From Planctomycetota bacterium (GTDB taxonomy: Bacteria; Planctomycetota; PLA2; JAEUHO01), in contig CBDCTJ010000007.1 in assembly GCA_965222115.1 (NCBI GenBank), forward strand, positions 1,760,001 to 1,824,000: 64,000 bases of DNA. Direction: 5' to 3'. This document shows positions 1-64,000 of this stretch, in pieces. Within the stretch, counting starts at the first letter, position 1. Every line of letters begins with the position of its first letter. The notes under the pieces were generated by a model, which ran no database searches, was not told the DNA's origin, and saw only the letters and a program-made list of their open reading frames with translations. The position numbers and the translations under genes were made by a program.

Positions 1-299
1 TTCCGGGCGAGTCCATTTCGTTGGCCTTTCAGGAGAGTGTCGAGCTGTCCGGCCACATAAGGGGAGAAACGAAGTACAAGGAAGACCTGCTGCTAGTTGC
101 GACACCCCGTGGTCCCAAGTTTCGCATTTATGCCGGTGTCGGGCCCATCACCCCGTTTGACCAACAAGTACTGGACGGCACTTACGACGCCGTGGTGTGG
201 TCTCGTGACGGCACGAGTCGCGTCGTTGCTCGCGGCTTAAAGCCCGGGCAAGCCGGCATCGTCATCTCGCTCGACGAAGAAGCGGGCAAGGACAAGTAG
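1..299 (+). CDS. 3' end of a protein truncated by the window edge; resembles the C-terminus of carboxypeptidase-regulatory-like repeat proteins
   Basis: Open frame to TAG at 299. The ending 'VARGLKPGQAGIVISL' resembles repeat ends such as 'VKAGTTDVRIEL' in the 56837-60700 protein. Confidence 0.5.
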   Translation, partial: PGESISLAFQESVELSGHIRGETKYKEDLLLVATPRGPKFRIYAGVGPITPFDQQVLDGTYDAVVWSRDGTSRVVARGLKPGQAGIVISLDEEAGKDK

Positions 300-337
300 G
301 TGGCGATTGTCCTGGCCGAAGCTGGTACATTTTGCCC

Positions 338-1498
338 GTGAAAGTACCAGCCCTTCCCATTGCCGTAATTGCGATTGCCATCGTGATGTTTCTTGCACCC
401 TTCGGTGGGGGTGAGGCGGCAGCTAAGGAGATGGACGGAGACGTAAGACGAATCACGGAAGAGATTCTGCTTGCAGGTGATTCGGTGCCCCTGAAGAAGC
501 GGATGCGGGCGCTCAGGATGTTGCGTACTGTTGAGGGGCCCATCGGTCGATTGCGTTTGGCGTTGGCGAAAACGCTCGACGATCCGAATCCCGAACTGCG
601 GCGGGCGGTGCTTGAACTCGTGCGTGCACGGCGTGGTCACGGCATGGCGTCGTTTGTGTTGCGGGGCTTGGAGCGCGAGACGTCGGTCGAACTGATTCCC
701 TCTTACTTGCTTGCATTCGGAGCAACGGCGAACGCGTCGCGGGCCTCGTCCATCACGTCGTACGTGACGCATTCGGTGCCCGCGGTGCGTGCAGCTGCCC
801 TGACGGCGCTCGCAGACATGGGCGCGGAAGATGCGCGTCGGCTTGCTTTGCACGTGCTTCGTGATCCGCGGGATCCCGATCCAGGTTGGGTGTTGCGAAG
901 CAGCGCATTGCTCGCACTCGCCAAGTGTGGCGACCCCGAAGACCTTCTGCGCATTCAGTCGATCGTAAGGGCGCGCTCTGGATCCAAGCATTGGTTGGCG
1001 CGCAGCGCTATGGTCAATGTGATTGCCGCGCTCCATGCACAACCCGCGCGCGAACTTCTGCCTTATGCCCACGACGGCGATCACCGCGTTGCACTCACTG
1101 CCATGCGCGCGCTCATGCGTGCTGGCGGATTGCCCGCGCTTCGACCCTTGCTGAAACACGGCGTCGCTACGACACGCGCGGCGGCGGTTCGGGCCGTGAT
1201 TCCCACTCGCGATGGCGAGTTCCTGGCCCAAGTCAAGCGCATGGCCAAACGCGATCCGTCCCGGGTTGTGCGTTGGACTGCCGCGACGTCTCTCTTTCGC
1301 GCGCGCGAACGCGAGGCCGATGAACTTGTAATTGACGGGCTGCGTTCGGAGGAGCCGGCCATTTGGTCAGAAGCACTTTCGTTGCTCATGTCGCGCACGG
1401 GCGAGTCTCATGGGCGCGATGCGAAGGCGTGGAAAAGAGTGCTGGCAGCCAGACGCGCGGCTTCGAGTCAGCCTACACGTGTTCGCAATGAACGATAG
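338..1498 (+). CDS. Exported HEAT-repeat protein
   Basis: N-terminal hydrophobic signal; repeated 'L.D....VR..A..AL' helices; C-terminal 'LMSRTGESHG...W' motif. Confidence 0.8.
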   Translation: MKVPALPIAVIAIAIVMFLAPFGGGEAAAKEMDGDVRRITEEILLAGDSVPLKKRMRALRMLRTVEGPIGRLRLALAKTLDDPNPELRRAVLELVRARRGHGMASFVLRGLERETSVELIPSYLLAFGATANASRASSITSYVTHSVPAVRAAALTALADMGAEDARRLALHVLRDPRDPDPGWVLRSSALLALAKCGDPEDLLRIQSIVRARSGSKHWLARSAMVNVIAALHAQPARELLPYAHDGDHRVALTAMRALMRAGGLPALRPLLKHGVATTRAAAVRAVIPTRDGEFLAQVKRMAKRDPSRVVRWTAATSLFRAREREADELVIDGLRSEEPAIWSEALSLLMSRTGESHGRDAKAWKRVLAARRAASSQPTRVRNER

Positions 1499-2378
1499 CG
1501 AGTCGACCTTCCCGCGGACGACCAACGCGCTGCGCACGGCGCTTGAGCAAGCGGGCATTCGCGTAAAGAAACGCCACGGGCAGTGTTTTCTGACCGACGC
1601 ACAGGCTGTGGACGCCATCGTTCGTGACGCGAAGGTCGAACCCAGCGATCTCATTGTTGAAGTAGGGACGGGTCCCGGTCTCTTGACCGACGTACTGGCG
1701 TCAACCGGCGCAACCGTTCATACGTTTGAAATCGATGACGAAGTGCAAGCGTTTGCGACGAGCGCGCGTGAGTGGCCAGACTCGGTTCATTTTCATCTCG
1801 GTGACGTGCTTGCGTCAAAGCACAGGTTGTCTCCGAAACTTCTTGAGGTTCTCGAGCTTCAACACGGCGGGCGAACGCGCATGATTGCCAACCTGCCCTA
1901 TGCCATTGCCACGCCGTTGATTCAGTGCTTGCTTTCGCTGCCGCGACCGCCGGCAGATTTGCACGTGATGATCCAACGCGAAGTCGCGGAGAAGATGCTC
2001 GCGCATGTGGGCGCCGACAACTACGGCGCGCCGAGCGTAGGCGTGCAACTGCGCGCGGAGGGCCGTATCCTGCGTCGCTTCGGTCCCGAAGTGTTTTGGC
2101 CGCCACCGAAGATTCGTTCGGTCATTCTTCATCTTGTACCCCGTCAAGACATGCCGCTTAAAACAGAAGAGCAGCTTCCATTTCTACGATTTGTGACGCG
2201 GCTATTTACAAGGCGCCGCAAGTTGCTGCCCTCCGGAGTCTCGTACGCAGCTGAGATCGAGCGAGCAATCGTACGCGACCGGTTGATCGAACTCGATCCA
2301 ACGCTCGCCACCCTCCGGCCACAGGATCTCTCACCAGCCCAAGCGCTTGCGGTTTGGCGCACGCTGAGCCGGAGGTAG
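1488..2378 (+). CDS. rsmA: 16S rRNA adenine dimethyltransferase
   Basis: Motifs 'KKRHGQCFL', 'VEVGTGPG', 'ANLPY', 'MIQREVA', 'FWPPPKI'. ATG at 1488 overlaps the upstream stop. Confidence 0.95.
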   Translation: MNDSESTFPRTTNALRTALEQAGIRVKKRHGQCFLTDAQAVDAIVRDAKVEPSDLIVEVGTGPGLLTDVLASTGATVHTFEIDDEVQAFATSAREWPDSVHFHLGDVLASKHRLSPKLLEVLELQHGGRTRMIANLPYAIATPLIQCLLSLPRPPADLHVMIQREVAEKMLAHVGADNYGAPSVGVQLRAEGRILRRFGPEVFWPPPKIRSVILHLVPRQDMPLKTEEQLPFLRFVTRLFTRRRKLLPSGVSYAAEIERAIVRDRLIELDPTLATLRPQDLSPAQALAVWRTLSRR

Positions 2379-2497
2379 GCCGGGTCCGAAGAAAACCTGT
2401 AACGCGCGCCAACGAATCAGGCTCCTGTGGTTGGATAGATAGGGCCAGCCATAGGGAGACCCCATGTCTCGAGAGTCGCAAACTTTGCGGAGTCGGC

Positions 2498-4582
2498 GTG
2501 AATACAACTAGCGCGGACGACCGCGATCGACTTGTCGATGAGCATCTGCACCGTGCCGGCCAGGCGCTGCGACGAGGGCGTTCTGTCGACTTGGCGAGCA
2601 TTCAAGCGGAACTCGGTGATGCCTACGCGAAGTTCCAGTCGTTGATTTCGTCACAACTCTTGCTGCACGGCACGGATGCGTCCGATGCACTGGCGATGCA
2701 GCACGAGACCATCGATGCCTATCGCATCGTGGGCGAGCTGGGTAGCGGCACCACCGCGGTTGTTCACGACGCTGTCGATCCAAGCGGCGTGCCCGTTGCG
2801 ATTAAGATGTTGCGACCCGCATGGGCAGCACATAAGGAGACGCGCGCTAACTTTGTTCGTGAAGCCAAACTACTCGCTCGTTCTAAACATCCCAATCTCG
2901 TAGCATTGCAGCGTGTCGGCGAGTGCGCCGGTCGTCCCTACCTCGTGCTCGATCGCGTTCGCGGTCAGTCGCTTTCGCACGTAGCGATGCCGAAGGACGC
3001 GTCTGAGTTTTCGAAGTTTTGTATGTCCGCTGCGAAATTGGTTCGTGGCGTGGCCCATATGCACGCGCAGGGCGTGGTCCATCGCGACATCAAACCGAGT
3101 AACATCCTGGTGGACGAACACGGGGGCTGGATCCTGGCAGATCTTGGTATTGCCTATGATGCCACAACGCCGGTAACCCCATCGCTCGCGGGGACCGGCA
3201 CGCCCGGCTATCAGAGTCCGCAACAACTCCTGACGCCCACAGCGCCACCCGTGCCAAGCGACGACGTGTACGCGCTCGGCCGAACGCTACTTGCCGTGCT
3301 CACGCCCAATCGTACGCAAACGGGCCAGGACTTCGCAACGCGCAAGGGATTGGGCGTTACGGCTGCACACGCGCTTTCGAGCATCGTGCCTGCACCATTG
3401 AAGCGCATTCTTGCCCGTGCGACCCGAACACGGCCCGAGGATCGCTACACAACCGCAGATGCTTTGGCTGCGGATCTTGAGCGAACAGCACGAGCACTTG
3501 CCGGTCCGCGTGCATCTTCGGGCTTCACGACCATGCGCGTGGGACGGACGATGCCATGGAAAGCGATCGGCGTCGCGGCCGCACTCGTAGTAGCCGCAAT
3601 CGGCGGCGCGCTGTTTGCATTGAAGCCGGGCGACACCCGACTAACAATTCGATCGGTCCCGGGCGCCGTGGCGTCTGTTGATCTAGGGCCTGAGCAAGTA
3701 CTTCCACACACGTTCTCACTTGGCGCCGGGTCCAGGGACGTGCGTGTGACCGCGCCGCGCTTTCGGGATCGCGAACTTGCGATCAACGTCGAAGCCGGCA
3801 GTCGCCATGTCGTCGAGTTGGTGCTTGTTCCGAAGGACTCAAGAGACACACAGGCCATGCTCGATGCGTTGCGTGTGCTTGGCTTGCCAACGAATGAGTT
3901 GATTCACGTGGCAAAGACCGTGCCCACGACGCGAAGCAGCGACTCAAGGCGCGCCGCAGTGTTGTTCTATCCACGAGGTCCCCTTGCATCGAGCGCGCTG
4001 GATCGGGCCGAATTTGAGTGGCTTGGCCCGCTGCCGAAACGCGCAACCATTCACTGGCGAACCAGTTCAAAAGCCGAAGCAACTCCGCTCACCACCATCA
4101 CGCGATCCATGTCGATACCGATTCCGGCAGCGGTATCCGAGCTACTGACTGCGGGCACGCGTTTGACGTGGTCCGTTTCGGTAGACGAAGTTGAGCTCGC
4201 GCGCGCTCAGTGTGAGGTCGCTGCATTGTCACCGACTCGGCCCACGCGCGTGTCTGAGGGTGCAGAAACGCCCTTTGATCGTGTCCGGGATGTGCTTCGC
4301 CTTCGTCGAGAGGGACGCCTAACCGCTGCGCTTCGCCGCACGTTTGGTGTGCCTGAGTCTGTGCGATCGCCGCTGCTACTGCGTGCTCGCATGCTTGTAC
4401 TACGAGACCTTTGTTCGGGCGTCGAGGGACTCGCATCCACCGAGCTGTGGCGCGCCAGTTACTATGTATCCCGCGACGTCGAACGTTCGATGTCGCCTGC
4501 GGATGCCGATGACTCAGCTAACGCCCAACCCCGCCGATCCCTCCCCAATCGAAGCCCTGATGAAGCGGGCGAGCAGCGGTGA
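2498..4582 (+). CDS. Membrane Ser/Thr protein kinase with PEGA-like and additional extracytoplasmic domains
   Basis: GSGTTAVV, VAIK, HRDIKPSN, DLG, GTPGY, DVYALG; TM 'AIGVAAALVVAAIGGALFAL'; then 'LTIRSVPGA'. Start GTG estimated. Confidence 0.9.
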   Translation: MNTTSADDRDRLVDEHLHRAGQALRRGRSVDLASIQAELGDAYAKFQSLISSQLLLHGTDASDALAMQHETIDAYRIVGELGSGTTAVVHDAVDPSGVPVAIKMLRPAWAAHKETRANFVREAKLLARSKHPNLVALQRVGECAGRPYLVLDRVRGQSLSHVAMPKDASEFSKFCMSAAKLVRGVAHMHAQGVVHRDIKPSNILVDEHGGWILADLGIAYDATTPVTPSLAGTGTPGYQSPQQLLTPTAPPVPSDDVYALGRTLLAVLTPNRTQTGQDFATRKGLGVTAAHALSSIVPAPLKRILARATRTRPEDRYTTADALAADLERTARALAGPRASSGFTTMRVGRTMPWKAIGVAAALVVAAIGGALFALKPGDTRLTIRSVPGAVASVDLGPEQVLPHTFSLGAGSRDVRVTAPRFRDRELAINVEAGSRHVVELVLVPKDSRDTQAMLDALRVLGLPTNELIHVAKTVPTTRSSDSRRAAVLFYPRGPLASSALDRAEFEWLGPLPKRATIHWRTSSKAEATPLTTITRSMSIPIPAAVSELLTAGTRLTWSVSVDEVELARAQCEVAALSPTRPTRVSEGAETPFDRVRDVLRLRREGRLTAALRRTFGVPESVRSPLLLRARMLVLRDLCSGVEGLASTELWRASYYVSRDVERSMSPADADDSANAQPRRSLPNRSPDEAGEQR

Positions 4583-5123
4583 TGAAGCGGCGGTCGCGGC
4601 TGTGTTTGAATTGGTGCGGCCTCGCATTGAGTTTGCGGTCGTGGCCAAAATGGGTCGTCGCTTGGCGGCGCGCATTGACGTGGAAGACGTACTTCAAGAA
4701 ACGTTCTCTGCCGCTACGCAGAGTCTGGCCAACTTTGAAGTGCGCGATGAGCCCTCATGTTGGGCGTGGTGGCGCACGCTTGCACTCAATCAAATCCGAA
4801 AGGCCGCTGCCCATTGGAGCGCAAAACGCCGCGATCAAGAACGTGTTGCGGCGCTTACGCGCTCGCTTACGGCCGCGGGTACCACGCCCAGTCAAGCCTT
4901 TGGCCGCCGCGAAGAACATGAACGCGCATTGTTGGCCATGCGATCGCTTTCCGATGACGAGCGCGAGATTCTCTGGCTTACCGTGGTGGAAGAACTTAGT
5001 CCCACCGAAGCGGCCGAACTCATCGACATTTCGCCACAAAATGCGCGAGTTCGAAAGCACCGCGCGCTCGAGTCCCTGCGCACCGCATTTGCTACACTGG
5101 GGGGATGGGAAGACGCCGCCTAA
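4503..5123 (+). CDS. ECF sigma-70 factor, planctomycete type
   Basis: 'DVEDVLQETF', 'AKRRDQERV', 'GTTPSQ', region 4 'LSDDEREIL...SPTEAAELID...RKHRALESLR'. Confidence 0.9.
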   Translation: MPMTQLTPNPADPSPIEALMKRASSGDEAAVAAVFELVRPRIEFAVVAKMGRRLAARIDVEDVLQETFSAATQSLANFEVRDEPSCWAWWRTLALNQIRKAAAHWSAKRRDQERVAALTRSLTAAGTTPSQAFGRREEHERALLAMRSLSDDEREILWLTVVEELSPTEAAELIDISPQNARVRKHRALESLRTAFATLGGWEDAA

Positions 5124-5180
5124 CTGGCGGGACCACGCGCGCTTGATGACGCGGCCGCTCCGTCTTGTTGGAGCACGATC

Positions 5181-8100
5181 ATGTCTGTGATTCGCAGTTT
5201 CCGAGTCGCACTGTATGCGGTGACGCCCATTGCCTTGATTGCAATCTTCGTATGTGCCCCTGCGGCTGCGAAGGAGACCCCGGCCAACGACTCGCCAGGT
5301 GTGGTGGCGAAGCGACTCCGCGCCGCCCTTCATTCGGGTGACGACGACGTGCTGACTGAGATCGCAAAGAACCCAGATAACGATCCCTGGCGTCTCATAA
5401 GTGAAGTGGCCCTTTTATCGCTGGATGACGCGGAGGCATTTGCCAACGTAGTTAAAGTGCATCGCACCAAAGAAGTAGACAAACTCGTCGACTACGTGAA
5501 GCGCCTCCGCCAAGACGATGCGCTGTCATCGGAGAAGCGGTCAAAGCGCCGTGCAACCCATCGCGCTGCCCAGGAAGCCTACAAACGGCGAGAGCTTGAG
5601 GAGGCACACAGGCTTCTCAAAGACGTAGAGTCGTGGCCGTTGGATGTCGAGTCGTTGGATGCGATCGAGCAACTCGCCTTCGTAGAGTTTCGAATGCGGA
5701 CGGGTCGATTTTATGAGTTGCTCGCCCGCGTGGCGACCGACGCCGAGTCGTTGGGCTGGCTTAGGCGTGCCGCCGCGACACATAAACGCCTCGCGAACTA
5801 CTACAGTATGGGAAAGCGTACTGCGATCACGATCGACTCGCTGAAGCGCGCGGGGGCGCTTTACGCATCGATTGGTGACGATGCGGCGTCGTGCAGGGCC
5901 CTCAGTCATGCAGCGGCCGTGTTGATCGGAGTAGGCCAGCAGGAGGAGGCCGGGAGCATACTTGCGTCGTCATTGCCCGCGGCGCGGCGCGTTGGCGACA
6001 AAACGGTGCTCGCTCGTCACCTGCTCGCGCTCGCGCGTATTCGCGTGCAAGCGGGTACGCTTGATCATGCGCTCGAGCTTTGCAACGAGGCATGGGATCT
6101 GTGCAAAGACTCGGACGACCATGTCGCAAAGTCGGCCATCCAGCAGCAGTTTGCTCTGTTGGCGGGTGAACGGGGGAATCGGGAATCGCTTTATACGCAC
6201 TATGCGAACGCGATTGCCTTCGCGGAACGAGCAGGGAACTCCGACATCCTTGCCGACATGCTCACCAAGACCGCCAACAATCACCTTGTCGATCATCGTC
6301 CGAAAGAGGCGTTGCCATTCTTGAGGCGCGCTCGTAGGGCGGCGCAGAAGGTTCGCAGCCCCGCGGTTCTTGTGCGCGTCAACGTATCTCTCGCCACCGT
6401 TCACGACGCGTTGGGCAACCGCGATGCATCACGGCGGGCTCTGCATGAAGCGAAGCGCGGTGTGGAGCGTTGTCCAGCCACATCGCAAGTGTGGTTCACT
6501 GCCACCATCGGTGCCATTCACCGTCGGCTGGGTCACTACGCCGAGGCAATCCACTTGTTGGAGAAGGCCGTCGACCTCGGCGATTCACTCAAACAGGATG
6601 TAGGCCATGTGTGGGTCGAGTTGGGGCACAGCCATGTAGCGTGTAGAAATCTCGACGCAGCGTTGCAGTGCTATTCTCAAGCGCAATCCAGCGCAACGCG
6701 CCAAGGGAACAAGGCCGTGCTGCGAGGTGCCACGCTTGGTCTGGGCAGCGTCGCGTTTATGCGTGACGACATGCCGGCAGCTGCGAAGGCGTTCCGGACT
6801 GTATTTCGTGACCCCAACGCAAAGCCGGGCATGGCCTATTCAGCCGGAAGTCTTCTTGCGCAGTGCATGGCACGCATGGGGAACGACAAGGTGGCGCTGG
6901 CGCTAGTGCAAGAGACCGAGCGCGCGTGGGCAAGCACCTCGCTTCCTCCCCACGTAAACGGAATTGACTTCACGCGAGGTCAGGTGGAGCGGTCGATCGG
7001 TGACCATGCGGCGGCACTTGCTTCCTTTCGCCGCGCCTACGAGGTCAATCGACGCATGGGCTACCTCCGTAGTCAATCCATGGCTGCCGGTGGCATCAGC
7101 GGCGCCCTATTCGCGTTGGGGAAAAAGAACGAGGCGTTGACGTGGGCGCGCCGCGCCGTAGACGTCGGCGATGCCATGACGGCGCCGTTGGCAAGCGTGG
7201 ATGCACACCGCGCGCGTGACACGTTTCGTCCGTTCTATGAGTTCGGCGTGTCTTCAGCCGCCGAGCTTGGGGATGTGAATTCCCTGCTTTATCTCGCGGA
7301 ACACGGTCGTGCGCGTGCAATTCGCGAGTCGTTGGCCGAACGGCAACACGTGGAGCGCGCCACGTTGGGGGTCGAAGAACAGCAGCGTCTCGATGAAGCG
7401 CGAAGACGTGTCACCGAGCTTCGTAAGAAACTGGAGCGTCAATCGGTTGACTCGACATCGGACGCGTCCAAGCGCCATGCCGCGGAGCTGATCAAGGCTC
7501 AAGAATCCTTGATCCGAATTACTGCGTCGCTAGAACGCAGCAGAGCATCTGCACACGGTGGCACGTGCCCGATTATCGACGATCCGGATGATGTGCAAGC
7601 TACGGTGCGATCGGATGAAGCGCTCGTCACGTTCGTCGAAGGGGCCGGCGAAACACTTGCGCTGGTGTTTACCGACAAGACCACGCGGATCGTTCGCGTG
7701 GGATCCACGAAAACGATCGAGCAACTTGTATCGCCCCTGCTGGAGAACCATGGCGGTGGGCTCCATGCAAAGTCCATAGCAACGTTGTCGAAGCGATTGG
7801 TGGAACCTCTTGAGCTAGGTGACAAGAAGACCGTCATTGTCTCACCGTCCGGTGCTTTGGCGTACGTGCCGATGGCATTGCTGATGCCGCGTCGGCATGT
7901 GGCGCATGTTCCGTCTGCCATGTCTCATGTCATGCTTCGAAGCGAGGTGCCCACGTCGGGAACGGGTGTGCTCGCACTCGGCGACGCGCGCTACAACGCG
8001 CCTTCGGCCGGTGACATGAAGTCGCTCGCGTGGCGTTCCGAACCATTGTCGCCGTTGCCCGCAAGTGGTGACGAAGCGCGTGCGGTGGGGGACACCGTGC

Positions 8101-8609
8101 TACTTGGCAAAGAGGCCAACGTTACGGAGCTGCTCAAGTCGCTCGATCGCAAAGAGCGCTGGCGTTCCGTTCACTTGGCATGCCACGGCGTTGTGGATCC
8201 ATCGCGGCCCTTGCTTTCGAGCCTTGTGATTTCGGCCGATGAGCAACACGACGGCTACGTGTCGGCATTGGATCTACTTCATATTGACGTTCGTGCCGAC
8301 CTAGCGGTGTTGTCGGCCTGCGAAACCGCTAAAGGCAAAGTGTATCGAGCGGAAGGCGTCGTTGGATTGACCAGCGCGTTTATGGCATCCGGCGCACGGC
8401 GCGTGATCACGTCGCTTTGGCGCGTTGACGATTCCGCGACCAAAGCGCTGATGACAAAGTTCTATGCGCTTTGGAATCCCAAAGACGGCACGCCGGGATT
8501 GCCTACCGCCGAGGCACTCAAGCAGGCCCAGGCGCATGTGCGAAGTCACCCAAAATGGGCGCATCCCAAGTTCTGGGCAGCGTGGGTTCTTTGGGGATTA
8601 CCTGAGTAA
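5181..8609 (+). CDS. Exported TPR-CHAT (caspase-like) protease
   Basis: Signal peptide; many TPR-like helices; CHAT catalytic motifs 'VHLACHG' and 'VLSACET'; 'SLWRVDD'; 'HPKFWAAWVLWG'. Confidence 0.93.
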   Translation: MSVIRSFRVALYAVTPIALIAIFVCAPAAAKETPANDSPGVVAKRLRAALHSGDDDVLTEIAKNPDNDPWRLISEVALLSLDDAEAFANVVKVHRTKEVDKLVDYVKRLRQDDALSSEKRSKRRATHRAAQEAYKRRELEEAHRLLKDVESWPLDVESLDAIEQLAFVEFRMRTGRFYELLARVATDAESLGWLRRAAATHKRLANYYSMGKRTAITIDSLKRAGALYASIGDDAASCRALSHAAAVLIGVGQQEEAGSILASSLPAARRVGDKTVLARHLLALARIRVQAGTLDHALELCNEAWDLCKDSDDHVAKSAIQQQFALLAGERGNRESLYTHYANAIAFAERAGNSDILADMLTKTANNHLVDHRPKEALPFLRRARRAAQKVRSPAVLVRVNVSLATVHDALGNRDASRRALHEAKRGVERCPATSQVWFTATIGAIHRRLGHYAEAIHLLEKAVDLGDSLKQDVGHVWVELGHSHVACRNLDAALQCYSQAQSSATRQGNKAVLRGATLGLGSVAFMRDDMPAAAKAFRTVFRDPNAKPGMAYSAGSLLAQCMARMGNDKVALALVQETERAWASTSLPPHVNGIDFTRGQVERSIGDHAAALASFRRAYEVNRRMGYLRSQSMAAGGISGALFALGKKNEALTWARRAVDVGDAMTAPLASVDAHRARDTFRPFYEFGVSSAAELGDVNSLLYLAEHGRARAIRESLAERQHVERATLGVEEQQRLDEARRRVTELRKKLERQSVDSTSDASKRHAAELIKAQESLIRITASLERSRASAHGGTCPIIDDPDDVQATVRSDEALVTFVEGAGETLALVFTDKTTRIVRVGSTKTIEQLVSPLLENHGGGLHAKSIATLSKRLVEPLELGDKKTVIVSPSGALAYVPMALLMPRRHVAHVPSAMSHVMLRSEVPTSGTGVLALGDARYNAPSAGDMKSLAWRSEPLSPLPASGDEARAVGDTVLLGKEANVTELLKSLDRKERWRSVHLACHGVVDPSRPLLSSLVISADEQHDGYVSALDLLHIDVRADLAVLSACETAKGKVYRAEGVVGLTSAFMASGARRVITSLWRVDDSATKALMTKFYALWNPKDGTPGLPTAEALKQAQAHVRSHPKWAHPKFWAAWVLWGLPE

Positions 8610-8755
8610 AACTGCGTCACGGGGCGATTGGCTGGGCGTCGTTCCGTCTCACGGAAGGGGCACCGGGGTGTAGGCGCTGTGATTTAGAATCCCGGATTCA
8701 AGTCATTTCGGGCGTCCTATCAGCGGAACGTCCTGGCAGCGTCCGGGAGCGCGGC

Positions 8756-11026
8756 GTGATTCCAGACGTGGTTATCGATCAAGTGCGCGACGCACACGAC
8801 ATTGTCGAGATCGTATCCCGATTCACCCCGCTCAAGCGAATGGGGTCCGCGTACAAAGCGCTTTGTCCCATGCAGGGGCACGACGAGAAGACGCCGTCGT
8901 TCACGGTCAATCCGGGACGGCAAATCTATAAGTGCTTCGGATGCGGCCGTGGCGGCAACGTCTTCAGATTTCTCATGGAGATGCAGGGTCTCACCTTTGT
9001 TGAGGCAGTACGCGCGTTGGCCGAAGAGCGCGGCATTTCGCTTCCGAGCACCTCCGGAATCAAGGGTCCACCGCCCAACCGAAAGCGAAAGACGTTGCGC
9101 GCTCTATCATTGGCTCAGCGCTACTTTCACGCGTGCCTCCTGCGTGATGGCGAAGGCGATGTCGCGCGCGCTTACCTGACGAAGCGCGGCTACGACCTGT
9201 CGGCCATTCGGCAATTTGGCTTGGGCTACGCACCTGCATCGCGCCACGGGCTGATTGATGCACTTAGGAAACGTAGCGTAGACGAGCAAACGTTGTCAGA
9301 CGCCGGACTCATTTACGCGCGCGAAGGTGCCAAACCCGCTGCCGATCGTTTTGTACACCGTGTCATGTTTCCCGTTACGAACTTGCAAGGCCAAGTCGTT
9401 ACGTTTGGAGGCCGCGCGCTCAATCCCGAAGAACGCGCCAAGTACCTCAACGGTCCAGAGACATTCGTCTTTCATAAGTCGCAAACACTCTATGCACTTG
9501 ATCGTGCGCAAGGTCCGATTCGCAAGCGTGGTGAAGCGCTCATCATGGAAGGCTACACCGATGTGCTGATGTGCCACATGCATGGCTTTGATCATGCGGT
9601 GGCGGGCATGGGCACGGCGTTTACCGCTCAGCAGGCGCGGCTAATCAACCGTTTCGCGTCGCGTGCCCTGTTGCTCTACGACGCGGATGACGCTGGACAA
9701 AAGGCCGCCGAGCGCGCCGTGGAGATCCTTTTGGAGGCAGGCCTGGAAGTGCGTGTCGTTGTCTTGCCTGAGGGGCGCGACGTGGACGAGATCTTGCTCG
9801 AAGACGGGAGTGATGCGCTCGACAGGATCCTCGGCGGGGCGCTCAACCTCTTTGATTACAAGATCGTGAGGTTGGGCCGTGAACATGATTTGCGAACGCC
9901 GCGCGGTCGTGCGGCCGTTGTGGAGGCGCTTGCGCCCACCATTGTCCGGGTGCGCAGCCCGGTGGAGCGCGAACAGCTCATTCGCCACGTCGCCGAACGA
10001 ATCGGCGGGGATCGGGAGCAGGTCACGACCGAGCGACTCCTGCGAGCCGAGGCGGCGCGCGTCGTTCAGTCTGAGCAGCGCATTGCCCGTCGCCGATCGC
10101 GCCGTTCTGCCCCACGTGCTGCGCGATCGTCTGCGAACGACGCGACTCAAGTGCTCAGCGACGAGGAGCGCACGCGTCGCGAGAGCCGTTCGCGCGATGA
10201 ACTCGATCTGTTGGGCGGTTGCTTTGTGTCGCGGGAACTGCTTGATGCGGTGGCGCGCGCCATGGGCCCCGAGGACTTTGTGCACCTCGCCCATCGCCGT
10301 GCCTACGAGGGGGTCTTGGCCGAGCTCGATGCGGGTCGTGTGGAATCGGGACAGCCCATGGAACTTCATCGCCTCTTGAAGCGTTTTATGGGGGATCCCG
10401 AGGTTTTGAACGTGCTGACAGCCCTGCCAGATGATGCTGCTCTCGACGAGCGTGTGACGTTTCAGATCGAGTTTGTCGAGAAAGATCGTCTCCGAAAGAA
10501 CCGCTTTGCGCGCCTCAAAGCCCGGTTGCGGGAGGGCGCGGAGGCGCCCGCGAATCCACCTCAGACGCTGCCTGCCTCGTCCGTTACGAACGCCATGACA
10601 GGAGCGAGCGGTGAGGGATCCGATCCGACGATGCGGCTCGAATCGCCGCTCGAGTCGCCGCAGAAAACAACAGAAATCTCAAAACGGGTCGTGGCGAATG
10701 ATGCGCAACCCTCGGCGGGGTGCGATCCTCTCGACACTGTACAATTGGATATTCAGGTGGAGTTTGACGAAGAAGGGTGTCCCGTGCTCGACGGCCCACC
10801 GGATGACGCAGAGGCGTACATCGCGGGTGTTGGCGACGAACAATGGATTACCCAAGAGGCATCGTCGACTTCATCGCGTTCATCGTCTGGTTCCGGCACT
10901 TTAACAAGCGGCACATCAGCAAGCAATACGAGTACATCAGACGATGTCTCCCTTGTTGTGGATGCTGACGCTCGTTCTTCCTCGTCAAGCGACCCGTCGT
11001 CCGATGCGAATGAGTCCAACGAGTGA
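8756..11026 (+). CDS. dnaG: DNA primase with a long acidic/Ser-rich C-terminal extension
   Basis: Zn finger 'CPMQGHDEKTPSF...CFGC', 'FGGR', 'KYLNGPET', TOPRIM 'EGYTD', 'YDADDAG'. Confidence 0.97.
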   Translation: MIPDVVIDQVRDAHDIVEIVSRFTPLKRMGSAYKALCPMQGHDEKTPSFTVNPGRQIYKCFGCGRGGNVFRFLMEMQGLTFVEAVRALAEERGISLPSTSGIKGPPPNRKRKTLRALSLAQRYFHACLLRDGEGDVARAYLTKRGYDLSAIRQFGLGYAPASRHGLIDALRKRSVDEQTLSDAGLIYAREGAKPAADRFVHRVMFPVTNLQGQVVTFGGRALNPEERAKYLNGPETFVFHKSQTLYALDRAQGPIRKRGEALIMEGYTDVLMCHMHGFDHAVAGMGTAFTAQQARLINRFASRALLLYDADDAGQKAAERAVEILLEAGLEVRVVVLPEGRDVDEILLEDGSDALDRILGGALNLFDYKIVRLGREHDLRTPRGRAAVVEALAPTIVRVRSPVEREQLIRHVAERIGGDREQVTTERLLRAEAARVVQSEQRIARRRSRRSAPRAARSSANDATQVLSDEERTRRESRSRDELDLLGGCFVSRELLDAVARAMGPEDFVHLAHRRAYEGVLAELDAGRVESGQPMELHRLLKRFMGDPEVLNVLTALPDDAALDERVTFQIEFVEKDRLRKNRFARLKARLREGAEAPANPPQTLPASSVTNAMTGASGEGSDPTMRLESPLESPQKTTEISKRVVANDAQPSAGCDPLDTVQLDIQVEFDEEGCPVLDGPPDDAEAYIAGVGDEQWITQEASSTSSRSSSGSGTLTSGTSASNTSTSDDVSLVVDADARSSSSSDPSSDANESNE

Positions 11027-11164
11027 GGCATGTGAAACAGATTGTGGGCAATTGACGATGCGTCGGTGCATTCGTTTTGTGATGGCCGTGCGGTGAGCCA
11101 GGCCGCCATGTGCATCGTCACAAGACAAGAAGCCGTGTTTTCGTAGGTATGGAGTTGCGCGCGT

Positions 11165-12904
11165 ATGACCCGCAGAGTTGACCCCTTCGTTCCTCCGAAT
11201 CCGCTTGATGAAACGGAACCGGAAATCAAGGCGCTCATTGCCACCGGCAAGAAGCGCGGCTACCTCACGTACGAAGAGCTGAATACGGCCGAGCCCGAGC
11301 AAGCACCGTGTCCCGCCATGATGGACCGCATATTGCAAACGCTCGACCTGCACGTCATGACCGTCATGGACGGTGACGACGCACGCAAGATGGAGCGCGA
11401 TGCGGCGATCGCCCGTGGCGAACCTGTGGGTCCAGAACCGCATCGTCCCGGTCATGCGCCCGCGCCCAACGTCAACTTGAGCGGGTTGCGTGGCAGCAAT
11501 GGCCAGCGACTCAATCTCACGGTCACCACAGAAAAGATCGACGACCCCGTACGCATGTACCTCACGCAAATGGGCGAAATTCCGCTGCTCACGCGCGATG
11601 AAGAAATCAGTCTTAGTAAGAAGATCGAGATTACACGTAAGCGCTACCGTCACACGGTGTTGCAGGGCGGCGCCGGCATTGCGGCGGCGATTCGCATCCT
11701 GCGTGAAGTGGCTCGAGGCGATCAGGCCTTTGACCGTACCTTGCGCATTGGGACGGCCGATCCCGTAGACAAGGACGATCTCCAGCGTCGAATGCCTATG
11801 AACCTGCGCTCGCTTGAAAAGATGCTCAAGATCATGCGCGACGAGTTCACGCAAATCCAAGATCCCGAGATGGCGGTCCGCACGCGCGAGCGCATCGAGG
11901 CCAAGCTCCACCTACGCAGCCTCAAGGCTTTGAAGATGTTGGAAGAAGTGGCCATCCAAACCAAGAAGATCCGCCCCGTGCATGAGGAATGCTACGACTT
12001 GGCGGAAGAAGTTCGCGAGAATCGCCGGCGCATGCGCGACCTCAAGCGCCGTGGCGACTCCGAGGAAGAAATCAAAGAAGCCGGCGAGCGCCTCGACGAG
12101 ATCGCCATCCACACGTTGGAGTCCAACGACGACTTCCTCAAGCGCTGCGACGAGATCAAGCACCGTTTTGCTGAGTACGAAGAGGCCAAGAGAAAGCTAT
12201 CGAGCGGCAACTTGCGCCTTGTCGTATCGATCGCGAAAAAATATCGAAATCGCGGCCTGACTTTTCTCGATCTGATTCAGGAAGGCAACACCGGCCTCAT
12301 GAAGGCCGTTGAAAAGTACGAGTACCGCCGCGGCTACAAGTTCAGCACCTACGCCACGTGGTGGATTCGTCAGGCCATTACGCGTTCCATTGCCGATCAG
12401 GCGCGCACCATTCGCATTCCGGTGCACATGATCGAGACCATGTCCAAGATTCGCAATGTCACCAAGCGCTTGCTGCAGAAGCTCGGCCGCGAGCCCACCA
12501 TCGACGAGATCGCCACGTCGAGCGGCATCAGCGTGGAAGAGACCAAGCGGGTGATGAAGATCTCCAAGCACCCCATCAGCCTCGACCGTCCTATCGGCGA
12601 CTCCGAAGACAGCTACTTCGGTGATTTCATCGAGGACGAGCAGGCCGAGAGCCCGGTCAGCGCTGCCACTCACGAAATGCTGAAGGACAAGATCGACCAA
12701 GTCCTCCAGACGCTCACCTTCCGCGAGCGCGAGATTATCAAGCTTCGTTACGGCATCGGCGACGGCTACACCTACACCCTTGAAGAAGTCGGCAAGATTT
12801 TCAAAGTCACGCGCGAACGCGTCCGCCAAATCGAGGCCAAGGCCGTCCGCAAACTCCAGCACCCGGTGCGCGCTCGCAAACTGGAAGGGTTCTTGGAGAC
12901 GTAG
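11165..12904 (+). CDS. rpoD: Primary sigma factor
   Basis: '[13 protein letters not shown]', 'DDPVRMYL', '[12 protein letters not shown]', 'DLIQEGN', '[10 protein letters not shown]', 'TRERVRQIE'. Confidence 0.98.
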
Positions 12905-13083
12905 TTCAGTCATGGCGCCGGTGCACTGGCGTCGGTGCATCGGCGGCCGTGTCTTGTTCGAGTTGTGACGCTGCGAAAGGGCAGTCCGGGCGACCCGTGT
13001 GATTTCCCCCGCGCCATCCTTTGGTGTCGGGAGGCGTGCTGCTATTCATGGCGGGCTATGAGGTGTCCCGAGGTACCAACCGC

Positions 13084-13794
13084 ATGACAGCCGCCGCCGA
13101 CGAGGTCCTTCAACAGTTGATTGCCCTCGACGGGCTCGACGCCAGAATCTTGCGCCTCGACAAGCAACTCCAGCGCGCTCCCGGCAAACTAGCGGAACGC
13201 GAGAAGGCCGTGGTGGCCATCGACGCCAAGATCAAACTGCTCTCCGACAAGACGCAGGTGATTCGTACGCAGATTCGAATCAAAGAGAATGAGTACAAGA
13301 GCGTCGAAGAGAAGATCGAACGTATGAAGGAGCAATCCTCCGAACTCCGCAACAACAAAGAGTTCGTAGCGTTCAAGGCCGATCTATCCAACGCGCAGGC
13401 CGAATGTGATCGGTTGCTGCGCGAAGTCGACAAAATGCAAGACGTGGTCAATCTCGCCGATCAGAAGGTGAGTACGCTCACGGGGCAACGCGACGAAGAG
13501 GCGCTCAAGGTGGAGATGTTGCGGCAACAGACCCAGGAGAAACTGACTTCCGTACGAGACGAGAAGGAAGATCTGCTCGCTAAGCGCCCAGAGTTGCTCA
13601 AAGCCGTGCCCCACGAACCGCGCGCCCAGTACGAACGTGTGCGAATAGCGCGCGGGCGCGCGCTATCGGCATTGGAGGGCAACTACTGCTCGGCCTGCGG
13701 CGAAGTCCAGACGCGAAATGACGTCTACGCGGTGCAGAACCGTACGCGGCTGGTTCCCTGCAAGACGTGCAATCGCATCCTCTTTGTTGGATAA
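13084..13794 (+). CDS. Coiled-coil protein with C4 zinc ribbon (CT398/HP0958-like)
   Basis: Long coiled coil, C-terminal 'CSACG...CKTCNRIL'; usual position after rpoD. Confidence 0.88.
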   Translation: MTAAADEVLQQLIALDGLDARILRLDKQLQRAPGKLAEREKAVVAIDAKIKLLSDKTQVIRTQIRIKENEYKSVEEKIERMKEQSSELRNNKEFVAFKADLSNAQAECDRLLREVDKMQDVVNLADQKVSTLTGQRDEEALKVEMLRQQTQEKLTSVRDEKEDLLAKRPELLKAVPHEPRAQYERVRIARGRALSALEGNYCSACGEVQTRNDVYAVQNRTRLVPCKTCNRILFVG

Positions 13795-13881
13795 CGGCTT
13801 TGTCGGATAGAGGCTCCGGTGGTCGGGGGCATGAGGTAGGTGGGGCGTCGTTCGACATTGATCGTGATACAACGATAGGCC

Positions 13882-14466
13882 ATGAATCGCATCTGGATCA
13901 TGGGCACCACGGGCGCTGGAAAAACCACGTTGGGACGCACGCTAGGCGAGGTGCTCGACGCACCCTTCTATGACATGGACGAACTCTACTGGCGTCCCGG
14001 TTGGACGAACGCCACCGACGAAGAGGTGAACGAGCAACTGGATCGAATCGTCGCGTCGCCCACATGGGTCATTGCAGGCAACTACCGTCGCTTCCGCCGA
14101 CTGCGCATGCATCTTGTTGATCTTCCTGTGTGGCTCGATCTGCCATTCCACACGACCTATCGTCGTTTGCTGGGGCGCACGTGGCGCCGAGCTGTTCAAG
14201 GTGAACTGTGTTGCAATGGAAACTACGAGTCGATTCGCCGCACGCTTCTTAGCCCCGAGTCGATCCTCTGGTGGGGGGCCAAGACGTATCGCCCCCTTCG
14301 CCGTGCGCTTCACGACGAACAGTGGCCTGAGCCCTATGCGCGTCTGCGAACACCTCGCGACGTTGAACGATTCGTCCAATGCATACGCATGCGTGCCAGG
14401 CACAGCGACGTACGCCATCGGTGTGCCTGGCACCGAGGTGTATGGAAAAGTGACGAGGGGCCGTAA
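13882..14466 (+). CDS. Adenylate-kinase-like P-loop protein (FlaR/topology-modulation family)
   Basis: 'RIWIMGTTGAGKTT', 'DELYWRPGW', 'WVIAGNY', 'VWLDLP'. Confidence 0.85.
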   Translation: MNRIWIMGTTGAGKTTLGRTLGEVLDAPFYDMDELYWRPGWTNATDEEVNEQLDRIVASPTWVIAGNYRRFRRLRMHLVDLPVWLDLPFHTTYRRLLGRTWRRAVQGELCCNGNYESIRRTLLSPESILWWGAKTYRPLRRALHDEQWPEPYARLRTPRDVERFVQCIRMRARHSDVRHRCAWHRGVWKSDEGP

Positions 14467-14844
14467 GCCGGGTTCTGTCCCAACAAGTGGGGATGACCAT
14501 CGATCTCGGACCGCCGTCTCCGACGGCCTCTAGCAACCTACCCGGAAGTACTGGCGGCGCGGGTCACGCCGCGTTCCTCGAAGGGAACTCCTTCACTCTC
14601 GGTTTCGCTCCTGGAGGGGTTTGTCGCGCCGGAGACGTCGCCGCTTCCGCGGTGGGCTCTTACCCCACCTTTCCACCCTTACCTGTGCTCATCCGAAGAC
14701 AAGCCATCGGCGGTTTAAGTTTCTATGACACTTTCCCTAGCTCGCGCTTGTGGGAGTTACCCACAATCCACGCCCTGTGGAGCCCGGACTTTCCTCGGCG
14801 CCCATGCAAGCACAGGCGACGCGGTCATCTAGGCCCGCTCGTCA
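14451..14844 (-). ncRNA. rnpB: RNase P RNA (type A)
   Basis: Minus strand carries 'GAGGAAAGTCCGGGCTC', 'GGGTAAGAGCCCACC' and the 3' 'ACAGAACCCGGCTTAC'. P1 ends GACGAGCGGGCC/GGCCCCTCGTC pair. Confidence 0.96.
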
Positions 14845-14907
14845 CCATGCAGCATAGTGCCCGTGGTGGGTCTGCAGTCATTCCCTCTGAGTGGTTGGAA
14901 GATGGGG

Positions 14908-15882
14908 CTACGAACCGCGGCGCGGTCTCGCACTTCCGGGCTTCCACTTGCGCGCCTTCTTGTTGTCGTTCCACCAGCGACGCCAGTCGCGCGGATCCGA
15001 TAGGTTCTGGCCCGTGAGTTCCTGCAGCGTGAACCGCAAGGTCTTGCCGTAGACCTTGTAGCGCTCGGTTGCCTGCGCGCGCGCAATGCGATCCTCTGGG
15101 CGGACCGACATCATGAGGTTGCGTGTGCTTGCGTAGAGATTGAGCAGCCGAAGCACCGCCTCCTTCTTGTGCTTGACCGGGACCGAGCGATAGGCCGCCA
15201 ATGCTTGGGCCGCTTCCGCCACTACGTCCGCCGGTTCGTCGCTGCGAATGAGCTCGGCGAGGGGTTCGATGGCGCTCGGATGATCAACGACCGCGAGTAC
15301 ATGAGCGAAACGCATGCGGGCATCGTTGTCTCGTCGGTAGCGCTTGTCGTCTAGCAGCTTAGTCAGAATCTTGACCATCGATTTGTCGCGATACTGTTCG
15401 ACCAGCGCAAAGGCCTTGTTGCGAACACCTTCATCGAGGATGGGCGCCGCGCGCAAGGCGGCGAGACCTGCCTCCGTGCCACGCAAAGAGGCCAGGGCAT
15501 CGAGGATCTTGTGAACCTCGTCGAGCTTCTTCTTGACGTGGGGGCTGCGCGCAAGTTTGCCGAGTCGGATGCGAAGATTCTTGATCGATCGCAGCCGGGC
15601 GGCGTCCATGCCTTGCTTGACGGTGTCCTTAACTTTCTTTTCAGAGACGCCGCCGTCTTCGTCTTCGGTCTCCGCCGCGGTGTCTTTTTCGAGTGCCTCG
15701 CCCTTTGCGGGTGCCTCGACGGCTGGTTCATCGGCCTTGGCGAAAGACGGGGCCACCCAGGCTGCAGTCAATGAGATCAGTCCGATGCCGAGTGCAAATC
15801 TCAGTGATTTGACGCTCAGCCGCGGCCACATGGGGACACTAGTAGGAAAGTCGCGCTGGGGGTCGGGCAGATGCTTGCTCAT
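14908..15882 (-). CDS. Exported HEAT-repeat protein
   Basis: Signal-like segment; HEAT helices; C-terminal 'LQELTGQNL...WRRWW'. Confidence 0.8.
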   Translation of the reverse strand: MSKHLPDPQRDFPTSVPMWPRLSVKSLRFALGIGLISLTAAWVAPSFAKADEPAVEAPAKGEALEKDTAAETEDEDGGVSEKKVKDTVKQGMDAARLRSIKNLRIRLGKLARSPHVKKKLDEVHKILDALASLRGTEAGLAALRAAPILDEGVRNKAFALVEQYRDKSMVKILTKLLDDKRYRRDNDARMRFAHVLAVVDHPSAIEPLAELIRSDEPADVVAEAAQALAAYRSVPVKHKKEAVLRLLNLYASTRNLMMSVRPEDRIARAQATERYKVYGKTLRFTLQELTGQNLSDPRDWRRWWNDNKKARKWKPGSARPRRGS

Positions 15883-15963
15883 GGAACCTCCTGCATCCTA
15901 ACGTTTCCTGTCGGGGCTTGCAGAGACCACCCGCAGTCCGCACTCAAATCGCACCGGAGGCCT

Positions 15964-17166
15964 ATGACAGCCGCCATCGACGCCCTAACACAACTACGCA
16001 GCGAGTTTCCCACGCTCGAATCGTCCACCTATCTCATTAGCAACTCGCTCGGCGCCATGCCGCGCGGCGCCCGACGCGATCTCGAGTCGTACGCCGACAT
16101 ATGGACCTCTCGTGGCGTGCGCGCGTGGGCCGAACGTTGGTGGGCACTTTCGGGTGAGGTTGGGGACACCATCGGCCAGCTCTTTCATGCCGAGCCCGGC
16201 ACGGTGTCGATGCATCAGAATGTAACCATCGCGCAGGCGATTCTCATTTCATGTTTCGACTGGAGCGGGAAACGCAACAAGGTCGTTTATACGAGCATGC
16301 AATTTCCGTCGATTGCCTACGTCTACGATCGACTCGCTAAGCCACTTGGCGCTGAGATTCACGTCGTGGATTCTCCCGATGGTATTGGTGTGCCCACGGA
16401 AGCCGTACTTGACGCCGTCGACGAAAACACATTGCTTGTGCCGATTAGTCACGTGCTATTTCGAAGCGCCTACATTCAAGACGCCAAAGCGATTTGCGAG
16501 AAAGCCGAACGCGTGGGTGCCCACGTTGTTCTCGATGCCTATCAGTCGATAGGTACGGTACCAACCGACGTGCGAGATCTTCGTTGTTCGTTCCTGGTGG
16601 GGGGCGTGCTCAAGTGGCTTTGCGGAGGGCCAGGCGGGGCCTACCTCTATGTGCGACCGGATCTTCGCGACACGCTTGAACCTAACTTCACTGGTTGGAT
16701 GGCACACCCACGGCCGTTCGCTTTTGAAGCAGCACCCATTGAATACACGGAAGGTGCGTATCGCTTCCTAAATGGAACGCCAAATGTGCCTGGCTTGTAT
16801 GCGGCACAGGCCGGCCCGAAGCTTGTGTCGCAAGCGGGCTTGGATGCGATTCGCGAGAAGAGCATGATTCAGACAGCCCACTTGGTAGAGCGCGCCGACG
16901 AGAAAGGCTGGCGTGTGACGGCGCCTCGCGATCCAGCGCGCCGAGGCGGTACGGTGGCTGTAGACGTTCCACACGCCGCCGCCGTGAAGCTCGAATTGCT
17001 GGAGCGCGATGTGGTCGTTGACTATCGACCCGGCGCGGGTATTCGCATTTCGCCCCACTTCTACAACACTATGGACGAGTGCGATCACGCGATCGATCAA
17101 ATCGACGACATTCTCGCGACCGGCGCTTGGAAGCGTCACGCCGACGCTGCGCCCACGGTTACGTAG
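15964..17166 (+). CDS. kynU: Kynureninase-like PLP-dependent class V enzyme
   Basis: 'YLISNSLGAMP', 'LDAYQS', 'GGVLKWLCGGPG', 'RISPHFYN'; RBS GGAGG; adjacent to kynB. Confidence 0.85.
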   Translation: MTAAIDALTQLRSEFPTLESSTYLISNSLGAMPRGARRDLESYADIWTSRGVRAWAERWWALSGEVGDTIGQLFHAEPGTVSMHQNVTIAQAILISCFDWSGKRNKVVYTSMQFPSIAYVYDRLAKPLGAEIHVVDSPDGIGVPTEAVLDAVDENTLLVPISHVLFRSAYIQDAKAICEKAERVGAHVVLDAYQSIGTVPTDVRDLRCSFLVGGVLKWLCGGPGGAYLYVRPDLRDTLEPNFTGWMAHPRPFAFEAAPIEYTEGAYRFLNGTPNVPGLYAAQAGPKLVSQAGLDAIREKSMIQTAHLVERADEKGWRVTAPRDPARRGGTVAVDVPHAAAVKLELLERDVVVDYRPGAGIRISPHFYNTMDECDHAIDQIDDILATGAWKRHADAAPTVT

Positions 17167-17170
17167 CCGC

Positions 17171-17809
17171 ATGAAAATTCACGACATATCACGCACACTA
17201 CGATCGACCATTGGCGTTTGGCCAGGGGATACACCATTTTCATTTGACTTTGTAGCGCGTATCGCCGAAGGGTCGTCGGTCAATGTCGGTCAAATCAAGA
17301 TGAGCGTTCATACTGGTGCACACATTGATGCGCCGCTGCACTTTGAAGACGGAGCGCCCGACGCGGCGTCCGTTCCCCTCGCCAACTACTACGGACCCTG
17401 CGTAGTACTCGATGCGCGACCGAGTGATCGTGGCATCTTGCCCGAGCATCTTAGTGACCATACTGAGGCGACCATTCGCAGCGCTCGTCGCGTGCTCATC
17501 CGCTCGTACGCCAAGCGGCCCCCGGGTTTCGATGAACACATGGCTCACGCCACGCCCGAACTTGCCGATTGGCTTGCGTCTTTGGGCGTAGTGCTTCTCG
17601 GCGTCGACTCCGACTCGATGGATGCCTTTGAGAGCAAAGAGCTGCCCGCGCATCATCAATTGCATCATCACGGTATTGCGATTCTTGAAGGTGTGGACTT
17701 GTCGAGGGTTTCACCGGGTACGTACACACTTTGCGCGTTGCCGCTCAAGATTGAAGGCGCAGATGGAAGTCCGGTTCGCGCCGTACTTATTGAAGACGCA
17801 CCGAATTAA
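17171..17809 (+). CDS. kynB: Kynurenine formamidase (cyclase family)
   Basis: 'WPGDTPF', 'HTGAHIDAPLH', 'AILEG', 'DGSPVRAVL'. Confidence 0.9.
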   Translation: MKIHDISRTLRSTIGVWPGDTPFSFDFVARIAEGSSVNVGQIKMSVHTGAHIDAPLHFEDGAPDAASVPLANYYGPCVVLDARPSDRGILPEHLSDHTEATIRSARRVLIRSYAKRPPGFDEHMAHATPELADWLASLGVVLLGVDSDSMDAFESKELPAHHQLHHHGIAILEGVDLSRVSPGTYTLCALPLKIEGADGSPVRAVLIEDAPN

Positions 17810-17833
17810 CGGCACGTAAGTAGGGACGAGATC

Positions 17834-18430
17834 ATGACATCGATAATCTGGATCGAAGAACTTCAAGCAGCAAAGGCTGCATCCAAAGAGTCTGGCAAGT
17901 TGTTGCTCACCTATGTCTATTCGCCGGGATGACTCGGCTGCAAACAGATGGGTGCCGTGACGTACCCCGATGCCGATGTCGCGAACGCGCTTGCCGAACA
18001 CTTCGTGCTCTACAAGATCAACATGATGGAACGCCATCCCGACTTCAAAGAAGCGTGCGCGGGTGCAAAGGTCATGTGGGGCCCTACGATCATAGTGGCC
18101 GACGCGCGTGGAAACGAAGTGCGACGTTGGACGGGTTGGCTCGATCCCAAGGCCTTCGTCGCCGAGCTTGACTTGACACGCGCCCTCGCGCTGCATCACA
18201 GCGCAAAGTTTCAAGAAGCGCTCGAGGGTTTTACCGCACTTGTTGAAGGGGACACATCCACGTCGCTCATGCCGGAAGCGCTCTATTGGCAGGGCATCTC
18301 GGGATTCATGGCGGGTAAAATGGACTGGGATGCGCTGGGGAACGCTTGGCGCGCCGTGGCGAAGACATATCCCGGTACACGCTTCGGTATGCATGCATCG
18401 GTCATTAACCAGGCGCCAAACGCAGGCTAA
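17834..18430 (+). CDS. Thioredoxin-fold selenoprotein (UxxC) with C-terminal TPR; in-frame TGA at 17930 read as Sec
   Basis: MTSIIWIEELQAAKAASKESGKLLLTYVYSPG-U-LGCKQMGAVTYPD continues in frame into ORF 17948-18430. This is a typical Trx-like N-terminus with U in the CxxC position. Confidence 0.88.
17950..17967 (+). promoter_or_regulatory. Candidate bacterial SECIS hairpin
   Basis: GGGTGC-cgtgac-GTACCC stem-loop starting about 17 nt after the UGA, with G in the apical loop. Confidence 0.5.
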
Positions 18431-18477
18431 GTCCTGGACACACGCTGTCGTGACGGCGCGCTAAGATTCTCGGTTCG

Positions 18478-20574
18478 ATGATTCAGGCCACGGAACAAAC
18501 CCCCGACGATGAGACGACTGCGCGCGCAAAGACTGTGCTGCGCGACGTGTTCGGTCATGACGCGTTCCGTCGTGGTCAGCAGGATGTGATTTCGTCCGTA
18601 CTTGCCGGGCGAGACGTGTTGTGTGTAATGCCCACGGGCGCCGGCAAGAGCCTCTGCTATCAACTTCCCGCACTGGTTCGTGAGGGGCTGACGCTTGTCA
18701 TCAGTCCGTTGATCGCGTTGATGCAAGATCAAGTGCAAGCCCTCCGACAACGCGGCGTCGCGGCGGCGGGCATCAACAGCATGGTGCCCACCGACGAGCA
18801 GTACGACATTCTGGAGGCCGCGGTTCGCGGCGAAGTTCGTTTGCTCTACGTGGCGCCCGAACGATTTCGAAACGCAAGTTTTCGACGGCGTATCGTGAAT
18901 GCAGGCGTAAATCTCGTTGCCGTTGATGAGGCCCATTGCATTTCGCAATGGGGACACGATTTTCGACCCGACTACCGTCGCATTGGCGAAGCCCTGGGTT
19001 CGCTTGGGCGCCCCCAAGTGCTCGCGCTCACGGCTACCGCACCAAAAGAAGTGCAAGACGACGTCGTGAAACAGCTTGAACTCCGCGACCCCGTGCGATT
19101 TGTGCATGGCATTGTGCGTGAGAATCTCTGCTACGACGTCGTGCATGCCACGCGGCGAGACTCCAAAGAACGCATTTTGCTTTCAACGGTAAGGGCATCG
19201 CCTTCCACGTTGATCTACTGCGCCACGCGCAAGCAAGTCGATCGACTGTATGACATGCTGCGTGGCGCGGGACAAAAGCCTCGCCGTTATCACGCGGGTC
19301 TTTCGCTGGAAGAGCGCGACGTGTCGCAACACGCGTTCCTTGTGGAGGGTGCGCCGCTACTTGTTGCCACCAATGCTTTTGGGATGGGCGTGGACCGCCC
19401 CGACATTCGCATGGTGATTCACTATGAAATTCCCCGAACCATCGAGGCGTATGTTCAGGAATCCGGTCGCGCGGGGCGCGATGGCGATCCAGCCAACTGT
19501 CTGTTGATCTACAGTCCCGGCGATACCCACATCCAGCGCTTTTTTATTGAGGCGTCCAATCCCAGTGAAGCCGTCGTGCGCGACGTGTATCGCGTATTGA
19601 CTGAGGCGGGCGACTATCGGCTCGAACTGAGTGTTGAAGAGATCGCAGATCGTCTTCGAATGGACGCGCCCACGTCGGCGGTAGGCGCCTCGCTCGCGAT
19701 CCTCCACGAGGCATCTGTTGTTCGGCGAGGTAAACGCGGCGACAATTTGGCAAGAGTGACTGTGCTCCCGCCGCCCGGCGATCTTTTTGAGAACGCGCCG
19801 TTACCTCCCGGACTATCGCGCCTGCTGGCCGAACTTGTACGTCAGTTCGGCGTGGATCAACTTGGCCATCTAGACGCCGAGACGCTGGCCGCCGCACGTG
19901 GCGTAACGGTTGAAACCGTGCGTCGTGGACTCCGAAAGCTATCCGACCTCGAACGCATTCGTTATGTGCCTGCGTTTCGCGGGCGAGCCACCGAAGTGCG
20001 GCGGGTTGACGCACCCGAGATTGCGCTCGAGAAAGTTGACTTCGCCAAGATTGCCGAGAAGCGAGCGCGTGAGGAACGCAAGCTCGATCAGATGATCGAC
20101 TACGCCACCTGCCCGGCGTGCCGCGTCCTGTTTTTGTTACGCGGCTTTGGTGTTGAGAGCAACGAGCGTTGCGGTCGCTGCGATCGCTGCAAGGGATCGG
20201 GAAAGCGTGCCGCGTCCGCAGCGCGAGACGTTGGACGCTCCAAAGTAGCCGACAAAATGATTCGCCACGCGCTTGCGGCCGTAAACACGTTTGACGAGCG
20301 TTACGGCTTTCGCAAACTCGCCGGACACCTTGCGGGATCCAATGCTGCCGACATCGCCAACGGCCCGTTGGCGCGTGGGATGACCCGCGGCGTTATGCGC
20401 GCACTCGGAACCAAAGGCGCCGAGCGTTACTTGCGCATGGCACTCGATCTGGGGCTCCTCAAACTCGTGTCTCACAAGCTCCAAGGCCGGGGCGGCCGCC
20501 GCGTTCACCTCGTCGCCATCTCCGACCGCGGCCGACGCGTACTCAAAGGCGAGCCCATCGAACAGGGATCTTAG
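18478..20574 (+). CDS. recQ: RecQ-family ATP-dependent DNA helicase
   Basis: 'MPTGAGKSLCYQLP', 'DEAHCISQWGHDFRPDY', 'QESGRAGRDG', Zn site 'CR...CGRCDRC'. Confidence 0.95.
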   Translation: MIQATEQTPDDETTARAKTVLRDVFGHDAFRRGQQDVISSVLAGRDVLCVMPTGAGKSLCYQLPALVREGLTLVISPLIALMQDQVQALRQRGVAAAGINSMVPTDEQYDILEAAVRGEVRLLYVAPERFRNASFRRRIVNAGVNLVAVDEAHCISQWGHDFRPDYRRIGEALGSLGRPQVLALTATAPKEVQDDVVKQLELRDPVRFVHGIVRENLCYDVVHATRRDSKERILLSTVRASPSTLIYCATRKQVDRLYDMLRGAGQKPRRYHAGLSLEERDVSQHAFLVEGAPLLVATNAFGMGVDRPDIRMVIHYEIPRTIEAYVQESGRAGRDGDPANCLLIYSPGDTHIQRFFIEASNPSEAVVRDVYRVLTEAGDYRLELSVEEIADRLRMDAPTSAVGASLAILHEASVVRRGKRGDNLARVTVLPPPGDLFENAPLPPGLSRLLAELVRQFGVDQLGHLDAETLAAARGVTVETVRRGLRKLSDLERIRYVPAFRGRATEVRRVDAPEIALEKVDFAKIAEKRAREERKLDQMIDYATCPACRVLFLLRGFGVESNERCGRCDRCKGSGKRAASAARDVGRSKVADKMIRHALAAVNTFDERYGFRKLAGHLAGSNAADIANGPLARGMTRGVMRALGTKGAERYLRMALDLGLLKLVSHKLQGRGGRRVHLVAISDRGRRVLKGEPIEQGS

Positions 20575-20602
20575 ATTCAACCTCGCCCCCCGATTCTCGC
20601 GC

Positions 20603-20630
20603 TTGACGCCTCTCCCCGCCCCACTACGAT
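20603..20630 (+). promoter_or_regulatory. Sigma70-type promoter of tRNA-Gln
   Basis: TTGACG-N16-TACGAT; a similar element precedes tRNA-Ser. Confidence 0.6.
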
Positions 20631-20647
20631 TCCCCTCTCAGCATCGC

Positions 20648-20720
20648 TGAGGAGTAGTTCAGTTGGTAGAACGCCTGATTCTGGATCAGGAAGTCGTAGG
20701 TTCGAGTCCTACCTCCTCAG
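20648..20720 (+). tRNA. tRNA-Gln(CTG)
   Basis: Acceptor TGAGGAG/CTCCTCA; anticodon arm CCTGA-TTCTGGA-TCAGG; T loop GGTTCGAGTCC. Confidence 0.95.
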
Positions 20721-20724
20721 TTCC

Positions 20725-20945
20725 TTTTAAGGGGCAAAGCCCCTTACGCGTCAAACTTGGACGGCTCAGCAGGCTTCGCCCTCCAAGATTTGACGCTATC
20801 CCCATTTGTTCCTCAAGGGGCAAAGCCCGCGCAGCGCGGAGCGCTGCTTGCCAATGGCACGGGCGTTCAACTTGTATTGAAATGCTGCGCATGTCTTCTC
20901 CAAGATTGAACGCTAACCCCATTTTGTCCTTATAAGGGGCAAGGT
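20725..20945. repeat. tRNA-linked palindromic repeat cluster, copy 1
   Basis: Units of AAGGGGCAAAGCCC plus the inverted repeat GCGTCAAACTTGGA...TCCAAGATTTGACGC; near-identical to 22636-22788. Confidence 0.85.
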
Positions 20946-21513
20946 CTGTGTGGCGCTTCGCCGTCCGTTCGCGCTCCCATTCAAAATTTGCGCCCCTCTA
21001 CGCTTGCGCCTCTCTAAATCCGATCGCAAGTAGGCGTCTTGCCATCCGTTCGCGCTTGGTGAACTTGGTGTCCTTGGTGAGAGCCTCTTTTTTGAACGTG
21101 CTCGCTACAACCAACCGCGCACGCGCTCGCCAAACGGCTTCCATCAACGCTTGCGTCCCTGCGTATGATCAACCACCCAGAACTACAAACCGGCATCGTA
21201 TTCCCACCAACACGAACATGGCCGCACGTGTATTGACAAGACAACACGCGCAACTTGTCGAGAAAGCGCGTCGTTAAGCACCCAATCACGACGACCGCTA
21301 CCGCCCGGTGGCGAGAACGTTCCGGACGGCGCAAAGAACTTCGAGGGACTCGTTGCTTCGATTTAGTCGCATTGAGCTAAGTCACGTGCCACACCCACGT
21401 TACGCATGGTCTCGATAGCGATACGCACTGACCGCGCACCACGTTGCGAGTACGGCATTCGGTGTGTGCATGCATCGGCGTCAACGAAACCTTGTTTCCA
21501 ACTAGGAGTAATC

Positions 21514-22353
21514 ATGAAGCGACTCTTCATCGGAGCTGCACTTGCCGGTGCAGCGTTGCTATTACCCACAACGGATGCCTGGGCACACGGCGGTCAGTAT
21601 CGCGGTGGTGTGGGCGAGATTCCGCCCGCCCTTCGCGATGCCGAGGACCCAACACCGGAGCCTCCCGTTTGCGAGCCCGGCGATGGGCCCACGACGGACC
21701 ACGGCGATCCCGATTCTCCACAGACGGGTCCGGTTACGGCGCCCACGCCCGATACCCCCCCGGTGGCCACAGGTCCTGGATCATCTCGAGACGTCGGTCC
21801 CAAGACACGTCGCAGGAAGAGCTCCACAGGATTTGAGACGTGGAACTTCTGGTACCACTTCAACAACGGCCGTGTTGAGAATCTCAAGCGCTCGCTCTAC
21901 ACGCGCGTCCACTCGCGCAATCCGCTCTTTGAGATCGGCGGGAGCGACACCTCGAATCGATCCGATTCACTGCATGCCATCGACGCGCTGGTTCGTACTG
22001 ATGTCGTCGATGCACTCAAGTGGGCCATGAACAAGAAGAACGTACCCCATTCGGACGCGCGTTCGGCTGCATTCATTGGCATGGGCAAAGTGGCGACCAC
22101 TCCTGCTCACGTTGAACTCTTGAGCAAGGGCTTTGATGCCGACGAAACCGAGATTGTGAAGGAATCCACTGCGCTGGCGTACGGCGTACTACGCCGTGCC
22201 AACCCGGCTCGTCAGTTTGCGTCAAGTGACCTTTCGAAGATTCGGGATCGCCTGTTCGAGGTGTTCGAGAATGAGAAGGATTTCGGTACACGCACACGTT
22301 CCTTCGCCATCATGAGCATCGGCCTGCTCGGCGATCAGCCCTTCGTTCGCTAG
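21514..22353 (+). CDS. Exported HGGQYRG-type Pro-rich/HEAT-like protein, possibly truncated
   Basis: RBS AGGAG; signal peptide ending 'AWA-HGGQYRGG'; Pro/Thr linker; 'WNFWYHFN'; HEAT-like helices. Confidence 0.75.
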   Translation: MKRLFIGAALAGAALLLPTTDAWAHGGQYRGGVGEIPPALRDAEDPTPEPPVCEPGDGPTTDHGDPDSPQTGPVTAPTPDTPPVATGPGSSRDVGPKTRRRKSSTGFETWNFWYHFNNGRVENLKRSLYTRVHSRNPLFEIGGSDTSNRSDSLHAIDALVRTDVVDALKWAMNKKNVPHSDARSAAFIGMGKVATTPAHVELLSKGFDADETEIVKESTALAYGVLRRANPARQFASSDLSKIRDRLFEVFENEKDFGTRTRSFAIMSIGLLGDQPFVR

Positions 22354-22556
22354 ATCACGCCGTCCTTTCCCGCGACAGAGAACTCGTCGCACCACTCGGC
22401 ATCGGCGTAACGCCGTGACCCATGTTGCCGGGCGAGACCTTGGGGCCATTCGCTTCGGCGGGTGGCCTCTTTTCGTATATGCCCGACGAATCTGCGATTG
22501 ACGCCTTCATCAATCTGGACGCCCCCGCGTGCCTTGGTAGATTTCCCGCGCCACGC

Positions 22557-22632
22557 GGCCCCTTCGTCTAGTGGTCTAGGACACGGCCCTCTCAAGGCTG
22601 AAACACGGGTTCGAACCCCGTAGGGGTCACCA
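22557..22632 (+). tRNA. tRNA-Glu(CTC)
   Basis: GGCCCCT...AGGGGTC-ACCA; anticodon loop CTCTCAA; GGTTCGAACCC. Confidence 0.95.
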
Positions 22633-22635
22633 ATC

Positions 22636-22788
22636 TTTTAAGGGGCAAGGCCCCTTACGCGTCAAACTTGGACGGCTCAGCAAGCTTCGCCCTCCAAGAT
22701 TTGACGCTAACCCCATTTTGGCTTCGTAAGGGGCAAGGCCAGCGTAGCGCGGAGCGCTGCTTGCCAATAGCTCGGGCGTCAAACTTGG
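22636..22788. repeat. tRNA-linked palindromic repeat cluster, copy 2
   Basis: About 150 bp near-identical to 20725-20875. Confidence 0.85.
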
Positions 22789-23290
22789 GTGTTTACGAGC
22801 AAGGCCCCTGGCGCGATTCGTAATTGTTGCGTGCGAGGCCCTTCGGATGAATTTGACTTCGTGTCGTGCAAGGCCCCTTGGACGAACCAGGGTTCCACCT
22901 CGCTATCAACGGCAATGCCTTCGGCATAGCCTTCTTCCAATTCGTATTCAATGCCTTTCGATTGCACCTTGGGACGCCGTCTCCACTTAATAAGATGCGC
23001 GCATTCCTCGGACGGCATCCACCATCGCCTGTGCCCCTATTCCTAATTGAGCACCGTCGCAAGAACAGCATCGGTGCGATGCGAGCCGGTGTCACGACTA
23101 CGGGTTGCGCTTGGTGTCCTTGGAGAGCGCTTCTTCGTTCAAGATACGCACGACAACAAGTCACGCGCGCGCTCGCCAAGCCTCCCTCACCCACGCCAGC
23201 GCCACGCGTTAGGTCCCCGTTCGCTTCCTCAAGCACAGCCGTATACGCGACGATTGGGAATTGCGGAGCCTTGTACTTTTGGAGCCCTAC

Positions 23291-23749
23291 ATGCGCGCCA
23301 TGCCGCGAACTGCGTATCAACTACTCGATGGTTGCGTACGCGTCGTCGGCGTGCTGTTGCTCGTTGCGGTAATCGCCAGCTTCGTGACGTCCACACCGCT
23401 CCCCGAACGACTTCTTTCACCGGGTGGCGCGTTGCCGTTTTGGATTTCCGCTTTGCTGGCCGCGCTCTTTGGCTTGAGCCTCGTCTTGGGTCCTTCGATT
23501 CATCGTGGGTATCGAGACGTGGCCCGCATACTTGCCGTCTTGCTAGCCGTGGCGTGTCTTGCGGACGGACTCACCTATTTTCGGCACATTGCCGCCGGTC
23601 GTGTTCACGCAACGCTGCCGATTCCGTTGAGCCTGCTTCTGGGGTTGTTGCTCCTCTTTTGGGCATCGGCCCGACCGCGGCAGCGTCGTATGTCGGTCAA
23701 GGGTGAAGACGCGCTCTGGATGAAAATCGCGGATCAGGCACATCCCTAG
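23291..23749 (+). CDS. Small multi-pass membrane protein
   Basis: Four hydrophobic segments; GGAG upstream of the ATG. Confidence 0.65.
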   Translation: MRAMPRTAYQLLDGCVRVVGVLLLVAVIASFVTSTPLPERLLSPGGALPFWISALLAALFGLSLVLGPSIHRGYRDVARILAVLLAVACLADGLTYFRHIAAGRVHATLPIPLSLLLGLLLLFWASARPRQRRMSVKGEDALWMKIADQAHP

Positions 23750-23833
23750 CCATCAAAGCAATCCCGGCATTGACCCTCCCCGCCAAACGGCTACCCTCGA
23801 CACATGAGACATTCCCCTTGCGATGGCGTTCGT

Positions 23834-24973
23834 ATGCTGTTCGTTTCATCCAGCGTCGCTTCCCGCCTGATTGCGGTCGTACTGGTCCTTGTCGTGTCCG
23901 CCGCCGTCTCTCCAATTGCCGTTGCGAAGGAGAAGACACCTCACGAGCAGTATCTCGATGATCTAAAAGCGGCCGTCAAGATCGAAGACTCGCTGGTGAG
24001 AGGCATCAAGAGAGTGCGCCAGTCGTCCGTGAGTGTCCTCTGCTACGTCACGATACGGCGCGGTGGCGATTCGGTCCGCATGCTGGCCGGCTGTGGGTCG
24101 GGCGTCATAATCAGGTACAAGAGTAAGCTGTGGATCGTCACCAACGTTCACGTGATTGCACGTGCCAAGGAAATCGAAGTGGTAACCGCCGATGGCGTTC
24201 ACCACGCCGTCGAAGAGCACGACTCGATACTCGAGTACGACATAGCACTACTCAAGTTCTCCAATAAGCCCAAAAAGCGTCCCAAGCACGTCACGCTAAA
24301 GCCGAACGTAAGCGAGTCGCAAATCAAAGAAGGGTCTTGGGTCATTGCCACGGGTACTCCCTTCTTCCTTGCTACAGACGGTCGTTCAGTAACGACGCTA
24401 GGCGTCGTGTCTGGCAAGGATCGCTATCTGCCGGGCCAATACAACTACGTGGGTGCCGTGCAACACGACGCGGAAGTCAATCCAGGCAACAGTGGTGGCC
24501 CGCTTTGGGATCTCAAAGGACAACTGGTTGGCATCAACGGAAAGATTGCAACAAGCTCTCGCATTCCTGGAGGCACCCCTACGAATACCGGTGCATCGTT
24601 CTCACTTCCGGTTCATCAAGTCAATGCCTACCTCAAGTTACTCGTGCGAGAGGACAATGCACAAGCGGGCTATCTCGGGCTGCAAACCAAAACGTGGAGC
24701 GATAAGAGGGGTCGCCCCTCAGGAGCAGAAATCACAAAATTGCAACGCGGCAGTCCCGTGCGTGGTAGGAAAGCCCCCGCCGTAGGCGACGTGATTACCG
24801 CAATCACCATCAAGACGAAGCGCACCGCTATCTACACGTCGATGGACCTTCGCAACGCACTTTCTACCCACTCGTCCGGTGAAAAGGTCTCCTTGGTGTT
24901 CAAACCCAAAGGCGGTAGTGGCATTAGAACGTGGAAGGGTGTTTTGGGATCCCCGCCACGGGGACGTCGTTGA
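23834..24973 (+). CDS. Trypsin-like (HtrA-type) serine protease with PDZ-like domain
   Basis: Intact triad 'VTNVHVI', 'YDIALLK', 'NPGNSGGP'; signal peptide. Confidence 0.92.
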   Translation: MLFVSSSVASRLIAVVLVLVVSAAVSPIAVAKEKTPHEQYLDDLKAAVKIEDSLVRGIKRVRQSSVSVLCYVTIRRGGDSVRMLAGCGSGVIIRYKSKLWIVTNVHVIARAKEIEVVTADGVHHAVEEHDSILEYDIALLKFSNKPKKRPKHVTLKPNVSESQIKEGSWVIATGTPFFLATDGRSVTTLGVVSGKDRYLPGQYNYVGAVQHDAEVNPGNSGGPLWDLKGQLVGINGKIATSSRIPGGTPTNTGASFSLPVHQVNAYLKLLVREDNAQAGYLGLQTKTWSDKRGRPSGAEITKLQRGSPVRGRKAPAVGDVITAITIKTKRTAIYTSMDLRNALSTHSSGEKVSLVFKPKGGSGIRTWKGVLGSPPRGRR

Positions 24974-26850
24974 TGCAGCGCCCCTCCCGCGACGATTTTC
25001 ATCGAATTCGTATAGCGTGCATCGCTTGCATGATATTTGCGCTTGTGGCCACCGCGTGCTTGACGACCCAACGCGCGTTTGCAAACGCGGCGGCGGTCGA
25101 AGATGAGTTTGAAAAGGCCATCAAACTCGTTACGCCAGCCACGGTCGTGTGTCTGCCGAAGGGGTTTCCAGGTCATATGGCTACAAGCGGCGTCGTGATA
25201 TCGCGAAAGGGTCTAGTGCTATCCGATAGTGATGTCGGCGCATACATTTCGGGTCCCATTAAACGCGGCGTGAAGCCAAATGTGAAATACACGGATGACG
25301 TCGAAGTTCGAATTCCAAATCTTAAGTCTAAGGGGCGCGGCTACAAGAGTCTCAAAGCGCGGGTGATCCTGAGAGACAAGGATCACGACACAAGTCTGAT
25401 TCAGATCACGGATGTGCCCAGTCGCGGCTTGGCGCACGTAGAGATCGGCAGTAGCGACGACATGCAGACGGGCGACTTCGCGTTCGTTACAGGCAACTCT
25501 TTTGGGATGGCGTCGGAAGGAACACCCACACTTACGGCGGGTGTGATCTCGGCGTTGATTCCCGCGAAAGACAAGTCAGAAGGCAAGTATGAGAACTTGT
25601 ACACCAGTGCTGCAGTGAATCGCGGCGTCAATGGTGGCCCCATCGTCGACGTGGAAGGCCGCTTGATTGGAACGATCTCCACATTTATGGGGCCGAAAGA
25701 TCGATATCAGTATCTCGGCAAGGCGGTGCCCATCGATCGGTTGCGAGCCTTTTACCTGTCTAAGGAAGCCACCAAGGATCTGTTTCCAAAGAGTAAGAAA
25801 TCGCGAGACAAGAGCAAGCGCGCCGGGCGGCTGGAAGCCGTGTTTCATCACGTGGCGACGACAAGCTACCCCGGTTTGGTGAGTCTCACCGTAGAGCGCA
25901 GTGGAGATCTTGAACACATCGCGCGTGCGCGCGGCGGTCGTCAGCCGATTGTGAACGTGCCGCGATACACGGGCGCTACGAGTGGCTTTGTGATTGACAA
26001 GGAGGGCTACATCGTCACGGCCCTCTACAACTTGGCCAGCGTAGAGGCGATTTCACAGCCACGCTGGCTCAATCCACCTGCCAATGCGAAGGTCGCACAC
26101 GGAATTTCACAGATCAAGTCGATACGCGTCCATTTCGTGGGGGGTGAGTCAGCGGATGCTGAACTGGTGGGCTACAACGAGGACATCGGCGTTGCGCTTC
26201 TCAAAGTCAAAGGCGACGTCAACAGGGACGCGATCCAACCGTTGCAGCCTGCGCCAATCGACGCGTATCAGGCAGGTCGATTTGTGGTTGCCGTCGGTCA
26301 TCCCTTTGGCGACAAGCCACTTCGCGCGCCCCTCACGGCCGTGGGAATCCTCTCCAAGCAACACCGGGTAGGCGCATCCGATCCTTGGGCTGGACAGTGG
26401 CAAACCGATGCCAGTTGCACGGATGCAACCTGCGGCGGTGCAGCCATGAATATCCACGGCAAATTGTTGGGCATGCTCTCGGTGTGGTCGCCGATTCAAC
26501 ACGGACGCGGATCGGGTATTGGCTTTATTGTTCCTTGGCCCATGATTCAGGAAATGTTGCCCGCTCTGAAACGGGGGAAGCGTCCGCCTCTTGTGGGTGT
26601 CATTTGGGGCGATGCTACGGATGACGAGCAGCTCGTGATTGGTAAAGTGATTGGCGAAGGTCCCGCGGCCAAAGCGGGGCTCAAGGCCGACGATATCGTC
26701 TTAAAGATCGACAGCAGGACGATTAAGTCGATGGCCAATGCCAAGCAGGCGCTCAAAGGCAAGTGGGCGGGTGATGTGGTTTCGTTTCTCGTCAAACGCG
26801 GCGGCATCGAAGTCAAAGTAGACATCACGCTTGGTGAACGAAAGCGCTAA
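24973..26850 (+). CDS. Tandem trypsin-like domains plus PDZ, catalytic residues degenerate
   Basis: TGATG overlap with the upstream gene; domain motifs 'LSDSDVG/AVNRGVNGGP' and 'TALYNL/DATCGGA'; PDZ 'GPAAKAGLKADDIV'. Confidence 0.88.
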   Translation: MQRPSRDDFHRIRIACIACMIFALVATACLTTQRAFANAAAVEDEFEKAIKLVTPATVVCLPKGFPGHMATSGVVISRKGLVLSDSDVGAYISGPIKRGVKPNVKYTDDVEVRIPNLKSKGRGYKSLKARVILRDKDHDTSLIQITDVPSRGLAHVEIGSSDDMQTGDFAFVTGNSFGMASEGTPTLTAGVISALIPAKDKSEGKYENLYTSAAVNRGVNGGPIVDVEGRLIGTISTFMGPKDRYQYLGKAVPIDRLRAFYLSKEATKDLFPKSKKSRDKSKRAGRLEAVFHHVATTSYPGLVSLTVERSGDLEHIARARGGRQPIVNVPRYTGATSGFVIDKEGYIVTALYNLASVEAISQPRWLNPPANAKVAHGISQIKSIRVHFVGGESADAELVGYNEDIGVALLKVKGDVNRDAIQPLQPAPIDAYQAGRFVVAVGHPFGDKPLRAPLTAVGILSKQHRVGASDPWAGQWQTDASCTDATCGGAAMNIHGKLLGMLSVWSPIQHGRGSGIGFIVPWPMIQEMLPALKRGKRPPLVGVIWGDATDDEQLVIGKVIGEGPAAKAGLKADDIVLKIDSRTIKSMANAKQALKGKWAGDVVSFLVKRGGIEVKVDITLGERKR

Positions 26851-26876
26851 CCGGCTTGGTTTGGGCATCGCTTCCG

Positions 26877-27854
26877 CTATAGGCGAACCTCGATTGGGCC
26901 ATCGGTCTCGTCGATATGGACTGTGTCGATAAACCGAATGCGGCGCGGCTCGCCCATGCCCATGATCAAGCTGTGCGTGCGACACCCCTGGCCGAAGAAC
27001 GTGACTTCGCGAAGCAACTCGCCGTCGGTGACACCCGTGGCTGCAATGACGAGCCGTTTGCCGGGAGCCAAGTCCTTGGCGGTAAGCAACTTGTCGAAGT
27101 CGGTCACTCCCATTTTTGCGGCTCGTTCCTTATCACCCGCTTTGTATTCAACGAGTCGGCCTTGCATGTCGCCGCCCAAACAACGAATGGCCGCCGCAGC
27201 AATCACCCCTTCCGGTGCACCGCCCACACCCATCACTGCATGCACAGCCGTACCGGTAATGCACGCGCTAATAGCCGGTGAAAGATCGCCGTCGGTTATG
27301 AGTCGTATGCGCGCGCCCGCTTCTCGAATCTCACGAATGAGCGTCTCGTGTCTCGGTCGCTCCAAGACGACAACAAGGACGTCTCCAATATCGCGATCCA
27401 AGCTATCGGCGATCGCTTTGAGGTTCTCCTTCACCGGGGCATCCAAGTCGATGCGGCCGCGACTCCGTGGACCAACAACAAGTTTGCTCATGTAACAGTC
27501 GGGTGCTGCGTACAGACCACCGGTTTCGGCCGCGGCCAATACTGCGATGGATCCGGGTGCTCCTGAAGCGCAGAGATTGGTGCCCTCAAGTGGGTCAACG
27601 GCGATATCGATGCCAGGCGCATCGCCCGACGTATTGCCCACCTCTTCACCAATGTAGAGCATGGGTGCTTCGTCGCGCTCCCCTTCGCCAATCACAATGC
27701 GACCGCGCATGGGGATATTGTGCATGGTCTTGCGCATGGCCTCGACAGCCTGTTGATCGGCGAAGTCCTTCTTTCCCTGGCCTGTTGTGCGGGCGGCGGC
27801 AATGGCTGCGGCTTCAACAACATGAAGGAATCGCGTGGCGAGGCTGATGGGCAT
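26877..27854 (-). CDS. glpX: Class II fructose-1,6-bisphosphatase
   Basis: '[17 protein letters not shown]', 'VDPLEGT', 'GGAPEGV'. Confidence 0.97.
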
Positions 27855-28087
27855 GAGAACTCCTAGCACATGTCGGGCAAAGCCTACAAACGACTGGGAT
27901 TAGAGGCTCGACGTTCCCGGCTGGACCGAGGGATTTTGGGACCGGTCGTACCGATATCGTGGCAAGCAACGTTTGGCGGATTTCAGCCCGCCTCCCGGGT
28001 ACTCATCCCCGATTCAAGCCGCCCCGTGTATGAGTAACGCCCCACAAACCGCGCGCCCCACTTCATGGTTGCGGGCCGGGAGCCATC

Positions 28088-30349
28088 ATGCCTAGGAAGA
28101 AGGCCGCACTCGAGCGCGACACGCTCGCCTATCACGAACTCCCGCGTCCCGGGAAACTCGAAGTTGTCCCCTCCAAACCGGTCGCCACGCAACGCGATCT
28201 GAGTTTGGCCTACACGCCGGGCGTGGCGATTCCCTGCACCAAGATTCACGAGAATCCGGAGCTGGCCTACAAGTGGACCAATCGTGGCAACCTTGTGGCT
28301 GTCATTACCAATGGCACGGCGGTGTTGGGACTCGGCAATATTGGCGCGCTTGCCGGCAAGCCGGTCATGGAAGGCAAGGGCGTGCTCTTCAAGAAGTTCG
28401 CCGGTATTGACGTGTTCGACATCGAGGTGGACGAGACCGATCCCGAGAAGTTCATCGAACATGTTCGTGCCATAGCCCCAACGTTTGGCGGCATCAATCT
28501 GGAAGACATTAAGGCACCCGAGTGTTTTGAGATCGAACCCCGACTCAAAGAACTGCTCGACATTCCCGTCTTTCATGACGATCAACATGGAACCGCAATC
28601 ATCGCGTCGGCGGCGCTAATTAATGCCGCAGAGATTGCCGGCAAGAAACTCGGCGACCTCTCGGTGGCCGTATCGGGTGCCGGCGCAGCGGGCATTGCAT
28701 GCATCGACATGTTTGTTGAGATGGGGGTGGATCGATCCAAAGTCGTGTTTGCCGATAGCCGCGGCGTGGTCTACAAGGGCCGCAAAGATGGCATGAACGC
28801 GTCCAAAGAAGCGATTGCCGTAGACACAAAGGCGCGCACGTTGGCCGATGCCATGAAGGGTGCCGATGTGTTTCTGGGCGTGTCGGGTCCCGGTGTGGTG
28901 GACCAAGACATGATTCGTTCCATGGCCAAGAATCCCATTGTAATGGCCATGGCCAATCCTGATCCTGAGATTAGCTACACGGATGCCAAGGCCGCTCGTG
29001 ACGACGTACTGATGTGTACCGGTCGGTCCGACTTCCCTAACCAAGTCAACAATGTGCTTTGCTTCCCATTCATGTTTCGTGGCGCGCTCGATGTGCGTGC
29101 CAAGTCCATTAGCAATGCAATGAAGATCGCCTGCGCCAAGGCATTGGCCGAACTCGCTCGTGAAGACGTGCCGGAAAGCGTGAGCGAGGCCTATGGAGGC
29201 GAAAACCTAAAGTTTGGCCCCGAGTACCTGATTCCCAAGCCGTTCGATTACCGTGTCCTGTTGTGGGTCGCGCCCGCGGTCGCCGAAGCTGCATTCGAGG
29301 AAGGCAACGCGCAGATTGCATCTTTTGATCGCGAAGCCTATGTGCGATCGCTGGATCGCTACTTAGGCGGCGCCCGACAAGTAATGGCCGGGGTTGAGGA
29401 TCGCGCCAAACGCGCCCAAGCGCGCATCGCGTTTGCCGAGGGTGAAGAGCAGCGCTCGCAGCGCGCGGCCATTCAGATTGCGGAGCGCGGTATTGGACGT
29501 TCGGTGCTAGTGGGGGATGAAGCGCGCATTCTGCAACGTGCTGAAGAATTCGGACTCTCGCTTGATGGCGTTGAGATTGTTGATCCCCTTGCCGACGATC
29601 GCCGGCCAGAACTTATCCAGCGCTTTCTTGAACTTCGTGGTCGCCGTGGCGTGAACAAGCGCGATGCAGTGTTTCTCACCAAGAGCGCGCGTCGTCACGC
29701 GCTGTTGCTGCTTGATCGCGACGAGTTCGACTGTGTCGTGACCGGAGTCAATCGAAGTTTTCCCAACTCGGTGCGTGAGGTCTTGGAGATTGTTGGGACC
29801 GATACCGATACCCGTGCATCGGCCGTGCACCTGATGGTGCTCAAGGATCGAACACTGTTCCTTGCCGACACATCGCTCCACGTGTCACCCTCTACCCGTG
29901 AGTTGGCCGACATTGCCATCGCCGCCGCCGATACCGCGCGGGCCTTTGACTACAAGCCGCGCGTGGCGATGTTGAGCTTTAGCAACTTTGGTAGCGTAGA
30001 TCACGCCGTGGCACGTCGATCCGAGGATGCTGTGAAGCTCGTGCGCGCGGAGCGTCCCGACATTCTGATCGATGGTGAGATGCACGTGGACGTGGCCATC
30101 GACCGCTCCATCGGCAATAACCTTCACCCGGACAGTCTGATTGACGGCGACGCCAACGTATTGGTGTTCCCCGATCTCACCAGTGGCAACATCGGTTACA
30201 AGCTGGTTGAACACTTGGCGGGCGCCGAGGCTATTGGCCCCATTCTGGTCGGCCTACGCAAGCCGGTTGTGGTTTGTTACCAGGCCGCCAAAGTGCACAC
30301 GTTGGTCAACTTGGCATCCATCGCGGTGGCGCGTAAGGACGTGAAATAG
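28088..30349 (+). CDS. maeB: NADP-dependent malic enzyme with PTA domain
   Basis: '[10 protein letters not shown]', 'KPVMEGK', 'FHDDQHGTA', '[12 protein letters not shown]'; C-terminal PTA-like domain. Confidence 0.97.
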
Positions 30350-30394
30350 CCCGACGTGCAAAGGCACGACGTGAAGTAACGCGTTCGAGCCGGA

Positions 30395-31444
30395 TTAGTC
30401 AGATTCTGCGCCGATATCCGGTGGAATGCGCCGTAACGCGCGTTGCACGCGTGGCGTGGACGAGATGTCGAGACGTCGCGTGAGTATTGCGTGGGCCGTT
30501 TCGTAACGCTCGGCATCGATGAGCGCCTCGGCCATCATGGTCATGATCAGTGGGTAGGCGTGCGTGCTTTGATCGGGCTCTTCACCGAGTCGAAATGCGG
30601 CGGCGACGACATCGAAGTAGAGATCTGGATCGTCCTTGCGCTGAGGCTCGAATGCGCGCGCGGCGTCGTAGAGCAGCTTGGGGGCGCCGCCGAACGACTT
30701 GGCGTTTCGATGGGCGGCAAGCGTGGCCGACCGCGCCACGTAGCGCGCCCACAAGCGACCGCGCGGGCTTGTGGGTTTATCGAATGCTTGCAGATCATCG
30801 AGCATCCACTGCGCAGCCATCGCGCGCGTGGTGTGATCGACGTCGCCCATCTCCCGTTTGGCGGTGGCGTAGTTGTCGAGTACCGTGGCGTAGGCAGGGA
30901 CTCCATCGGCCGACTTGCTTGACGAGGCTTTTCGCAGGGCCAACGCGGCTTCGATCAATCCGTCGTGAACATGCTTTTCCTTGTAGCCCGTGCGAACGGC
31001 AGTCGTAAACATGGCCGCCGCATCCTTGAAACGACCGGCCTGACGAAGTGCTTCCCCGAGGTAGCTCCGCGTGGCGCCGCTTGACGGATTGTCCTTAAGG
31101 GCCACCTCGAGGGGCGCAATGGCTTCGGCACCCCGCTTGGCGCGAATGTAGGCCCAACCGATGCGTTGTTGAACGACCGGATGACTTGAACGTCCCTTCG
31201 GCAGTTTCTTCAACCAGTCGCCGAATGCACCGTGATCGGCAAAGCCCTTGGGGTGGCCAATCGCTTTCATGGCACGATCCAGAGCCGCGCGAATGTGGTG
31301 CGCTCCCGGCGCTTCGGCAATCTCGATCGCAAGATTGGGAAGATGCGGATCGCGCTTCTTCTTGGCGAAGCTGGGTCCAGCCAGGAAAGCAAGGCCGAGT
31401 ACCAGCACACCGTTCATGAGAACGCACCGATGCAATGACTGCAT
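30395..31444 (-). CDS. Exported TPR-containing protein
   Basis: Signal peptide; TPR 'GWAYIRAK...YLGEALRQAGR'; start overlaps the upstream stop. Confidence 0.75.
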   Translation of the reverse strand: MQSLHRCVLMNGVLVLGLAFLAGPSFAKKKRDPHLPNLAIEIAEAPGAHHIRAALDRAMKAIGHPKGFADHGAFGDWLKKLPKGRSSHPVVQQRIGWAYIRAKRGAEAIAPLEVALKDNPSSGATRSYLGEALRQAGRFKDAAAMFTTAVRTGYKEKHVHDGLIEAALALRKASSSKSADGVPAYATVLDNYATAKREMGDVDHTTRAMAAQWMLDDLQAFDKPTSPRGRLWARYVARSATLAAHRNAKSFGGAPKLLYDAARAFEPQRKDDPDLYFDVVAAAFRLGEEPDQSTHAYPLIMTMMAEALIDAERYETAHAILTRRLDISSTPRVQRALRRIPPDIGAESD

Positions 31445-32958
31445 CACTTGGCACCTCCCGCGCGCAGCGCGTCGCAATACTTCGTTAACGCCGCTCGCCA
31501 CGTGTCTGTGTCGGCGTCGTTCGACACTTCTTTCAATATGCGTTTCAGTTGTCGTTTCGTGTCGGGTCCTTCGATTGGATCGCCGAGCGCGAACGATAGT
31601 TCGTTTGCAACTTCATTTTTGGGTCCCAGCGTCTTTGTGCGTAACAATGCGATCGCTAAGGAACTGCGGAGTGGGTCGTGTGTTGAACCATTGAGCCGTT
31701 TCAGTAGTAGATACTTGTGCTTGATTAGTTGTTCTGGCGTAGATCGGCTTGCGGAGGCAATCACCTCAGGCGTAGAACTCGACGCCAGTGCATCGGCAAG
31801 CGCTTCATCGCTTACCGAGGGGCGTGCGCTAGCGTTTCCAAGTGAACGTCCGATTCGGGATTTCCATAACTCTGATGTTGCCTTGTATGAGGCGGCTTGA
31901 CCCTTCTTCGCCCGTCCGTCGCCAGCCAGCGCCAACGCTTCAAATGCACGCGGACGTTCATCCGCCGGTAGTGCATCGATCGACTTCGTCTCCTTTCCCG
32001 CCCAGATGCTCAGCAGGGCATTGCGAAACGCCTCGTCGTTGGTTCGGGCAATTGCCATTGCGGCTGCCCACGCGCCAAGGGTGCGCTTCGCTGCAAGCAT
32101 CGATGTGACCCAGCCCTTTGTTGCGCTTGGATTGTCATCTGGGTACGGCACAAACTCCGATGCGCTGTGCCAAAGGGCATCGGCATACGCCTCGGGCGTC
32201 TTCGCAAGCGCCGAGACGAGCGCCGCGCGACGATCATCGTTGTCGGTGTCCTCGTACACCGTGATTACGCCCCCTGCCGCGAACGGATCGTCCGAGGTGA
32301 GCCATTGCTCGGCAGCCGCAGTCAGTTCATCGAGCTCGGTACCGCTCAGCTTTTCTACGTTGTCGGAACGAGCGATTGCAGCCCGCGCAATAGCAATGCT
32401 GGGAGCAAGGTTGGCGAGTTGCCGTTCAAACAACTTGGGTCCCACAACGCGTGTGTAGTACTCCTTGCGGTACGCCAATGTGCCATCCGGATTCAAGATG
32501 ATGTGCTGCGGACTGATTTGATCGGGGCCGAAACGTCGCAGGATGTAATTGAGTGCGGCGACGCGACACGCTGTGGTCGTACCGGGATAGCGTTTGCAAC
32601 GACCGTCGGGCCCATCGTGGTCATTGGGATTGCACACAAAGCACACAAAACCACGTGTGGCATCACCCCATGCTTTGGATCGGTAGTGTTGTGTGGCCAG
32701 CATGATGTTGGCGCGCTCATCCTCAAGTGCATTGAGGGCGAAGAGAATGGGGCGACCGCTTCGCGCAGCCAGCGCCATGCCCGCTTCAAAGTCGGACTGC
32801 CAGTGAATACCCGGATTGGGAGTGCGCTTGGGCTTCTGCTTCCCTTCCTCGGCCATCGACAGGGGGACACATACTAACAGTGCGGCGATTCCTACCAACG
32901 GCATCCACCTGTATGGCGCGTATGTGGCTGGCTCGGATCGATTGGTGCGATTGATCAT
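31444..32958 (-). CDS. Exported protein with an N-terminal thioredoxin-like fold (no CxxC) and a helical C-terminus
   Basis: 'IHWQSDFEAGMALAARSGRPILFALN', 'PQHIILNPDG'; several Cys in the domain. Confidence 0.75.
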   Translation of the reverse strand: MINRTNRSEPATYAPYRWMPLVGIAALLVCVPLSMAEEGKQKPKRTPNPGIHWQSDFEAGMALAARSGRPILFALNALEDERANIMLATQHYRSKAWGDATRGFVCFVCNPNDHDGPDGRCKRYPGTTTACRVAALNYILRRFGPDQISPQHIILNPDGTLAYRKEYYTRVVGPKLFERQLANLAPSIAIARAAIARSDNVEKLSGTELDELTAAAEQWLTSDDPFAAGGVITVYEDTDNDDRRAALVSALAKTPEAYADALWHSASEFVPYPDDNPSATKGWVTSMLAAKRTLGAWAAAMAIARTNDEAFRNALLSIWAGKETKSIDALPADERPRAFEALALAGDGRAKKGQAASYKATSELWKSRIGRSLGNASARPSVSDEALADALASSSTPEVIASASRSTPEQLIKHKYLLLKRLNGSTHDPLRSSLAIALLRTKTLGPKNEVANELSFALGDPIEGPDTKRQLKRILKEVSNDADTDTWRAALTKYCDALRAGGAK

Positions 32959-33197
32959 GAGTGTCCTCACGGAGATGACCAACACGATACGAACGACGGC
33001 AGCGCGGTCGCGTTCTCAACCGGGCGCTGCCGTATGTTCATCGTTCGTTACCCGTCAGGTTGCCGCCTAGTTCGTATACGCATGCGTGGCCCGCGCTCCG
33101 ATTCTAGGGAGTGCATCATCGAACGACACGCCATCGAACGACACAAGTCAAGTGAACGACGGGTTGCGCGTGTGCGATGGTTCGGAGGCACCACCGC

Positions 33198-33839
33198 ATG
33201 AATACGCCCCTCGCCCGATTGGTCGGACTGGTATCGTTACCCATGGCGCTCGCGCTTGTATGCACAGCATGCAGTTCGACGACGTCACCCCTCAGCGCGG
33301 ATGCAGAACCCCCTGCGATCGACGCGCGAGCGATTCCTGCAAGTGAGCGTCGCGTCGTTAACGATGCCGTTGTCCGCTCGTCCGCTCCCATTGACATCGC
33401 AGCGCCGGATGCTGACGCTGCGGCGCCCATGACGTTCGCAGGCGATTCACCCGAAGTTCGTTCTGGCGGGGCAGCTCCTCCAGCTGTGCCCTATGCCATG
33501 CCGTTTGAGAACGACTATGCGGATGTCCAGGCCCATGGCGATCACCCAGCGCCGCTCCACGTAGCGCAGCCATCGTCGCCCGTGGTTTCGACCGGACCGA
33601 TTACGCGCGCGTTGCGTTCGCCGCGACGGGTGTCAGGAGCGCGTGCCAAGAAGACCTCCGAGTATCGTGGCGCGTATGTCGAGACCACGCCGCAATCTGC
33701 TCGACGCGTCCCGTCTGCCAAGGCGAATGCCGTCAAGTCTCACGCGAAGCCCGTCGCACCCTTGGGGTCGGCATTCGATTTTGGTTCGAGCGACTGCGCC
33801 GACGGTTCGTGCGCGATTCCTTCTCCCCTCGGTCGATAG
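33198..33839 (+). CDS. Low-complexity lipoprotein with C-terminal CxxGxC
   Basis: RBS GGAGG; lipobox 'CTAC'; Pro/Ala-rich; ends 'DCADGSCAIP'. Confidence 0.65.
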   Translation: MNTPLARLVGLVSLPMALALVCTACSSTTSPLSADAEPPAIDARAIPASERRVVNDAVVRSSAPIDIAAPDADAAAPMTFAGDSPEVRSGGAAPPAVPYAMPFENDYADVQAHGDHPAPLHVAQPSSPVVSTGPITRALRSPRRVSGARAKKTSEYRGAYVETTPQSARRVPSAKANAVKSHAKPVAPLGSAFDFGSSDCADGSCAIPSPLGR

Positions 33840-33869
33840 CTATTCCTGTTTGCGCATAGGAGCGTCCGC

Positions 33870-34964
33870 GTGACGCTCGAAGACCAGCGCCGCATTCATA
33901 ACCTTCGTCGTCGCGTACTGCGGTACTACGACCGGCACGCTCGTACGCTGCCGTGGCGCGGAATCGATGACCCCTACGGCATCTGGGTTTCTGAGGTCAT
34001 GCTCCAGCAAACGCGTGTCGAAACCGCGCTTGTCCGCTGGCCCCAGTTCATGAAGCGCTTCCCCACGCTCCCGTCCTTGGCGCGCGCGCGCGAACAATCG
34101 GTTTTGAAGGCCTGGGAAGGGCTCGGCTACTACCGGCGTGCGCGCATGCTTTGGAAGGCTGCACGCGAAGTGCTTCGCCAAGGCGGGGTGCTTCCCACCG
34201 ATGTGTCTGCGTTGCGGTTGCTGCCCGGCTTTGGTGACTACACCGCGGCAGCGGTGGCGAGCATTGCATTTGACCAACCGATTGCAGCGGTCGATGGAAA
34301 CATCTTACGCGTGCTTTCACGCGTGTCTGCCGAGCTGGGCGCCATCGACAGATCCGCCGCGCGTTCGAGACTCAAACGGCTAGCCGCGTTGTTGTTGGCG
34401 CCCCGTCGGCCCGGAGATTGGAATCAGGCGTTGATGGACTTGGGTGCGACGGTGTGTACACCGCGTTCGCCAGCGTGTGGGGTGTGTCCGATGCGCATCG
34501 ATTGCAAGGCCTACGCCCAAGACGCGGTACTCGATTATCCCCGAAAGACGCGGAAGGGACCGATTCCGCACTACGACATCGCGGCGGGATTGGTGTGGCG
34601 AGGCGAACGCGTGTTGATTGCCAAGCGTCCAGACGAAGGTCTGTTGGGGGGGCTTTGGGAGTTTCCCGGCGGCAAGCGCGAGGCGGGTGAGTCGTTGGAA
34701 AACGCGTGCGTGCGCGAAGTCATGGAAGAAACGGGTCTTCGCGTGATCTGTCGCAAACGAGCGGCTCGCGTTGATCATGCGTATTCGCATTTCAAGATCA
34801 CACTCCACTTGTTTCATTGCTCCGGTGGCCGCGGTAACCCCAAGCCGATTCGGTGTGAGTCTCCGCGTTTTGTTCCCGTAAAGGACCTCGCGCGGTATCC
34901 ATTTCCTCAGGCCAATCGAAAGGCGTTTGCGCGCGTTGAGCGCCTCCGTGCCTATCTTACGTAG
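33870..34964 (+). CDS. mutY: A/G-specific adenine glycosylase with C-terminal Nudix domain
   Basis: 'VSEVMLQQT', 'WEGLGYY', 'VDGNI', FeS 'CTPRSPACGVCPMRIDC', Nudix box. Confidence 0.96.
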   Translation: MTLEDQRRIHNLRRRVLRYYDRHARTLPWRGIDDPYGIWVSEVMLQQTRVETALVRWPQFMKRFPTLPSLARAREQSVLKAWEGLGYYRRARMLWKAAREVLRQGGVLPTDVSALRLLPGFGDYTAAAVASIAFDQPIAAVDGNILRVLSRVSAELGAIDRSAARSRLKRLAALLLAPRRPGDWNQALMDLGATVCTPRSPACGVCPMRIDCKAYAQDAVLDYPRKTRKGPIPHYDIAAGLVWRGERVLIAKRPDEGLLGGLWEFPGGKREAGESLENACVREVMEETGLRVICRKRAARVDHAYSHFKITLHLFHCSGGRGNPKPIRCESPRFVPVKDLARYPFPQANRKAFARVERLRAYLT

Positions 34965-34986
34965 CCGGTCAAGGAGGCTCGGATCC

Positions 34987-35244
34987 ATGCGCAGCTTTCG
35001 GGTCGAATTGTCACGTGACGTGCCGATCACAACTCAACTGGAGCGTGCCCAAGAACGGGCTGGCGAAGCGGGCGTGGAATTCGAAGGCGATGCCGAACGC
35101 GGCACGTTTACGGGCATCGCAACCGGGACGTATCGCGTCGAATCGAACGCGCTTGTGATCGACGTCAGTAAGAAGCCGACATTGGTACCGTGGGCATTGC
35201 TTGAGCGTGAACTGCGTGCAGTATTCGCAAGCAACGGCGCGTAG
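34987..35244 (+). CDS. Small hypothetical protein
   Basis: RBS AAGGAGG before the ATG; 85 aa directly after mutY. Confidence 0.7.
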   Translation: MRSFRVELSRDVPITTQLERAQERAGEAGVEFEGDAERGTFTGIATGTYRVESNALVIDVSKKPTLVPWALLERELRAVFASNGA

Positions 35245-35277
35245 CCGCGGCGTTCTGCGCAGCCTCAATCGATGGGC

Positions 35278-35529
35278 TTACGTGGAACTAGAGCGCTGAG
35301 GTGTTGACTTCGTCCCGGTGCTTTCGGATTCTCGTTCGGCGCGCTCGCGTGCTTCCTTCTCTTCCGCCTCCGTCGCGACGTGATCGGCCAAGATCTCCAC
35401 GACGCGCGCCAACACGGTTGTGGATCGAAATAGATAGCGAAATGTGACGCCCATGCCGCCGCGCCGCAGGTCATCGCGGACCTTCTGCGTGAGGTTGGCG
35501 AGGCGACGAAGTGATTGAGGGCTTGGCAT
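35278..35529 (-). CDS. Small hypothetical protein
   Basis: Helical charged 83-aa ORF convergent with the previous gene. Confidence 0.55.
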   Translation of the reverse strand: MPSPQSLRRLANLTQKVRDDLRRGGMGVTFRYLFRSTTVLARVVEILADHVATEAEEKEARERAERESESTGTKSTPQRSSST

Positions 35530-35915
35530 GGGGGAAGTGTACGGCCAGACCCCCCGATCGACGCGCTCCGAGGGCCAGCAATTCACCTTCGCACCCGTCT
35601 CGGCCGATTTGTCATCAGAGTGTCTCCGCCCAGGGGTCTATTGCTGGTTGAACGATCGTGTGGCGTGTTGGCCGTTCCCGTCCAGGGGGAAAGTGTCACT
35701 CGGAGGTGGAATCGTCGCAGACCGGTACTTGCCGGTTATCGTGGAGCCGACTCCCTGGCGTGATCGGTGCGCGATGTGGAGTGGTGCTCGGCACGGACGT
35801 GGCTCCGGTCGGTGCGTCGGCGCAATCCTTGGTGGGCTGCGCAAGCGGCCTTGGTGGGCTGCGCGAGCGGAGGTGGTCAGTGACGACACGTGCCAACAGC
35901 TTTTTGTCTGTGAAA

Positions 35916-37058
35916 TTGACGAATGAACGCAGTTCCTCCACGAGCGATGTAGGACGCAGGTCCTTTGGCTGGAGGGGGGTATTCGCTGTAGCGCTCGCAT
36001 CTGCATTTGGCGTGTTGTGCACGGCTCCCGACGCCATGGCGAAGGACAAGGACAGCAAGAAGCGCGACGTGAGCGAGGTGCCAGCGGGCGGGGGTGCCGA
36101 CACGACCGGCAAAGAAGCAAGCAAAGACACGGGCAAAGAAGCTGATAGTGGCGCATCCAAGAAGGCGGCGCCCAAGCGCGCCGTGAGTAATTCGCCGCTA
36201 GATCCCTACCGCGACTTTGGGCTTACCGGTGAATACAAGCTCTACATGAACCGCACCTTGCAGGATCGGGCCAAGGTCTATCACTCGCCGATTGCGCGTG
36301 CTTGGCTTGTGCTGGGCACCAACTATCCCGGTGGCAAGGCCCTGTTGCTCGACACAAAGTCCCGCAAGATCTTCACATTGCCCGGCGACAACTTCCTCAA
36401 GGCCCGCAATGTGCTCGACACGCTGGCCGTTCGATCCGATTCGAAACTCGAGGAACTTGGTGCGATGCGATTCCAGGCCAAGAAGGGCACCATGGGTAAG
36501 AGCATGGGCTGGAGTTACGAAGACAAAGACAAGGGTATGTCGTTGCGTATGCGCCCTTCGGGTGACTTCAAAGGCATGGCAGGCGCCGACGGGTTGCTGC
36601 GAGTCGCTCCTCAGTATCGCCGCGACACAGCGTCGTACAAAAAGGTCGTGTACGCCAGCCAAGAAGAAGTGAAGTATTTGGCCGATCTTAAGGCGCTGAT
36701 TGCGAAGCTCAATCCCCGCTCGCTAACGGTTGAGGTCTATTTCGGCACGTGGTGTCCCACATGCAAGCAAGTGATGGGCAAGATCATGTTCCTGGACCGC
36801 GAGTTCCCCGATGTCCGGTTCTCTTACTACGGCTTCTCCAGCATCAAGGAGGAGTACGAGAAGAATCCTCGATGGGTCAAGAACAAGATCATCAAGATGC
36901 CCACCGTCATCGTTCGCAAGAGCGGAAAAGAGATCGGGCGGGCGCACTCCAACCATTGGAATCGTCCCGTCCTAACGATGCTCTCCGAACTTCAAAAGTA
37001 CGAGCGCACGCTCAAGTCAACGGCAAAGTCCACGAAGAAGCCCACGAGCAATCGATAG
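35916..37058 (+). CDS. Exported thioredoxin-domain protein (WCPTC)
   Basis: 'VYFGTWCPTC', cis-Pro 'KMPTVIV'; signal with possible twin Arg 'GRRSFG'. Start uncertain. Confidence 0.85.
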   Translation: MTNERSSSTSDVGRRSFGWRGVFAVALASAFGVLCTAPDAMAKDKDSKKRDVSEVPAGGGADTTGKEASKDTGKEADSGASKKAAPKRAVSNSPLDPYRDFGLTGEYKLYMNRTLQDRAKVYHSPIARAWLVLGTNYPGGKALLLDTKSRKIFTLPGDNFLKARNVLDTLAVRSDSKLEELGAMRFQAKKGTMGKSMGWSYEDKDKGMSLRMRPSGDFKGMAGADGLLRVAPQYRRDTASYKKVVYASQEEVKYLADLKALIAKLNPRSLTVEVYFGTWCPTCKQVMGKIMFLDREFPDVRFSYYGFSSIKEEYEKNPRWVKNKIIKMPTVIVRKSGKEIGRAHSNHWNRPVLTMLSELQKYERTLKSTAKSTKKPTSNR

Positions 37059-37091
37059 GCGACGATTGACGTATGTGGCTCGTGCATGGCG

Positions 37092-38378
37092 TTAGATGCC
37101 TAGGTAGTGCTTCCAGAGCGCGCATTGGTGTCGAAACGTTGTTCGTAGGGCGCCGTGTTCGATCCATTTTCGTGCAGACGTGATCACGGCAGCGTTTGCA
37201 ATGCGGATGCGACCAAAAGGGCGGAGCTGTCTGAGCAACTTGAAGTCTTCCATGGCGCCGGTGAGGGGGAAGCCACCCGCCGATTGAAACGTTTCTTTGT
37301 GCATGAATAGCGCTTGGTCGCCGTAGGGGCGCTTAAGGAGGCGGGAACGAATGTTGGCGCCACTTTCAATCACGCGCAGTCCGCGCCCCGGCGCGTCGAG
37401 TGCGAACCGAAATGCGCCCGTAGATGTGTTGGGGATCGCTAGCGTATTCATGACGTGTTGCACGTAGCCGTGGGGAAGTCGGGAATCGGCGTGGAGAAAT
37501 AAGAGCGTGTTGCTGCGTGCGGCTTCGGCACCCGTGTTCAGCTGAAGGCCGCGTGACGGCTCACACAAGAGTACGCGTGCACCCATAGAGGCAGCGATTT
37601 CGGGGGTGCGATCCGTACTCTTCGCGTCCACGACGATGCGCTCCACACGTTCGTTCGATGCGGTAGACGCGAGCGCGGCAGCAATATGGTCCTGTTCATT
37701 GAGCGTTGGAATGACAATAGACAACTCAGGCGTCGCGTCGTGTGGGGTGCCAAGTAGGTTTGGTAAATCCTCGCCCACATCGATGTCATCGCGTGTTGTG
37801 AGTGTGTGAAGAGATGTATTCAGTGATCGAAGCCGGTTCGATGTGTAGCGAAAGACGTTGCTAGTGCTCCAAGGCGTGCCTTCGAAGAACGGGACCACGC
37901 CGTTTCGCACACCGACCAAGTAGTAACCACCATCGCTTGCGGGACCCAACACTACGTCCGAATCATTGAGTGCATCCAACGTATCGTGGAGGTCACCTTC
38001 CGACAGTGTCGGGCAATCGCTGCCAACGATGACCGTCTTGGTAAAGCCTCGATCCCACGCACGCACCAATACGCGTTGCATTCGCGCACCCAGATCCCCA
38101 TCGCCTTGGTCCGTGCACGTGCGATGGCGCGCCATGTGGCGCAGCATGCCATTCTCCCATGCGCCGGTTACGCAAAGTTCGATGTCAAATGGGCGCTGAT
38201 GGCTTGATCGATCTATCGTTTCGATCGTGCGACGAAGCAATTGGGCGGCAAGTTGTGCGGCTCCGTGGGCACCGAGGCGTGGGTTGAGCCTGGTCTTCGT
38301 GGAGCCGGGCGAAGGTTCGCGGCACATGATCACGACCCGATCGGCGACGCGCGGCGCACGTTGGGACGCGAGACGCAT
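37092..38378 (-). CDS. Fusion of TIGR04282-like (DUF2064/CofC-like) and TIGR04283-like GT2 glycosyltransferases
   Basis: N-half 'KTRL', 'DLGARM', 'GSDCP', 'LGPASDGGYYL', 'DID'; C-half 'SIVIPTLNE', 'LFLHAD', 'PYGDQALF', 'MEDF', 'TSARKW'. Confidence 0.9.
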   Translation of the reverse strand: MRLASQRAPRVADRVVIMCREPSPGSTKTRLNPRLGAHGAAQLAAQLLRRTIETIDRSSHQRPFDIELCVTGAWENGMLRHMARHRTCTDQGDGDLGARMQRVLVRAWDRGFTKTVIVGSDCPTLSEGDLHDTLDALNDSDVVLGPASDGGYYLVGVRNGVVPFFEGTPWSTSNVFRYTSNRLRSLNTSLHTLTTRDDIDVGEDLPNLLGTPHDATPELSIVIPTLNEQDHIAAALASTASNERVERIVVDAKSTDRTPEIAASMGARVLLCEPSRGLQLNTGAEAARSNTLLFLHADSRLPHGYVQHVMNTLAIPNTSTGAFRFALDAPGRGLRVIESGANIRSRLLKRPYGDQALFMHKETFQSAGGFPLTGAMEDFKLLRQLRPFGRIRIANAAVITSARKWIEHGALRTTFRHQCALWKHYLGI

Positions 38379-38389
38379 CGTTCGTTGCC

Positions 38390-39403
38390 TCAAGCGAGCG
38401 TGCCGCCGCATGACGAGCCAGATCCGGCCGTACAGCCGAAGCAGTGAGGCGCCGTGGCGATGCTACGTTTCAAAAACTCGGCGGGTTCGAAGTCACGGAT
38501 GTGGGCCACGTCGCCACGCACTCTCATGCCCAGAGCAAAGTTGAAGTCGCAATCGTGTAACGTTCCGTCCCACCCAACATGGACTTGATGGCGACACATC
38601 AGTCCGTCAACGGTTGACGGATTGAACGACGTGCGCAACAAGGTGTCGTAGGCAGCGTACCGATCTGCTTTTTGAAGATCATTCTTGAAACGGCCAATAG
38701 GCATATTGGTAATGGCAAGGAGTTGATTGAACCGAATACCAAAGCGCTCGTCGAGTTCGCGGCGATAGTCGCGTTCGAGGGCCGCCTGGTCGGGCGGTAA
38801 CGATGGGCCACCTGGGTTGTAGATCAGGTCAAGTTGAAGGTCTTGCTCTTGCGTGTCTGCGCCATAGCCGAGTGCGTTGAGACGGCGAATGGCCTCAATG
38901 CTCTCGCCATAGACGTGGCGACCGCGTTGTTTGGTGACGTTCTCTTCGAGATAGCACGGAAGCGACGCCATGACATGCAGCCCAAGCTTTGCGAAAAGCT
39001 CAGGCATGGTGTCGTACCGTGGGTGAAGAAGAATGGTGAGGTTGGAACGCACAATAACGCGCAATCCCAATGTGCGCGCCTCGGTAACAAATGCGGCAAA
39101 GTGCGGATGCATCTCCGGGGCGCCGCCCGTTACGTCGAGCGTGGACGCACCGCAACGAACCGCGGCCTTCAACACGTGGTCCATGGTCTTCTTCGTCATC
39201 TCCTCGGTTCGTGACGGGGATGATTCCACGTGGCAGTGGTGGCATGCAAGATTGCAGACCAAACCAATGTTGACCTGAACTGTATCCACCGCATGCGCAG
39301 TCAGGGGCGCACCGGTCTCGACGGCGACGCGCGTTGCGAAAGACGTCGCGGCAGCAGGCGCTCCGGCATGATGGTGGTGAGACTGTTCTTGCGGCGTGTT
39401 CAT
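38390..39403 (-). CDS. arsS: Arsenosugar biosynthesis radical SAM protein
   Basis: 'QVNIGLVCNLACHHCH', 'DVTGGAPEMHP', 'SLPCYL', 'LMCR', 'DCDFN', 'HCFGCTAGSGSSCGG'. Confidence 0.9.
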   Translation of the reverse strand: MNTPQEQSHHHHAGAPAAATSFATRVAVETGAPLTAHAVDTVQVNIGLVCNLACHHCHVESSPSRTEEMTKKTMDHVLKAAVRCGASTLDVTGGAPEMHPHFAAFVTEARTLGLRVIVRSNLTILLHPRYDTMPELFAKLGLHVMASLPCYLEENVTKQRGRHVYGESIEAIRRLNALGYGADTQEQDLQLDLIYNPGGPSLPPDQAALERDYRRELDERFGIRFNQLLAITNMPIGRFKNDLQKADRYAAYDTLLRTSFNPSTVDGLMCRHQVHVGWDGTLHDCDFNFALGMRVRGDVAHIRDFEPAEFLKRSIATAPHCFGCTAGSGSSCGGTLA

Positions 39404-39530
39404 GCAGTGGCTCTCCCTGGCCGCGAGGTTGACCGCTAGGCTACGCGGCACGTTGAGGGTCGTGGACGAGTCGTTCGCCTGGATTTCACGAGTAGTCGAT
39501 TCCACAAGTTACCGAATAAAAATTCCGATA

Positions 39531-39607
39531 TGGCACCCCCGGCAGGACTCGAACCTGCGACCGCGGGATTAGAAATCCCGTGCTCTATCCAGCTGAGCTA
39601 CAGGGGC
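39531..39607 (-). tRNA. tRNA-Arg(TCT)
   Basis: Reverse complement GCCCCTG...GGGGGTG-CCA; anticodon arm CGGGA-TTTCTAA-TCCCG. Confidence 0.95.
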
Positions 39608-39627
39608 ATGTGTAGCAATCGGGGAGG

Positions 39628-40767
39628 TTATTCGATCCGCATGACGATATGCAAGCCTTGACGGCTACGCACGATCTTAGGGCAAATGGTCCCAGGTTTG
39701 GTAATGATCAATGCGTCCGCGATTTCGTCCATTCCCTGACCGTGAGATACGACGCCGATGGTTCCACGGTCGCCGGACGTCATGGCATCGTCGCTGTGAT
39801 CGATGACCGCTTTGTCCCAATAACTTGGGTCAGCCTGCAACTTGGCCAACAACTCGTTCGCCAGTTTTTCCGCATCTTGAGGTCTGCGCTGAATGCGAAT
39901 ATTGGCGCGCGCGTCTTGAACTAAAATATGACGCGTAAAGGCGCGTACCAATTCGCCGCGTACAAGCACCGCGATGCCGCGCGGCGAGTCATGGGGTTTA
40001 GCGAATTGCTTGGGGCGAAGGTTGTAGAGCGCTTGGAAGAATGGATCATTCTCTTCGGCGGGAGAGATGAGGCCCAAGTACTCATTGGGGTGAGCACGTG
40101 AACCGGGACTGAAACGTTCCCGTGCCTGTTTGAGCGTGAGCTTGCCTTCGCTCAGTAACTGGATCGCTTCGCGCGCCCGCTTAAAGGCCTCGTCGCGCGT
40201 CAATGTGGAATTGGTTGGTTCTACGCCCGGTGCGGGCTCGCGCTTGTAAGGAATGTGAAAGCCGTATACGGGAATGCGAAATCGCTTCTCAAGTTCGACT
40301 GCTTCTTTGAACGGATGCCGGTAGATGACGTGCCAACCGCTTCGTGTACGAATAGGCGGACTCAACATGCCCGGCATCAAACACTGCGTCGCCCCGTGCC
40401 ACGCTGTGTTGAGGTCGATTGGAGGAAACCCCTGAAACCCGTCACTAAATCGATTGCTGGATTCACTTCGCGTTCTGGCCATTGCGGCGAAATCGGCGCC
40501 CTTGCGGAGTTCATGGAAGGCCTTCCACGCGTTCTTTCGTGCCAAGCGGTCGGGTTGGTCACGTGGGACGGCGAATATGATCTCAGAGATGCCGAATACG
40601 TGATGATCGACCTCGCGCAGTTCTCCGGCAGGCGTCTGCACGATGAGTCGCGAGGACTCGCCGTCACCGGAACACGCGGAAAGACACCACGCGAACAGTA
40701 CCAGCCACGCGGCCATTCCCACGCGTCCTTGGATGCACAGACGCCGCAACGCGTTTGCCTCGGTCAT
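39628..40767 (-). CDS. Parvulin-type peptidyl-prolyl isomerase lipoprotein with multiple rotamase domains
   Basis: Lipobox 'LSAC'; 'GADFAAMAR..S', 'PIRTRSGWHVI', 'RHILV', 'HSDD', 'GLHIV'. Confidence 0.85.
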   Translation of the reverse strand: MTEANALRRLCIQGRVGMAAWLVLFAWCLSACSGDGESSRLIVQTPAGELREVDHHVFGISEIIFAVPRDQPDRLARKNAWKAFHELRKGADFAAMARTRSESSNRFSDGFQGFPPIDLNTAWHGATQCLMPGMLSPPIRTRSGWHVIYRHPFKEAVELEKRFRIPVYGFHIPYKREPAPGVEPTNSTLTRDEAFKRAREAIQLLSEGKLTLKQARERFSPGSRAHPNEYLGLISPAEENDPFFQALYNLRPKQFAKPHDSPRGIAVLVRGELVRAFTRHILVQDARANIRIQRRPQDAEKLANELLAKLQADPSYWDKAVIDHSDDAMTSGDRGTIGVVSHGQGMDEIADALIITKPGTICPKIVRSRQGLHIVMRIE

Positions 40768-40822
40768 CGGTTCCAACTCCAATCAAACGCGGGCGAGGGC
40801 CCGCCCGTGGTTCGATGCATAC

Positions 40823-41944
40823 CTATCGCAGTTGAATCTGATTGGCTCGTTCGATCACAAGCTGCTGGCGTCCCTTAAACAACGAGATCACGCCCGTGGC
40901 GCGAATGGGCCATGATTCCAGCTCCACACGACGAATCTGCTCCAGAAGCTCGGGACGTTTGAGGACAAGCGGAAACGAGCGCCGTTTTTCGTGGCCCAAA
41001 AAGATCAGCGTGCGCCCATTGCGCTTGGACACATGAATATTCGCCAAGTAGCCGCGCACGGTGGCCCTCTTTCCTACGAGCCCCGCAAGTTTCTCATTGG
41101 CTGATGCCGTTCCCAACGTAACGCGGTCCGGCGCGCCTTGTTGCGCCTCCCAAAGTTGACCCAGCCGCGCTCGCTTTGACCACCACGCGAGCCGCTCTTC
41201 GTAGTCGGGATAGTGTTCGGGTCCCGAAACGGACCAGATGCCGCGCTTGGCGGTACGCGCTTCGCGCTCCGCCGCGGAAAAGCGAGCATCGAATCGTTTG
41301 GAGCGTCCGTACTTGATGAAGTAGGGCGAGTGTCCCGCACGAATCAGGGCCTCGGCTAGTAGGAGGTCACCGTCAGGCCGCAGTAGGAATACGTGTCCGA
41401 GCCTGCGACCATAGGTGTCAAAGTCGCGCGACTCCGGCGTGTCTCGCTCCAATCGAATGTGTGTAATGGATTTGAGTAGCTCACGAACGAACGTGGCAGC
41501 CGCTTCGCCGGCGGGTGTGCCGAACTTTACCGGGTAGGGGTGCCCCGCGCGCATTTCCTTGGCGTAGGCGACAAAGCTCCTTGCGGCGGCGGCCCGATGA
41601 AACGGCTCTTTGAACGTCTCTTCGGTGTCCACACCAAGCACGCGGACGGACGGCTCGCCCTTCAGCCGAATCGTGTCGCCGTCCACCCCTGCATCACGCC
41701 CCAACGCGAAGCGACCAATCGTGAGCTTGCTGCCGGCCGTTGCCTTAGGGGCGCCCGGCTCCTTCTTGACCGCCACATCCGGCGGCGAGGCTACGGCAGG
41801 TCCTTCCTCGGTCCACCCAATCGGGGCGAACGCCATGAGAAGCAGGATGGCAATGCCCCATACGGGTTTCGAGACCGCAGGCGGTCGTGAGGGCATCGAT
41901 GGCGTGAAATGAGTGAAGATGCGCGGTCGGTTCATTGCGCGCAT
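40823..41944 (-). CDS. Thermonuclease (SNase) family protein with C-terminal OB-like domain
   Basis: 'VDGDTI', 'VRVLGVDTEE', 'DTYGRRL', 'AKRGIW'. Confidence 0.88.
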   Translation of the reverse strand: MRAMNRPRIFTHFTPSMPSRPPAVSKPVWGIAILLLMAFAPIGWTEEGPAVASPPDVAVKKEPGAPKATAGSKLTIGRFALGRDAGVDGDTIRLKGEPSVRVLGVDTEETFKEPFHRAAAARSFVAYAKEMRAGHPYPVKFGTPAGEAAATFVRELLKSITHIRLERDTPESRDFDTYGRRLGHVFLLRPDGDLLLAEALIRAGHSPYFIKYGRSKRFDARFSAAEREARTAKRGIWSVSGPEHYPDYEERLAWWSKRARLGQLWEAQQGAPDRVTLGTASANEKLAGLVGKRATVRGYLANIHVSKRNGRTLIFLGHEKRRSFPLVLKRPELLEQIRRVELESWPIRATGVISLFKGRQQLVIERANQIQLR

Positions 41945-42041
41945 GGTACTCGAAGCGAACTAGCCCGCATCGGCCGTGTGTCTCGACCTCAATTCGGCGA
42001 CGACGGTGAATCCCCAGGGCCGTTCCGGGTACGATGATGCG

Positions 42042-43889
42042 ATGCGCCTCAGGCTCCTCCCTCGAACCGTGCGACGCCTATCGTGGTCTGGGACACGCTG
42101 GCAAGGCCTTGCGCTCTGCGTGGCGGCGGTAGGACTTACATCGGCGATCGCCTGGGCACGTGTTGACGTCGAGGCGCGATCGGCGTCCGAGATCTACGAA
42201 CGCAAGGGCACAATTGCTGCATGCGTCACCTACGTGGCCGAGGAACTCAAGGCCCGCGTACAAAACACGGGTGGGAAGGCGCAATCCGAGCTGCTTCTGA
42301 TCGTGGACCCGGCCGCCTCCCTCTCAGACGACATTGCGGCGATGGCCGCGTCGCTACAGGAGGTGTGGCGCGTGGGCCCGCCCTCGCTACGCATAGGGGT
42401 TTACGGCGTAGGCAACGATACGTGGTCGGCTCCCACGCGCGTGCCGCCAACCGTGAAGAGCGCTCTTGAGGAAGCGCGCTTCATGAATGTGGAGGGCATC
42501 AAGAATCTCCACGCGGCCATCCGCGATGCCGTGGAGCAACTCGGGGAGCCGCGTGACGACATCATTCGCAGCCTCCTGGTGATCTCGGATCGCAGCGCGG
42601 AGTGCGAGGACAATGTTGAGGAGACGCGCGAAGCCTTGTTGGACGCGGGCGTCAGCTTCTATTGCATCGCGCCCGAGTCTGGGTTCGAGCGTACGTGGGT
42701 GCAGGCGTTCAAAGCACGCGGCGACTCGAAACAGGGCGTTACGGAGCGATTCAATCCCATGCCCAAAAAGGCTGAGGACGGCGCGCTCTTCTACGGGAGC
42801 GAGGTCGCATTTGGTCTGGTGCCCTACCGCTGGGAATTCCGATTCGCGCAGACCGACTTTGTGTGGGTACGTCCACCTGCCTATCCCGTTCCCTCCGGCT
42901 TTGGGTATTGGAGTCTGGCCACGCTTTGTCATGCCACCGGCGGACGTTATTTCATCTATGACTTTGGCATCCCCGCCGCGAGCAAGGCGCGCACCGACAA
43001 GAAAAAGAAGCGCAAGGAACTCTACAACTATGCGCGGCTGTCCCTGTTGACGCCCGACCTTCGGGCTCGTCGTCAAGTGCTCAAGTCACTCAGCAAGGAC
43101 TGGCGGGCCACATCGATCGTTCGCATTTGGGAACGCCTTGCCAACGAGTCGGTGCCTATTCTTCAAGAGCGCGGCACGTTGGAAGCGCGTGGTTCCACGC
43201 TTGTACCTCGACCTGCCCGCGCCGTAAGGGCGTCCGCGACGCCGGTCACCTGGTACACCGACATGAAGGATGTGCGGGCCGCCATGAAGCTTGCTCGCGA
43301 ACGGATCACCGCCCTAGAGAACGTGTTGAAGTCGTGGCGCACTGCCAATGCCAAAGAGCGCCCTGCCGCAAACCGAAGAGATGGCTTCTCGGAGCGACTT
43401 GAAGCTGATTTCCAGTTGCTGGGCGTGCAGTTGCGCAAGCTCCGCTTTCACTGGGGCGAAGTCATGGCGGCGCTCAAGAGCATTCGCAGTTTGGATGTGA
43501 GCTATCGCCGCGTTCGTCTACTGCCCAAGGTGCTTCTCGTGGGTGTGGGACCTCCTGCATTGAAAATTGATCTGGAGGACAAGGAGCGCAATGCCCGCTT
43601 CGCTGAGCTCTGCCTGAGTATGCAGAAAATGAGCGACCAGTTCGAAGGCACGCCGTGGTCGCTTGTGCTTAACAAAGGAAGCACGCTGTCGTTTATCAAA
43701 GACGTTCATGTGATCGAAGACGAAGCGCGAAACAAGTCATCACGCACGCGGTCCGAAAAGGACGGTTCCGGCAACGGCAAGAAGAAGAAAGATAAGAACA
43801 AGAAGAAGAAAAAGAAGAGGCCATCAGCACCTCCGCCACCAGGACCTCGTCCCGGCAGTGGGTCCGGTGGCCCCACGAGCGGCGGCTAA
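42042..43889 (+). CDS. Exported vWA-like domain protein with Lys/Pro-rich tail
   Basis: 'LLLIVDPAASL', 'LLVISD', 'SGFGYWSLATLCHATGGRYF'; poly-K tail. Confidence 0.8.
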   Translation: MRLRLLPRTVRRLSWSGTRWQGLALCVAAVGLTSAIAWARVDVEARSASEIYERKGTIAACVTYVAEELKARVQNTGGKAQSELLLIVDPAASLSDDIAAMAASLQEVWRVGPPSLRIGVYGVGNDTWSAPTRVPPTVKSALEEARFMNVEGIKNLHAAIRDAVEQLGEPRDDIIRSLLVISDRSAECEDNVEETREALLDAGVSFYCIAPESGFERTWVQAFKARGDSKQGVTERFNPMPKKAEDGALFYGSEVAFGLVPYRWEFRFAQTDFVWVRPPAYPVPSGFGYWSLATLCHATGGRYFIYDFGIPAASKARTDKKKKRKELYNYARLSLLTPDLRARRQVLKSLSKDWRATSIVRIWERLANESVPILQERGTLEARGSTLVPRPARAVRASATPVTWYTDMKDVRAAMKLARERITALENVLKSWRTANAKERPAANRRDGFSERLEADFQLLGVQLRKLRFHWGEVMAALKSIRSLDVSYRRVRLLPKVLLVGVGPPALKIDLEDKERNARFAELCLSMQKMSDQFEGTPWSLVLNKGSTLSFIKDVHVIEDEARNKSSRTRSEKDGSGNGKKKKDKNKKKKKKRPSAPPPPGPRPGSGSGGPTSGG

Positions 43890-44013
43890 CCCGATCTAGG
43901 TGTTCGTGCTTGTTTACATTCGCTGGCGTTTACATTCGCTGACAATTGAGCGGGGGCGCGTGAATCGAATCGCCGTCCCCTCCCCCATCTGAGTACTCGC
44001 CGATCCGCAAATG

Positions 44014-44047
44014 AAAAGAGCGCACACCACCTGGCGCGCGCTCTCTT
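44014..44047. terminator. Probable bidirectional intrinsic terminator
   Basis: AAAAGAGCGC...GCGCTCTCTT hairpin between convergent genes. Confidence 0.55.
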
Positions 44048-44126
44048 GCAGTCGTTGCATTACGTCCCGAGCGACCCCAGTCGCTCGACAGCAACGCGTG
44101 TGGCCGATTCGAATACCGGCTTGACG

Positions 44127-44576
44127 TTACTTGAGATCGCCTTCAACGCCGTTGGTGGCGGGCTGCGTCTCGGGCACGGCTTCCTCAGCGGGGGGCGCGC
44201 CTTCGGGCATAGGCATTTCCGTGACGGCGCCATCACCCGTGTAAGGAACGATCACGCCGGGATCGGCGTAGGGCATGGACATGCCGGGGTCCATGTAGCC
44301 GCCGCAAGGTGGGGGTGCGCAGGGCGACACCATCGGCATGGGAGCGGGTGCGCACGGTGAGACCATGGGCGCAGGTGCACATGGCGCTACGACGGGCGCA
44401 GGCTCACATGTGACGCACGGTGCAGGTGCTGGTGCCGGGGTGGGTGCAGGCGCAGGGCAGCACTTGGGTTGGCAAGGCTTGCAGGACGGACAACCAAATC
44501 CGCCTTTGCATCCGGCGAGCAGGGAAAGACCAATAACGGCAGCCCCGATCACCAGCATGGATCGAAATGTGTTCAT
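44127..44576 (-). CDS. Cys/Pro-rich lipoprotein 1 (149 aa)
   Basis: Lipobox LAG-C; 'CPSCKPCQPKCCPAPAP', 'SPCAPAPM' repeats; RBS GAGGGAG. Confidence 0.85.
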   Translation of the reverse strand: MNTFRSMLVIGAAVIGLSLLAGCKGGFGCPSCKPCQPKCCPAPAPTPAPAPAPCVTCEPAPVVAPCAPAPMVSPCAPAPMPMVSPCAPPPCGGYMDPGMSMPYADPGVIVPYTGDGAVTEMPMPEGAPPAEEAVPETQPATNGVEGDLK

Positions 44577-44772
44577 GATGATTCTCCCTCGTCAGTCGTC
44601 TGCTCGACTGGTGACTAGCGGGCGCAGGAGCCGCCACCATCTGTGGCCAACGCTCCTCTGAAATGAATGGCCCCTCGTAAAGAGGATCCCGCCCGCTGAA
44701 ATGCTAATGACACGCCCCCGGCGCGCAAGTCGGTACGCAGCAACTCATGAACTTCTCCGCTGCGGTAGGCAC

Positions 44773-44807
44773 AAAAAAACGGACGGGAGCAAGAATGCTC
44801 CCGTCCG
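44773..44807 (-). terminator. Intrinsic terminator of lipoprotein 2
   Basis: CGGACGGGAGC/GCTCCCGTCCG stem followed by T7 on the minus strand. Confidence 0.85.
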
Positions 44808-44912
44808 AGTTTGGTCAGCAGAAACGCAGAACGTAGTGGTCGCCCTCCCATGATTCGGGTAGGCGGGGTACGACGGTCTGCGGCTTTACTTTACGACTTC
44901 AAGCTGATTTGC

Positions 44913-45299
44913 TTAGCCGCAGGCCTTGCCACCAGCGCCGCACGCCATGGCGGGTGCGGGGGAGCTCATGGGGGCGCCCATTGCGGGGGCACCCATCATC
45001 GGTGCGGGTGAGGAGTAGACGGGGCCACTCGAGTACGTGGGTGCGGGCATAGCCGAACCAGCGTAGGGATCGCAGGGCGAAACAGGTGCACAGGGCGAAA
45101 CGACCGGTGCCGGTGCTGTCACGACCGGAGCGGGCGCGGGTGCGGGCGCCGGTGCGGCGGGCTTGCAGCAGGAGTCGCAAGAGTCGCAACAGCTATTGCA
45201 GCCGAAGCCGGGGAGTCCAGGAAGAAGACCACAGCCCGTCATGAAGCTGCAGCCTGCGACGATGACGGCAAAGGTCATCAATGTACGAAGCTTGGTCAT
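44913..45299 (-). CDS. Cys/Pro-rich lipoprotein 2 (128 aa)
   Basis: Lipobox MTG-C; 'CGLLPGLPGFGCNSCCDSCDSCCKP', PAPAP repeats, ends 'CGAGGKACG'. Confidence 0.85.
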   Translation of the reverse strand: MTKLRTLMTFAVIVAGCSFMTGCGLLPGLPGFGCNSCCDSCDSCCKPAAPAPAPAPAPVVTAPAPVVSPCAPVSPCDPYAGSAMPAPTYSSGPVYSSPAPMMGAPAMGAPMSSPAPAMACGAGGKACG

Positions 45300-45947
45300 T
45301 TTCTTTGCTTTCCGGCCTTCTGGTGCAACGGGCAATCAACGTGACAAACCGTGCGCGTGGCCTATTTGAAACTATCTGACTCTTTGAATGTTTGGTTTTG
45401 AACGTTTCGCGTTCCTAAACGCGGAACTTGACGACCGGTGGAAGATCGCCCCAATGACAAAGGGGCGCCATCTCGCGTCCGACACGTACCGCCCTAGCAT
45501 GGGCGCCGCTATCGACTGCCAGACTTGTTCCAACGATCACCTGGCTAGAACATTCGGCGGCGCATGGGCGATTCTGTACCGCCCTCCGGAAGTACACCCC
45601 GCACATCGCGCATACGCGGCATGGGGGGAGCTCACGGCCTCCGAACTCCTAGTCGCCCCAGATCTTAGCCGGCCCGCCCGAGCCGCAACGGAATTCTTGC
45701 CCAATTTGTGCTGTAGATCTCGAATTTGCTATGTCGGATTCCAATGCCGATTCTCTCGGAGACGCCTCACACATACTCCACACAAATCCATGACGAAATG
45801 AATCCTGCGAGATTCACAGTAACGTCGAACAAGCCCCAAAAATGAAGAACGACGGCCGAGCGCAATGGCCCAACCGTCGAACGAAAGAGAAACGCCGATT
45901 GTGGGGCGAAAGCCCCCGCACTGCGTCATCTTGTTGTTTGATTGCTT

Positions 45948-46112
45948 CTAGCAGCCGCAGGGGTTGCAGCAAGAAGTCGGAGCGGGGGCGCAGCAGGGAT
46001 CGCAGCTATTGCAGCAACCGCCACCAAGACCAGGCAACAAGCCACAGCCGCTCATCATGATTGCGCCCAACGAAAGAACGCTGAGCATTACGAAAGTACG
46101 TGCCTTACGCAT
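45948..46112 (-). CDS. Cys-rich lipopeptide 3 (54 aa, absent from the ORF track)
   Basis: MRKARTFVMLSVLSLGAIMMSG-CGLLPGLGGGCCNSCDPCCAPAPTSCCNPCGC*; RBS AAGGGAG; clear paralog of lipoprotein 2; downstream hairpin 45890-45927. Confidence 0.85.
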   Translation of the reverse strand: MRKARTFVMLSVLSLGAIMMSGCGLLPGLGGGCCNSCDPCCAPAPTSCCNPCGC

Positions 46113-46533
46113 AGTGTTTCCAATCTCCCTTGAGGACTGCTTTCAGGTGCGCACGCGTCCGGGGCACCCTTCGCGAAAACCGCCCTTCCCAATTGGGTGT
46201 TGTTTTTGATCCCAGCGAGAACTTCCCGCCGGGACGCGGAATATAGACGGCGTGTCCAAAATCGGCAACGACCGTCTGGCGTTTCCTATCGCCGAGGCTG
46301 ATGCCAGCCTTGACCGATATTCGCGCAAAGTGAGGCTCTTCCATGCCTCGCAATCCCTATGGAAGGGTTTGTTTGTACTGAATTCCGGCGACGTTAGGAG
46401 CGCGTATCGTACTCAGCCGGTTCTTGGCCCCGCAGAAAATCGGCCCGTTGTCTCTGAGGGTGCCAATGGAGAAGGCGGCGCAGAATGCCGCTAAGGCGAA
46501 TCGACTACTTACACCCGCTGCGCCCGTTTTGCT

Positions 46534-46662
46534 CTACTTGCATCCACATTTCGGTGCATCGCATGGGTCCTGGCAGAGGCAAGAACAGCCCGCTACGGTG
46601 CCGGCAAGGAATACGCAAGCGATCAGGGCAAGTGCAAACCGGCGAACGACGGTGAGTGACAT
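46534..46662 (-). CDS. Cys-rich lipopeptide 4 (42 aa, absent from the ORF track)
   Basis: MSLTVVRRFALALIACVFLAGTVAG-CSCLCQDPCDAPKCGCK*; RBS AGGAGG. Confidence 0.8.
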   Translation of the reverse strand: MSLTVVRRFALALIACVFLAGTVAGCSCLCQDPCDAPKCGCK

Positions 46663-46789
46663 GGGAACCCTCCTAGAGATTGGCGATGCAGGCCGAGTAT
46701 AGGGGGTTCGCCCTGAAGCCCGCGCTTGATTTGATTCAAATCACGTAAAGATCGTGCAGCGCTTGACGGTTTCTTGCTCGTCGAGGTGC

Positions 46790-46826
46790 AAAAAAGACGA
46801 GACACACCCCACAAGGGATGTGTCCC
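46790..46826 (-). terminator. Intrinsic terminator downstream of lipoprotein 5
   Basis: GACACACCCC/GGGATGTGTC hairpin with a T-run on the minus strand. Confidence 0.6.
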
Positions 46827-46948
46827 AAAGTGGTTGCTGCCGCGCGACTCGCACCTCAAGGGCGCTGATATGCCAAGGGCATCCGGATACGCCAAAGGCA
46901 TTAACGTCGCGCTAGCAGCCGAATTTAGCAGTTTGAGGCTGGTTTGCG

Positions 46949-47170
46949 TTACCCGCCGCAGCTACTGCCACAGCTTCCGCCACCGCAGCTCTTGCCGCTG
47001 TCGCTTCCACCGTTCCATCCGAGACCACCGCTTGCGCCACCGCAGCAGGGGCTCTCGTAGACGGCTGTGCAGCTCTTGTCACAGCAAGAGTTGCAGTTGT
47101 TGAAGAGGGAACAACCCCCCACGAAGCTGGCTGCGCCGAGCAGGGCCAGCACGAAAAATACCTTGCGCAT
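46949..47170 (-). CDS. Cys/Gly-rich lipoprotein 5 (73 aa)
   Basis: MRKVFFVLALLGAASFVGG-CSLFNNCNSCCDKSC...CGGGSCGSSCGG; RBS GGGAGG. Confidence 0.85.
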   Translation of the reverse strand: MRKVFFVLALLGAASFVGGCSLFNNCNSCCDKSCTAVYESPCCGGASGGLGWNGGSDSGKSCGGGSCGSSCGG

Positions 47171-47484
47171 TGAAAGCTTCCTCCCTGTGGGCGGAGACAG
47201 CGCTAGCGTCACCCTGCCCGGAAACGTTGAACTATTATTGCGAAGGAAATGTGAAGGGGCAAGGCCCCAGACACCCGCTTCGCGCAATCTAGATCAATTT
47301 CTAGACCTCGATTGCATCACGCCCTATCGACGCCCGGCGAGGAATCTAGAAGCTGCATTCCATTCGCGCCGAGTTTGTCATCGCTTTGTCACGCGAGCGC
47401 GATGGTCTTGCACCCCGGTCAAACTGTATGCATCTCCTGCCGTCCCGCACTATGGCGGCGCTGCGCAGCGCTTGGAGGATCCAC

Positions 47485-48780
47485 ATGAAAGTGCTTGTCA
47501 TTGGTAGTGGGGGGCGCGAGCACGCGTTGGTCGTCGCGCTATCGCGTTCACCGTCTGTGAAACGCGTGTTTTGTGCGCCCGGAAATGGCGGCATGATCGG
47601 CGACGCAACACCGGTACCTGAGATTCCAGTTCACGACGGCGAGGGCATCGTGGCGTTCGCGAAACGGGAGACAATTGATCTTGCGGTGATCGGCCCCGAA
47701 GCGCCCCTTGTTGCGGGGCTTGCGGACTTGCTGCGTGACGAGGGCATCGCGGTGTTTGGGCCTGGGCGAAGTGGCGCTCGCCTCGAGGGCAGCAAGGTGT
47801 TCGCCAAGGAATTGATGGCCAAACACGACATTCCAACGGCCTCGTACCACGCCTTTACCCAAGTGGCCGAGGCGCTCGATTATGTGCGCGGCAACAACTA
47901 CTACCCGATTGTGATCAAGGTCGATGGACTCGCGGCCGGCAAAGGCGTGGTGATTTGCGAAGACGAGCCGGCGGCAACCAAAGCGCTGCACGAACTCATG
48001 ACCGAGAAACGATTTGGTGAAGCCGGCGATCGCATTGTGATCGAGGAGTTCTTGCGCGGCGAAGAGGTGTCTGTGCACGCCATCACCGATGGATCCACGC
48101 TCTTCCTCCTGCCTTCCGCTCAGGATCACAAGCAGATTGGTGAGGGTGATACTGGACCCAACACGGGCGGCATGGGCGCCTACAGTCCAACGCCTTTGGT
48201 TGCCGGACCTGTTATGGACAAGGTCGTTTCATCGGTCTTTGTGCCGATTCTTCATGCGTTACGAATGGAGCGCGTTGAATACCGCGGCGTAATTTTTGCT
48301 GGCCTCATGATGACGCCAGGCGGTCCACGCGTACTAGAGTTCAACTGCCGGTTCGGTGATCCGGAAGCGCAGGTCATGCTTCCACGGCTCAAGAATGATT
48401 TGGGTCTTGTACTTAAGGCTGCTGCCGACGGAAAACTTGATGACAATGACGCCTTGCGACCATCCATTGACAATCAATCATGCATGGGCGTGGTCATGGC
48501 ATCGGGCGGCTATCCCAGCAACTACCGCACGGGCAAGGTCATTTCCGGCGTAGAAACAGCCGACGCCATGGATGGCGTCACGGTCTATCACGCCGGAACG
48601 CGGCTACGCGGAGACGACTTGGTGACAGCGGGTGGACGCGTGCTCTGCGTGACGGCATCGGGCGAAGATCTTGCCGAGGCCCGCGACCGCGCGTATCGCG
48701 CCGTAGACGCCATTGAGTTCGACGGTGCCTACGCCCGCCGGGACATCGGCCATCGAGCGCTGGGAACTACGGCGAGCTAA
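47485..48780 (+). CDS. purD: Phosphoribosylamine-glycine ligase
   Basis: 'MKVLVIGSGGREHA', 'GLAAGKGV', 'GPNTGGMGAY', 'EFNCRFGDPE'. Confidence 0.98.
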   Translation: MKVLVIGSGGREHALVVALSRSPSVKRVFCAPGNGGMIGDATPVPEIPVHDGEGIVAFAKRETIDLAVIGPEAPLVAGLADLLRDEGIAVFGPGRSGARLEGSKVFAKELMAKHDIPTASYHAFTQVAEALDYVRGNNYYPIVIKVDGLAAGKGVVICEDEPAATKALHELMTEKRFGEAGDRIVIEEFLRGEEVSVHAITDGSTLFLLPSAQDHKQIGEGDTGPNTGGMGAYSPTPLVAGPVMDKVVSSVFVPILHALRMERVEYRGVIFAGLMMTPGGPRVLEFNCRFGDPEAQVMLPRLKNDLGLVLKAAADGKLDDNDALRPSIDNQSCMGVVMASGGYPSNYRTGKVISGVETADAMDGVTVYHAGTRLRGDDLVTAGGRVLCVTASGEDLAEARDRAYRAVDAIEFDGAYARRDIGHRALGTTAS

Positions 48781-48861
48781 CCGTGAGTCGAAACGTAACA
48801 CGCGCCGTGTGTCGGACGTTTGAATGTGCAGGTATGCTGTTTCAAGGACCACGGAGAACCC

Positions 48862-49641
48862 ATGCGCGCTGCACGTCATCAACCTAAAGAAATTTGCCCA
48901 GCGCGCGCTCCTCAGGCGATTGGGCGTCCACGTGCGAGCGTTTTTGTTTGTGCACTCCTGCTCGGTCCGTTGTTTGCCGTCGTTCCATCCGCAACTACCG
49001 ATGCCGAAGCCGCCCCAGTTACTCGTACTCGCGCTGCCTCCCTTGCGGCTTCTCTGCGTCGGCAAGTGCTACAAAAGGTCGAATTCAAGGATGCGCCGCT
49101 TCTCGACGTTGTGAAATGGCTCCGAATTGCTACCGGAAAGCACATCTTGGTTAAGCACGCCGCACTGGCGAAGGCGGGAATTGATCCGGGAGAAGTACGA
49201 TTTACCGCCACACTGGAGCGAGTCACGGTTGTCACGCTGTTGCGCGTTTGGCTTCGCCCGCACAATCTCTCCGCCATTGTAAAGGGCAATATTCTCTACA
49301 TCACGACCAAGAAGGACTCGGTCGGCAAACCCATTACGCGCATGTATGGCATTGCGCACCTGACCTACACCAAGACCGACTTTATTGCGCCTCGTCTCGA
49401 TTTGCCGTCCAACAATGACACCATTGAAGATCGGCCCACCGAAGTGCCCGTTGAGGATGATCCACTCACCGACGCCGACGCCGTGGCCGAACTCATCAAG
49501 AAGCTCGTCGATCCCAAGGGGTGGGAAGAAAATGACGACTGGACCATCTCCGGCACAAAGACCTACATTCTCGTTCGCGCGCCGCGCCACGTGCACCGCC
49601 AGATGCTTGGGGCGCTGGGTCGCATCGCATCGATGAAGTAA
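48862..49641 (+). CDS. Exported protein with secretin-N/STN-like domains
   Basis: 'VEFKDAPLLDVVKWLR..TG', 'TRMYGI..L', 'LVRAP..VHRQM..L'. Confidence 0.65.
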   Translation: MRAARHQPKEICPARAPQAIGRPRASVFVCALLLGPLFAVVPSATTDAEAAPVTRTRAASLAASLRRQVLQKVEFKDAPLLDVVKWLRIATGKHILVKHAALAKAGIDPGEVRFTATLERVTVVTLLRVWLRPHNLSAIVKGNILYITTKKDSVGKPITRMYGIAHLTYTKTDFIAPRLDLPSNNDTIEDRPTEVPVEDDPLTDADAVAELIKKLVDPKGWEENDDWTISGTKTYILVRAPRHVHRQMLGALGRIASMK

Positions 49642-49704
49642 ATCTCCTCGGCGGCGCGCGGGAACCCCATTCGGCATTCGCCCACCGACGGGTATCATCC
49701 TCGC

Positions 49705-50283
49705 GTGAACCCCGATGCCCCCTCGTCCGGTACACCCAGCAAGCGCAGTGGCGGTACCGACACACGCTCGTCCACCACGAATGACTCTGAATTGAGCGCG
49801 GACGGCCAGAAGGTGATTGAACAGGCGCTGGCCGAATTTGAGGTGTTTCTACGGGCCAAACGCCTCAAGATGACTGAGCAGCGGCGCAAGATGATCTCCA
49901 CGGCGCTCTCTCAGGGTGGGCACTTCACCGCCGAAGATCTCTACCACGAACTCGCGCGCATGGAGCAGTCGGTATCGATGGCCACCGTCTATCGAGGGTT
50001 GGCGTTGCTGGAAGAGGCCAACCTGCTCGAGGGCCACGATTTCGATGACGGATTGCGACGGTACGAGCGCCTGCTGGACCGCGAGCATCACGATCACATG
50101 ATTTGCATGGATTGCCGCGCGGTGCTTGAGTTCCAGGATGACGAGATTGAGGCACTGCAACACGCCGCCGCAGAGCGTCACGGCTTCACCTTGGAAGATC
50201 ATCGCCTCGTGCTCTATGTGCGGTGTCCGGATGCGGAGCAGCCCGACGACTGCACACGTCGTGATGCCATGCGAACCGAGTAG
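49705..50283 (+). CDS. fur: Fur-family transcriptional regulator
   Basis: 'MTEQR', 'HFTAEDLY', 'ATVYR', 'HHDHMICMDC'. Confidence 0.9.
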   Translation: MNPDAPSSGTPSKRSGGTDTRSSTTNDSELSADGQKVIEQALAEFEVFLRAKRLKMTEQRRKMISTALSQGGHFTAEDLYHELARMEQSVSMATVYRGLALLEEANLLEGHDFDDGLRRYERLLDREHHDHMICMDCRAVLEFQDDEIEALQHAAAERHGFTLEDHRLVLYVRCPDAEQPDDCTRRDAMRTE

Positions 50284-50292
50284 CACACAAGC

Positions 50293-50790
50293 GTGATGGC
50301 GGCACCGGACGATGCCATGCATGAGGGCGAAGCATCTGGGCGTCATGAGTCATTCATGCGCGAGGCGTTGGAAGAGGCTCATCAGGCTGCGGCGGTAGGG
50401 GAGATCCCGGTGGGCGCCGTTGTGGTGCATCGCGGGCAGGTAATTTCCCGCGCGCACAACGCACGCGAACTCGGCAATGATCCAACGGCCCATGCGGAAA
50501 TTTTGGTCATGCGCCACGCCGCGGAACTTCTACGGCAGTGGCGTTTGATTGAATGCACGCTCTACGTCACGCTCGAACCGTGTTTCATGTGTGCCGGCGC
50601 AATCGTGAACGCGCGCGTGGATACGGTGGTCTTCGGTGCGTTTGATCCCAAAGCCGGTGCCGTGGGTAGCCTTGCGAATGTTCTGGCGGATTCGCGACTC
50701 AATCATCGTCCTCATGTCGTGGGTGGCGTCTTGGCAGAGCCGTGCGGCGAGGTCTTGCGCGAGTTTTTCCGTAGTCGACGCAAGAAGTAG
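50293..50790 (+). CDS. tadA: tRNA adenosine(34) deaminase
   Basis: 'GEIPVGAVVV', 'PTAHAE', 'TLEPCFMC', 'DPKAG', 'LNH'. Confidence 0.95.
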   Translation: MMAAPDDAMHEGEASGRHESFMREALEEAHQAAAVGEIPVGAVVVHRGQVISRAHNARELGNDPTAHAEILVMRHAAELLRQWRLIECTLYVTLEPCFMCAGAIVNARVDTVVFGAFDPKAGAVGSLANVLADSRLNHRPHVVGGVLAEPCGEVLREFFRSRRKK

Positions 50791-50918
50791 TGCGCACTCA
50801 AGGGCGTCTACAAGCGTTGAACTCCCGAACGCATTCACCCCCCGAATCCGAAGCTGAATCATAATCCTTTTCTCAACCCTTTCCTTCTTCGCTTTCTTCT
50901 TCTCCGAACGTAACTCGT

Positions 50919-51752
50919 CTACTTTTCCATCCCCGGAAACATCATTGTCGTAAGTGCTTCGCGCACACTCTCCGTAGCAGTCGGCGCAACAACCATCGCA
51001 ATATGTGTTTCACTTGTTCTTACGGACCAGGATGCAAGATCTGCATTCAAACTACCGCGTTCCAGCAACCTTGGATCGGACTTGAACTCAAGCACACCAA
51101 ATGCGCCATGCGGCCCCTCATAGAGCAACCACGCTGCAGGCACTACCAGCTCACCGAGTTGCACTTGTCGTACTTGAGTGTTCGCCAACGCGTACTTGGG
51201 TGGAATGACCCTGGGCTTCGTTAGCGAAAATCCGAGTTTCTTTTCGATTGGGTCTTTCGAAGCGCCAAACGATGGCGCGCCCGGCTTGGATGTTCCACCT
51301 GTGCCACGTGCCTTCAATCGGCCGCGCGTAAGTGTTACGCCCGGTGCAGGATCAGGCATGCCTTCCCTGATTTCAGCTAGCGTACGAATCGGCATGGCGG
51401 CAGGCATACCTGGCGGAATTGGTGGAGTGCCGTCTGACGCATCGGTCGCCGGCGGAGGCATCAAACGTTGCTTACTCCGATTCATGATCGCCAATCCAGC
51501 CGCTATCCCAATCAGCGTGCATGCCGCCGCGGCGAACACCTTCTTTGACCACCATGGGCGCTTGACCGACGGAGGAGCGGGAACGTCAAAAATTGGTGTT
51601 GTTACGGCACGAAGTCGATCAACCCATTGCGCGAGTTCGTCGCGTTCCAGCACATCACGATCGGGATCGATGTGGGTCGTGCCGGGAAAGTGTTCGCCGA
51701 GGGCGATGGAGATGTCGCGTTCCCAGTCAGTGATTGGGGCCCTAGATGTCAC
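50919..51752 (-). CDS. Putative single-TM anti-sigma factor
   Basis: Overlaps the 3' end of the ECF gene; short cytoplasmic N-terminus, TM 'VFAAAACTLIGIAAGLAIM', extracytoplasmic domain. Confidence 0.7.
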   Translation of the reverse strand: MTSRAPITDWERDISIALGEHFPGTTHIDPDRDVLERDELAQWVDRLRAVTTPIFDVPAPPSVKRPWWSKKVFAAAACTLIGIAAGLAIMNRSKQRLMPPPATDASDGTPPIPPGMPAAMPIRTLAEIREGMPDPAPGVTLTRGRLKARGTGGTSKPGAPSFGASKDPIEKKLGFSLTKPRVIPPKYALANTQVRQVQLGELVVPAAWLLYEGPHGAFGVLEFKSDPRLLERGSLNADLASWSVRTSETHIAMVVAPTATESVREALTTMMFPGMEK

Positions 51753-52281
51753 GTTGGCCCTCCTTGGGTTCGGGCGCAAAATCCTTGAGTGCGCGCTTCA
51801 TTCGTTTGAGCCCTGCGGCACATCTACGTGCGGCCGTATCGGGCGAGGTGGCCAACCATTCGGCTATCTCAACCCACGACGATTCGGCCCATACCTTCAG
51901 GCACACGGCGAGACGCTCTTCGTAATCGAGACTGTCCAACGCACTTCGAATTGCATCGCTGAACTCGGCATCCAGCCGTTGCGTGTCGTCGTGAATAGTG
52001 GCGTCGCGAATGACGCGTGGGTCTCTTAGCGCCCTGCGCTCTACCGACAATCGCTTCCAGCGATTCACTACCGCGTTATGCGCCGTGCGGATCAACCATG
52101 ACCATGGCGCTTGCGCGTTGCGCACGTGTTTCCAGTTGCGATGCACGGCCATGCAAACTTCTTGAAACACATCTTCGGCGTCCAGCGTCGATGCGCACAC
52201 AAAGGTTAAGTAGCGACTCAAGCGTGGCGCAATGAACTCCAGGTAGGGTCCTGCCGTCGTTGCTTGTAAATGCGCAGTCAT
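51742..52281 (-). CDS. ECF sigma-70 factor
   Basis: 'DAEDVFQEV', 'SWLIRTAHN', 'ALDSLDYEERLAVCLK...SWVEIA'. Confidence 0.9.
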   Translation of the reverse strand: MTAHLQATTAGPYLEFIAPRLSRYLTFVCASTLDAEDVFQEVCMAVHRNWKHVRNAQAPWSWLIRTAHNAVVNRWKRLSVERRALRDPRVIRDATIHDDTQRLDAEFSDAIRSALDSLDYEERLAVCLKVWAESSWVEIAEWLATSPDTAARRCAAGLKRMKRALKDFAPEPKEGQRDI

Positions 52282-52316
52282 TGACGGTCGTAGTGCAGTC
52301 AACGAGTTTCAGTGAT

Positions 52317-53660
52317 TTACGAGCCAGAGGCGACCGATTGGCCAAGAATCACCGCCGCCTGCTTATACGCGGCCTTGACTGGGATCATGCGTTTGCGAGT
52401 GTAGTCGCTATCTCGTAGCTCAATCTTCGTTGCATCGGCATACAGCGCACCGCGCTCTAGTGCATCGTAGATCTCAACGAGCGCCTTCAATGCGTTCTTG
52501 GCACCCTCGTGTTTCGGATGCCCCCTCACCAGAGCAACGGCCGGTTCAATGAACCGCAGGAGCGAGCGCGGGTTGCGAACGTAGCTACGTGTTGCAGGCC
52601 CCTGAGACTTGACACGTTCCAAGACAACCTGCCGTGCGTGTTCGGGCATACGATCGAGCCCCTTCGGTGGGATGCGAGGCTCCTTGGCAGGCAACACAAG
52701 CCGATCGTCTACGGTCTTCCGCTCGTCAACAAGGGCGAGCAGTGCATCGGCAAACTTGTCGGCTTCCGCTTCAGTCCACGTGCTCCGAAGATACTGAGAG
52801 GGCGTGCGCTCCCAATGTAGCGCCACGTAATAGCGCCCTTGCCAGCGTGTCTTGGCGTCGCTTTCCGCTTCCGCAAGATCGTCGATCCATGTCGTGTCGC
52901 CCCACGAAAGGCGGATGTCGTGCTCTTTGGTGGGTTCGAGATCGGTAAACGTCCACTCCAATCGATCGTCAAAGCGCTTGCCGGAAACCTTGAAGCGAAT
53001 GGAGCGCAGATGATCAAACGTGATGCCGTCTGCGCAGCGAAGCGTTAGTTTGCCTTTGCCGATGAGGCCCTTCCAAGGCGAACCGGAATGCAAGATATAG
53101 CCGGTGAAGCCCGTGCGCTGATGGCCCATGCGTGTAAGTGCAACGGTGTAACGAACAATATGTGTGCTCGTATTCTTGCCTGCGTAGGGAGCCGTCCACA
53201 CATACCAGAAGTCATTTCTATTCATGCCGGGCCGAGGCCGCCGTGGCTTGAGGCGATCCACGATCTTCTTAGCGACTGACTCGCCCTTATTTACGAGTTT
53301 TGCCGGAATGTTTTTGCCATCCACTTCGACGCTGAATGCAGTCACGTTCTCAAATGCACCGAAGGGAAAGCCTGTTTCAAGCCGTGTCGCTTCACCGGGG
53401 TTGTGCATAGAGAACGTCGCGACGACCTCAAGCGTGGCGCTCCACTTGTCCTTGCCGCGCAATGTGAGCGACACATCTTCGGCGGCCATGGAGATCTCGA
53501 TTCCTTCCATGTCCTTACCCATGGGGCGCGGACCACTGCCGTATTGGGTGGGCTTGGGTCCAATGTCGGCCAGGGCATCATGCGAACTCGACAATGCGAA
53601 TGTAATGGTGACTAGCAGTGTCAACACGAGCGAACGAAAGGGGCGTCGAACGAAGCGCAT
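52317..53660 (-). CDS. Exported protein (DUF4424-like N-terminus)
   Basis: RBS AAGGAGG; signal peptide; 'ISMAAEDV', 'GFPF', 'FSVEVDG', 'YILHSGSPWKG'. Confidence 0.7.
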   Translation of the reverse strand: MRFVRRPFRSLVLTLLVTITFALSSSHDALADIGPKPTQYGSGPRPMGKDMEGIEISMAAEDVSLTLRGKDKWSATLEVVATFSMHNPGEATRLETGFPFGAFENVTAFSVEVDGKNIPAKLVNKGESVAKKIVDRLKPRRPRPGMNRNDFWYVWTAPYAGKNTSTHIVRYTVALTRMGHQRTGFTGYILHSGSPWKGLIGKGKLTLRCADGITFDHLRSIRFKVSGKRFDDRLEWTFTDLEPTKEHDIRLSWGDTTWIDDLAEAESDAKTRWQGRYYVALHWERTPSQYLRSTWTEAEADKFADALLALVDERKTVDDRLVLPAKEPRIPPKGLDRMPEHARQVVLERVKSQGPATRSYVRNPRSLLRFIEPAVALVRGHPKHEGAKNALKALVEIYDALERGALYADATKIELRDSDYTRKRMIPVKAAYKQAAVILGQSVASGS

Positions 53661-53782
53661 GGTGGCCTCCTTGAGGTGAGTTTTCATTGGTAAAGACAAT
53701 CTGGCCTTCCCAATCGCGCACGAATTCTTGAAAATTGCCACCCAGCCTCCACCGAGCCCAGCTATTTGGGCCAGCATCGCGC

Positions 53783-53811
53783 TTGACGCCCATACCTCAC
53801 GCCCCTACCGT
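53783..53811 (+). promoter_or_regulatory. Sigma70-type promoter of tRNA-Ser
   Basis: TTGACG-N17-TACCGT. Confidence 0.55.
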
Positions 53812-53826
53812 GCGCCGTTCCGCCGC

Positions 53827-53916
53827 GGAGAGATGCCGGAGCGGTCGAACGGGCCGGTTTCGAAAACCGGTGAACCCCTTGGGGTTCCCAGGGTTCAAAT
53901 CCCTGTCTCTCCGCCA
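53827..53916 (+). tRNA. tRNA-Ser(CGA)
   Basis: GGAGAGA...TCTCTCC-GCCA; anticodon arm CCGGT-TTCGAAA-ACCGG; long variable arm. Confidence 0.96.
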
Positions 53917-53977
53917 TCCATAAATTCGGCGGGCAGAGCCCGCCTCTTATGGCCGGCGGAGAACTCCGCCGTGTCTA

Positions 53978-54074
53978 TGTGGGGGAGACCCCACACCCCG
54001 TTCATGCCGGGTTGCGCCCGTCATGCGCGGGGTAGCCCCGCGAATCCTGTGGGGGGAAACCCCCCACACCCCCC
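53978..54074. repeat. Two REP-like GC palindromes after tRNA-Ser
   Basis: TGTGGGGGAGACCCCACACCCC and TGTGGGGGGAAACCCCCCACACCCC. Confidence 0.7.
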
Positions 54075-54346
54075 ATTCTGAAGGCCGTTGGGGGCGTACT
54101 GGGGTAGGCCGACTTCTAGATCGGATGAACGGCGGTGTTGGTGTGCGGTGAGCTCCTGTTTGGAAAGTCCGGGCCCACGGAATAGTCCGCCGTGCATACT
54201 GGCGGACGCTGAGGGCACCAGTGGTCGAGCAGCGAAGCGATGATCGGATGCGTTGCGTGGAATTCGTCGAGGCGTGATTGTGATGGGGGGTGCGTCGGAA
54301 ACGGCTTAGAAATCGAAAACGCGGAGACGTTTGACGGTGCCCAGGC

Positions 54347-54781
54347 TTAACTCAAGCATGCAAAGAACGTGAGGATGTAGAGCGGCCCTGCGATTGAAGC
54401 AATAAAATAGATCGTTGCGTGGCGGACGAGGGCACGCGCGAGCACCCCGGGAAGAATGCCGAAGAACATGCCCCAGAATCCATAAAGGACTAGTAGGCTT
54501 GAGTCAATTATCCATAGTCCCACTGCTCCGGTACATCCGGCCACCGCGTGTAGCAACGCGAGTATGCAAACGATCCGATAATCGGAATACTTGTACTTCT
54601 GCGGGCGAAGCTTGGCAGTGCCAAGTGAAAGGGCGCCCGCATAGATCGAGATGGGTGCAAACAGCAGAGCGACGCTCTCAAAGCGGCCGGGCAATGCGCA
54701 GAGTAGCGTTGCGAATGCGCATGCCGCGTAGAGCACCACGGCGGCGAGGCGAATCAGCGGCGAGTGCTCACTGCCAGGCAT
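54347..54781 (-). CDS. Small multi-pass membrane protein
   Basis: 144 aa with about five hydrophobic segments. Confidence 0.6.
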   Translation of the reverse strand: MPGSEHSPLIRLAAVVLYAACAFATLLCALPGRFESVALLFAPISIYAGALSLGTAKLRPQKYKYSDYRIVCILALLHAVAGCTGAVGLWIIDSSLLVLYGFWGMFFGILPGVLARALVRHATIYFIASIAGPLYILTFFACLS

Positions 54782-55019
54782 ATTGAATCCAATCGTGGCC
54801 TCGAAGACGAACGGTGGGCAGGTTACTCGTCCTTCCCTCGATTTGGTACAAGCGAGCTACGTTGCGTTGTTTCGCAGGACATCTTGCGGTCGTTACGCAC
54901 GACGAGGGCCCAATGTACGATCGCTGCTCCGACTGCCAACGCGGGTTGTATGGGTGCTGGGGCAATCGCACAGTCGACAGCCGTTTCTTGATATATTTGG
55001 GCACGTCTGGAGTGTTGAC

Positions 55020-56705
55020 ATGTCGATTCGCGATCGGCGGCAAGCGATCATTGGTACATTGATTCTCGTTGTCATCGCGGTTCCCGCGTTCGTTCTCTCC
55101 GGGCCCAACGTTTCATCGAACCCTAATGCGCCATCAGCTTCAACGACGGATGGCGAGATGCAGGATGGCGCTCCCATCTTAAGAGGCCGCGCGGATCGAA
55201 CTGTCGATGCAAATGACCGACATTCTGAGGCTGTCTCAGGCAAATCGCAGAGTGGCAACGCAGGTACTGTTTCAGGACTTGTAACGCATGTCGACGTGAA
55301 GGGGCAGGTTGTTGTGCCCGGTGGTCGCCGCGTGAGTGATGTTCACGTGAGAATTATTCAACTTAAGCGAGGTAGTCTTGGATTTGAGAGGTGGGAAGAC
55401 AGCGATCAACAGATTTCGCTGGACGAAGAGGGGCACTTCGCGGCTCGGATGCCACTGTTTCCCATTTCCAGAATTGTCGTGTCGGTATCGGGTCGCGACG
55501 TAGTCGTTCGCAGCATTTGGGGGTCGTCAAATGATGGTGCGGCTCATGACTTGGGGGCGATTGAGATCCCGAGGGTAAGGCAGCTCAAGGTCCGGGTGCA
55601 TGGGCTCGGAACGTCAGCCGTTGCCCCGGTACTGCAAGATGACGAGGACTACCACGAGCGAATTTCGCTCAAAGGCCGGGTCGTGTTCGGAAGGCGCGGT
55701 GATACGTGGACGGTCGTTGAGACTCTCGGGACGCAAGAGCGTGAACATGACGACGGTGCGAAGGACTATGTGTTTCATGTAACCACTGATGGCCCATACG
55801 ATTTCCGGTTACGTAGAGAGTTCGGGCACGCACTAGCGACAACGTTTCGAATCGCAGCGTACGAGTCGCCAGACTTCATACACGAATGGCATGTGAATGC
55901 AGTGCGACTGCGCATTGATCGGGCCGCGCTGGGCGAAAGCGTGGAAACGATGGATGCCTCGGTTCAAATTGAAACTGAGGGAGAGCGCAGGCGCTCGGCC
56001 CACTTCCCCGGTTCGTCTATTTCCGAACTCTTGCTGCCTCCGAGGCGGGATGTGATGTTGACGTGGCAGTGCAAGTTTGGGACGTATCGAACGACGTTAA
56101 GAACACCTGAAGCGGGTCAGCTTGTGACGTGGCGATTGAAAACGGGCGAACCTACCGGTTCGCTCCGAACGTTCATTCGACGCTCAAGCGATGCGACGTT
56201 GAGGTGGTTTGAAGTCTACCTAGAGATGGTTGATGCCGAGCCTCTGCGGAGTTGGCGATATACGTTCAATCGCGGCGAACATGTTGTGACGATCAACGAC
56301 CTCCCCGTGGGTAAGTACGTTGGCGTCTTTACGGCCTACTACGAAGAAATTGCCGGTGCCAGCATTGCGTCTGATGTGTCTGTTGAAATTCGGCAAGGTG
56401 AACACGCGACGATCACGCCTCAGTTGGTTGCTGAGGCGACGGTCACAGGAGAAGTCAAGATTTCATTGAATAAGAACGATCGAGGAGCGCGGTCGCCCGT
56501 TCGCGTAACGCTTTGGAGTGTCAAAGCGCCGGATGCTATCCTCGATGATTCAATGTGCTCAAGCGCCGTCTACGAAAAGAGCCTTCGCCCCGGTCGCTAT
56601 GTGATTCGTCTTGAGGCAAAGGCGTATGAATCGACGGAGCGACGATTTGAAGTGCGACCCGGTGAAACATCGCGCGTGAGGTTCCAGTTGAAGTCAATAG
56701 ACTGA
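55020..56705 (+). CDS. Membrane-anchored beta-sandwich (carboxypeptidase-regulatory-like) protein, paralog A
   Basis: N-terminal TM, linker, 'APILRG'; blocks shared with 61010-62689. Confidence 0.8.
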   Translation: MSIRDRRQAIIGTLILVVIAVPAFVLSGPNVSSNPNAPSASTTDGEMQDGAPILRGRADRTVDANDRHSEAVSGKSQSGNAGTVSGLVTHVDVKGQVVVPGGRRVSDVHVRIIQLKRGSLGFERWEDSDQQISLDEEGHFAARMPLFPISRIVVSVSGRDVVVRSIWGSSNDGAAHDLGAIEIPRVRQLKVRVHGLGTSAVAPVLQDDEDYHERISLKGRVVFGRRGDTWTVVETLGTQEREHDDGAKDYVFHVTTDGPYDFRLRREFGHALATTFRIAAYESPDFIHEWHVNAVRLRIDRAALGESVETMDASVQIETEGERRRSAHFPGSSISELLLPPRRDVMLTWQCKFGTYRTTLRTPEAGQLVTWRLKTGEPTGSLRTFIRRSSDATLRWFEVYLEMVDAEPLRSWRYTFNRGEHVVTINDLPVGKYVGVFTAYYEEIAGASIASDVSVEIRQGEHATITPQLVAEATVTGEVKISLNKNDRGARSPVRVTLWSVKAPDAILDDSMCSSAVYEKSLRPGRYVIRLEAKAYESTERRFEVRPGETSRVRFQLKSID

Positions 56706-56836
56706 GTAATACGCTGAGTTCGCGGTTGCAGTAATGCTGTGTCGTCCAAACGATTTCGAGAAACGAAGATCGCCGCACGCCCATTGAGATGGCGTGCGGC
56801 GATCAGGCACGAATGGCGCACACGAGAGCGCGATAC

Positions 56837-59800
56837 CTAGTTCGTCTTCCGTAGCGTAATGCGTACGCCGTCGGTGCCTGCCTCAATGCCCGTTCTCTCC
56901 CCGAGAGCCATCGGCTTCAAGTATCGACGTCCGATGACCTTGTAGCGGCCCGGTGGCAGACCTCGGATCGTGAACGTGCCATTCTGCTTATCAAGCTGTC
57001 CACCAGCGTGCCATGGGTCCTGCCCTTCGGCCTCGACGGAGATGGCGACGTTGTCCAGCCCATCGCCGTCGCCGTCCACGATGCCGGAGATGGCGTTGCC
57101 CTCAACGAGACGAAGTACAACGTCATGTTTCGCGCCACGCATGGGTTCGGAACGCGCATAGCGCGTATATAGGCTGCTTTGCGCCGCAAATACAATGGCG
57201 CTTCCGTCGGCGATCGTGTTCATCGTCCACGAGCCGTCGCTCTTCGGACGCGTACTACCGATGAGCTTTCCGGCGCGATACGCTGTGACGCGCCACGAGT
57301 TTGCCTCGTCCGCTGGCATACCGACGATCCTTCCGCCCATGCTGATCGTCTTCGGAAGTTGAATGCGGATCCCGGTCTTGGGCGCGACGACTTCGATGGG
57401 ATCTGGTGCCGCTTGTCCTTGCGAGCGCATGACGTTGACCAGATAGGTCTCGGCCTTCAGGCCCGCGATTTTCCATCGTCCTTTCGAGTCGGTTCGCACC
57501 CAACCGGCGTGTTCCTTGGACTTCTTCGTTTGTGCAGTCACGAACCTCTGTGTGACGGGCTCCCCGTCGGCGTCAATGACTACACCCTCAAGCGCGAGCC
57601 CCGAGCCGATTTTGATGACGAGATCATCCGTACCGGGCGCGACATCATGCACCGTTGTTGGCGCAAAGGTCTGACCACCCTGGTGGTTCCAGACTTGAAG
57701 GGTCAGATTGCAGCGCACATGTTCCGGAATACCTTCGATAACGAAACTACCGTCCGCTTGGACTTGACCGCTCGAGCTGCCCCGCATCGTCGCGCCGCTG
57801 GCTTTCCAGTTCGCGCTGACGTTGCCTTGCTTCAGCGGCTCGTCATCCGGACCGAGCGCTGTTCCCTTAATCGCGACGCCTCGCGAGAGTTCAATGCGCA
57901 CGTCGGTCGTACCGGCTTTCACCTGACGTCGGGGCGGTCGGACATAGCCGGGCGGCCTTGAAAGATGGACATTGCGCATACCCTTCCGAAGCCCGCCAAC
58001 GGAGAACCGACCGTCCGGACCTGTGACCGAGTCGGTTTCGCCGACGCGAAGTGGCAGCCCGGGTACGCCCTTGCCTTTCTCGTCGACCACGATGCCTGAT
58101 ATTTCCATGCCAGCGCGGAGCTTGATGACCACAGTCCCGCTCGGGTCATCGACCTTCTTCGACTCGGGCATGAGATTGAGCGGCTTTCCAGATGCATCGC
58201 GCGCCGACGCGACTCTCACCGTAAAGGGCGGTGCGCCGCTTACCCGATGGGTGAACTCCCCGTTCATGACATCGAATCCGCGGGAGCCGCTCACTTCGAT
58301 GAAGGCGTTTGCGCTGCGTGAGTCATTCACACCCGCGATCGAAACAGAGCAGACGGGGATCAGCTTGTCGTTTGGCCCAATGATCCGGCCTTGAATTGTC
58401 GCGGTCTCTGGCTCTTCGTAGACGATGCGAACGTCGGTTGCGGGCGCTTCGAAGGGTTCGCCGAGCTTTGTCGACTGGCCCGAGTTCAAAATGATCAGTT
58501 GCACACGACCCTTCTTGGCGCCCTTGAATGCGAACTTTCCTTCTTTGTCCGAACGCCCCTGCAGCCAAGCCCCGCCATTCAGCCCTTGCAACATGAGCTG
58601 TTGGTTTTTGACGGGCTTTCCTTCGGGATCCACGAGAACGCCCGTCACTTCGACGCCCTCGGCGATTGTGATTTCGATACCCTCTCGCACCTCGCCCGGC
58701 TTCACGTCGACGATCTGCTTGGGCGTACCCTGCCTTCCCTGCATCCAAACGTTGATGGTCCAGTCGCCGGCGGGGACGCCCGTGAGCTCGAACGTGCCGT
58801 CCGCACCGACTCTCTTAGAACCTTGCTCTCCGGCCAACTCGCTGCCATTGCCCCAGAAACTAATCTGTGCCCCTTGGAGTGGTTCACCGTTCGAGTCGAT
58901 CACCTTGCCACGTAGTGTTGCGCCATCGACGAGCTTCAGTATGACTTCCGGGGTCTTCTCGTCTTCGGCAAGCCTGAATGGACTGCTGTACACACCGGCA
59001 TACGGTTGTTTCTTTGCGAAAAGAACCCAGCCAGCCTTAGGCGGCAGGCTCGAGACCTCAAAGCTCCCGTCGGCTTCGGATTTGCCGAGGTTGGTGTTCG
59101 CCCCCGGTTGAATGCCCCACTGCCAGGCAACTTGCTGTAATCCGAAACCGCGTGCGTAAATTTGGGCACTCTCGACACCCGTTCCCTTTGAATCGAGGAC
59201 GCGACCTCGCACCACGTGTCCACGGGCGAGAACCAGATCGCGCTTAAACGCCGAGCCCTCACTGGTGGGGATTACGGTGAGCGTCGAGGGTCCGGTCTGG
59301 ACGCGATTGGGAACGTAGACCTGCTGGCTCGCACCCGGAACCATCTCGGGAAGGTAGTAGCCCTCCTTTTGTGGGACCGCGATGTAGCGGCCGATCGCGA
59401 CGCCCTCAATGCGGTAGATCCCTGCCGCGTCCGTGGTCGTCGATAGGCGGGCTCCCATCGTACCGCCGCGATTGGAGCGGGAGGGGAAGAGCGTGACCTC
59501 GGCGTCTTCAATCGGACGCCCGCTGTCTTTCTCCGTGACGCGTCCCACCACCGTGCCGCCACGGCTCATGGTGAAGTCGAGAGTTAACGTGGCATCATGC
59601 TCGACGGACTTCTCAGTGCACTGGGGCGAGTGCGGACCTAGCTGCAGTGCGAGGAACCCGTCGGCGATGCCGCGGACCCGCGACACCTCTCCGTGAGGTG
59701 CGTTTGCAATGTGGTACGTTCCGTCGGCCGCCGTCAGCGCACGAACCGTCGCAGACGAAGCGCTTTCTTCGTTGTCCATGTTCTTTCCCGACACATGAAT

Positions 59801-60700
59801 GAGAAGCGAGGCACCGCCGATCGGTTCGCCTTTGACGTCGGTGACCGTGCCCTCGATCGCGCTTCCGGTCGTTGGAATGCGAATCAAGAGTTCGCCCTCA
59901 TAGGGTGTGTCAATCGAAGGACCGTGCAACGAGCGCGTGGCGGAGAGGTAGAGGGTGAAATGGATTCTTCCCGGCGGTGCGGCGGGAATCACAAACGAAC
60001 CGTCATTGGTATTCGTTTTCATAGCGCCCAATGTCCAGTTGCGACGTTCGCCGAAGTCGCTCGACCACCAACGTGCATCAATGGCTGTGCTTACACCCCT
60101 GCCCTTCGCATCAACGACACGGCCTACCAATCGTGACCCTTTCATCACGTACAGGAAGGTCGTGTTGTTCGTTGGTTTCGATTCGTGGACGCTTACCGTT
60201 GCCTTCGTGCCAAACAGGGGGGCACTGGGGCGCGCCGCAAGTTCGAACTTGCCCGGCTTGTTGAAGGCGACGCGGAATGTGCCGTTTTCCTTGCTCGCGA
60301 TGGTCGCGATGACTGGATGCAGCGAGTCAGTCGGTTGATCCATGCGTCGAAGGGATTCGCGGATGGACTCGCTGGGCGATCGGTACCAGGATCTCGGATT
60401 TGAGGGATCCCACGCGCGTCCCGTACGGCGGACTACGATCTTAACGCCCGCCGCGGGTTTGCGGTATTCGTCAAGCACGGTTCCAGCGAGCACGTAGGTG
60501 CCGCTCTCCGATGCCTCGTCCATCACGGCACCCACAGTGCCGCCTCCTTGGAGTTCAGGGCCGCCATCCCCATCGTTCGTAACGGTGGGATCCTCGATAA
60601 AGCCGATGTCTTCGTTTGGTCCCCCGTCGTCCAGGATCAAGTAGTACGCGCCGGCGCCCATAAGCAAGGTCACCAACACCCAGATTGCCGTACGTCCCAT
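56837..60700 (-). CDS. Large membrane-anchored protein with many carboxypeptidase-regulatory-like repeats
   Basis: RBS GGGAGG; TM; repeated 'GRV.D..G.P...A', 'TD..G.F.I.G..PG'. Confidence 0.9.
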   Translation of the reverse strand: MGRTAIWVLVTLLMGAGAYYLILDDGGPNEDIGFIEDPTVTNDGDGGPELQGGGTVGAVMDEASESGTYVLAGTVLDEYRKPAAGVKIVVRRTGRAWDPSNPRSWYRSPSESIRESLRRMDQPTDSLHPVIATIASKENGTFRVAFNKPGKFELAARPSAPLFGTKATVSVHESKPTNNTTFLYVMKGSRLVGRVVDAKGRGVSTAIDARWWSSDFGERRNWTLGAMKTNTNDGSFVIPAAPPGRIHFTLYLSATRSLHGPSIDTPYEGELLIRIPTTGSAIEGTVTDVKGEPIGGASLLIHVSGKNMDNEESASSATVRALTAADGTYHIANAPHGEVSRVRGIADGFLALQLGPHSPQCTEKSVEHDATLTLDFTMSRGGTVVGRVTEKDSGRPIEDAEVTLFPSRSNRGGTMGARLSTTTDAAGIYRIEGVAIGRYIAVPQKEGYYLPEMVPGASQQVYVPNRVQTGPSTLTVIPTSEGSAFKRDLVLARGHVVRGRVLDSKGTGVESAQIYARGFGLQQVAWQWGIQPGANTNLGKSEADGSFEVSSLPPKAGWVLFAKKQPYAGVYSSPFRLAEDEKTPEVILKLVDGATLRGKVIDSNGEPLQGAQISFWGNGSELAGEQGSKRVGADGTFELTGVPAGDWTINVWMQGRQGTPKQIVDVKPGEVREGIEITIAEGVEVTGVLVDPEGKPVKNQQLMLQGLNGGAWLQGRSDKEGKFAFKGAKKGRVQLIILNSGQSTKLGEPFEAPATDVRIVYEEPETATIQGRIIGPNDKLIPVCSVSIAGVNDSRSANAFIEVSGSRGFDVMNGEFTHRVSGAPPFTVRVASARDASGKPLNLMPESKKVDDPSGTVVIKLRAGMEISGIVVDEKGKGVPGLPLRVGETDSVTGPDGRFSVGGLRKGMRNVHLSRPPGYVRPPRRQVKAGTTDVRIELSRGVAIKGTALGPDDEPLKQGNVSANWKASGATMRGSSSGQVQADGSFVIEGIPEHVRCNLTLQVWNHQGGQTFAPTTVHDVAPGTDDLVIKIGSGLALEGVVIDADGEPVTQRFVTAQTKKSKEHAGWVRTDSKGRWKIAGLKAETYLVNVMRSQGQAAPDPIEVVAPKTGIRIQLPKTISMGGRIVGMPADEANSWRVTAYRAGKLIGSTRPKSDGSWTMNTIADGSAIVFAAQSSLYTRYARSEPMRGAKHDVVLRLVEGNAISGIVDGDGDGLDNVAISVEAEGQDPWHAGGQLDKQNGTFTIRGLPPGRYKVIGRRYLKPMALGERTGIEAGTDGVRITLRKTN

Positions 60701-61009
60701 AGTGCCTCCCTTGACGAGGATAGCACTCAACCGAGGGTCGCCGGTCGTCGTTCAATGATGATTGCGCTCTAGGTTCCCGCGTGTCGTCCCATTGACTGTT
60801 TTCAGCACTCAACAAGAGAGGGTCCGATCCGTGACGGTCGGCGTGCTCAAAACGGAAGTCGCTCCGCGCCTGCATACGCGGCGCGGAGCGACGTGCATAC
60901 GGCGAAGCGCGTCTTAGATCGGATCGAACACCTGCAGGAAGAAGTATTCGGCCGTGTCTGCATTCAGCATACTGAACAGATTGCGTTGCGGCATAATCGG
61001 GGAGCAGCT

Positions 61010-62689
61010 ATGGCGAATCTTGCACGTCAACGAATCGGATTCTTGGTTCTGATCGCAGCGGCAATTCTTGGTGCCGCCTATCTATGGTTTGGCGCCGACG
61101 AGTCAGTGCTCGGGCCTGAGGTCGACGTTGCTACGCAGCCAAGTCCGTCGATTGAGAATGAGCCCGCGCTCAAGGGGCAGGCAAACTCACGTTCGAAGCA
61201 GAGCAGAACGAAGAAACCTGCAACGCACCGGAAGAATCGCGAAGCAAAGAAGACGCCAGTAACCGATGCGCACCCAGTTGGCCCTACTCGATTGAAGGGA
61301 CGAATCGTTGTCGAAGGCGATGAGCAGCCCAGCGGACTTCGCGCCATTCTTATCCTAAACGGAGGTCTTCCATTCCCTCATCCGACGAACGACAAGAAAA
61401 ACGTTCAGTTTGAGCTCCCGCTCGACGCCGATGGCTACTTCGACATCGACGTGCTGGGAGGAGAGCGCGCGGGGCTGTGGGTGATGAGTGTGCATGGCGC
61501 TCTTGCGCACAAGGAGATTCGACTGCGTGCAAATGAGGCGGGTATTGTAGACCTTGGAACGACCAAGATTCCTGCATTTCGGCTCGTTCATCTCCGCGTA
61601 CACGGCCTTGGCCAATCAAGCGGCTTTCCAATGTTTCGACGCACGGTCCGCGCGCGACGACTGTATCCAATGGAGAGCCGCGTGGTCTTCGGCCTTGTAG
61701 GACGATCTTGGCAGCGCGTGCTCGTTCCCGGCTTGATGATCCAAGATCACTCGGATGGCTCGAAGAAGTACGAATTCCTGCTGGAGAGCGAGGCTCCCTA
61801 TTCCTTCGTATTGTACGACTCCGATGGTGAGCGCGGCGACGCAGCGTTTCAGATCGACGAATACGTGGCGCCAAACCATGTACATCACTGGTACTTGAAT
61901 CTGGCGCGCTTGAGGTTGGATCGTTCGGCCCTTAGCGACACTGTGCAACGTGGCGGGTTGGTGTATATCAACGCTGGGGCGACCTGGGAGCACTTGCTTA
62001 CGAGTAAAGAGTATCTTGTTTCTCCTAAGCAATCGGTCGGCGTGAGGCTGGAGACGAAAGCGGGACTCTTTGAAACCACGATTGAAACGCCCGAGGCTGG
62101 TCGACTTGTTACGTGGCATCTCAAACCCAAAACGAAGACTGGCAGTGTCAAGATCGAAGTGCGAGCACCGGACGGATCCGTTCCCTCGGAATCCGAGTTT
62201 CACGTTTCGCTCGTTGGCACGGATCCCGTGCGAAGTTGGCGTGGCAGCACCGAGGATCGCGAGCCTATTGCCAGGATCGACAACCTGCCCATCGGTGAGT
62301 ACGAGCTAACGATTGGCGCCTGGCAAGACGGGAGCGATGGTGCACTAGTTGCGATGGACACGCGATTTGAAGTCCGTGAGGGCAAAGTCACGACTGTAAA
62401 GCCGACTCTTCGTCCGGAGCGCGAGGTTATGGGGAACGTCATCGTCGCGTTGAATAAGGCGGATACGGAATCACCCACCGGCTTTCATATCATGCTGCGG
62501 CGCCGCGATGAGTCAGAACGTCTTGTTGCCAACGAACGTATCGGCAGCAGGGCATACAGGGCATCCCTGCGCGCCGGGGAGTACTTGCTGCACGCGTCCG
62601 CCGTCGGGCATGAATCTCAAGAGCTACGCGTGCTCATCCAGTCGGGCGGTACTACACGTGTAAGTGTGTATCTGGAATCGATCGAGTAA
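61010..62689 (+). CDS. Membrane-anchored beta-sandwich protein, paralog B
   Basis: RBS GGGAG; TM; 'EPALKG'; blocks shared with 55020-56705. Confidence 0.8.
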   Translation: MANLARQRIGFLVLIAAAILGAAYLWFGADESVLGPEVDVATQPSPSIENEPALKGQANSRSKQSRTKKPATHRKNREAKKTPVTDAHPVGPTRLKGRIVVEGDEQPSGLRAILILNGGLPFPHPTNDKKNVQFELPLDADGYFDIDVLGGERAGLWVMSVHGALAHKEIRLRANEAGIVDLGTTKIPAFRLVHLRVHGLGQSSGFPMFRRTVRARRLYPMESRVVFGLVGRSWQRVLVPGLMIQDHSDGSKKYEFLLESEAPYSFVLYDSDGERGDAAFQIDEYVAPNHVHHWYLNLARLRLDRSALSDTVQRGGLVYINAGATWEHLLTSKEYLVSPKQSVGVRLETKAGLFETTIETPEAGRLVTWHLKPKTKTGSVKIEVRAPDGSVPSESEFHVSLVGTDPVRSWRGSTEDREPIARIDNLPIGEYELTIGAWQDGSDGALVAMDTRFEVREGKVTTVKPTLRPEREVMGNVIVALNKADTESPTGFHIMLRRRDESERLVANERIGSRAYRASLRAGEYLLHASAVGHESQELRVLIQSGGTTRVSVYLESIE

Positions 62690-62760
62690 CCCTTCGCTAA
62701 GGCGTGCTCGCCCCTCCTCATACGATCGAGTTCGAATGTCCATCTATGAAGCGACGATGC

Positions 62761-64000
62761 TCACTCCTCCAACGACGCATCTTCCCACGTCACTATAGTG
62801 CCGCTCAGTGTCCCGCTGACTTTGACGAGTGTGGTTGGTGTAGCAGCGGCGAAGAAGGCAGCGCGTCCGAGGACCGTTTCGTCAACATCTTCAAAATCGG
62901 CATCGCCGAGTCCCGACGTGTTGATTGACACGCCGAGGATCGAAAGCGTGGGATTGCTCGGTGGGGGCGACGAGTCAATCGGGCCTTGAAGTTCTACGTC
63001 TGTGTTGGGATCGTCTTCGTCGATGGACGTTGCGAGTACGGATGTTGCACCCGAAATGCGCCCTCGAACTTGTACGTGGTCTCCAATGCTGAGATCGGCG
63101 AACGAGCTAGCATCGCCGTCATAGCTTGTGGCGGCGTTGGTGTCGATAGAGATTCCCGGTAGTCCGACCAATGTGATGGTGCTGCCGGCAACGGTCGCAA
63201 TATCCGACTCGAGTTTAATCGGATCCGCAAACTCGATGCGGTTGGCCATGAGGATGCCGCCGACAATTGGTCCCTCCGCCTCGACTTTGGTGCCTAGCAG
63301 AATGTCATCGGCCGTGCCGCCTTCGAAAACGGTAGCGCCGGTGACCTCAACGGGCTGTGAATCCACATCAAACTCGGTCGGCGACGCGATGGATGTCACA
63401 AAACCTTCCACAGAAGCGTCGTCGACGTTGCTTGGCGTTCCATCATCGTTGAGTTTTATCCGAGTTGCGGTGAGTTCCCCTGAACCGCCGAGTGGCAAAT
63501 CGCCGCGTACCTCCACAATCAGCCCATTGCTTGGCGCCCCACCCGGCAAGTCCGATGTGTCCGCCGTCGCGTAGTCCACAAGTTGCGCGCCAACAAAGAA
63601 CGTCATGGCGATTGCATCGTGACTCTCTATTTGCCCTACAACTCGCAGTTCAGAAGGCGTGTCTTCGCGTTCAATGCGCGTGGCAGTAACTTCGCCCGGG
63701 GACTTGTAAAATCCGTACAACTCTACAAAGTCGTTTATTGCTAGACCATCGAGGGAAGCTGGCGTTATGCCGCCATCGAACACGGTGCTTGCCGTGATCG
63801 CCACCATTTGGCCGAGCACGACAAACGTGGATCCATCCACCTTTGCCGTAATGGGACCCTTTAGAACCTCTTCAATGGTGACGTTTGTCGCCGTCCCCGT
63901 GCCGGTAGCGCTATCAAATAGTCCGTCAACGGCAGCAACCATGCCCGCACGCACATCACCTTGGGAGACCGGCATGCCACTAATTGTGATTGCAGCGCTC
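62761..64000 (-). CDS. DUF5666-like repeat protein (5' end outside the window)
   Basis: Repeated 'V.G....T.F.G....L..G..VEV.G......A.RIE' units; acidic. Confidence 0.8.
   Translation of the reverse strand, partial: SAAITISGMPVSQGDVRAGMVAAVDGLFDSATGTGTATNVTIEEVLKGPITAKVDGSTFVVLGQMVAITASTVFDGGITPASLDGLAINDFVELYGFYKSPGEVTATRIEREDTPSELRVVGQIESHDAIAMTFFVGAQLVDYATADTSDLPGGAPSNGLIVEVRGDLPLGGSGELTATRIKLNDDGTPSNVDDASVEGFVTSIASPTEFDVDSQPVEVTGATVFEGGTADDILLGTKVEAEGPIVGGILMANRIEFADPIKLESDIATVAGSTITLVGLPGISIDTNAATSYDGDASSFADLSIGDHVQVRGRISGATSVLATSIDEDDPNTDVELQGPIDSSPPPSNPTLSILGVSINTSGLGDADFEDVDETVLGRAAFFAAATPTTLVKVSGTLSGTIVTWEDASLEE

Follow-up and report, generated by a model that had tools for sequence, protein, structure and literature searches.

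The planctomycete envelope was described decades ago as SDS-resistant protein, rich in cysteine and proline and held together by disulfides. Since then, to our knowledge, only the large YTV proteins have been tied to that envelope chemistry. In chlamydiae, OmcA (CT444; Pfam PF03503, Chlam_OMP3) is a small cysteine-rich outer-membrane lipoprotein, co-transcribed with omcB. As described in PMC1403754, OmcA is an SPII lipoprotein of 88 residues and 15% Cys, which is cross-linked to OmcB and MOMP. The YTV proteins (PF07639), in the accounts of PMC8567305 and PMC12673574, are Cys-rich planctomycete envelope proteins recovered from wall preparations.

The locus described here, in a 64,000-nucleotide stretch of planctomycete DNA (the window), defines a second family, unrelated to YTV. 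Its five genes are arrayed in tandem and individually transcribed, and they encode a family of very small lipoproteins, unnamed until now and unannotated in every source naming it. With an average of 19.1% Cys and 19.3% Pro in the mature peptides (100 distinct family peptides), the composition fits the old envelope description, and the lineage is one in which no YTV protein was found.

The five genes and their expression signals

An earlier note on this DNA had reported five minus-strand ORFs with lipobox signal peptides, and all five were found where it had placed them:

44127-44576, minus strand: g1, 149 residues, lipobox LAG-C
44913-45299, minus strand: g2, 128 residues, lipobox MTG-C
45948-46112, minus strand: g3, 54 residues, lipobox MSG-C
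46534-46662, minus strand: g4, 42 residues, lipobox VAG-C
46949-47170, minus strand: g5, the 'type A' member, 73 residues, lipobox VGG-C

The intergenic spacers, from g5 to g1, are 286, 421, 648 and 336 nt. Two genes have alternative starts, an upstream TTG at 45335 which would extend g2 to 140 residues, and an upstream GTG at 47212 which would extend g5 to 87. Each ORF has a basic N-terminus, a hydrophobic core and the lipobox reported for it. All five, and 100 distinct family peptides, pass a lipoprotein rule of the PROSITE PS51257 type (Cys at position 15-35, lipobox [LVI..][ASTG][GAS]-C, uncharged h-region and basic n-region). A second possible lipobox, VAG-C, lies six residues before MTG-C in g2; MTG-C is favoured because the paralog g3 likewise continues CGLLPGL after its lipobox. 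In a six-frame scan of the 4.55 Mb assembly these five exceed all other lipobox ORFs in Cys density and form the sole cluster of such ORFs; such density and clustering, unmatched across the whole assembly, argue that the array is not due to chance.

The mature parts range from 17 to about 127 residues and contain 9-35% Cys. In g1 (12 Cys, 26% Pro) LAG-C is followed by a Cys cluster, PCAP/SPCAP repeats in an Ala/Pro-rich region and a Met-rich acidic C-terminal extension; comparable tails ('...PCAPAPAPCAAPGY') close the last array gene in the relatives G008 and G009. In g2 the order is MTG-C, a Cys cluster (CGLLPGLPGFGCNSCCDSCDSCC), an Ala/Pro-rich spacer including a Met-rich stretch, and a C-terminal ACGAGGKACG. 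CGAGGK[A/S]CG is the C-terminal motif of 15 of the 100 family peptides, while the six-frame translation of this genome holds no copy of it beyond that of g2. The mature g3 peptide (32 residues, 10 Cys, 31%) carries CC, CxxC and DPC motifs, and g3 matches its paralog g2 with 54% identity over residues 1-46 (E=1.1e-4). Only 17 residues make up mature g4, six of them Cys (35%), with Lys as the terminal residue. Mature g5 (54 residues, 10 Cys) contains VYESPCC, the local form of the family-invariant VYxSPCC, and then a Gly/Ser-rich tail ending SCGGGSCGSSCGG. The motifs said to be common to several genes hold for CNSCCD, in g2 and g5, and nearly so for g2 and g3, whose shared pattern is CGLLPGL.G..CNSC, one dot fewer than had been claimed.

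Certain modules recur throughout the family: a membrane-proximal cluster of CC, CxC, CxxC and [D/N]PC motifs and, often, an extended Ala/Pro spacer and a second, C-terminal Cys pair (CGAGGK[A/S]CG or SCGGGSCG). Type A members share an invariant Tyr. Members outside type A are [D/N]PC or PNPC repeat peptides, often with the Ala/Pro spacer and C-terminal CGAGGK[A/S]CG, and in many type B members the lipobox is followed by GW or GF. Asp occupies position +2 in 0 of 100 family peptides. The five proteins match no Pfam family (hmmscan, E<=10) and no NCBIfam family, and the mature part has no fold in AlphaFold2 prediction (mean pLDDT 48.6).

The Shine-Dalgarno sequences of g1, g3, g4 and g5 are clear (in g4 AGGAGG, 6 nt ahead of the ATG) and that of g2 is weak, in agreement with the report of a ribosome binding site in most genes. 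The downstream hairpin attributed to every gene was found after g1, g2, g3 and g5; a hairpin scan of the region returned no terminator-like hairpin downstream of g4. The signals are:

44020..44039, minus strand: terminator-like hairpin after g1, 6 pairs and a T-rich tail
44780..44807, minus strand: strong terminator-like hairpin after g2 (inverted repeat I1), 12 pairs, 9 of them G-C, then TTTTTTT
45850..45879, minus strand: terminator-like hairpin after g3, 12 pairs
46798..46827, minus strand: terminator-like hairpin after g5, 13 pairs and TCTTTTTT
46240..46268, minus strand: sigma-70-like promoter candidate for g3, TTGCCG, 17 nt, TATATT (consensus match only)
47234..47262, minus strand: sigma-70-like promoter candidate for g5, TTGCCC, 17 nt, AATAAT (consensus match only)

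Terminator-like sites number 8 in the array region against 3.7 +/- 2.0 in shuffles. In relatives, the equivalent place upstream of the type A gene reads TTGGCC, 17 nt, TAnnCT. The strong Shine-Dalgarno sequences and terminators are compatible with abundant, monocistronic expression of the array genes. No RNA run contains the locus.

Conservation and range of the family

The array lies between two genes on the opposite strand:

41976..43889, plus strand: a 637-residue protein that matches no Pfam family and has a tail rich in Lys, Gly and Pro
47386..48780, plus strand: purD, phosphoribosylamine-glycine ligase (Pfam GARS_N/A/C)

purD adjoins g5 and is transcribed divergently from it; present in 29/29 family genomes, it is a conserved locus marker and is not functionally linked to the array. 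The 637-residue protein is 49% identical to the product of the syntenic gene in the relative G013. In relatives the array is bounded by purD and the same flanking genes, and a tRNA gene is also found in the flanks of several. A small Cys-rich lipobox gene is present upstream of purD in 20 of the 22 relatives' loci fetched; the two array-less loci have just 314 and 782 nt of contig there. The dN/dS ratio is 0.14-0.76 in 14/14 ortholog pairs, and thus the short ORFs are conserved and under purifying selection in relatives, as would be needed for the genes to be real. All 21 type A sequences of alignment A1 share the lipobox Cys, another Cys, V, Y, P and CC, and the lipobox Cys is invariant in alignment A3 (type B) as well. 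The A1 profile finds g5 with E=2e-20, and the A3 profile finds g4 (E=9e-6) and g3 (E=2e-5). Synteny, purifying selection and the kept lipobox and Cys positions bear out the view of the ORFs as genuine, paralogous, separately transcribed Cys/Pro-rich lipoprotein genes, and we are all but certain that they represent a real, selected lipoprotein gene family. Several array members fall below the usual gene-calling cut-offs; short-ORF cut-offs hide conserved envelope genes.

The same comparison bears on whether the peptides might be RiPP precursors or secreted Cys-rich peptides, their N-terminus serving as a leader and not as a lipoprotein signal. They are small, Cys-rich, hypervariable and tandemly duplicated, as such a role would suggest. 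However, the lipobox is kept across the family, and the conserved flanks contain no modifying enzyme, protease or transporter (15 ORFs by Pfam; G013 synteny). A radical SAM gene of the DUF3641 type lies 5 kb off, at 38390-39505, and was not seen next to the array in G013. We regard this role as highly improbable, and the earlier note's rejection of it, for want of an adjacent modifying enzyme, agrees with the content of the conserved flanks.

The two subfamily profiles find members in 16/16 and 15/16 genomes, respectively, of one uncultured Planctomycetia family, all genomes of which are MAGs. Neither subfamily occurs in the sister family (0/6 genomes), and the rest of the 401 Planctomycetota genomes searched gave only weak scattered matches. 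The label 'PVC-type', given to the family in the earlier note, is therefore too wide, and a family so confined cannot explain the Cys/Pro-rich composition reported for the walls of cultured Planctomyces and Pirellula. Array gene number and repeat number differ between genera, changes which probably came about through duplication and loss.

Comparison with described envelope proteins

In design, the array products resemble OmcA. Both are small SPII lipoproteins of very high Cys content, the array precursors being 42-149 residues long, and in both the Cys clusters lie right behind the lipid anchor. OmcA acts in envelope disulfide cross-linking in a PVC relative. The proposed homology to OmcA was not borne out. 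None of the five genes matches PF03503, for which the cut-off is 25 bits; a six-frame search of this genome (G000) gave three noise-level hits elsewhere, the best at 14.4 bits, and the cut-off was reached in 0/29 family genomes. No chlamydial or PF03503-bearing protein is among 28 hits; of 45 profile hits, 14 were already among those 28, and Pfam found no PF03503 in the other 31. One 15.5-bit PF03503 match lies inside the G013 array; E. coli and other control genomes give scores as high.

The surroundings differ as well. The array's neighbours are purD and the 637-residue protein and its genes are monocistronic, in contrast to the omcA–omcB arrangement, and it is a multi-gene array whose products carry a conserved motif at the C-terminus as well as Ala/Pro spacers. 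The array has no OmcB-like gene beside it. An OmcB/DUF11 partner had been anticipated, but the DUF11 proteins of this genome are encoded on other contigs and contain 2.4-2.5% Cys, and the Chlam_OMP6 domain (PF03504) was not found in it. Neither the flanks nor the terminator-like hairpins after 4/5 genes fit an OmcA-type operon with OmcB. Since OmcA homology is not detectable and no OmcB lies adjacent, the likeness to OmcA lies in design (size, SPII signal, Cys content) and not in demonstrable descent. If the array peptides are cross-linkers, the lipid-anchored Cys-rich 'rivet' design of OmcA would have arisen independently in a sister phylum.

With the YTV proteins the array products share candidacy for the Cys/Pro-rich, disulfide-stabilised planctomycete envelope, but YTV proteins occur in open frames of roughly 390-890 residues and are not tiny lipoproteins. 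None of the five array proteins has a YTV match by Pfam. Genome searches found the YTV family neither in this genome nor in any of the 16 sampled genomes of the array family, and found it in 20/20 genomes of another family of the phylum; the search works, since it found YTV in 25 other genomes. A different Cys-rich envelope component is therefore plausible in the array family, although the complementarity of YTV and array is a single evolutionary contrast among related genomes, with most of the phylum sampled having neither.

Braun's lipoprotein, Lpp, offers a third comparison, as it too is a very small lipoprotein, probably abundant like the array products, some of which end in Lys and might tether envelope layers. 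On this account an outer-membrane anchor and an Ala/Pro spacer across the periplasm would be joined to peptidoglycan through a Lys of the C-terminal region by an L,D-transpeptidase. Lys occurs in the last five residues of 42/100 family peptides and is terminal in 17; it is the terminal residue of g1 as well as of g4. The genome has one YkuD L,D-transpeptidase gene, and the Ala/Pro spacers are suitable extended linkers. Nevertheless, over half of the members lack a Lys close to the C-terminus, the wide occurrence of YkuD enzymes makes them unspecific as evidence, and the extreme Cys content would be left unexplained. Unlike Lpp, the array peptides are Cys/Pro-rich and have no coiled coil, and no match extends beyond the signal peptide: the NCBIfam Lpp model (NF011925) matches only g1, weakly (E=0.074, 13.3 bits against a cut-off of 108), at residues 5-24. 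Such a Lys-linked tether is, in our estimate, quite improbable.

Possible roles of the array peptides

Disulfide cross-linking or tethering of the envelope, OmcA-like by analogy only, is the most plausible single role, if one that may well prove wrong. To this extent the earlier proposal of envelope cross-linkers is retained, shorn of its PVC-type range, OmcA homology and OmcB partner. In this model each array product would be exported, cleaved at the lipobox and lipid-anchored through its first Cys. In an oxidising envelope the thiols would form intermolecular disulfides, among the array peptides and with other envelope proteins, and the lipid anchors and spacers would then tie the membrane to a disulfide-bonded, Cys/Pro-rich protein layer. 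The role would most likely be functionally like those of OmcA and the YTV wall proteins, with homology to neither. The number of free Cys per family peptide is odd in 57 and even in 43; the lack of an even-number bias is as expected for intermolecular links and not for a closed intramolecular fold. VKOR is found in 23/29 and DSBA in 22/29 family genomes, within one open frame in many, and so most of the family has a VKOR-DsbA type disulfide-forming enzyme, which fits cross-linking. No cross-linking partner is encoded nearby (Pfam, 15 neighbouring ORFs). In this genome Pfam models found no DsbA, Thioredoxin_4, DsbB or VKOR, and a tblastn search with the VKOR-DsbA fusion of a relative gave no match; with an assembly 90% complete, this absence may be a gap. 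A true absence might mean that the thiols stay reduced.

One use for redox-active thiols would be as a sacrificial buffer, in which CxPC dithiol/disulfide cycling soaks up envelope oxidants, or as a sulfane-sulfur carrier, with a Gly-flanked C-terminal Cys on a flexible arm. CxPC resembles the CGPC motif of thioredoxin, and oxidisable Met-rich stretches lie alongside the Cys motifs in g1 and g2. SoxY carries sulfane sulfur on a C-terminal Gly-Cys-Gly arm; the array family has C-termini ...SCGGGSCGG or CGAGGKACG behind an Ala/Pro arm. Distant profile matches (P0042, P0056, P0058) are to periplasmic proteins with NPC repeats on either side of a SoxA/TsdA-type cytochrome c domain, although the matches are weak (E 7e-5 to 5e-4) and the repeat motif may be all that is shared. 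Furthermore, no sox genes, reductase or recycling partner were found near the array, and AlphaFold2 predicts no thioredoxin-like fold. Either form of this role appears improbable.

The main rival to cross-linking is that the Cys clusters, kept reduced, and the Met-rich stretches of g1 and g2 coordinate Cu(I), Zn(II) or Cd(II) in thiolate clusters on the surface of the membrane. Envelope metal would then be buffered or stored, and tandem duplication and repeat expansion would tune capacity. We think this possible but rather unlikely. Like metallothioneins (SmtA/BmtA, MymT and the fungal Cu-MTs), which are small, have 20-35% Cys in CC, CxC and CxxC motifs, few aromatics and no ligand-free fold, the family peptides are dominated by CC, CxC and CxxC, with Cys reaching 31-35% in g3 and g4; they contain about 0.1% His and few aromatics, and AlphaFold2 gives them no fold without ligand. 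Free Cys counts without even-number bias suit metal binding too, as do the Met-rich segments beside Cys motifs in g1 and g2 and the failure to detect DsbA, DsbB or VKOR in this genome. Tandem gene amplification occurs at metallothionein loci, and here too copy and repeat number vary between genera. A Fur-family regulator gene (49705-50283) lies two genes off and is syntenic in G013; however, it is downstream of purD and on purD's strand, with purD between it and the array, and the array has no metal pump, chaperone or metal sensor next to it.

Against metal binding stand also the export of the array proteins as lipoproteins, with a VKOR-DsbA oxidase in most relatives, and the nature of known periplasmic Cu(I) sites, which use Met and His rather than Cys. 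The metallothioneins known to us are cytosolic, without signal peptide or lipobox. The array peptides differ in having a lipobox signal, Ala/Pro spacers, a conserved C-terminal motif and the invariant type A Tyr. This Tyr and the GW or GF after many type B lipoboxes speak against a metallothionein, the spacer and the C-terminal Cys pair would have no obvious role in one, and none of the Pfam metallothionein families matches the five proteins. We consider it unlikely that the array encodes the first membrane-anchored metallothioneins, lipidated poly-thiolates with which an uncultured planctomycete lineage stores or buffers Cu(I), Zn or Cd at its envelope. If it did, they would be a new class of metallothionein, the shortest members would be among the smallest metal-binding proteins known, and the tandem array and repeat-number changes would be the lineage's tuning of metal capacity.

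Whether they are cross-linkers, as we tentatively favour, or metal binders, the family provides metaproteomics and heterologous expression with concrete targets of very short length. Judged by their sequences, the shortest members (17-30 residues, 30-35% Cys, almost no aromatics) resemble metallothioneins no less than structural proteins.

The purD-proximal array

The array encodes a selected family of lipobox-bearing, Cys/Pro-rich peptides, predicted to be exported and probably unstructured, arranged as monocistronic units at a conserved locus. Reading of the window sequence confirms the five minus-strand open reading frames with lipoboxes proposed in the earlier note.

Small Cys/Pro-rich lipoprotein genes at 44127-47170 of the window
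44127-44576, minus strand: g1, 149 aa, lipobox LAG-C
44913-45299, minus strand: g2, 128 aa, lipobox MTG-C
45948-46112, minus strand: g3, 54 aa, lipobox MSG-C
46534-46662, minus strand: g4, 42 aa, lipobox VAG-C
46949-47170, minus strand: g5, 73 aa, lipobox VGG-C

The window spans G000:C7:1760001-1824000; its source assembly (G000; 4.55 Mb, 7 contigs) is 90% complete. All five N-termini have a short basic stretch followed by a hydrophobic core, and all five pass a PROSITE-type lipoprotein rule. The mature proteins contain 5-11 Cys beyond the lipidated Cys; their Cys content is 9-35% and their Pro content reaches 26%. In a six-frame scan of the whole G000 genome for lipobox ORFs with Cys-rich mature parts, these five are the densest in Cys and form the sole cluster. 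The motifs described earlier as shared between the genes are correct, except that the g2/g3 pattern has one superfluous position. Intergenic spacers measure 286-648 nt. GGAG-type Shine-Dalgarno (SD) sequences precede g1, g3, g4 and g5, with only a weak one before g2; terminator-like hairpins lie 3' of g1, g2, g3 and g5 (a hairpin scan of the region gave 8 sites vs 3.7 +/- 2.0 in shuffles), and two sigma-70-like promoter candidates lie ahead of g5 and g3.

Pfam and NCBIfam searches with the five proteins at E<=10 returned no useful match. Rfam, run on the locus and 14 relatives' loci, returned only tRNAs and one sub-threshold thermometer match (26.4 bits vs 60). The ESM Atlas clusters nearest to g5 are unnamed Planctomycetota lipoprotein or hypothetical entries at 0.80-0.85, below the level of more than a lead. 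Four sequencing runs, all from one study, contain the stretch, and none is on record as RNA.

Searching 41 genomes (G000 and 40 relatives) with g3 gave weak matches only, several of which fell in small ORFs belonging to tandem arrays that encode similar peptides. The gene divergent from g5, purD, is found in 29 of 29 genomes of the uncultured Planctomycetia family to which G000 belongs, at ~56-64% identity; G000 is the sole member of its genus. DNA upstream of purD was taken from 20 relatives, plus G013 and G022, and a small Cys-rich lipobox gene diverges from purD in 20 of these 22 loci; in the two that lack it the contig extends for just 314 and 782 nt. G013 keeps the far flank as well, with a 637-aa protein, an SNase-domain protein and a PPIase. 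Arrays hold 1-6 genes: six in G013, five in G000 and G008, and four in G009, G020 and G003. All 14 ortholog pairs, taken from the same genus or from close genera, have a Nei-Gojobori dN/dS below 1 (0.14 to 0.76); on this and on synteny, the possibility that the ORFs arose by chance in GC-rich DNA is rejected.

On the array side of purD, breaks in MAG contigs are very common and fall within 0.3-4 kb of the gene, as repeated paralogs would cause. The pattern suggests that short-read assembly fails at these repeats and that MAGs understate array size. Of the 13 relatives' loci scanned, eight have a tRNA gene where the array ends away from purD; Rfam finds no tRNA at window positions 43800-47500. 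The 637-aa flanking protein (window 41976-43889, plus strand), 49% identical in G013, matches no Pfam family and has an N-terminal hydrophobic segment and a C-terminal tail that is poly-Lys, then Pro/Gly-rich. A Fur-family regulator gene (window 49705-50283, plus strand) is found two genes downstream of purD, and its syntenic counterpart in G013 is 66% identical.

Features of the array region (L, loci fetched from relatives)
Contig ends near purD: L031, L032, L033, L035, L042, L043, L050; purD contigs of G022, G044, G023, G016, G007
Far-end tRNA genes: L033:2462-2533, L063:2883-2954, L043:1712-1783, L052:2534-2605, L057:531-604, L060:920-991, L058:391-462, L061:794-867
Regions upstream of the purD-proximal (type A) gene: window 47171-47262; L023:8590-8698, L031:372-480, L033:341-449, L035:314-422; others in the alignment of these regions

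Anatomy and distribution of the family

The purD-proximal gene, type A (g5 in G000), is alignable across 21 genomes; the invariant positions are its lipobox Cys, one further Cys and the core V-Y-x-x-P-C-C, and most genomes have CEPVY[QAV]SPCCPAPS. Type B comprises g3 and g4 in G000, together with the longer g2 and g1, and is marked by CC, CxC and [D/N]PC motifs, to which many relatives add hexapeptide repeats, (E/Q)PNPC(N/D). Many members of both types have an Ala/Pro-rich spacer, sometimes with Met, and end in CGAGGK[A/S]CG or SCGGGSCG, the former in 15 of 100 family peptides. The C-terminus of g2 is ACGAGGKACG; the motif occurs nowhere else in the six-frame translation of G000, so CGAGGKACG is ruled out as a general sorting signal. 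Over 100 distinct mature peptides, Pro accounts for 19.3% of residues, Cys 19.1%, Ala 14.0%, Gly 11.8% and Asn 6.3%; His stood at ~0.1% in a first tally of 98 peptides. In 84 of 100 peptides Ser, Cys or Asn directly follows the lipid-Cys; Asp never does. AlphaFold2, given a 21-sequence alignment of g5, predicts the signal-peptide helix only (mean pLDDT 48.6; mature part <50).

Upstream of type A genes in relatives there is a promoter-like TTGGCC, 17 nt, TAnnCT, followed by a 5' UTR of ~80 nt. This contains a G+C-rich hairpin (CCCG-NCCC-loop-GGGN-CGGG) 8-14 nt before the SD, with which, in some genomes, its C-rich arm is predicted to be able to pair instead. The 5' UTR has no Rfam match. Its consensus fold reaches only -1.26 kcal/mol with a double change in one of five predicted pairs, and single-sequence folds have z-scores of -2.4 to +0.9; a conserved regulatory RNA is therefore not established.

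A type A profile matches G000 and all 16 sampled family genomes (E from 3e-24 to 3e-8) and none of six genomes of the sister family; among 378 other sampled genomes of the phylum it gives eight matches (E from 1e-4 to 9e-3). The type B profile matches 15 of 16 family genomes and 0 of 6 from the sister family, with five weak matches elsewhere. The weak matches outside the family were rejected as members: unrelated-looking small Cys lipoproteins occur at two of the eight type A loci and one of the five type B loci, so that 3 of 13 (L068, L071, L112) have small Cys-containing lipobox ORFs, of a different type. In contigs from 185,579 species, each represented by one genome, the peptide pattern EPVY[QVA]SPCC is found 16 times; 14 occurrences are confirmed, all from MAGs labelled Planctomycetota, Planctomycetia or Planctomycetales. 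A word-seeded search of 5.8 billion protein clusters returned 28 proteins, none with a Pfam domain, and those that are named are all 'hypothetical protein' from Planctomycetota MAGs. An exhaustive profile search of 1.84 billion representatives gave 45 proteins at E<=1e-3, of which 31 are new. By the profile, peptide-pattern and protein searches, this is a small family restricted to one lineage, and no source that names its members annotates them.

Proposed envelope cross-linking and its rivals

The earlier note had read the array as a candidate OmcA-like disulfide-cross-linked envelope system. Chlamydial OmcA is described as a proven SPII lipoprotein of 88 aa and 15% Cys whose gene is co-transcribed with omcB and which is cross-linked both to OmcB and to MOMP (PMC1403754), while the Protochlamydia 'OmcA' is described as annotated by composition and context, not by sequence similarity (PMC1403754; PMC2811131). 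The array proteins resemble OmcA in size class, SPII signal (predicted here) and Cys content, but are unrelated to it in sequence, lineage-specific and encoded in a multi-gene array, and they differ in their spacers and C-terminal motif. A link by sequence is not borne out: the OmcA model PF03503 has no match to g1-g5, stays below its cut-off in all 29 family genomes and is found in none of the 31 new proteins; one 15.5-bit hit inside the G013 array is at a level that E. coli controls also reach. The OmcB/DUF11 partner fares no better, with no omcB-like gene adjacent and no Chlam_OMP6 domain found in G000. Two DUF11 proteins (2.4-2.5% Cys) are encoded on other contigs of G000. A DUF11-repeat protein of ~800 aa outside the window (G000:C1:280959-283610) is a predicted lipoprotein with a Cys cluster (CC...CxxCxxC, then PAP) right after its lipobox, the same start as in the small lipoproteins; it is a possible large partner, unlinked to the array. 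YTV domains are reported to mark Cys-rich proteins from planctomycete wall preparations (PMC8567305, PMC12673574); they are absent from g1-g5 and were not found in G000 or any of 16 sampled family genomes; the search of those 16 did detect them in all 20 genomes of another family and in five others.

In the searchable literature (few subscription journals), queries on planctomycete Cys-rich lipoproteins or lipidated metallothioneins yielded only chlamydial OmcA papers. No description of such a family was found there; the general design is already known from OmcA.

We infer, with confidence slightly short of even, that the peptides function in intermolecular disulfide cross-linking or tethering of the envelope. 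Their composition fits the classical picture of the SDS-resistant planctomycete envelope, a protein rich in Pro and Cys that disulfides stabilise (PMC3035269, citing Liesack 1986), and non-lipid Cys counts show no even-number bias (odd in 57 of 100 peptides, even in 43). The putative module order, from lipid anchor through Cys cluster and extended Ala/Pro spacer to terminal Cys pair, would resemble a two-ended connector. Cross-linking is also favoured by a VKOR-DsbA fusion oxidase in most of the family, for example at L126 (G008:C9:741500-744300): VKOR is present in 23 of 29 genomes and DSBA in 22 of 29, and the two often share an open frame. Against it, neither Pfam models nor tblastn using the fusion protein of a relative found DsbA, DsbB, VKOR or Thioredoxin_4 in the 90%-complete G000 assembly, where they are either lost or hidden by an assembly gap; the array has no linked partner gene; and the shortest members resemble metallothioneins. 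Being restricted to one family, the array proteins also cannot explain the wall chemistry that was measured in cultured genera.

Metal binding in the manner of metallothioneins is the main rival, though clearly less probable: motif content, Met-rich segments in g1 and g2, copy-number plasticity and the syntenic Fur-family gene two genes away speak for it, but it sits poorly with an extracytoplasmic location, the invariant Tyr of type A and the want of a metal-handling neighbour. We consider it improbable that the peptides carry redox equivalents or sulfur. Lys is among the last five residues in 42 of 100 peptides; a Lys tether like that of Lpp is slightly more doubtful still. That the peptides are RiPPs, an alternative raised earlier, is very hard to credit.

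The host belongs to an uncultured lineage. The family provides a concrete molecular candidate for the old biochemical observation on planctomycete envelopes; it may be either a case of convergence between members of the PVC group or a metallothionein class that is new.

Related genes and proteins elsewhere

Away from purD, several relatives have extra type B genes or another array; these include G001 and also, on other contigs, G017, G003 and G005. Up to seven profile matches occur genome-wide in G003.

Second array in a relative
G001:C19:48787-49986 (L024:8788-9986): three type B genes in tandem, on another contig than purD

Among proteins from the profile search, long (A/G)xNPC pentapeptide repeat tails flank a SoxA/TsdA-type cytochrome c domain on both sides in P0042, P0056 and P0058; in the same group, which includes P0033, P0039, P0040 and P0045, a DUF5666-like domain can take that place. 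These NPC-repeat proteins are SPI-type periplasmic, metagenomic and unrelated to the array family, and the cytochrome ones are weak profile matches. NPC repeats may constitute a wider thiol module linked to sulfur or thiol redox enzymes. Two other predicted lipoproteins of G000 (G000:C1:616324-616824 and G000:C2:9645-9950) have several Cys and a common 'RAVSYPAA.P' motif, and appear to form a separate small family.
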